This document shows, piece after piece, positions 1 to 41,479 of a stretch of 41,479 nt of DNA (position 1 is the stretch's first letter; each line of letters opens with the position of its first letter). The position numbers and the translations under genes were made by a program. Source of the DNA: Chiloscyllium plagiosum (taxonomy: Eukaryota); contig NC_057752.1 of assembly GCF_004010195.1 (NCBI RefSeq), forward strand, positions 8,581,187-8,622,665, in the 5' to 3' direction. The notes under the pieces were generated by a model. That model ran no database searches, was not told the DNA's origin, and was given only the letters and a program-made list of their open reading frames with translations.

Positions 1-1036
1 CCTAACACAATTGATCTCTTGGAAGCCGACGTACCCCTCGTTGCATTAGAGCCAGTCTCAATACCATAAACTTGGCTGTTCGTGCTACGTTCCCCTGAGA
101 ATCCATCACCCCCTACATTTTCCAAAACAGCATACCTGTTTGAAATGGACATATCCACAAAAGACTCCTGCCCTAGGTGCCAACCTCTCTTACCCTTCCT
201 GGAGTTAACCCATCTATGTGACTGTATCTGAGACTTTCCCCCCTTTCATATAACTGCCATCCATCACATACTGTAGCTGTTGCAAATTTCTCATTGCTTC
301 TATCTGTCTCTCCAACCAATCCACTCGATCTGATAAGATTCGCATCCAACAGCATTTATGGCAGATATAGTCCGCAGTAATCCTTAAACTCTCTTTAAAC
401 TCCCACATCTGACAAGTAGTACATATCACTGCAAAGGCCATTTTTACTCCTTCACAGTCTACAGTCCCAGAAAACAACACCGTCTTATTCCTCTACAAAA
501 CACTGCAAGGATTAAATTAAGAGCTATGGCTTATATTTTAAGTTTAATCAAGAGACTTATCTCCAAAAACATATAATCAAGAAAGACCCCCCTATACTCA
601 CTAATACAGCCTTTCTCTTGGACAGACTTTAAACAACAAATAACTTATCTGATTCTGTGTTGTAAACTTCACCCAAGGTTCCTCCAAGATTTGTTGTGAA
701 ATTCACTGTTTGTTAATTTTTCCAGATGCACTCCAATATCCAGCGACACATGAATTCAAACAGCAAAGGCAGTAACTGTGCAGGTTCTCTCTCTCTTCCC
801 TGCACTGTCCTCACCATTTGCTTCCTTTGTCTGCTCTTCTCCCTTTTAAAATTTCTGTTGTTTTGACTTTTTTTTCCAAAGTTCCAAAACAATGCAACAG
901 CATATAAAACAGTAATTGCTGCTCCTGGAATTCGAGGAAATCACCTCCAGCACCTAAAATACCTCAAAAAAAAAAAGGAGCAGCTCTTACAGCCAGAAAT
1001 TTTTCCCATTCCTCCATCTTGGATTACTCAGAATCC
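1..1036 (-). mobile_element. 5' end of a CR1 LINE (5'UTR plus ORF1 N-terminal Zn-finger/coiled coil); continues off the window
   Basis: ORF 214..480 has CxxCxMW...YxCxxC followed by a heptad-like segment (LSDRVDWLERQIEAM), typical of CR1 ORF1; frameshifted downstream. Confidence 0.75.
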
Positions 1037-1039
1037 ACA

Positions 1040-2815
1040 TGATCTTCTGTCCTTATGATAAAGGGAACTTCACTGTTGAAGCAATTGAAGATGTTTGAGC
1101 CAAGGACACTATTCTAAGGAACTTCCACTGTAATATCCTGGGGTTGAGATGTCTGACCTCCAACAACCACAATAATCTTTCTTTGTGCTCGGTATGACTC
1201 CACCCAGCACATATCTACCCACAATTTCCATTAATTCCCATTTTTCCAGAGCTCCCTAATGCCACACTTGGTCAAATAATGTATTGATGTCAAGGACTGT
1301 CACTTTCATCTCACCTCTTCTTTGAGCTCTTTTGTTGACATTCTATTCAGAAGATAGCTTTATTTAATCCCACAGTTTTAGTGATAGATTTATTTTAGTT
1401 AACCATACTCCATAAAGCTCCCCCCACAGCTTACATGCTCCCCGTATTTATACAATCAATTCACATCTAATCAATCCTTAATGAATATATCCGTCACTTG
1501 TTCCATCAGGTCCCAGGCATCCCTTCAGACTATATTATTACAGCCTTGGTTTAAACATGAAGTATTATGAGGTCAGGTGGTAAATTCCCAGGCGGTACAC
1601 AAACTAAGCATCAGTGAGCAGGTTATTCCTTTCCAAGTGCTGATTCATAGCACAGTCAACAACATTGTATATCATTTTGCTGATGATTGAGAGTAGCTGA
1701 GGGGATGATAGATTGGATTTGTCCAGCTTTTTGTGGACAGGACAGAGCTGGGCAACATTCCACATTGTTGGAAAGATGCCAGTGTTGTAACTGTAGTGTA
1801 ACAACTTGGCTAGGGATGCCAATATTACTGAAGCACAAATTTTCTTAAATATTGCTGGAATTCTGCTGGGGTCCACAACCTTTGCAGTAGCAGGATATTC
1901 AGCCATTTTTTGATATCATGTGGAGTGAATTGATTTGATCGAAGACTGGCACAAGAGATGCTGAAGACCTCAGAAGGAGGCCAAGATGGATCATTCACTT
2001 TGTATTTCTGGCTGTAGATGGATCCAAATACGTCAGCCTTTTCCTTTGCACTGATATGCTGCACTCATCCATCCTTACGAATTGAGATAGTTTTGGAGTT
2101 TCCACCTTTTCTTAGTTGTTTAATTTTCCACCACCGTTCATGACTGCATGTGGCAGGATTGCAGAGCTTACATCTATTGCTTGTGGGATCCCTTAACCTT
2201 GTCAATGAAGTGCTGTGTCCATTATTTGGTATGCAAGTAGTCCTGTAGATCACTTGGTACTCTCCTGTACTCGCCATTGATTAAGGGTTATTCTCCTGGC
2301 TTGATGGTCATGGTAGAGTGGGGTACATGCCAGGTTATGAGGTTACAGATTGTAGTTGAATACAATTTTGCTGCTGATGACCCACAGTGCTCCATGATTG
2401 CCCAGTCTTGAGTTGGTAGATCTGTTTAAAGTCTGCTACATTTAGCACATTGGTAGTTCCACACAACATGGTGAAGGGTATCCTCAATAAGAAGATGGGA
2501 CTTTGTCTCCACAATGTGCAGTGGTTACTTCTACCAATACTGTCATGGACAAGCACATCTCGGGACAGATAGACTGGCAAGTACAAGTTCAAATAGACTT
2601 TTCCCTCTTGTTGGTTTCTTCACTATCTGCTGCAGACTCAGTCTAGTAGCTATGTTTTAGGACTCGACCAGAATGATCAGCCATGGTGCTACCAATCTAC
2701 TCTCAATGATGTACATTGAAGCTCCTCACCCAGAGTACATCCTGTGCCCTTGCCACCCTCAGCACTTCCTCCAAACAGTGTTCACTATGGAGGAAAGTAG
2801 ATTCATCATTTGAGA
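1040..2815 (-). mobile_element. Decayed LINE ORF2 (second CR1/L2-group family), endonuclease end to RT
   Basis: Fragments LAKLLHYSYNTGIFPTMW..CPVHKK, GEMKVTVLDINTLFDQVWH and a VP*NSVLG ([12 protein letters not shown]) motif; many stops. Interrupted at about 1333-1560. Confidence 0.75.
1333..1542 (-). mobile_element. Solo LTR (about 210 bp)
   Basis: Minus strand reads TGTAAT...TATAAAT...AATAAA...CAACA and shares blocks with 26522-26751 (tgaagggatgcctgggacct vs tgaaggaatgcccgagacct; ggatatattcattaagga vs ggatatattaattaagga). Confidence 0.65.
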
Positions 2816-3099
2816 AATTATCACTATGCCATTACCTCCCTTTCTGCCAATGGGAACTGTTTCCCCCCATCCAATCTTTATTGACCCCCTATAGTTTTGA
2901 GCACCTCTTTCAAAATGCTCACAGCTTTCACAGATTCTCTAGAGTGAACAACTTTAGTTTCCTTGCTCTATACACAAACTGAAAATCGTTCATCCTCATG
3001 AACCTTACTGTAAACAAGTGGAGCTTTTTATTCAACTGTGGATTAATTTCAGATTTCCTGTGATCTTTCTGACTTAGTGCCACCGTAGATCTTGCAGGC

Positions 3100-4082
3100 C
3101 TACTAGTTACATAATAAGGAATAGATGATTTTGTCCCATGATTATGCATACAAATCAAGTTTGAAAAGACATGATAACTAGAGAAGATAAGGCAAGAGAG
3201 CAAGGTAGCATTAAGGGAAATGATGACCAATGTGTACCAGGAAGGGACAGAGTGATGAAACCTAAGAGCGCACCAGCAGATATTGCTGGAAGTTACAAAA
3301 ATAGTAGAAAGAATTAAAGGCTTTTGCCATTCATAACAGTGCAAAGAACTGACAGCATAAATAGAAATAAAAATGTATGATTTGACAGCCATTACAGAAA
3401 TGTAGCCATGATATGTCAAAGTTCAGGAACTAAATATTCAAATGTACATAACATTTAGGAGGAAGCAGTAACCAAGGTAAAGGTAGAGGAGTAGTTCTGT
3501 TAATTTAGGATGACAATCATATAATAGAGATCAACTTAGTGTTGAACATCAAAATATAGAATCAGTCTGAGTAGAGATGAGAAACAGTAAAAGAAACAAG
3601 TCACATAGGCCTCCAAACGGTAACCTCACGATAGGATGGAGTATACATGAAGACATAATGGGGGCTTTTGAGAAAGGTATGTCAACAACCATGGGTCATT
3701 TTAATCTACAAGTAGATTGAATGACTCAAATTGATAAAGCTGGCTGAATAAAGAGTTCATGGAATATTTTCAGGACAGTATCTTTGAGAAGTCAAGTTCT
3801 AGAGCCATCCAAAGAGCAAGTTATATTAGATGTGGGAATATGCCATCAGACAGGATTACATAATAACTTCATAGTGAAAGCACCCCTAGTTAACAGTGAC
3901 CATAACAGAACTGAATATCACATTCCTTTTGAGGGAGAGAAGATTGGATCTAAGACTAAACTTAAACTTTTAAACTTAACTAAGATAATTATGAGGGAGC
4001 AAATGCAGAGCTAGCAGAAGTGAATGAGGAAACTAAGTTAAGGGATGTTGATAGGGATTCAGTGGCAGACATTTAATGAAAT
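3100..4082 (+). mobile_element. Old host CR1, endonuclease region (continues at 7536-7550, 8972-11236 and 19350-19520)
   Basis: Degenerate APE motifs (AITE, GHFN for GDFN, SDHN); the reading frame rejoins across later insertions. Confidence 0.7.
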
Positions 4083-7000
4083 AGACAATAGACAATAGGT
4101 ACAGGAGTAGGCCATTCTGCCCTTCAAGCCTGCACCACCATTCATTATGATCATGGCTGATCATCCTCAATCAGTATCCTGTTCCTGCCTTATCTCCATA
4201 ACCCTTGATTCCATTATCCTTGAGAGTTCTATCCAACTCTTTTTTAAACGAATCCAGAGACTGGGCCTCCACTGCCTTCTGGGGCAGAGCATTCCACACA
4301 GCCACCACTCTCTGGGTGAAGAAGTTTCTCCTCATCTCTGTCCTAAATGGCCTACCCCTTATTTTTAAGCAGTGTCCTCTGGTTCGGGACTCACCCATCA
4401 GTGGAAACATGTTTCCTGCCTCCAGAGTGTCCGATCCTTTAATAATCTTATACGTCTCAATCAGATTCCCTCTCAGTCTTCTAAACTCAAGGGTATACAA
4501 GCCCAGTCGCTCCAATCTTTCAACATAAGATAGTCCCGCCATTCCAGGAATTGACCTCGTGAACCTACGCTGCACTCCCTCAATAGCCAGAATGTCTTCC
4601 CTCAAATTTGGAGACNNNNNNNNNNNNNNNNNNNNNNNNNNNNNNNNNNNNNNNNNNNNNNNNNNNNNNNNNNNNNNNNNNNNNNNNNNNNNNNNNNNNN
4701 NNNNNNNNNNNNNNNNNNNNNNNNNNNNNNNNNNNNNNNNNNNNNNNNNNNNNNNNNNNNNNNNNNNNNNNNNNNNNNNNNNNNNNNNNNNNNNNNNNNN
4801 NNNNNNNNNNNNNNNNNNNNNNNNNNNNNNNNNNNNNNNNNNNNNNNNNNNNNNNNNNNNNNNNNNNNNNNNNNNNNNNNNNNNNNNNNNNNNNNNNNNN
4901 NNNNNNNNNNNNNNNNNNNNNNNNNNNNNNNNNNNNNNNNNNNNNNNNNNNNNNNNNNNNNNNNNNNNNNNNNNNNNNNNNNNNNNNNNNNNNNNNNNNN
5001 NNNNNNNNNNNNNNNNNNNNNNNNNNNNNNNNNNNNNNNNNNNNNNNNNNNNNNNNNNNNNNNNNNNNNNNNNNNNNNNNNNNNNNNNNNNNNNNNNNNN
5101 NNNNNNNNNNNNNNNNNNNNNNNNNNNNNNNNNNNNNNNNNNNNNNNNNNNNNNNNNNNNNNNNNNNNNNNNNNNNNNNNNNNNNNNNNNNNNNNNNNNN
5201 NNNTATCCAGATGTGTTGTAATTTCATCCTTTATAATTGACTCCAGCATCTTTCCCACCACTGAGGTCAGACTAACTGGTCTATAATTTCCTGCTTTCTC
5301 TCTCCCACCTTTCTTAAAAAGTGGTATAACATTAGCCACCCTCCAATCTGCAGGAACCGATCCTGAATCTATTGAACTCTGGAAAATAATCACCAACGCA
5401 TCCGCGATTTCTAGAGCCACCTCCTTCAGTACCCTGGGATGTAGACCATCAGGCCCCGGGGACTTATCAGCCTTCAGACCTAACAGTCTCTCCAACACCA
5501 TTTCCTGGCAAATATAAATTCCCTTCAGTTCAGGTCCTTCAGCCACTGTTACCTCAGGGAGATTGCTTGCGTCTTCCCCAGTGAACACAGATCTGAAGTA
5601 CCAATTCAACTCTTCTACCATTTCTTTGTTCCCATAATATATTCCCCTGTTTCTGTCTTCAAGGGCCCAATTTTAGTCTTAACCATTTTTTTCCCTTTCA
5701 CATATCTGAAAAAAACTATCCTCCTATATATTTTTGGCCAGTTTACCTTCGTACCTCATTTTTCCTCTGCGTATTTCCTTCTTAGTAATCCTCTGTTCTT
5801 TAAAATCTTCCCAGTCCTCAGTTTTCCCACTCATCTTTGCTATGTTATACTTTTTCTCTTTTGACTTTATATGTTTCTTAACTTCCCTCGTCAGCCACGA
5901 CCACCCCTGCCTCCTCATAGGATCTTTCTTCCTTTTTGGAATGAACTTATCCTGCATCTTCTGCATTGTACCCAGAAATATCTGCCATTGTTCCTCCACG
6001 GTCATCCCTGCTAAGGTATTGCACCATTGAACTTTGGCCAGCTCCTCCCTCATAGCTCCATAGTTCCCTTTATTCAACTGAAATATTGTCACTACCGATT
6101 GTACCCTCTCCCTTTCAAATTGCAGATTGAAGCTTATTGTATTATGGTCACTACCTCCTAATGGCTCCTTCACTTCGAGGTCCCTGATCAATCCTGGTTC
6201 GTTGCACAATACCAGATCCATAATTGCCTTCTCCCTGGTAGGTTCCAGCACCAGCTGTTCTAAGAATCCATTTCAGAGGCACTCCACAAAGTCTTTCTTG
6301 AGGTCCAATACCATCCTGATTCTTCCAGTCTACCTGCACGTTGAAATCCCCCATAACAACTGTAGTAACATCTTTGCGACAGGCCAATTTCAGCTCCTTA
6401 TTCAATTTACACCCTACATCCATACTACTGTTTGGGGGCCTGTAGATAACTCCCAAGAGGGTCTTTCTACTCTTAGAATTTTTCAGCTCTATCCATACTG
6501 ACTCTACATTCCCTGATTCTAGATCCCCCCACGCAAGGGACTGAATATCATCCCTTACCAACAGGGCCACCTCACCCCCTCTGCCCATCAGTCTGTCCTT
6601 ATGATAGCACGCATAGCCTTGAATATTCATTTCCCAGGCCGTGTCCACTTGAAGCCACGTCTCAGTTATTCCCACAATATCGTAGCTGCCAATTTCCAAA
6701 AGAGCCTCAAGCTCATCCATCTTATTTCTAATGCTTCGTGCATTCATATATAGTATTTTTAATTTGTTACTGCCCTCACCCTTTCTATCAACCCCTATTT
6801 CACTCAACCTTACGGCATGATTCCTTTTTGAGTTTTCTGCTTCATTGATACCTTTGTCTTTCTTGACTTCCCTTGTTCCAACTTTCCCTTCAATTTCCTT
6901 CTTAAACTTCCAGTTTGTCCCCTCCCCCCCGCTATTTAGTTTAAACGCAGCTGTGTTGCAGTAGCAAACCTGCCTGCCAGAATGCTGGTCCCCAACCTAT

Positions 7001-7535
7001 TAAGGTGCAAACCGTCTCTCTTGTATAATTTATGCTTACCACAAAACATACCCCAGTGATCCAAGAATTTAAATCCTTGCTTCCTACACCAGTTCCCCGG
7101 CCACACGTTCAAATCCATTATCTCCCTGTTTCTGGCCTCATCAGACTGAGGAACTGGAAACAATTCGGAGATAACCACCCTGGACATCCTGCTTTTCAGC
7201 CTTCTTCCTAGTTCTCCGAAGTCCCGCTGTAGTATGTTCCTCCTCTTCTTCCCGACATCATTTGTGCCGACATGTACCACCACCTCTGGCTCTTCACCTT
7301 CGTCCTTGAGGATTTCCTGCACTCTGTCTGTGATGTCCTTAAATCCCACCTGTTGCCACAGAAACCCCGTTCAGTTCCTCTCACTATGGAGTCCCCTATT
7401 ACCACGGCTCTGTGCGATGTCTGACTCCTCGGCTCTGCCTCCACGCCAACTTTTGATTGACAGACCTGACCACCTTGCGGACTGGCAGTGTCACCTGTCT
7501 CTACTGTTTCCAAAAGATTCAACTTGTTCCTGACA
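4083..7535 (-). mobile_element. Relatively young, 5'-truncated CR1 LINE: ORF1 SGNH esterase plus ORF2 APE-RT and 3' tail
   Basis: ORF1 VIGDSIVRG / VHVGTND / DGLHLN; ORF2 NARSI, GITETW, GDFN, SDHN, KSPGPDGLHPRVLKE, NYRPVSLTS, LEFRRLRG. (TATTGTC)n tail at about 4083-4097; GAAAT duplicated at 4078-4082 and 7536-7540; frameshifts present. Confidence 0.93.
4616..5203. other. Assembly gap (588 N) within the CR1 RT region
   Basis: Run of N. Confidence 1.
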
Positions 7536-7550
7536 GAAATGTTTCAGAAT

Positions 7551-8971
7551 ATTTCCAAATACATGTAAATCCTGTTCTTCAGGATTCCCTCCAACAACTT
7601 GCCCATCACCAATGTCAGGCTGACCGGTCTTGTTCTTACCACTTTTCTTAAATAGTGGTACCACGGTAGCCAATCTCCAGTCTTCCTGCACCTCACCTGT
7701 GACTATCGATGAGTCAACATGGCTTTGTGCATGGGAAATCATGTCTCGCAAACTTAATTGAGTTTTTTGAAGATGTAACAAAGAGGATTGACGATGGCAG
7801 AGTGGGAGACACGATCTATATGGCCTTCAGTAAGGCATTTGACAAGGTTCCCCATGGGAGACTGGTTAGCAAGGTTAGATCTCTCAGAATACAGGGAGAA
7901 CTAGCCATTTGGATACAGAACTGGCTCAAAAGGTAGAAGACAGAGGGTGGTGGTGAAGGGTTGTTTTTCAGACTGGAGGCCTGTGACCAGTGGGGTGGCA
8001 TAAGGATCAGTGCTGGGTTCAAATGATTTGGATCTGAGCATAAGAGGTACAGTTAGTAAGTTTGCAGATGACATCAAAATTGGAGGTGTAGTGGACAGCG
8101 AAGGTGGTTACCTCAGATTACAACAGGATCTTGATCAGATGGGCCAATGGGTTGAGAAATGGCAGATGGAGTTTAATTTAGATAAATACGAGGTGCTGCA
8201 TTTTGGGAAAGCAAATCCTAGCAGGACTTATACACTTAATGGTAACGTCCTAGGGAGTGTTGCTGAACAAAAAGACCTTTGTTCAGGTTCATAGTTCCTT
8301 GAAAGTAGAGTTGCAGGTAGTTAGAATAGTGAAGGCGGCGTTTGGTATGCTTTCCTTTATGGGTCAGAGCAATGATTATAGGAGTTGGGAGATCATTTTG
8401 GGGCATTACAGGACATTGGTTCGGCCACTTTTGGAATATTGCTTGTAATTCTGGTCTTCCTATTGGAAGAATGTTGCGAAACTTGAAAGGGTTCAGAAAA
8501 GATTTACAAGGATGTTGCCAGGGTTGGAGGATTTGAGCTACAGGGAGAGACTGAACAGGCTGGGGCCGTTTTCCCTGGGCGTCGGAGGCTGAGGGTTGCC
8601 CTTATAGAGGTTTATAAAATCATGAGGGGCATGGATCAGGTAAATAGACAAAGTCTTTTCCTTGGGGTGGGGGAGTCGAGAACTAGAGGGCATAGGTTCA
8701 AGGTGAGAGGGGAAACATATAAAAGAGACCTAAGGGACACCCTTTTCACACAGAGGGTGGTACGTGTATGGAATGAGCTGCCAGAGGAAGTGGCGGAGGC
8801 TGGTACAATTACAGCATTTAAAGGCATCTGGAAGGGTATATGAATAGGAAGGGTTTGGAGAGATATGGGCCAGGTGCTGGCAAGTGGGACTAGATTGGGT
8901 TGGGATATCTGGTTAGCATGGATGAGTTGAACTGAAGAGTCTGTTTCTGTGCTGTACATCTCTATGACTCT
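7551..8971 (+). mobile_element. CR1 (HER1-like) 3' half with an inverted 5' segment (7551-7708 on minus)
   Basis: Plus strand: [24 protein letters not shown], 3' tail tctatgactcta. Minus piece: GEVQEDWRLATVVPLFKK. Confidence 0.88.
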
Positions 8972-9605
8972 AATTCTGAGAAAAGATGCATTTCAGTGAG
9001 TAAGAAAGATTCTAAGGGAAAGTCGCACCATTTGTGACTAACCAAGGAAATTAGAGACTGCATCAAATTGAAAGAAAACGCATATAATTCCACATTGAGG
9101 AGCAGCAGGTCAAAAGACAGAATACAAAGAGCAGCAAAGAATGATTAAAAGATTAATAAGGAGGAAGAAATTAAAATGTGAGAGAAAGTTAGATGGACAT
9201 ATAAAAACTGAGAGCAAGAGTTTTTATAGATATTTAAAAAGGGGAAAAAGTAAGGAAAGTGAGTATTGGACCCCCTGGAGTGTGTTTGCAAAATAATAAT
9301 GGGAATATAAGGAAAATGGTGGAAGAATTGAACAAATATTTTATGTCTATCTTCATTATAAAGGAGACAAATAATATTTCAGAAATAATTACAAAAGAAG
9401 AGTGGCAAGTTAGAGAAAGATTTAAAACAATTAAAATTACCAGAGAATGGGGGTGCAGCAAAGTTTGTCAGAAATAAAAGCTGACGAGTCCCCAGATCCA
9501 AATGGACATCATCCTTGGGTTTCCAAAGAAGTGGCTGCTGAGATAGTTGATGCATTGGTTTTAATTTTCCAAAGTACCTGAGATTCTGTAAATATTCCAT
9601 CTGAT

Positions 9606-9790
9606 TTTTTTTTTATTCATTCAAAGGTTGAGGGTGTTCTGACTAGGCCAGTATTTACTGCTCATCCCCAACTGACCAGAGGGATGTTAAGAGTCAACCA
9701 CATTGCTGTGGGTCTGGAGTCACATGTAGGCCAGATCATGTAAGGATGGCAGTTTCCTTCCCTGAAGGACATTAGTGACCCAGACGAGTC
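9606..9790 (-). mobile_element. Short LINE/SINE 3'-end insertion with GAATGAATAAAA tail
   Basis: T-run plus attcattc start, similar to 36176-36380; interrupts the host CR1. Confidence 0.55.
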
Positions 9791-10750
9791 ACATTTGGAA
9801 AACAGTGAATGTGACTCCACTGTTCAAGAAAAGGTGGAGATAGAAAGTTGGCAGCTATTGGCCAATTAATTTACTATCTGTCATCGAGAAAATTCTGGAA
9901 TCTATTAAGGAGGTCGCAGTGAAGCACTTCTCAATGAGGAAGTAACAAACAATGTGGATAAAAATGGAATCTTTGGATGTGCTATCCTTAGATTTCCAGA
10001 AGATATCTGACAATATACCACATCAAAGGTTATTATGCAAAATAAAGACTCATGCTGTAACGGGTAACATGTCAGCAGAGCATAACTAATAAGAAAAAGA
10101 GAGTAAATATAATTGAGTTTCTTTCAGGTTGGCAAGATGTGATGCGTGGAGTGCCACAGGGATCAGTGCTGGGGCCTCAACTACTTATAATTTATCTCAA
10201 TAACTTAGGTGAAGGGACTGAAAGATGGTAGCTGAATTTCCTGGTGACACAAAGATATGACAGAAGGTAACCTATGAAGAAGACATAAAGACTCTGCAAA
10301 GGGATATTTTGAGTGGAGTAAAATTGTGAGGTGGAATACAAAATGGATAAATTTGGCAAGAAAATTAGAAAAACAACACACTATTTAAATGGAGAGACTG
10401 CAAAGACCCAAGGTACAGAAGGATCTGGATGTCCTTGTTTATGAACCACAAAAATGTTGTATAAATACAGAAAGTGTTTAAAATGGCAAATGGAATTTGA
10501 CTTTTGTTGTGAGGAGAAAGGAGTATAAAAGGAGGAAGTTTTGCTACAGTTGTATTGATAAGAGGGCATTGGTGAGACCACACCTAGAGTCCTGTGCACA
10601 GTTTTTGGCCTCCTTATTTATGGAGGAATAGAAATTCAGATAAGGTTCACTTGAATGATACCTTACCTTCGGGAGTGGCCGTATGAAGAAAGGTTGCACA
10701 GACTGGACCTGTAACCACTGGAGTTTAGGAGGGAGAGAGGTGATCTTACT

Positions 10751-10993
10751 AGAGGCATGGCACTCATCCACTGATTCAATCAACAAGCACATCGACCTGG
10801 ACCCAATATACAGGCCACTGCAGCGGACAGCTGGAACTGACAACCGGAAGCGGCAGATTCAAACCACTACAAATGCCGGAGGAAGGATCACAGAAGCGCT
10901 TCACAGGAGGCTCCCAAGCACAGAGGATGTCACCTAGACAGGGGACGAAACATCTGCAACACAAATTCCCAGCTCGACGAACAGAACCACAAC
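10751..10993 (+). mobile_element. Penelope-like element 3' fragment (GIY-YIG C-terminus plus decayed hammerhead)
   Basis: LEAWHSSTDSINKHIDLDPIY; hammerhead-like CAGAGGA-TGTCACC...GGGGAC-GAAACATC at 10921-10954; 13-bp TSD AGGTGATCTTACT (10738-10750, 10994-11006). Confidence 0.8.
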
Positions 10994-11236
10994 AGGTGAT
11001 CTTACTGTAACATGCAAAATCCTGAATGGCCTTCACAGAATGGATATTAAAAGTATACTTAACCTGGTGTGGAGTCTTCTCCTCATTAGTAATTCTGTGG
11101 TCGCGTGAGGAGTGGTTCTATAATCAAACAGGAACCTGGACACTTTGGGAGAGATTAGAACCTGAGGCACAGTTGAAAAACAAAATGGCTCTCATTTCAG
11201 CTCGGTGGGAAGAACATTTTTCTCTCAGATGGTCTT

Positions 11237-11456
11237 TGAAATAACTCCATGAAGGCCAGTATCCCGTCACCAAGTCATCCTTTACTTACACAGGCACAGT
11301 ACACGACACTGATCCAGCTAGCTTAAAGCCGGCGCCTAGTGTGAACAGAACCTCTGACCCTCCTGTTTATATCTGTCAGCCAGGGCTCCCTGATTGGACC
11401 AGGTTAACAGTCTATTCTATGAGGTCCACCTGGCTGACCTCATTACAATCACTGCA
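11237..11456 (-). repeat. 3' LTR of the Gypsy element (220 bp)
   Basis: Direct repeat of 18239-18320 plus 19214-19349; adjacent polypurine tract GAGAGGGAGGGA. Confidence 0.9.
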
Positions 11457-11792
11457 TCCCTCCCTCTCGGAGTCTTGGCCGTTGGTCTGCTGTTTTTCCT
11501 ACAGCTTCTCTTTGGGTGTTTTTGTACCAGGTCCAGTTCTGCCGAATCTGCCTCGGATACTGGCGGAATGTACCGGACCATAGCCCGCCTCTTGAGCTCG
11601 GAGGGTCTCAGCCAAAATCCATCTTCTTCTTCAGGTGGTAACAGCGTCGAAGCTGCAACACCTGCTGTGCCCATCTCATCTTCAGAAGTTTCTTCGACGT
11701 GAGGCGGATGGGAGGACCCATGGGTTCCGACAGCCTTTCTGGCTGTTTTGAGGGGCCAGATATGTTTTGCTGCTGACCTGTTTGCGAGGTTG

Positions 11793-12855
11793 AAGTTTTG
11801 GTATTGAAGGTGATTTAGCGGTTTGGATCAGAAATTGCCTAGCTGGTTAATGGGAAATGTTCATCCTGGAGCTCAGGTACCAGTGGTGTGCCACAAGGAT
11901 CTGTTTTGGGGCCACTGCTGTTTGTCATTTTCATAAATGATCTGGATGTGGGAGTAGAAGGATGGGTTAGTAAATTTGTGGGTAACACTAAGGTAGGCAG
12001 AGTTGTAGATAGTGCCAAAGGATGTTCTGGGTTATAGAAGGACACAGATAAGCTGCAGAGCTGGACTGAGAAGTGACAAGTGGAGTTTAATGTGGAAAAT
12101 GTGTGAGGTAGTTCACTTCAGAAGGAGCAACAGGAATAAAGAATACTGAGCTAATGGTAAAATTCTTGGCAGTGTCGATGAACAGAGAGATCTTGGTGTC
12201 CAGATGCATAAATCCTTGAAAGTTGCCACCCAGGTCGATAGGGTTGTTAAGAAGGCATACAGTAGGGAGATTGTGTTTCAGAGCCTCGAGGTCATGCTTC
12301 AGCTGTAGAAGACACTGGTAAGGCCACACCTGGAGCATTGCGTACAGTCCTGGTCACTGCATTGTAGGAAGGATGTGGAAGCTTTGGAAAGGGTTCAGAG
12401 GAGATTTACTTGGATGTTGCCTGGTATGGAAGGAAGGTCTTATGAGGAAAGGCTGAGAGAACTGAGGCTGTTTTCGTTGGAGGTTGAGAGGTGACTTAAT
12501 CGAGACGTATAAGATAACCAAAGGATTAGATAGGGTGGACAGTGAGAGTCTTTTTCTTTGGATGGTGAAGGCTAACATGAGATAACATAGCTTTAAATTG
12601 AGGGGTGATAGATTCAGGACAGATATCGGGGTAGTTTCTTTGCTCAGAGAATAGTAGGGGCGTGGAATGGCCTGCCTGCAACAGTAGTAGACTCGCCAAC
12701 TTTAAGGGCATTTAAATGGGCATTGTACGTACATATGGATAATAATGGACTGGTGTAGGTTAGATGGGCATTAAATTAATTTCACAGGACAGCGCAACAT
12801 CGAGGTCCGAAGGGCCTGTACTGCGCTGTAACATTCTATGCTCTATGTTCTATGT
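11793..12855 (+). mobile_element. 5'-truncated CR1 nested in the Gypsy integrase tail
   Basis: [20 protein letters not shown]; (TTCTATG)n-like tail at about 12834-12854. Confidence 0.88.
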
Positions 12856-13320
12856 TGCAGCTTTCACGTGGACCACCTCTCCTAGCTGAACTTTGTACGT
12901 CATGGACCTGACTTCCTGTCAACTATTAACACAAAACTTCATTTCATGAAGTAAACTACCTCTCTTGCTTAGGGGAGCCTTGTGTCTGGCATTGGTGTTC
13001 TTGATGCTGTTTCACCCTCCCTCCCAGGTCTAGGAAGATTACATCTAACTTGGTGTGGATTCTTCTCCCCATTAGCAACACTGCGGTCACATGAGCGGTG
13101 GCCCTATAATCAAACAGGAACCAGGACAGTTTGGTATCGAATGAAGCTGTAGTAGGTTGTTTCTTTAAGCCAGCCTTCAAAGTTTAGACCGCTCTTTCTG
13201 CCAGACCATTGGACGATGGATGGTATAGAGCTGTTCTGACATGTTGAATGCCATTCGACTTTAGCAAATACTCAAATTTCCTGCTGGTTAATGATGACCC
13301 ATTATCTGTGAACAACACCA

Positions 13321-14385
13321 AAGCAAAGAGTGGGGATAAATGGGTGTTTTTCTGGTTGGGAGGTCAGTGACTCGTGATGTGCCTCAGGGGTCAGTGTTGG
13401 GACTGCAATTAATTACAGCTTACAGAGATGATTTGGAGTTGGGGACCAAGTGTGGTGTGTCAAATTTCGCAGATGACACTAAGATGAGTGGTAAAATGTG
13501 CAGAGGACACAAAGTCTGCAGATGAATATGGATAGGTTAAGTGAGAGGGCAAAGTTCTGGCAGATGGAGTACAATGCTGGTAAATGTGAGGTCATCCATT
13601 TTGGTAGGAATAACAACAAACTGTACTATTATCTAAATGGTGAAAAATTGCAGCATGCTGCTGTGCAGAGGAGCCTGGGTATCCTTGTGCATGAATCACA
13701 AAAAGTTGGCTTGTAGGTGCAGTAGATAATTCTTAAAAAGTGAAATATTGTCCTTCATGGCTAGAGGGATGGAGTTTAAAAACAGAGGTTATGCTGCAGA
13801 AATATAGAGTGCTGGTGAGGCCACATCTGGTGTACTGCGTGCAGTTTTGGTTTCCTTACTTGAGAAAGGATGCATTGGCACTGGAAGGGGTGCAGAGGAA
13901 GTTCACCAGGTTGATTCCAGAGTTGAGAGAGTTGTTTTATGAGAGATTGAGTAGACTGGAATTATATTCATGGAATTTAGAAGAATGAGAGGGGATCTTA
14001 CAGAAACATATAAAATTATGAAGGGATGGATAAGATAGAAGCAGTGAGGTTGTCTCCACTGGTGGGTGAAATGAGAACTAGGGGGTATAGCCTTAAAATA
14101 AGGGGGAGCAGATTTAAGACTGAGTTGAGAAGCAACTTGTTCTCCCAAAGCGTTGTGAATCTGTGGAATTCCCTGCCCAATGAAGCAGTTGAGGCTACCT
14201 CAATGAATGTTTTTAAGGCAAAGATAGATAAATTTTTGAACAGTAAAGAAATTAAGGATTCTGGTGAGTGGCCAGGAAAGTAGAGCTGAGGAAGAGATCA
14301 GCCACGACTTGTTGGATGGCGAAGTAGGCTCGAGGGGCCAATGGCCTACTCCTGCTCACATTTCTTATTTATGTTCTTATTAACA
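13321..14385 (+). mobile_element. 5'-truncated CR1 nested in the Gypsy integrase core
   Basis: [27 protein letters not shown]; tail cctactcctgctc...ttcttat. Confidence 0.88.
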
Positions 14386-17131
14386 TTACTGGGAGTCTGC
14401 ATATTGCAAAAGATGCTCACAATTTTTCAAGTGTCGTCCACGTGTTTGACGAATTAACTCTCTGCACATCCAACCGCTTTCAATAGGCATCCACAATGAC
14501 TAAGAACCTTAAGTCCATGAAAGGACCTTCATAGTCGATGAGTAACCGAGTCCAGAGTTGTCCAGTAATTCCCACGAATGTGGGAGAGCTGCTGGCAGTA
14601 ATGTTTGCCCTTTGTTGGCACTCTGGGCACTGCTCCACCAATGCGGCTATGTTAGCATCCATCCTAGCCACCCGATATAACGTCTCACAACATCTTCATT
14701 TCGGACACCCCTGAATGACCCCGGTGGTGTTCAGTCAGTATCTGGCAGCTACCTTTGCGAAGGACAATCACTCTTGCTCCACATAATAATGTGCCACCCT
14801 TCATGCTGATCTGGTCTCACCAGATCCAGAAAAGTTTCATTTCTGGTTGTGACGGCCCTTTTGTTTCCCTCATTACAACCAGCTGTTTCAGTTTTGCCAG
14901 GACTGGATCTTTTTGCATCCACAGTCGGATATTGTCAGTGGTGACCGGAAGGGTGACCAGGAAATCTAAAACCATGACGGACTGTTCCAGTGTTGGCATC
15001 CCTGGTTGTGCATCTGCCAATGGGAGGTGGCTCAATGCATCTGCATGCGCTACTTGTCCTCCCAGACGGTGTTCCAAGTTATAATTGTACTCACTTAGAA
15101 TGAGACCCCACCACTGAATGTGACCTGAAGCTATTGGCAGTACAACCATGTCCCCTTTGAGTAGCCCTAACGGGGGTTGTGGTCTGTTATTATTATAAAT
15201 TTATGTCTGTAAAGATATTGGTGGAACTTTCTCACACCAAAGATGACCGCTCAATCTTCCTTCTCTATCTGGGCATATCTTCTTTCAGCAACAGCTAAAG
15301 TCCAAGAAGCATATGCTATTAGACGTTCCTTTCTGCTGGGCCACAAGCGAACCAACACTACCCTGATGCTGCATGGAGAGGCATTGCATATGAATACCAG
15401 ATCTTGCTTGGGATTGTAGTGGGAAAAACCTTAGACAGTGATAGCTACTTCTTCACTTCCCTAAAGGCTACATCTTGGTTACGAGATAATTTCCAAGGCT
15501 GGCCCTTTTTCAATAGCAGACATAAGGATGCCAGCTTGGAGGATGTATGAATTTTCCATAATAATTCACCAACCCAAGGAAAGGTCTAAGCTCTGGTACA
15601 GACGGGGGGGCCGGGGCACCTTTGATTGCCTTAATGTCATCTTCCAACAGGTATAACACAGTCTTGTTGACTCTATAGACCAAGTAGGTCACTTGGGGTG
15701 TCTGGAGCATACATTTTGCCTTTCTAAGGCGTACGGCCACCTTGGAGAAACATCTAAGGACTATGACCAACTTCTCTAAATGTCTAAATGCTCTTTATTA
15801 GTCTTCCCAGTTATTAGCACATCATCCAGATAAATGGTAACCTGGGGTGGACCTTGTAAAATGTTCTCCATCGTCCACTGAAAATGGCACAGGCTGACGA
15901 TACCCCAAATGGCAGTCTCGTATATTGGTACAAACTCATATGGGTATTCATTGTAGCATACATCTGGTAATCCTCATCTATCCACAATTGCAGATATGCC
16001 TGGCTCATGTCCAGCTTCGTGAAGGACAGTCTCCTGGCCAGCTTTGGCTATAAGTTCTCCATGTGAGGGACTGGGTATTTATCCAGCTGCAAGAAATGGT
16101 TTACCATTTGTTTAAAATCCCTACAAAGACAAACCGACCTGTTGGGCTTCACAATCGGTACAACCAGTGTTGCCCATTCCACAAACTGGATTGGTTTGAT
16201 GATTCCTTCACTTTCCAGCCTCCTGATTTCTGACTCTACTTTTGCCCATCAGGCAAGTGGCACTGGGTGAGCTTTGCAGACTTGTGGAAGTGCAAGGTGG
16301 TCTTGGCTCCTTTGATAGTCCCTAGGCATTCCTGAAAAACCTTTGTGTATTTAATTAGGAGTTCACTCAGGCAGCCATTTTCTAATCAAAACATGTTGGG
16401 CCAATCAAGGTGAATCTTTCTCAACCAATTCTGCTGCATCCAGCCTGGGTCTGAGCCTTTTACTACAATCAGTGGGAACTGAGCCAACTGCTTCTCATAA
16501 AGGGACCAGAACCAAAGTTGTATCCTTAATCTATAAAGGTTTTCCGGTATAGGTTCTCAGGCTGACCAAGGTCTTAACGCAAACTTAAGGGTTGGAGTCC
16601 AGAGTGAATTTTGTTAAAGACTGGTTCTGAAATCACTGATACAGCTGCACCAGTATCAACCTCCATTTGAACTGGGTGACCATTTAACCAGGTGTGTATT
16701 TTGATTGGTTCTGATTTAGATGTTGCAATTTTACTGTTCCAAACCAGATGTAGGTGGGCTTTCCAGGGTGTGCACTGTCCTGGATACTGGCCTATGTGTT
16801 CTCTTACTCAATTCAGGTCCAGTGGGACTCCTTTGCTGTCTTGAGTCTACACTGGCAGAAACTCCTTCTGGTCTGGATCCTGGAGAAAACGTTAACCACT
16901 TGGCTGATGCTTGGATTTGTTTTGGGGTTTTGCTGTGGGCTGACCTAGAGTCCCTCTGTTCAGGATATGTCCTGAGTGAGGCTATGTGATTGCTTATACT
17001 CAACTGGTGTTTCCCAAGTTCAGTTGCACTGGTGAGGGTGCCCACTTCTACTGGAATACCCTGTCACTCATCAGCTCCACTTGCCACATTTTCTCATGAC
17101 AAAGGCAATTGTACTGCCTGTATGAAGTCCA

Positions 17132-18162
17132 AAATCACCCAACACCAGGTTATAGTCCAACAGGTTTATTTGGAAGCACTAGCTTTCGGAGTGCTGCTCC
17201 TTCATCAGGTGGTTGTAGAGTATAAGATCATAGGACACAGAATTTATAGCAAACATTTACAGTGTGATGCAACTGAAATCATATATTGAAAAAGACCTGG
17301 ACTGTTTGTTCAGTCTCTCATCTTTTAAAATGACCATGTTGGTTTTAGTTCTTTCATATGTAAATCCCAGAACTTAAAGTTACATTCTAAAGTGAACTTT
17401 AATTTGAGGTGCCATGTTGGCCCAGATAATGCATTGAAGGTGTGAGGCTGTCTGTGCCCAAATGTTCAGACTGATTCTAATCTAAAAAAGTGATTTACAG
17501 AACCTTACATGGATTCATGCAATTTTTGAGCCACATAAAATGTAATTATACAAGTACAAATTCACCCCACAAACTTATATATGTGTGTGTGCATGTGGGT
17601 GTGTACGTGTGGTGGTAGTAGATGAACCCAAGGTCCCAGTTGAGGCCATCCCCCATGGGTATTGAACTTGGGGTGAATCTGTACTTGTAGAATTACATTT
17701 TATTTTGCTCAAAAACTGCATGAATCCATGTAAGGTTCTGTAAATCCCTTTTCTGGATTAGAATCAGTCTGAACATTGGGGCACAGACAGCCTCACACAG
17801 GGAGCTAACACCTTCAATGCATTATCTGGACCGACATGGCACCTATTGTTAAAGTTCACTTGAGAATGTAACTTTAAGTTCTGGGATTTACATATGAAAG
17901 AACTGAAACCAACATTGTCATTCTAAAAGATGAGAGACTTAACAAACAATCCAGATCTTTTTCAAGATATAATTTCAGTTGCATCACACTGTAAACTTTT
18001 GCTATAAATTCTGTGTCCTACGATCCTATGCTCCACAACCACCTGATGAAGGAGCAGTGCTCCAAAAGCTATTGCTTTCAAATAACCCTGTTGGACTATA
18101 ACTTGGTGTTGAGTGATTTTTATCTTTGAATACCCTAGTCCAACACCGGCACCTCCAAATCA
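17132..18162. mobile_element. Fold-back Penelope-like insertion (arms 17132-17569 and 17669-18120) in Gypsy gag
   Basis: Inverted arms of about 440-450 bp with a hammerhead motif in each; 13-bp TSD TGTATGAAGTCCA (17119-17131, 18163-18175). Confidence 0.82.
17174..17214 (-). ncRNA. Minimal type I hammerhead ribozyme motif (core intact)
   Basis: AACCAC-CUGAUGA-A-GGAG(CAGCA)CUCC-GAAAGCUA^-GUGCUU: helix I CAC/GUG, helix II GGAG/CUCC, palindromic AGCU helix III, CUA cleavage triplet. Confidence 0.7.
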
Positions 18163-18220
18163 TGTATGAAGTCCAGTTATGCTTCAGCCAGTAAGCGCTT
18201 TTGCATGGTTACATCATTAA

Positions 18221-18237
18221 TCCCATTTTCATTGCCA
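18221..18237 (-). promoter_or_regulatory. Degenerate primer-binding site, tRNA-Ser(GCT)-like
   Basis: TGGCAATGAAAATGGGA lies 1 nt inside the 5' LTR, compared with TGGCGACGAGGATGGGA (complement of the tRNA-Ser 3' end as recalled); all four differences are transitions. Confidence 0.6.
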
Positions 18238-18324
18238 CTGAAATAACTCCATGAAGGCCAGTATCCTGTCACCAAGTCACCTTTTATTTACACATGCATA
18301 GTACATGACACTGACCCAGCCCTC

Positions 18325-18438
18325 ACTCCTGACGAAGGGTTTATGCTTGAAACATTGATTCTCCTGCTCCTTGGATGCTGCCTGACCAGCTGTGCTTTAC
18401 CAGCAACACACTCTTCGACTCTGATCTCCAGCATCTGT
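18325..18438 (+). mobile_element. PLE-type 3' terminus with decayed hammerhead (tail appears to resume at 19190-19206)
   Basis: CTGACGA-AGGG..CTT-GAAAC at 18329-18353; homologous to 26174-26260. Confidence 0.65.
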
Positions 18439-18793
18439 AGTCATAGAATCCCTACAGTGTGGGAACAGGCCCTTCAGCCCAACAAGATCACACTGACCCT
18501 CCAAAGACTAACCCACCCAGACACATTCCCCTCCCCTATTATCCTATATTTACCTTTGCCTAACGCACCTAACCTACACATCTCTGAACACTACGGGCAA
18601 TTTAGCATGGCCAATCCTCCTAACCTGCACATCTTAGAATTGTGAGAGGAAACTGCAGCACTCAGAGGAAACCAATGCAGAACACAGGGAGAACGTGCAA
18701 ACTCCACACAGACAGTCACCTGAGTCTGGAATTGAACCTGGATCCCTGGCGCCGTGAGGCAGCAGTGCTAACCACTGAGCCACTGTGCCGCCC
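18439..18793 (-). mobile_element. tRNA-derived V-SINE (HE1-like), full length
   Basis: GGGCGGCACAGTGGCTCAGTGGTT head, B box GGTTCAATTCC, V-core TGTGTGGAGTTTGCAC, CR1-like 3' tail. Confidence 0.88.
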
Positions 18794-19349
18794 TTTTTAC
18801 TGTTATTCTATTTACTGTATGGACTCGTAATTTTTGTTGTTATAATCATTGCATGTTGTCTATCAATAACTTGCTTAAATAGTGGCTGTCAGAGTCTTAT
18901 GAAAGCTGGTAGTGTCATTTCGTGGCGTTATCATGGAATGATAAAAGGGAGAAATGTAATGTTAAAAGATTAAATGGAAATATCTCTCTGGGCATTAATG
19001 TAATATTAAAGGGTTAAACTACACTGAGTAAATGACCCCCACTCCAATTAGTCATTTGCTACTATTCCCCCTACAATTATCAAATTAAACTATCATTCAA
19101 TCTCCTCCATTCAGAAATTCTTTCTAGCCATCCCCTGAAGCTAGGTATGTCGCACCTGCATTGTCTTGGGGAATCACTGAGTCAGGAGTCAGTCCTCACT
19201 TTCTCCCAACTAATTCAGAGCCAGCTCCTAGAATGAGTAGAACCCCTGACACTCCTCTTTATATCTGTCAGCCAAGGCTCACTGATTGGACCAGATTAAC
19301 AGCCGCAATCTCTGAGGTCCACCTAGCTGACCTCATTATAATCACTACA

Positions 19350-20570
19350 TTCGCGAGTCTTCGGTACTCTCTTTAAAAGGGGGAAGCAGAGTCAGGGTCA
19401 TTAAATGTTTTTTAACACAGAGGTAGGTCGATTCTTGATTCACAGTACACCAGACCTTAATGTCTGGAGGAAGGAATGTGGAGTTGAGGCCACAATCAGA
19501 TCAATCATGATGGCATGAAAGCAGAGAGTGCTACAGTGAATTGATAAATTAGGTTAAGATATAATTCAAGAGAGATGCAAGAGGCAAAATTTAAGGAGAC
19601 ATTTCAGAATACACAGAAAAGACACATTCGAAGAATAAGAAAATTTCCAAGGAACGGATCACTTTCTGAGATTAACTACAAGTGTAAAAGATGGTATCAA
19701 ACCTTAAAGAAGAAAAAAACATATAACTGTGCAAAAACAAGATGCATGTCAAAAGATTGGACAGAATATTGAAAGAAACAAGGAATGGCCAAAAAAATTA
19801 GCAAGGAGGAAAGATTAGAATATAACAGAAACCTTGCCAAAAACACAACAGATTGTAAGAGTTTGTACAAATAGTTTAAAACACAAAATAAGCATTTGAC
19901 CTATATAAAGTGAGTCTGGAGAATTAATAATTGAAAGTAAGGAGATGGTACATGAATTGAATGGGTATTCTGCATCAGTCTTCACCATAGAAAATACAAC
20001 ATCCCAGAAGCATGAAATAGAAGGGAGGGAGGAACTCATGACAATCACAATTGCCAGAGAAGTGGAATTAAGCAGGTTATTGGTGCTGTGGGGTGACTCA
20101 TACCAGGAATTGGCAGGTTGGCCAGGTCAGACTTACATGTTTCCATCAAGTTGCCGCTTACCCTTCTAAACTAAAACCTAACTAATTTCTAAGATCCTGA
20201 GGGGTCTTGACAGGATGGAGGTGGGGAAGATGTTTCCTCTTACAGGAGAAGCAAAACCTCTGGGTCACATTTAAAAATAGGGGGTTGCCATTTAAGATAA
20301 AGAGGCATTTTTCTTCTCTGAGGATTTGGAGTCTTTTATGAAAAAAGTGGTGGAAACTGAGGTCTTGAATACTCTTTCGGCAGAAGCAGTAAAATTTTTG
20401 TTGAGATTGCACGCAATATTCCAACAGTGGCCTAACAAATGTCCTGTACAGCCGCAACATGACCTCCCAACTCCTGTACTCAATACTCTGACAAATAAAG
20501 GAAAGCATACCAAACACTTTCTTCACTATCCTATCTACCTGAGGCTCCACTTTCAAGGAGTTATAAGAAC
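19350..20570. mobile_element. Cluster of CR1 fragments (host 3' end 19350-19520 +; ORF2 piece 19520-20110 +; 3' piece 20190-20400 +; 20405-20570 -)
   Basis: ELNGYSASVFT; YRSWEVMLRLYRTFVRPLLEYCVQ on minus. Confidence 0.7.
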
Positions 20571-20721
20571 CTTGAGGCATTTCATTATATTAAAGATGTC
20601 ATACAACAAAAACAGTTTATATTTGTAAGTGTAAATCAAGGGCCCAGGACACACATTTAGCCTGCTCTTCAGTGAGGATGGGATACCTAAACAGCTGACC
20701 TGCCAAGCAAATGTATTGGGT

Positions 20722-20942
20722 CTGGATGTAGGTTTGCTTGTTGAGCTGGAAGGTTTATTTTCAGATGTTTCATCACCATACTGGTAACATCTTCAGTGAG
20801 CCTCCGGACGAAGCTTCACCGGAGGTTCACTGAAGATGTTACCTAGTATGGTGATGAAACGTCTGAAAACGAACATTCCAGCTCAGCGAGCAAACCTACA
20901 TCCAGAGCCTCAACTTGAGCTACAAATCTTCTCAAACTCGCT
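20722..20942. mobile_element. 221-bp non-coding palindromic PLE-derived element with a hammerhead motif on each strand
   Basis: Arms 20721-20807 and 20819-20906; 13-bp TSD AAATGTATTGGGT (20709-20721, 20943-20955). Confidence 0.85.
20826..20867 (+). ncRNA. Minimal type I hammerhead ribozyme motif (core intact)
   Basis: UUCA-CUGAAGA-U-GUUACC(UAGUAU)GGUGAU-GAAACGUC^-UGAA: 4-bp helix I, 6-bp helix II (2 GU pairs), palindromic ACGU helix III, GUC triplet. Confidence 0.75.
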
Positions 20943-21054
20943 AAATGTATTGGGTTCCTAGCAAGGTCACCGCATACAAATTTTAAAAAATCTTTCCTTC
21001 ATGGGCCTGCTCACCCTTAGAAACTTTCATTGTAAAACCTTTCCCAACTTACCA

Positions 21055-22073
21055 TAGACCTAGGAGCCGGATAGGCCATTCAGCCCATCGGGTCTGCTGC
21101 GCCATTCAATCATGGCTGATAAGTTTCTCAACCCCATTCTCCTGCCTTCTCCCTGTAACCCTTGATCCCCTTGATACTTAATAACCTATCTATCTCAGTA
21201 TTAAGTATACTCAGTGACCTGGCCTCCACATCCTTGTGTGGCAATGAAGTTGACAGATTCTTCACTCTCTGGCTGAAGAAGTTTCTCCTTATCTCCATTC
21301 TAAGTGGTTTTGCCCTTTACTCTAAGACTGTGCCCTTGAGTCTTAGTCTCTCCTACCAATGGAAACATCTTCCCAACATCTACCCTGTCGAGGCCATTCT
21401 GTATGTTTCAATTAGATCCCCCCTCATCCTTCTAAACGTCATCAAGTATGTTAGAATCATCATAGAAACCTTAGTGTGTGGAAACAGGCCCTTTGGCCCA
21501 ACAACTCCACATTAACCCATTCCCTTACCCTATTGTGCTTCATTTCCCCTGACTAATATACCTAACCTACACATCCCTGAACTCTATGGACAATTTAGCA
21601 TGGTTAATTCACCTAACCTGCACATCTTTAGACTGGAGGAGAAAACTGGAGCACTCGAGGAAAACCCACGCAAACATGGGGAGAATGTGCAAACTCCACA
21701 CAGACAGTTGCCAGAGGCTGGAATTGAACCCGGGTCCCTAGCATTGTGAAGCAGCAGTAAAAGCACTGACGCCAGTATAGACCCAGAGTTCTCAAACGTT
21801 CCCCATATGTTAAGTTTTCATTCCTGGGACCTCCTCTGAACATGGTCCAGGGGCCAGTACATCCTTCTTGAGATATGGGGCCCAAAACTACACACAATAC
21901 TCCAAATGTGGTCTGACCAGAGCCTTAGAGGTTCAGAAGTACATCCATGCTTTTATATTCAAGTCCTATCAAAATAAATGCTATCATTGCATTTGCCTTC
22001 CTAACTACTGACTCAACCTGCAAGTTTACCTTGAGAGAATCCTGGACTAGAACTCCCAAGTCACTTTACACTT
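21055..22073 (-). mobile_element. CR1 3' part (element A), with nested SINE
   Basis: DLGVLVQDSLKV, LVRPHLEY, CR1 3' tail near 21055. Confidence 0.85.
21451..21770 (-). mobile_element. V-SINE (HE1-like), diverged
   Basis: B box GGTTCAATTCC and V-core; AGTAT on both flanks. Confidence 0.82.
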
Positions 22074-22990
22074 TAATATCTCAGTCCCACGTAACTGTCC
22101 ACGCCCTGAGTTCATCAGCCTTAACTGTCAGCCCTCTTGCATTGAAATAGATTCAATTTAATCCAACAGGCATTCTGTGAACCTTGTTGTGTTCCAGACC
22201 GACCTGTCTCTTCGCCCTGCTATTTCTGATTACTGTACCTCCTTCAAGCCTCACACTTGTCTCCTTGCTGTTGAGGATCCCACCTCCCCCTGCCAATCTA
22301 GTTTAAACCCTCCCTTGCAGCACGAACAAACCTGGCCACATTGTTATTGGTCCCCCTCCAGTTCAGGTGCAACCTGTCCCTCTTGAACAGGTCACCTCTG
22401 TGCAGGAAAGATCCCAACGATCTAAAAATCTGAATCCTTGCACCAATTCTTTCGCCACACATCCATCTGCCATATCCTCCTGTTCTTATCCTCACTAGCA
22501 TGTGGCATTGGAAGTAATCCGGACATTATCACCAATGAGGTCCTGGTTTTTAACTTTTTTCCTAGCTCTCTATAAACACTCTGCAGGAGCTCACCCTTAT
22601 TTCTACCTATGTCATTTGTGTCAACATACAGAATCACTTCTGGCTGCTCACCCTCCCACTTCTGCAGCTGCTCAGAGACATGCTGGACCCTGGCACCAGG
22701 GAGGCAACACACCATCCTGGATTCCCATTTGCGGCACAGAATCTCCTATCTGTCCCCTTAATTATCCAGTCCCCTATTACAAAGGTCCTGTTTACCGTTA
22801 CTCTTTCCTGTTCTGCCCCAGAACCAGTTGTAGTGAAATCAACCTCTGAATGGTCACCACCACCCTGTAATGTTTGGGCCTTAAGCACTCCTTGATACCA
22901 GGCCCACAAGGACCTGCTCTTCAGTGCAGGTGACTGTGTGTCCTCGGAGGGTGTCCTGCTCAAGTCTTCCCTCTGGTATTGGTGACTGCG
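22074..22990 (-). mobile_element. CR1 ORF1 esterase plus ORF2 start (element B, inverted segment)
   Basis: VIGDWIIKG, VCCLPGARV, VDTND, DRLHLN, YFNARGL. Confidence 0.85.
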
Positions 22991-23004
22991 CTGATGCTAA
23001 TCTT

Positions 23005-23472
23005 CACCTGGACCTGGACTTCAAGAAGGCATTTGACAAGGTGCCGCACAGAGGCTGCTGAGTAAGATAAAGGGCCCATGGTGTTAGAAGTAAAGTGCTA
23101 GCATGGATAGAAGTTTGGCTGTCTGGCAGAAAGCAGAGAGTGGGGATAAAAGGGTCCTTCTCAGGATGGCAGCCAGTGAAGCAAGGCTCAGTGTTGTGAC
23201 CACAACTTTTCACTTTATAGATTAACGATCTAGATGAAGGAACTGAGGGCATTCTGGGTAGGTTTGCAGACGAGACAAAGATCAGTAGAGGGACAGATAG
23301 CATTCAGGAGGTAGGGAGGCTGCAGAAGCGTTTAGACTGGTTAGGAGAGTGGGCAGAGAATTGGCAGATGGAGTACAACGTGGGAAAGTGTGAAGTCATG
23401 CTCTTTGGTAAGAAGAATAGAGGCATGAATTATTTTCTAAATGGGGAGAATATTCACATGTCTGAAGTGTAA
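23005..23472 (+). mobile_element. CR1 RT fragment (5' part of element A, inverted segment)
   Basis: [30 protein letters not shown]. Confidence 0.85.
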
Positions 23473-25230
23473 GGGAGGGACAGGACTAGCAGCTTAATGG
23501 TCCCAGGGTACAGATGCTTTAGGTGGGACAGAGGTGATGGAAGGAGGGGAGGGGAAGTTGCATTTTTGATCAAGGCAAATATCACAGCAGTAGTCGGAGA
23601 TGAAATAACGACAGGTACCCAAATAGTCAACAGAAATTTGAGGAACAAATATGCAGGGAGGTTAAGGAGACTTGCAGGAGCAATAGGGTTGTCATAGTTG
23701 GGGATTTTAATTTTCCTAACATAGACTGGGACTGCTAGAGCGTTCATGGCTTAGAGGGTGTGGAATTTGTTAAGTGCATTCAGGAAAGTTTCCTCAAGCA
23801 GTATATAGAGGGTCATACTCAGGAAGGGGCAAAACTTTACCTACTCTTTGGAAATAGGGCAGGACAGGTGATGGAGGTGACAGTAGGGGAACACTTTGGG
23901 AACAGTTCTATTAATTTTAAAATAATTATGGAGAGGGACAAAACTGGTCCACAGGCTCGAGTGCTAAATTGGCGTTGGGCGAATTTTGATGGAATTAGAC
24001 AGGGGCTTGCAGGATTGGTTGGAATAGTTTGTTTGCAGGCCAAGGGACCTCTGGCAACTGGGAGGCCTTTAAAAGTGACGAAGCTAGAGTTCAAGGTCTA
24101 TATGTTCCTGTGAGAGTGAAGGGCCAGGTTGACAGGAACAGGGAACCCTGGATGACAACAGATATTGAGGCTTTCACCAGAAAAAAGGAGTTGTGGCTCA
24201 GGTACAGGCAGCTGGGATCAAGGGAATCCTTGGAGGTATACAGGGAATGCAGGAGTTTACTGAAGAAGAAAATCAGGAGGGCGAAAAGGGGGCATGAGAT
24301 AGCCTTGGCTGAGAAGATTAGGGTGAATCCAGAGAGGTTCTTTAGGTATATTAAAGAGAAAAGAATAAGTAGAGAGAGAATAGGACCTCTCAAGGACCAA
24401 AGTGGACATGTATGCGTGGAACCACAGAAGATAGGCGAGGTTCTCAATGAATATTTCTCCTATGTTTACCATGGAGAAAGATATGAAGACTTGGGAACTT
24501 GGGGAAGTTAGTCGTGATAGCTTGGGGACAATCCATATCACAGTAGAGGGGGTATTGGACGTTTTAGAACGTATGAACGTGCATAAATCTCCTGTTTCTG
24601 ACCAGGTATATCCAAGAACACTGCAAGAGGCCAGAGAGGAAATTGTGGGGGCCCTGGCTGATATTTTTGCATCATCTTTAGTCACAAGTGGGTTCCGGAA
24701 AACTGGAGGACAGCGAATGCTGTGCCACTATTCAAGAGGGGCTGCAAAGCAAAGCCTGGAAACTATAGACTAGTGAGCTTAACATCTGTGGTTGGTATAT
24801 TACTTGAGAAGATTGACGGATAAGATACACATGCATTTGTGAGTGCGAGATAATGCCCCAAATTCGTTAGAGTTCTTTGATAAAATGACCAGGAAGGTTG
24901 ATGAGAGCAGGGCGGTAGACCAAGTCTGTATGGATTTCAGTAAGGCCTTTGATAAGGTCCCACATAGTTGGCTGCTCTGGAAGGTTAGATTGCATGGAAT
25001 CCAGGGCAAGCTGGCAAACTGGATACAAAATTGGCTTGTTGGTAGGAAGCAGAGGGTAATAGTGGAAGGATTCTTGTCGGACTGGAGACCTGTGACTAGT
25101 GGAGTGCCTCAGGGTTCAGTGTTGGGCCCATTACTGTTTGTTATCTATATCAATGATTTGGATAAGCATGTACAAGTCATGGTTAGTAAGTTGGTTGATG
25201 ACACTAAAATAGGCAGTATTGTGGGTGGTG
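23473..25230 (+). mobile_element. CR1 ORF2 (element B) APE to RT with internal deletions
   Basis: [49 protein letters not shown]. Confidence 0.88.
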
Positions 25231-25231
25231 A

Positions 25232-25309
25232 GGGGTGGCATGGTAGCTCAGTGGTTAGTATTGTTGCCTCACAGTGCCAGGGACCCAGGTTCGATTCCAG
25301 CCTCGGGTG
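25232..25309 (+). mobile_element. V-SINE 5' (tRNA-like) fragment
   Basis: TAGCTCAGTGG A box and GGTTCGATTCC B box; truncated. Confidence 0.75.
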
Positions 25310-26160
25310 TCATGTTCACCATGCTGACTTTGCCCTATTTTACCATACGCTTCCAAGTGATCAGAAATCTCATCTTTCACAATGGATTCCAGGACCTTAC
25401 CCACCACCAAGGTTAGGCTAATCGGTCTGAAGTTTTCCGTCTTTTGCCTTACTTCCTTTTTAAACAAGGGTGTTATGTTAGCGATTTTCCCGTCCTCTGG
25501 GACCCTCTCTGACTCGAGCGATTCCTGAAAGATCACCACTAATACCTCCACTATTTCTTCAGCTATCTCCCTTAGAACTCTAGGGTGTAGTCCATCTGAT
25601 CCAGGGTATTTATCCACCTTCAGGCCATTCTGATTTTCTAGCATCTTCTTCTTGGTGATGGTCACCATACTCAGCTCTGCTCCCTCACTCTCTGTAATTT
25701 TTGGGATATTATTCGTGTCTTCCTCTATGAAGACTGATGCGAAGTAAATTGTTCAGTTCCTCAGCCATTTTCTTGTTCCCCACTACTGTCCCTCCAGCAT
25801 CATTTTCCAGCTGCTCAATGTCCAGTTTTGCCTCTCTTTTGCCCTTTATATATCTAAAGGAACTCTTCCTTTACATTACTGGCTAGCTTATCCTCCTATT
25901 TAATCTTCTCCTTCCTTATTTCTTGTTTTGTTGTCGTCTGTTGTTGTAAGTTTCCCAATCCTCTGGTTTCCTATTGTCCTTTGCCACATTATATGCTTTC
26001 TCTTTTGCTTTTATGCTATTGTTGACTTCCCTGGTCAGCCATAATTGCCTCATCCTCCCTGTACATTGCTTCTTTTTCTTTGGGATGAATCTCTGCTGTG
26101 TCTCCTGAATTACTCCCAGAAACTCCTGCCATTGCTGTTCCACTGTCTTTCCACCTAGGC
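25310..26160 (-). mobile_element. CR1 ORF2 internal fragment
   Basis: [26 protein letters not shown]. Confidence 0.85.
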
Positions 26161-26173
26161 TTTACCTTGCTCT

Positions 26174-26260
26174 AAGGGCTTATGCCCGAAACGTCGATTC
26201 TCCTGTTCCCTGGATGCTGCCTGACCTGCTGCGCTTTTCCAGCAACACATTTCCAGCTCT
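26174..26260 (+). mobile_element. PLE-type 3' terminus, hammerhead 3' half only
   Basis: GGGC(TTAT)GCCC-GAAACGTC at 26176-26195; the CUGANGA box is absent. Confidence 0.65.
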
Positions 26261-26521
26261 ATTTTAATCCAAGATACAGGGAAATAGTTGCATTGTGGTC
26301 AATTCTGGATGAGTAATCCAGAGAAGAGTTGTTAAAACAATTAGCTAATGCATAATGTAGTAAATATTACATACAGTAGGGATGGTTGAAGAACTGGTTA
26401 TGATGAATGCATTTGACAGATGGCACAGGGACACATATATCACAGTAATGTCACTGGACTAGTTAATCCAGAGGTCCAGACTAATGCTTGGAAGACATGG
26501 GTTCAAATCTTATCACAACAA

Positions 26522-26751
26522 TGTTATCATCTAATGCGATTTGAAGGAATGCCCGAGACCTAATAGAATGAAGGAAGAGGTCATGGATATATTAATTAAG
26601 GATAAAAAAATTGGGTTTGAATTAGTTGTATAAATATAGAGAGCTAGTAATCAGCAGGGGGAAGTTTTATAGAGTGTGAAATAAAACTCACTAAGTGTGG
26701 TCTTTTTGTGTTGAAAACTGTTCTGAAACAGTTATCTTTTAGTGCACAACA
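26522..26751 (+). mobile_element. Solo LTR (about 230 bp), same family as 1333-1542
   Basis: TGTT...AACA ends, TATAAAT 26629-26635, AATAAA 26680-26685. Confidence 0.7.
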
Positions 26752-26800
26752 AGCAGCTAGTGGAATGTGGATTCAGTTTCTAAATCTTGAACTGAAAACT

Positions 26801-27104
26801 AGAGTGGAATCTTCCCCTTCCAAACGGCAGTGGCAGGTGGGGAAGATAACTGGACAGATGCTTATTTCATGATCCCACTGCCTTCTCACTGTACAAACAT
26901 TATGTTCTGTGCAGGAAGGCCTTCATGCCTCATTATCAATTAAAGTTGGTCATCAGGCAATGGGATGTTGCTGTCCTAGGAAGTGACCTGGCGTAAAGTC
27001 CACCAGTTGAGCCTTAGGTGGGCTTTCTCATTTATGTGGGAGCATCCTATCCATTATTATATCTGCCACTGCACTAAGGAAAAATAAGTGGAAGGTCCAG
27101 CCCC
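26801..27104. mobile_element. Possible non-autonomous DNA transposon (MITE)
   Basis: Imperfect terminal inverted repeats gagtggaatcttcc / ggaaggtccagccc with CTA on both flanks; interrupts the old SINE. Confidence 0.4.
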
Positions 27105-28129
27105 TAGTCTCAGTAGTGGTGACCATGAAACCATTAATTGTTGTAGAGAAAGACCCAAAGAACAAAGAAAATAAATATCTTTGCTGGAATGTGATCATTT
27201 ACAATATAATCAGAGAACTGAAATTTGGGGTAAATATTTTATGAAATATGAATAGTCAATAAGAAACCTTTTAAAAAAGCCAATTAATTAGAGAACACAA
27301 AAAAAAGAGAGATACTTAAAAACATAACCGATTAGAAAGAAGAACTTAGTTTGACTGCTCATGTGTCACACAAGAATAAGCTGGAGATTTGTCTATTTGT
27401 GGCTGGGATCTGGACAGCACTGAGAACAAGTAAGTAAATACCAAGTTTGAACCAATCAATTTTCTTATTTTTAACTGGTTTAAATCCACTTTTTTCTTTG
27501 ATTATTTTCCACTTTCTCATTCACGCATCATATTACATATAAGTTATTTTCTTATCCACAATGAACAGATAAAACTTTATTTGAAAAATAGCTACTTGAA
27601 CAATTAAATGTTCTTCTGTTTTCCCTTCAAGGCCAAGACTCATTAGTTAGCTACTTTAACTTACCCCTTTCTCAGACTCTGGAATTCCTCAGTCTTCCAT
27701 TCTTTCTATAATTTCCAGATTTTTGAAACTCTAAGTGTGGTGTCATCCAATCACTATTTGTTTATCTATCTCATTTCTTCTAGTGATGTTCTTTACCTTG
27801 GGCTTTGAGAGAAAAAAAACCCTACTTTTTCCCTCAATCAGTTGTAACATGAAACTTAGTTAGAAATAAGTTTTATTACATTTTTCTTTTTGTTTTTAAA
27901 GTTAACTTAACACAATTTATGTCGCTAAGTCATATTTGCCTTTGTATTCCAATTACAGGAACTTCTGACTCATTGCAGAGGGAAATTTATTGAAAATATT
28001 TCCACAACAGCAAGAAGGAAATGATACTTTATGAAATAGAAATTCAGACTACGACCTGCTCATAGGCTGACTTTTACCTGGCTTATCATACTTCTCTAAA
28101 TTACTTATATTGCTGAAAAAAAAGTTGCT

Positions 28130-29075
28130 AAATCTTTGCATCTTGACATCAGCACAATAGCAGTTTATTGCGAAAACCAACATTTACACTGTGTTAGAGG
28201 AGAGCGCTAATTGGTTGGCAAGTGGACTCTGTTTGGTAGAGGCTTTTCCATAGACAGTGCCTCAGTTAATGATGATTAGCTGTTAATTGTCAGGCTTTTT
28301 CTACATTTTAGGTCAGGCAGATTGACTCTAATTGGTCAAGGCATTGCACTGATAAATGGCCAACAAATAACTGTCACCTATTTTCATGAATTGAAACTGG
28401 CATGATGTGTGCATGTTCTCTTCGTGTGCAAGTCCCCTGTTTATTAATATACATAGCTTCCAGTACATGCAAGTGCACCACATCATGAGCCTACTGACAA
28501 TCCTGAAGTGGTTGTCAGTGTAATTCTTCGTACACTCATGATTACCCAGCAAATGCATTGCAGAATGTTGGACATCATGTTGCAAGGCTAAGCTGGTGGG
28601 CTACAGTCGGTACCTTGATTGTTGTAAACAGCCAAACTGATATGATTGCCACTAAAAGAATGCTGCCAACAAGCCTAAAAGATGCGCTGCCTATCACATA
28701 AATGAGTAATGTGGTATATGAGTTTCAATGCCAGTGTGATGCCAAGTATGTAGGCCACACATCCCAATGGCTAGCAGATTGCATGAAACACCTTATCTCT
28801 TCAGCTGTTCACAACAAGCAAGGTACTGACCATACCCAACCAGCCCATGCTTGTAAATCTTGCAACACGGTGACCAACACTGCATTCGATTCCACAGTTG
28901 GACAACATTTACTGGGCAATCCTGAATGTACAACAAGCAACACTGACAATGAATTAGGATCGTCAGTTGGGCTTGCAGTGTGGTGCACTTGTGTGTATTG
29001 GAAGTTACATATATTAATACAGAGGGTCTTGTTTGTTGCAGACAGTAAGATCATATAAATACACTGCATCTGTGT
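28130..29075. mobile_element. Penelope-like GIY-YIG remnant in inverted arrangement (28130-28585 -, 28590-29075 +)
   Basis: Plus: NVVYEFQCQCDAKYVGHTSQWL (GIY-YIG) ... QHLLGNPEC. Minus: HLLGNHECTKNYTDN. Confidence 0.78.
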
Positions 29076-29945
29076 CATAAAGTCATAGAGTCATACAGGT
29101 ATCCAGCACAGAAACAGACCCTTTGGTTCAACTCGTCCATGCTGACCAGATAGCCAAAACTAATCTAATCCAATTTGCCAGCACTTGGCCATTATCCCTC
29201 TAAACCCTTCTTATTCATATATCCTTCCAGATGCCTTTTAAATGTTGTAATTGTACCAGCCTCTGCCACTTCCTCTGGCAGCTCATTCCATATACATACC
29301 TGCATGAAAATGTTGTCCCTTAAGCCCCTTTTAAATTTTAACCCTCTCATCCTAAACCTATGCCTTCTAGTTCTGGACTCCCCCAACCCGGGAAAAAGAC
29401 CTTGTCTATTTACCCTATCCATGATTTTATAAACCTCTATATGGTCTCCCCTCAGTCTCCGAAGCTCTATGGAAAATGGCCCCAGCCTATTCAGCCTATC
29501 CCAATAACTCAAATCCTCCAACCCTGGCAACATCCTTGTAAATCTTTTCCAAACCCTTTCAAGTTTCACAATATTATTCCAATAGGAGGGAGACCAGAAT
29601 TGCATGCAATATTCCAAAAGTGACCTAACCAATGTCCTGTACATCCACAACATGACCTCCCAACTCCTATACTCAATGATCTAACCAATAAAGGAAATGC
29701 CAAACCTTCTTCACTATCCTATCTACCTGAGACTCCATTTTCAAGGAACTATGAACCAACACTCCAAGGTCTCTTTGTTCAGTAACATCCCTGGGATCTT
29801 ACCATTAAGTGTATAAGTCCTGCTAAGATTTGCTTTTCCTAAATACAACACCTCACATTTATCTAAATTGAACTCCATCTGCCACTTCTCAGTCCATTGG
29901 CCCATCTGGTCAAGATCCCGCTGTACACGGAGGTAACCTTCTTCG
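29076..29945 (-). mobile_element. CR1 (HER1-like) 3' part
   Basis: ORF 29192..29653 LERVWKRFTRMLPG; (ATGACTCT)n tail. Confidence 0.88.
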
Positions 29946-29949
29946 ATAA

Positions 29950-30095
29950 AATATTTTCTTCAGCAATACTCAAGGTCTGTACTACCAAACAACTTGAAGA
30001 GTTAACTTTATTTCTCTCTCCAGAGATGTCAGATCTGCTGAACTTCTCCAGCACTAATTTATATTTCAGATTTATTGCATCTACGATACTTTGCT
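29950..30095 (+). mobile_element. Degenerate PLE-type terminus
   Basis: Similar to the reverse complement of 34335-34410 and to 41015-41152 (ctgctgaacttctccagca). Confidence 0.45.
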
Positions 30096-30579
30096 GTTAC
30101 TTATTACTAATATTTCATAACAATTTCAACTGTTCAATGACACTTCTTCATTCCTTGCCACAGTAGGTCAGATCATGAAGTATGTGATAGATGTATCAAT
30201 GATGAAAGCAGAAATATTTACTACCCAATGTCTCCAGTAATGTGTAAAATAACAAGAGCTATATAATACAAATAAATCTTATTTGTTACTCAACGCAGGA
30301 AACAGAATACAAGAGACTGAGAAACCTTAGACAAAGTAAACAAACATACATATTGTTAAGGATTCAAAACTGTGAATTAGATAACTTAAAAGGGAAGCAT
30401 CTTCATGAGCAACTGGCAACTGTTCTTGTTTGAGGATGACAGGCAAGTCTCAACGGCATTACAAAATACAGTTTGATGATTTACATTATTAAAGGGTAGT
30501 TCTAAATAGCAAAGTAATTTAAGAAAATAGGTTTCAATGAAGGCAGTATTATGCATTTTAAAGTATGCATTAGACATAC

Positions 30580-30740
30580 CTGCAATCTCCTGAATGCTGT
30601 TTGCACGCATGTCCAATAAGACAGTACCATTAATGATACAACTTCGTAGCTCAAACAGGCTATGTAACGACAGTGTGGCAACATATGGTTTACTCCAACG
30701 GTCTCCACCATCCTCAACGTCTTCCTCAAACTTCAACCAC
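30580..30740 (-). CDS. SLC4A8: Next internal coding exon (161 bp) of the same SLC4 gene
   Basis: Encodes (R)[53 protein letters not shown]. Acceptor tttggcAG at 30742-30741 and donor GTATGT at 30579. Phase-compatible with the upstream exon (AG|G = Arg, giving ETARWLKFEE). Confidence 0.85.
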
Positions 30741-31314
30741 CTGCCAAACATTTAATTTTAAAAAATATCACAGAAACCTCTTCCAATCTGTTAATCACCA
30801 GAAAGTTAGTGCTAAAGACTAGGCTAGCGTGGACAGTGCAGACCGAGAGGCTGAAAGAGGTTTGAACAGATTAGGAGAGTCAACTGAACCCAAAGATGTC
30901 ACTATTGCCTTGTTGTAACTCATGTTATTTTTCAACATGTATACACTTGTCTTTGTTTTGGGAGTGGCTTTTCTTCTGTGCTTGATCTTGTAATTGTTAC
31001 AGATTCTAATAACAGACATGGTTAGTGTCCCCCCATGTGGTTATTGCATAATCGTATTTACATTGATGGATTGATGAAGTGATCACAAGTCTACTGACTG
31101 ATAAGAGTTCATAATTTGAGGTAATGAACTTAATCATGCATTACAATAAGTCTGTGAAAGCTGTTCTGGACAGCTGATTTGAGAGAGGTGAGCGAGGTTT
31201 CTGTACGGTAAACCTGTTAGTGATTGTTTCTGGAATTTGCACACCATCTAAAGCCTCATTGTGTCAATTTCCAGTATTTCTTCATGCTGACAAACTTGCA
31301 AACAATTCACACAC

Positions 31315-31450
31315 CTGGCAGTCTCCTTCCACTCAGCATCTTCACCCCCCCGTACGCAGATTTCATCAAGTTCAGTGAAAAGCTCATGCGGAACATGCTC
31401 ATCATCATCCTCAGTTCCCAAAATGAACTGTACTCGCTGGGAAGGGGTGT
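31315..31450 (-). CDS. SLC4A8: Internal coding exon (136 bp) of an SLC4 Na+-coupled bicarbonate transporter, N-terminal cytoplasmic domain; best match SLC4A8
   Basis: Encodes (D)TPSQRVQFILGTEDDDEHVPHELFTELDEICVRGGEDAEWKETA(R). Acceptor ctcctttcAG at 31452-31451 and donor GTgtgt at 31314. HVPHELFTELDEIC and the shorter acidic run fit SLC4A8 better than SLC4A7/A10 as I recall them. Family call is strong, paralog call moderate. Confidence 0.85.
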
Positions 31451-32189
31451 CTGAAAGGAGACACACAAGAGGTGGTAATTAACAAGATCAGGCCTTACTT
31501 TGTTACTTAAATACATACATACACACCTGTGCATACAAACACACATTATACCCTCAGATTCACTATGCACGCACCATCAATATTGTTCTATTTCCCCCCA
31601 CTGAGATTATTTAGTTTTCCAGCCTCAAACAGCAGAGGTACCACAAACATCCAGGCTGTGGATTCACCTTCAAAGGCCAGCAGTGTTTTCTTCAATTTCC
31701 TTTTTCCCTACAGGGAGGAAATAACTACCCTTTCCTTTGTATTTACAGAGAATAGATGAAGCTTATCATGTGCCAAATGGCACATGCTCATTCAATACCT
31801 GAAATGCTTCACCCATCATATTGTGTAAGGCTCCCTCATAGAAATTCAGGATGTGTACTGTAAGTATTTAGAACATTGATTAAAATACTAAAGGTCTAGC
31901 ATTAAATTGATCTGACAGCATCTGATTTACAATATAAGAAACTTGCCCAGCAACTCATGGCATGAATAGGCAACAAAACCTTGCAGCACTCTTTAAAGGG
32001 CTCATCCACTATTACTTCCCACTTAGAGGAGCTTTTAGCTTATTTTCTCACTTCTTTAATGGATTTGTGACTTACAGAAAGATTTTGCTGCTGCTTTTTG
32101 GTTATTTCAAAGAAGCCTTCACTGCTGTCATTGGTGTTCTGGTAAATCTGCCTTTGGGGCTGGAAGATGAAAAAGAGCAGCCAGGAAGA

Positions 32190-32470
32190 CAGGACATTGC
32201 AGGAGTGAATGGATGAAAAAGAGGCTGGGAAAGGGGGTGGGGGCATATCCATGGTGGTTTGCAGGGACCATTTTTCTTTAATTAATTTCTTGGAAGAAGC
32301 AATGATTCTGGTACCTTTGTTCCACAAAGGAAGGCTGTCAAAGAACTCTGTCACCTCTGCAGCCACATCTCAGATCTCAAACCATGGCACAGGTTGTCCC
32401 CCTTATAACAAACTCCTCCAAGCTGCAGCAAGTGACAGCAACATTTCATAGATTTCATTCATTGTTTTAT
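32190..32470 (+). mobile_element. Harbinger/PIF transposase (HARBI1-like) N-terminal remnant
   Basis: Across frameshifts: VCRDHFSLINFLEE / Q*FWYLCSTKE / AVKELCHL / QPHLR ... QAAASDSNIS. Confidence 0.55.
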
Positions 32471-34334
32471 CAGGGAGGTTACCAAGGCATTCTAATATCT
32501 AGAAGAACACCTCCATCTCTGACCCAACAGACAGAACAAAGCAGAAAGAGAGCTCATAAAACAAGCTACCTCAGGGTGAAAGATGCCACAAACAATATCT
32601 AAGCAGCCATGTAATCTCCCCATTACCATTCTGACATCTTTCTGAATAGAAAACCACTCTAATTCCTGAACACCCCAGCTATGTTGCAAGCATAGGCGCC
32701 ACATCAATCAGGTCTGTGACCAGTGTCCCAGGAGTAGTCATGACTTGATAATGCAATTCAGTCTTCTATGCTGCCTAATAGGCAGTCACAGATTGGTTAT
32801 TCAGCTGCATGGACTATTCTCATCAGACTTGATTCAAAGGTCAGGACTTCAGGCACAAGTAGCCTAATGTAAGAGTCATACTGCTACCAGTAACTTTAAA
32901 GCAGACAGTCTGTGCATTCAAAGAGTGCTTCTGCTGCTGAGCCACAGCAAGAACAGCTTTTGGGAATAATAGTGTTGAGCAAGAATTCTCAAGCACCTGT
33001 TCCCTTCCTTTACCACCGATAATTACTGATTTCTTTGTGAAAAACTATCTATGTGCTTCTTAGCCAGCATATGGATAACTTAATGACCAAAAAACAGCTT
33101 TTTGTGAGTTTAAGTAAAGAGAATTATTTATTTACACATTCACCCCAACAATCGAAAGCACTCATTCAGCCACTCGAGCATCCAAACCTGAGGAAAATAT
33201 AGTTAATAGTGTACTTTTACAAGTTATTAACAAAAGAATAGTTTATAATTCATGTAATTTGCTCATCTTAAAACAAAGATAGATTACAGGCCCGGTGAAG
33301 AAAGAGCTTTCACTTCTGAAGGGTAAGTAGAGCCATATCAAATTTTTTGCAAGACACCCTAAAAAAAATGGACTTTGAGCAGGTCACAAAGTTAATTACT
33401 TGTAACTTTATTACCAGGAATTCAGTTTTCTGCACTGGTGTACTTGGTGAAGAACAGCCGAACAATGTTGCAGTCTCCCGCTAGATCCTAAAGGCACAGA
33501 TATTGTTGCCCTTTCTGCTGCCACTATCTCTGCAATTGTTGTTCTATACCTTCAACCTGCACTTAAAGCCTGTTTAACAGAGAGATGAACATGGCTACCT
33601 TACCAGGTCATATTTCCAAATATCATATTGGGCTGAGCTCATAATCCACAGCATAGGTCTTTGTGTGCTGATATTTGCTCTCGGGGTCTGAGACAATCAC
33701 TGTCTTTGTTTCTGAAAAAGGCACATTCAGGTTGGGAAATTACTTCTGGATGGTCTCAGGATATGGGTATTGACACTTGTTTAGTGCACATTATTAAAAG
33801 AAAACTCAATTCCAGAAGATTCCATACTCACCAACTGATTAGGCTGGCTGAGTACCAAATTACATAGATGCAGCAGGTGGTGAAGGAACAAGAGGCCAAA
33901 ACATACTGGGTCTCATCCTTACCAATTTGCCTGCCATAGAGGCATGTGTCCATGACAGTATCAAGACTGTCATGGACACAGTCTTTATGGAGACAAAGGT
34001 CCACCTTCACATTGAGAATAACATCCATCATGTTGTGTGGCACTATCATCTTGGTAAATGGGATAGACTTCAAATAGAACTAGCAACTAAAGACTGGGCA
34101 TTCAAGAAGAAGTGTGGGCCATTAACACCAGCAGAATTGTTACCTCATGGCCAACCATATGCTCCATTTTACCATGACCATCAAGCTAGGGGATCAACCC
34201 TGGTTCAATCAAGAGCGCAGGAGGGCATGCCGGGGGCAGCACCAGGCATACCTAAAAATGAAGGGTCAACCTGGTGAAGTTTCACCATAGAACAACTTGT
34301 ATGCCAACCCCCCTAAGCAACAAGTGATAGACAG

Positions 34335-35500
34335 AAACAAAAACAGAAATAGCTTTTGAAACTCAGCAGGTCTGGCAGCATTTATGGGAAGAAAGTGACT
34401 TAACGTTGGGTGGACCAAGGGGAGAAGTGAGTGGAAAGGTTGGATGGAGCTCAGAGACAGAGGGAAAAAAAAGAGTGTGTGTGTTTGTTGTGAAAGGGTT
34501 AGGTAGATTACGGATAGCAGCCCAGTACAGAAGAAAAACTGAATGGGCGGCACAGTGGTTAGCACTGCCGCCTCACAGCGCCAGAGACCTGGGTTCAATT
34601 CCCGCCTCAGGTGACTCTGTGTGGAGTTTGCACATTCTCCCCGTGTCTGTGTGGGTTTCCTCCCGGGTGCTCCGGTTTCCTCACACAGTCCAAAAATGTG
34701 ATGGTTAGGTGAATTTGCCACGCTAAAGATGCCCATAGTGTTAGGTGAAGGGGTAAATGTAGGGGAATGGGTCTGGGTGGGTTGTGCTTCGGTGGGTCAG
34801 TGTGGACTTGTTGGGCCGAAGGGCCTGTTTCCACACTGTAAGTAATCTAACCTAAAAAAAAGTGATAACAAGAGTTAAGAGTAGCAGAGAATGGGTGAGC
34901 TGCACTAAAAGCCAACCCATATAATGTAATATTAGGCCGAGGCACTGGTGAGAAAGCGTGACTGTGCTGAAAGCAATCCACATCATAATACGACCAGGTG
35001 TGGGGGTGGGTGAAAAACATGGAAGGATGAAATCTCACACTCAAGTTATTAAATTTGATGATGATGGAGGAACCCCACGCAGAAAATGAGATGCTGTTCT
35101 TCCAGCTTATGTTGAATCTCGCTGGAGCACTGCAGAAAGCCTGAGGCAGAAACGTGTGTTGAAGTAGCAGACAACTGGAAGCTCAGGGTGACTTTTGCAG
35201 ACAGAATGTAGGTGTGCTGCAATGCTCCCAATGTAGAGGAAGCCAAATTGTGAACAGTGAATACCGCAGACTAGGTTGAATGAAGTACAGGTAAATCACT
35301 GCTTCACCTGGAAGGTATGGCTAGGGCCTTGGATGGTGAGGAGGCAGGAGGTAAATGGCAAGTGTTACACCTTGTGCAATTGCATAGGAAGATGCCATTT
35401 GAGTGTGAGGTGGTGTTGGGAGTGGAGGAAGAGTGGACTAGAGCATCATGGAAGGTACTGTTCCAACAGAATGCTGACAAGGGAGGGGAGGGGAGGCGAA
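34335..35500 (-). mobile_element. Penelope-like element 3' part (Zn-knuckle plus GIY-YIG), split by a SINE
   Basis: CNCTRCNTC...FTCTSFNLVCGIHCSQFGFLYIG (about 35225-35385); KLEEQHLIF. Confidence 0.78.
34545..34860 (+). mobile_element. V-SINE (HE1-like), relatively young
   Basis: GGGCGGCACAGTGGTTAGC head, GGTTCAATTCC B box, V-core, GAAGGGCCTGTTTCC tail; CpGs retained. Confidence 0.9.
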
Positions 35501-36175
35501 CATATGTCTGAATTTAATTGGCTCCGTACTGACATCTGTATTGTTGGGATCCTCTGGAGGAGGCTGAGATGGGTCATCCACTTGGCAGTTCTGAATGAAG
35601 ATTGTTGCAAATGCCTCAACCTTATCTTTTCCATTGACCTGTTAGGTTCTTCCATCATTGAGGAAGGGGACATTCGTGGAGCCTCCGCCTCCAGTGTGTT
35701 GTTTAATGGTCCACCACCATTCACCACCTACCATCCCACCAGCCTCTGCATCTCACTGGAGGTGCCAGAATTGGTGGATTACAATCGTTTGGATGCAGAT
35801 ACTGAAGCAGTCAGATAGATCAGATACTGAAGCAGTCCCAGTCCAAATGCAACAAGACCTGGACGATAGCCAAGTTTGAACTGACAAGTGGCAAGTAATT
35901 GTGCTACACAAATGCCAGGCAATGACTATCTCAAACAAGAGGAAATCTAACCATCAACACTTAACATTCAATGGCATTACCATGGCTGGATTCCTCACTG
36001 TCAACATCCTGTGGATTATCATTGACCAGAAACTGAACTGGACTAGCTACATAAACACAGTGTCTACAAGAGGTGATCAGAGGCTCAGAATACTGCAGCA
36101 AGTAACTCACCTCCTGATTCCCAAAGCCTATCCACCATCCACAAGGTACGAGTCGGAAGTGTGATGGAATACTCC

Positions 36176-36380
36176 TTTTTTTTATTTATTCATTTTTGTA
36201 GGATGTGGGCATCACTGGCTGGCCAGCATTTATTGCCCATCCCTAGTTGCTCCCTTGGGAAGATGGTGGTGAGTTGCCTTCTTGAACTGCTGCAGTTTCC
36301 ACTTGCTGTGGGTTGACCCACAATGCCCTTAGGGAGGGAATTCCAGGATTTTGACCCAGCGACACTGAAGGTGTGGTGAT
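36176..36380 (-). mobile_element. 3'-end fragment of the same LINE family inserted antisense into its relative
   Basis: FSVAGSKSWNSLP on minus, mirrored on plus at about 36685-36725. Confidence 0.7.
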
Positions 36381-38092
36381 TCTGCATGAGTGCAGCTCCA
36401 ACGATACTCAAGAAGCTTGACACCATCCAACTTAAAGCAACCATTTTGGGTTGGCACCACACATCCACAAAATTCATTCTCTCCACTACTGCTACTCAAT
36501 CACAGCAGTACGTACCACCTACAAGATGCATTGAAGAAATTCACAAAGTCTCCATCAACAGCACCTTCTAAACCTGCAACCACTACCGACTAAAATGATA
36601 AGGGTAACAGATACATGGGAATACCTCAACTTTCAAGTTCCTTGGCAGCCCATTTACCATCTGACTTGAAAATATATTGCCATACCTTCAGTGTCGCTGG
36701 GTCAAAATCCTGGAACTCCCTCCCTGACAGCATAGTAGGTGTACCTGTATCAAATGGCGTGCAGTGGTTCAAAAAAGTGGTTCACCAGCATCCACTTCAG
36801 GTCAATAAACTCTGGCCCAGCCAGCAAAGTCCACATACCTGAATGAACTTTTTAAAAATGCTGAGTTCATGTTTAAAAGTGTGGGATAAAACATGCACAG
36901 CAAATACACAAAAGAAGTAATTAAGAATTACCTTTGCGCAACCCCTTATTGTTTACTGTATGTGCTTGTTTACTTATTGTGCTCCTAAGTGAAGCATATC
37001 CTCAGTGATTACAGCTAGAGAGGTGAAAGGCTCTTAAACTTCCATATAGGACACTTCAGATAGCTGTGGGGGGCAAGCCAGCAACTCTGGGCCATAAGAG
37101 CTTAACCAAAGAAATTCTGTCTGGGTTGGGACAATGTGGCCTAGCTGGCTGTGTTACACTGGAGAATTTAAGTGGCTGGCAAGGGAATTGGCATGTATAT
37201 TCATAAGGAAGGGCAGCAAGTGCTTTTCCCAGGAATCCAAGCCACTCTTCCAGGATTCCATCTTGGCAGTACTATGACTTTGTTTAAGTACATATGAATA
37301 ATATAATATTCTGAAAGGCCTGGTCAATACTAGCACCCAGGGCCCATAAGAAAGTCATCTGAGCTTCCATTGCAGGAACAAGATTTTCAATGGTAGCTGT
37401 CCTAGCTATCAGCACAGACTCCATCATGATACCAGTCTTGAGAATGTCAGATCAGGTCACACAGAATAGTGGTAATCTCACATTCAGCACCTGAAATGAA
37501 AGGATTAGTTTTTAGCTTGAGGGATAGCAGAGAGGCAAATGGCTGCTAGTAGCAGTTGCCAGTATGTCATGCAGAGTACGTACGGTAAGTTGGAAGCATG
37601 ATGCCTCCTCTACCGTGGCCATGGCTATCTTCCTACCCACAGTGACCAGCACATTTTGTTTCATCAGGGAGAGCATATGCTAATGGACCCAGCCTCCTCC
37701 TGTTATAGCTTCCTTTCAAGTTATGTATGACTTTCTCCTGCAAGAAATAGATCTTTGTGAGGTATTTCATGTATGTGCTGTCATAATTGAATGGTTTATA
37801 TGTAGTGTGAGGCGTGAAACATAGAGTTATAATCATAGTGACAGCAACATGTGTGGATTATGAGTGAGAGATGATGGCAATAGAGTGAAGTGTGGTGCAG
37901 TGATTGTAGGAAAGTGAAGGGAAACAGTGGAGGAGCGAATTGAGTAGAGAGACTACGTATGGTACAGCTGGGAGGAGACCATTATTGAGGTGACCTTTAA
38001 GAATATTTCATAGCGATTCTGATGGAGGTTATTGAGTTTATTTCAAGACTGCAGCCATTTCCTGGTGATAGGGGTTGCATCAAAAACTTTGA

Positions 38093-38762
38093 CAGCGGAG
38101 TCGCAGGTAGATAGGATAGTGAAGGCGGCGTTTGGTATGCTTTCTTTTATTGGTCAGAGTGTTGAGTACAGGAGTTTCGAGGTCATGTTGCGGCTGTACA
38201 GGACATTTGTTAGGCCACTTTTGGAATATTTCATGCAATTCCTGTCTCCTTCTGATCGGAAAGATGTTGTGAGACTTGAAAGGGTTCAGAAAAGATTTAC
38301 AAGGATGTTACCAGAGTTGGAGGATTTGAACTATAGGGAGAGGCTGAATAGGCTGGGGCTGTTTTCTCTGGAGCGTCGGAGGCTGAGGGGTGACCTTATA
38401 GAGGTTTACAAAATTATGAGGGGCATGGATAGGGTAAAAAGACAAAGTCTTTTCCCTGGGGTTGGGGAGTCCAGAACTAGAGGGCATAGGTTTAGGGTGA
38501 GAGGAGAAAGATATAAAAGAGGCCTAAGGGGCAACTTTTTCATGCAGAGGGTGGTACGTGTATGGAATGAGCTGCCAGAGGAAGTGGTGGAGGCTGGTAC
38601 AATTGCAACATTTAAAAAGGTATTTAGATGAGTATATGAATAGGAAGGGTTTGGAGGGATATGGGCCGGGTGCTAGAAGGTGGGACTAGATTGGGGTGGG
38701 ATATCTTATCGGCTTGGACAGGTTTGACTGAAGGGTCTGTTTCCATGCTGTACATCTCTATG
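38093..38762 (+). mobile_element. CR1 (HER1-like) 3' part, relatively intact
   Basis: Open frame through ESQVDRIVK...[16 protein letters not shown]; 3'UTR like 8850-8971. Confidence 0.92.
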
Positions 38763-39312
38763 AATATATAACTCCTCCAATTTATGATAAAGAAGATCAA
38801 ACTCCTTCTAGTCAGATGTTAGTACAGCATCAGAAGGCTTATGTGTCCTCTCTGGATCTCCTGCAGCTGTTTTTGTCTCTTACAAGTATGTTACAGTGTG
38901 ATCCTTACTGTGAGAGGTACTGGCTGTCTTTAAGAGGTCTCAGTGAAGCTAATTTCCTGTACCACTACACCCCTTGCCCCAAATCCTCCAATGAATGGCA
39001 TTGGTCATGCTGGCTGTGACGTGGTTCATAATAATGAGCTGCAAGCACCAATTCAGCATGGTTTCTGCAACCACATGGAGGTGCCCATGGAGAACACAGA
39101 TTTTCAGATGCAATCAAGTTTCTGGATCCTTAATTTTTTGGGTCAGGACCAGAAACAGGGCAAAACCTTTTCTTCCCACATTCATTTCTATGGGGCACAG
39201 TCGCAAACAGCTTGTTTCCTTCAGAGTGATTGAGGTGTTGAATGTTTGGACAGCCAGAGATAATCTGCATTAATTAACCAAGCTACTTTAACAAGGTTGG
39301 TTGTTTAACTGG

Positions 39313-39438
39313 CCTCACCTGACAAAGGAATTGCACTCCGAAAGCTTGAGATTTCAAAGAAATCTGTTGGACTCTAACCTGGTGTCATGTGACTTCTTAT
39401 TTTATTCACCCCAGTCTAACACCGGCACCTCCACATCA
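39313..39438 (+). mobile_element. PLE terminus (same family as 17132-18162) with mutated hammerhead
   Basis: CTGACAA-AGGA..CTCC-GAAAGCT; homologous to 18040-18162; near-TSD TG(T/C)TTAACTGG. Confidence 0.75.
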
Positions 39439-40199
39439 TGCTTAACTGGTAGGAAGTGGAATTGAAGGACCAGGAAGTGATTTAGGCTGAGGTGATTAAA
39501 TTACAGAAATATTCAGCTGTATACTATTCAGGCATGGCAGGATGTTTCTGAGGAAACATATTGTGTTTACTTTCTTTTGAAAAGTACAGAAGTTTAAACT
39601 GATCCAAATCATTTTTCAGGAACTGTTGGATCGGATAGGCAGCAGTCGTGATAGTGTAAATGTGTGTGGTACTTGAGGGAATGGGCTTGATGGGTCAAAT
39701 GGTCTTTTCCATTCCCTAGTTTCATACGCAAGGCTATTTCCTAACATTGAAACAATGCCCCTACTGTTGATCAATTTGACACTGTCCTGATCTATTCCGT
39801 ATGTTCCAGCTAACTCATAGCAAAGTACTTTCAGTTTTAAGGATGGCTTCCATTCTAATTTTCCAGCCTGAAAATGTTTATAAGCAATACATATTTTACT
39901 TCATTACAGAATAGGCAGTGATATTTAATTGGACTTCAAAATGCACTGTCATTTATAAAATACCCTCTAGCGCTTTGTCAACAAGGTGAGAGAATGTCTG
40001 GCTTAAATTATGTTGGTTTTCTTTCTAAGAACTCATAGTGAAGCAGAAGGTCCCTGAAGATTACATCTATTTTGTTATCCTCCTTATATGCGATTTACAA
40101 AACACAAAGATGAAATATTTGTAACAATCCTCAGCCAGAAGTGCCTGGTGATGGATCAATCTCAGCCTCCTTCAGAGCTCCCCAGCATCACAAATGCCT

Positions 40200-41255
40200 G
40201 TCACTCCCACAAGGTTAAACAAACTTTCTGCATTTATCCTATCAGGTACCCTAATAATCTTATATGTTTCAATAAGATCACTTCTCATTCTTCTATTTTC
40301 CACAAGTAAAGGCCTAATCTACTCGGCATCTCCTCATAAGACAGTCCCTCAATAACGAGGATCACTTTCACCCAGGATCAGCCTGGTGGATCTTCTGTGG
40401 ACTGCCTCCAATGTCAGTCTATCTTTCCTTAGATAAGTGGCCTATGACTGTTCACAGTATTCCAGCTGTGATCTGACCAGTGCCTTGTATAGTTTGAGCA
40501 AAATCTCCCTACTTTTATGCTGCATTCCCTTTGAAGTAAAGGCCAACATCCTATTTACCTGCTATTACCTGCTAAACTTGGATGTAAGCTTTTTTGAGAT
40601 TTGTGAATAAAGACTCCCAAATCACTCGGCTCTGTGGCTTTCTGCAGTCTTTCTCTATTTAAATAATATTCAGCTCTTCTATTCTTCCTGCCAAAATGCA
40701 TATCTCTTCACATTTCTTCACTTCATTGCATTTATCAAGTTTTTAGCCATTCATTTAACCTGCCTATATCCTTCTGCAGACTCTGTCATCCTCACCACTC
40801 GCTTTCCCACTCATTTTTGTGTCATCTGTAAACTTGGCTATAGTACATTCACTTTCCTCATCTAAACCATTAATATATGTTGTAAATAATTGTGGACACA
40901 GCGCTGATCCCTGTGGCATACCACTAGTTAAAGGTTACCAGTCTGAAAATGCTCCTCTTATCCCAACTCTGTCTTCTATTAAACAAAAAACTAAAGAACT
41001 ATGGATCTGGAAATCAGAAACAAAAACAGAAATTATTGGAAAAACTCAGCAAGTCTGACAGCATATGTGGAGAGAAAGCAGAGTTAACATTTTGGGTCCA
41101 GTGATGCTGCCACACCTGCTAATTTTTTCAACAATTTCTGTTTTTGTTTCTGTCTGCTATTAGTCAGCTAATCCTCTGCCCATTACTAATACCTTCAACA
41201 CGGTGTACTCTTGTTAAGCAACCTAATGTCTGGTATCTTATCAAATGCCTTCTGA
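40200..41255 (-). mobile_element. Old CR1 RT/3' fragment
   Basis: KAFDKIP, SGMPQGSALCP, KFTDDTK. Confidence 0.8.
40982..41150. mobile_element. Short palindromic PLE-terminus insertion
   Basis: Arms 41015-41064 and 41104-41152; flanking duplication TCTGTCT(T/G)CTATTA. Confidence 0.65.
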
Positions 41256-41257
41256 GA

Positions 41258-41479
41258 TGGGGATCCAAGATGGTGGCGACCCAGCAAGTCTGAGTCTACA
41301 GTGCTCCTCCCAAGACTTGGGCAAAGTGGGTCACCCACCCCCACCACACTCACCAAATCATTTAAAATAGCTGTTTAATTTAATTAGTTGTTTAGTATTG
41401 AATTTAAACAATTTAATCTTCAGCAAAAATGACTAAAGGGAAGGGAGCCTGCAGCTCTCAGCAAGCAGGAACCCCTCCC
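41258..41479 (+). mobile_element. Possible 5' end of a LINE (L1/Tx1-like) running off the window
   Basis: Interrupts the CR1; starts GGGGATCCAAGATGGTGGCG (YY1-like motif); ATG at 41429 is open to the window end. Confidence 0.4.

What the first reader, a model, noticed from the sequence alone, without database searches (positions are those of the whole stretch)
20709..20955. 221-bp palindromic mini-element carrying opposite-strand hammerhead ribozymes, with a perfect 13-bp TSD
Seen: two inverted arms of about 87 bp, an 11-bp spacer, a 36-bp single tail, no ORF and an exact TSD. The plus arm has a complete minimal hammerhead (CUGAAGA, helix II, GAAAC-GUC, helix I UUCA/UGAA). The minus arm has the same motif with GUC>AUC (CpG decay). 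Known: Penelope-like elements carry minimal hammerheads in their terminal repeats, often insert with inverted ends, and loopless helix III forms are thought to cleave as dimers. Inference: this is either an extreme PLE truncation or a member of a non-autonomous, ribozyme-only, retrozyme/MITE-like family. It is the best candidate here for an undescribed system.
Basis: partly seen in the sequence, partly recalled or inferred. Interest (0 to 1): 0.72.

Follow-up and report, generated by a model that had tools for sequence, protein, structure and literature searches.

The report
Truncated, inverted Penelope retrotransposon end
This small mirror-image insert is the cut-short end of a common shark jumping gene (a Penelope-like retrotransposon), laid down twice head to head in a pattern already described for this class, so it is real but ordinary.

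Summary
The structure is real: two head-to-head arms (85/95 identical), a one-sided 36-bp tail and a 13-bp duplication. The "11-bp spacer" is arm sequence; the arms overlap by 2 nt. The arm is the terminus of an autonomous Poseidon-type Penelope-like element (PLE). It matches the C-terminus of a zebra-shark RT/GIY-YIG protein (23/30 aa), and family contigs run upstream into that ORF. In 14-22 thousand contigs per run from three organisms, ends cluster at both of this element's outer ends. Of 15 joints shown (102 listed), 13 are distinct head-to-head junctions, mostly at single-copy depth. Seven of 24 pieces shown cross a junction like this one, so a hotspot or small family is not excluded. Two other inserts in the window share the layout. 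The hammerhead motif is genuine, but folding it costs about 60 kcal/mol inside the hairpin. An inverted copy plus tail plus TSD, and opposite-strand minimal hammerheads, are published PLE features. The likeliest mechanism is priming from both target strands at two RT start sites (inferred). The scan reported similar elements earlier on other pieces of this genome.

The parts
20709..20721 (+). Left copy of the 13-bp target-site duplication (last T ambiguous with the arm)
   Evidence: chance 3 of 20,000 draws
20722..20814 (-). Inverted (minus) arm: 5'-truncated PLE terminal repeat without tail; its outer end equals the family's common tailless end (plus-equivalent 20904-20906)
   Evidence: loose ends
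20760..20799 (-). Decayed minimal type I hammerhead of the minus arm (core 20796-20790, AUC at 20766-20764; self-complementary ACGU lost)
   Evidence: cofold -0.9 against -3.1 kcal/mol
20810..20817 (.). Inversion junction: 8-bp palindrome GAAGCTTC; the arms share the central GC (20813-20814)
   Evidence: sequence, alignment
20813..20906 (+). Plus arm: 5'-truncated PLE terminal repeat; family contigs continue upstream of 20813 into PLE ORF sequence
20814..20846 (+). Last 10 codons and stop of a Poseidon-type polyprotein frame (LHRRFTEDVT*)
   Evidence: P0008; also P0002-P0004 ends
20826..20867 (+). Minimal type I hammerhead motif: helix I, CUGAAGA, extra U, helix II, loopless helix III with ACGU, predicted cut after C20863
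   Evidence: descriptor features from PMC4209133
20836..20942 (+). Frame open from the ATG at the start of helix II: probable first ~36 codons of the PLE ORF
   Evidence: match to Opisthorchis P0006, E 1.4e-4; same ATG position in Poseidon_Ac
20907..20942 (+). One-sided 36-bp PLE 'tail' (the last 54 nt are 67% A+C); ends at the family's common tailed end
20943..20955 (+). Right copy of the 13-bp target-site duplication (first A ambiguous with the element end)

Best explanation
This is a single, dead insertion product of an autonomous endonuclease-bearing Penelope/Poseidon retrotransposon family that is very abundant in orectolobiform (bamboo-shark-like) genomes. Shown: the arm is the family's terminal repeat, both outer ends are the family's two standard 3' ends, and junctions differ between copies. 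Inferred mechanism: the element's GIY-YIG nuclease cut both target strands 13 nt apart. The reverse transcriptase primed from both 3' overhangs, on the top strand at the inner start site (about 20905, no tail) and on the bottom strand at the outer site (about 20943, with tail). Both cDNAs stopped early, 17-18 nt upstream of the hammerhead core, and were joined through a 2-nt GC microhomology. Fill-in gave TSD, inverted arm, arm, tail, TSD. The two hammerheads are passengers of the copied end. A transcript of either strand makes the antisense arm first and folds into a ~90-bp hairpin, so this copy is very unlikely to self-cleave. Confidence is for the identity as a truncated PLE insertion; the two-primer route itself is about 0.6.
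For: Parent link: the plus arm matches residues 353-382 of P0008 (Stegostoma tigrinum) at 23/30 (E 4.6e-14 against the 247-bp element only). P0008 has weak Pfam RVT_1 (E 0.0073) and GIY-YIG (E 0.0027) hits, and 5 and 4 of 6 aligned relatives hit these families. The loose-end consensus before 20813 (147, 151 and 165 contigs in X1, X5, X9) translates by hand to INRKRDITP, the residues just before that match in P0008. A sister PLE end at 10746-10995 is 69% like the arm and follows GIY-YIG-type coding sequence. Two ends: in X1, 512 contigs end with the tail at about 20943, and 281+170+163 end without it at 20904, 20906 and the mirror place 20723, each followed by unrelated flanks. This fits the two RT start sites that define the tail in vitro (PMC11167929). 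Junctions: 13 of 15 joints shown are different head-to-head junctions; 12 of the 14 with X1 depth lie at 14-23, where one copy is about 19. Many start 3' of the hammerhead core. Same layout at 17119-18175 (13-bp TSD, ~490-bp arms) and 40968-41162 (13/14 TSD; cut inside a hammerhead-like motif). Hammerhead fold penalty is 59-63 kcal/mol in the whole element against 4-8 in single arms. PAc cleaves and extends both strands.
Against: Seven of 24 pieces shown cross the centre (3 with 31 or more letters on each side), each with 14-23 other letters, so other loci have a junction at or near this one. Only 15 of 102 joints, 24 of 54,749 pieces and the top six loose ends per run were visible. The empty site was not seen: the left flank had zero depth in all four runs. 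No full-length parent DNA was in hand, and the P0008 domain hits are below Pfam's cut-offs; its predicted structure was unusable (pLDDT 42). No paper found shows two-primer formation of inverted pLTRs; Arkhipova et al. prefer self-priming.
Confidence: 0.88

Rival explanations
1. Same identity (truncated PLE insert), different route: one cDNA folded back at the junction palindrome, or an antisense template self-primed, and copied itself. The inverted arm was then cut or resolved by the endonuclease at the tailless site.
For: An 8-bp palindrome sits at the junction. Arkhipova et al. 2013 read such palindromes as self-priming, and Craig et al. 2021 ascribe the tail to EN-mediated resolution. Both arms start at the same place and share the subfamily state at most variable sites, including T at the 20855/20772 CpG site.
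Against: Any head-to-head join at equal positions makes a palindrome. The arms differ by 1 nt in length next to the junction, and both length forms align gap-free at high depth in the family (tables 3 and 4), which hints at two templates (weak: it could be a later indel). The in vitro data place RT starts at the two ends.
Confidence: 0.3
2. The 221-bp palindrome is itself a non-autonomous element (MITE- or retrozyme-like), copied as a unit by PLE proteins in trans.
For: Seven of 24 pieces shown cross a similar junction in three organisms. pLTRs can act as cis signals in trans (PMC3846280). Hammerhead cleavage is not needed for PAc insertion in vitro. One earlier scan note read a ~130-nt family in this genome as non-autonomous (e1-7789313, unchecked).
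Against: Summed depth at 20818 is about 4% of that at 20848 in all three DNA runs and includes parent-type contigs (rough, since hairpins break contigs). The junctions shown are many and mostly single-copy. The arms share no clear non-CpG derived base among the 40 of 204 variant sites shown. The RT start region would be in dsRNA. No second copy lies in the window.
Confidence: 0.07
3. The palindrome arose after insertion, by a host repair or replication event that duplicated and inverted part of a simple truncated copy.
For: Inverted duplications are a general class of rearrangement (general knowledge); the arms differ at 10 of 95 columns.
Against: One intact TSD encloses both arms. The inverted arm ends exactly at the family's tailless end. 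The layout recurs in two other inserts of the window.
Confidence: 0.03

Closest known systems
Complex insertions of EN+ Penelope-like elements: inverted 5'-truncated copy, one-sided 30-40-bp tail, TSD (Arkhipova et al. 2013, PMC3846280; Craig et al. 2021, PMC8557442; passages seen)
   Same: Head-to-head inverted repeat, overlap or palindrome at the junction, one-sided tail, TSD around the whole unit, first codons of the ORF inside the repeat and tail.
   Different: Here both copies are cut to about 93 bp, with no ORF body. The TSD is 13 bp against the 8-10 bp in the rotifer examples seen.
Poseidon_Ac of the green anole (Frangieh et al. 2024, PMC11167929; parts 1-2 of 4 and passages seen)
   Same: ATG at the start of helix II, GAAACGUC loopless helix III, cut site close to the ATG (26 bp there, after nt 28 here), A/C-rich tail between two ends; outer end at +108 here against RT starts at 111-118 there.
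   Different: Different species and family. Activity was shown in vitro there and not tested here. The paper does not treat inverted copies (one unrelated use of 'inverted', no 'duplication').
Minimal hammerheads of metazoan PLEs (Cervera and De la Pena 2014, PMC4209133; parts 1-2 of 4 seen)
   Same: Long helix II, short helix I, extra base after A9, palindromic 15.2-16.2, no loop 3. Dual motifs about 100-700 bp apart on opposite strands are already reported and tied to truncated PLEs.
   Different: Both arms here have G10.1-U11.1 instead of the conserved G-C; the minus arm has lost the palindrome. Sharks are not mentioned in the parts read.
Non-LTR retrozymes (Cervera and de la Pena 2020, PMC7229834, passages; Li et al. 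2026, bioRxiv 10.64898/2026.07.22.740005, parts 1-2 of 5 and passages)
   Same: Small, non-coding, type I hammerhead, related to PLE terminal repeats, similar size range.
   Different: Retrozymes are head-to-tail tandem units with same-strand hammerheads that release a monomer. This element is head-to-head, with opposite-strand motifs that pair with each other.
L1 twin priming (recalled; three papers seen only as a search listing)
   Same: Second target strand primes a second cDNA, giving an inversion joined by microhomology inside a TSD.
   Different: In L1 the inverted part is upstream sequence. Here it duplicates the same 3' region and starts at a fixed family site.

Membership tests
EN+ Penelope-like element (Penelope/Poseidon), truncated insertion | Terminal repeat contiguous with an RT + C-terminal GIY-YIG ORF in the family | tested here: met
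   P0008 match 23/30; upstream loose-end consensus gives the preceding residues; RVT_1 and GIY-YIG hits, weak and mostly below cut-off. The insert itself holds only the ORF's ends.
EN+ Penelope-like element (Penelope/Poseidon), truncated insertion | Inverted 5'-truncated copy adjacent to the 5' end | tested here: met
EN+ Penelope-like element (Penelope/Poseidon), truncated insertion | 30-40-bp tail on one side; two discrete family 3' ends | tested here: met
   36-bp tail; ends at 20904-20906 and about 20943 in three runs
EN+ Penelope-like element (Penelope/Poseidon), truncated insertion | Target-site duplication confirmed by an empty site | tested here: inconclusive
   The 13-bp direct repeat is present; the left flank had no depth, so no empty site could be seen
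EN+ Penelope-like element (Penelope/Poseidon), truncated insertion | Clade placement by RT phylogeny | not tested
   Poseidon assignment rests on hammerhead/ATG layout and motif likeness; no reference PLE set was available for a tree
Minimal PLE hammerhead (min-HHR) | Core CUGANGA/GAAA/NUH, extra base after A9, helices I and II, palindromic 15.2-16.2 | tested here: met
   Plus arm. The minus arm lacks the palindrome.
Minimal PLE hammerhead (min-HHR) | G10.1-C11.1 pair | tested here: not met
   G-U in both arms; about half of family depth keeps C at 20855, so this is copy decay or a subfamily state
Minimal PLE hammerhead (min-HHR) | Self-cleavage as a dimer | not testable with these tools
   Folding predicts sequestration in this context; no pile-up of RNA ends in the one RNA run laid (table 6), an insensitive test
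Non-LTR retrozyme | Head-to-tail tandem units, each with a same-strand type I hammerhead | tested here: not met
   No tandem array at the locus; motifs lie on opposite strands
Non-LTR retrozyme | Small circular RNA intermediates | not testable with these tools
   Only a polyA single-cell run was laid
MITE-like non-autonomous family | Many copies with the same ends and the same internal junction | tested here: inconclusive
   13 of 15 joints shown are distinct junctions, but 7 of 24 pieces shown cross a similar centre; most rows hidden
MITE-like non-autonomous family | Terminal inverted repeats reaching both ends | tested here: not met
   The 36-bp tail lies outside the inverted arms on one side

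The most novel reading that the evidence does not exclude
Because both cDNAs tend to stop just upstream of the hammerhead, this junction recurs, and some such 221-bp fold-back units are re-transcribed and re-inserted whole by Penelope proteins in trans. That would be a non-autonomous, hairpin-shaped PLE family in sharks that moves without ribozyme cleavage.
Probability: 0.07. Interest if true: 0.55.

Novelty: new member of a known kind. Interest (0 to 1): 0.17.

Why it matters
As a single locus it matters little: it is one of very many decayed PLE ends in this genome. Its value is as a test case. How PLEs make their inverted copies is still open (self-priming versus priming from both target strands). 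Shark genomes hold thousands of short, TSD-bounded inverted inserts from families with diagnostic variants. Comparing the two arms of each insert would show whether they came from one template or two. If intronic, such hairpins are also candidate dsRNA substrates for editing or small RNAs (not shown here).

Tried and rejected
The host genome is not held, so the genome-wide BLAST could not be run; public-run contigs were used instead. Rfam at E up to 1: 6 weak matches, none a hammerhead; the miRNA-family hits are far below gathering scores and reflect the hairpin only. An 18-nt arm pattern gave 1 viral and 45 metagenome loci; none of the 46 extends beyond 37 nt, so all are taken as chance. The 43-aa N-terminal frame found nothing in the word-indexed protein search and one hit in the HMMER search. 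Pfam found nothing on the two short window PLE fragments. PDB sequence search with P0008 gave no meaningful hit. The structure model had pLDDT 42, so no fold search was run. No RNA holder of the stretch was listed. In RNA run X21 only 2 of 391 laid reads were 99% or more alike, so expression of this locus is untested. The empty site could not be seen (no left-flank depth). Look-ups of earlier findings by sequence and by relatives returned nothing. Rejected: miRNA gene, DNA-transposon MITE (asymmetric tail, PLE coding ends), retrozyme (no tandem units), and assembly artefact (arms differ at 10 of 95 columns, 4 CpG-type, and a clean TSD encloses them). Six paper searches showed no description of a palindromic non-autonomous PLE family in sharks; that library lacks most subscription papers and Repbase/Dfam, and supplements were not opened.

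Full report
Observation. The structure is in the sequence. An exact 13-bp direct repeat lies at 20709-20721 and 20943-20955; 3 of 20,000 random draws of comparable stretches shared an exact 13-mer. Between the copies lie 221 bp that fold into one long hairpin (-160.8 kcal/mol, z -22.8, 0 of 200 shuffles as stable). Aligned from the centre, the arms are 85 of 95 columns identical, and 4 of the 10 differences are CpG-type. A 36-bp tail (20907-20942) is on the right only.

Hammerheads. The plus arm has CUGAAGA (20830), an extra U, a 6-pair helix II, GAAAC-GUC without a loop and a short helix I. The pattern occurs once in the window against 0.02 expected. These are the features of the minimal PLE hammerhead of Cervera and De la Pena 2014 (PMC4209133, parts 1-2 of 4 read). 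That paper also reports dual motifs about 100-700 bp apart on opposite strands and ties them to truncated PLEs. Rfam found no hammerhead. Both arms have G10.1-U11.1 where that paper finds a conserved G-C. The fourth helix I pair is private to this copy, since about 90% of family depth has C at 20826. The minus arm has lost the self-complementary ACGU (co-fold -0.9 against -3.1 kcal/mol). Forcing the hammerhead fold costs 62.5 kcal/mol on the plus strand and 59.2 on the minus strand in the whole element, against 8.0 and 4.2 in the single arms. On either strand the antisense arm is transcribed first, so there is no early window for folding (inference from the layout).

Parent element. The arm is the end of an autonomous PLE. 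Frame 20814-20846 reads LHRRFTEDVT*. It and the following codons match residues 353-382 of P0008, a Stegostoma tigrinum protein, at 23 of 30 (E-value against the element only). P0008 has weak RVT_1 and GIY-YIG hits, and of 6 aligned relatives 5 hit RVT_1 and 4 hit GIY-YIG. In one search, 147, 151 and 165 contigs of three DNA runs continue upstream of 20813 with one consensus, which I translated by hand to INRKRDITP; these are the residues just before the match in P0008. A second frame opens at ATG 20836, at the start of helix II, as in the anole element Poseidon_Ac (PMC11167929, parts 1-2 of 4 and passages read). It matches an Opisthorchis protein (E 1.4e-4, the single hit). A sister end at 10746-10995 is 69% like the arm and follows coding sequence 87-92% identical to Chiloscyllium punctatum proteins, one with an RT domain. 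The host is therefore a bamboo-shark-like animal; no genome was held.

Family-wide view (one lay of 20590-21050 at 82% likeness). 17,572, 22,264 and 14,313 contigs were laid from runs of organisms A, B and C. Loose ends with unrelated flanks cluster at two places: about 20943 with the tail (512, 603 and 434 contigs) and 20904/20906 without it (281+170, 325+216, 201+132). The inverted arm of this element ends exactly at the tailless place and the direct arm at the tailed place. Frangieh et al. showed that the tail is the stretch between two RT start sites. Of 102 joints listed, 15 were shown. Thirteen are different head-to-head junctions and two look like direct jumps. Twelve of the 14 with X1 depth are at 14-23, where the single-copy right flank is 19.2; the other two are 40 and 62. 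Many junctions lie 3' of the hammerhead core, and several carry 2-17 extra letters. Against the simple reading: 7 of the 24 pieces shown (of 54,749; the longest are kept, which favours such pieces) cross the centre, 3 of them with 31 or more letters on each side, each with 14-23 other letters. Other loci therefore have a junction at or near this one. Summed depth at 20818 is about 4% of that at 20848 in all three runs; this is a rough ceiling only, since depth is not copy number and hairpins break contigs. The left flank had no depth, so no empty site could be seen. Right-flank pieces in X1 (0 differences) and X5 (2 differences) include 27 letters of the element, short of the tool's 31-letter rule, so sharing of the insertion between organisms A and B is only suggested.

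Internal controls. The window holds two more inserts with this layout. One spans 17119-18175, with an exact 13-bp TSD, arms of about 490 bp, a hammerhead core near each end and a ~42-bp tail. The other spans 40968-41162, with a 13/14 duplication, a ~35-bp tail and a junction inside a decayed hammerhead-like motif. I did not tie these two to PLE proteins. Two further inverted repeats (28435-29026, 36262-36792) showed no convincing TSD.

Mechanism. Shown: family identity, two fixed 3' ends, variable junctions, a TSD around both arms. Known: PAc cleaves and extends both target strands, is predicted to be a dimer, starts RT at two internal sites, and does not need hammerhead cleavage in vitro. Inferred: nicks 13 nt apart leave 3' overhangs; both new strands that start at the TSD copies are antisense to the PLE RNA, so both can be first-strand cDNAs; both stopped 17-18 nt upstream of the core and annealed through GC. 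One hint favours two templates: the arms differ by 1 nt in length beside the junction, and both forms align without a listed gap at high depth in the family (tables 3 and 4; only 40 of 204 variant rows were shown). A later indel at the hairpin tip would explain it too. The rival is self-priming, proposed from junction palindromes by Arkhipova et al. 2013 (PMC3846280, passages read), with the tail made by endonuclease resolution (Craig et al. 2021, PMC8557442, passages read). I put two-primer at about 0.6 and fold-back at about 0.3.

Comparison with known systems. Inverted truncated copy, junction overlap, one-sided 30-40-bp tail and TSD are described as typical of PLE insertions. Non-LTR retrozymes are head-to-tail tandem units (PMC7229834, passages; bioRxiv 10.64898/2026.07.22.740005, parts 1-2 of 5 and passages); no tandem array is present here. 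The element works like, and is, a truncated EN+ PLE insertion; it fails the retrozyme test. Its hammerhead is a min-HHR by layout but fails the G10.1-C11.1 feature, and activity is untested. Six searches found no account of a palindromic non-autonomous PLE family in sharks; Repbase, Dfam, most subscription papers and all supplements were not seen.

Earlier scan notes. After forming my reading I found unchecked notes on other pieces of this genome that reach the same verdict. Some add that 5' ends cluster just upstream of the hammerhead, which would explain recurring junctions; the depth rise from 20818 to 20834 fits this but does not test it. One note reads a ~130-nt family as non-autonomous. 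These notes are not counted as support.

Verdict. A real but ordinary structure: a decayed, very short head-to-head insertion of an abundant shark Poseidon-type PLE. Interest 0.17. The chance that it belongs to a self-propagating hairpin family is about 0.07.

Noticed in passing
window 17119-18175: A ~1-kb insert with the same layout: exact 13-bp TSD, ~490-bp inverted arms, a hammerhead core with an AGCU palindrome at each end, a one-sided ~42-bp tail, and a 13-nt indel between the arms.
   Followed up: partly
window 40968-41162: A small inverted insert of another family with a 13/14 duplication and a ~35-bp tail; the junction falls inside a decayed hammerhead-like motif.
   Followed up: partly
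window 10746-10995: Non-inverted 3' end of a sister Penelope/Poseidon family, with the last ~63 codons of the polyprotein and a decayed hammerhead showing paired changes in helix I relative to the finding.
   Followed up: yes
window 28435-29058: Degenerate inverted repeat over a GIY-YIG-like coding fragment, probably another PLE clade; weak match to P0002 (E 0.007); no TSD found.
   Followed up: partly
window 36262-36792: Inverted repeat of 78-115 bp in an unidentified repeat, with no convincing TSD.
   Followed up: no
window ~30580-31390 (minus strand): Two exons of an SLC4/Band 3 anion-transporter gene (Pfam Band_3_cyto). The element lies about 10 kb downstream in the direction of transcription, probably in an intron; no later exon was found among 69 of 133 minus-strand frames scanned.
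   Followed up: partly
window 20848 and its mirror 20779; also 20760: In RNA run X21, family reads show A>G (sense) at 20848 in 50 of 149 and at the mirror site in 8 of 15 reads on the dominant strand, against about 1-2% of DNA depth. This could be A-to-I editing or an expressed subfamily; many DNA contigs carry the variant too, and no matched DNA was available.
   Followed up: no
window 20718-20941: Family reads in RNA run X21 are strand-biased (about 4-5 to 1 on the plus arm, mirrored on the minus arm), PLE-sense if the second mate reads the RNA strand as is usual for such libraries.
   Followed up: no
window ~14800-16800 (minus strand): Decayed LTR-retrotransposon fragments (protease, RT, RNase H by Pfam).
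   Followed up: no
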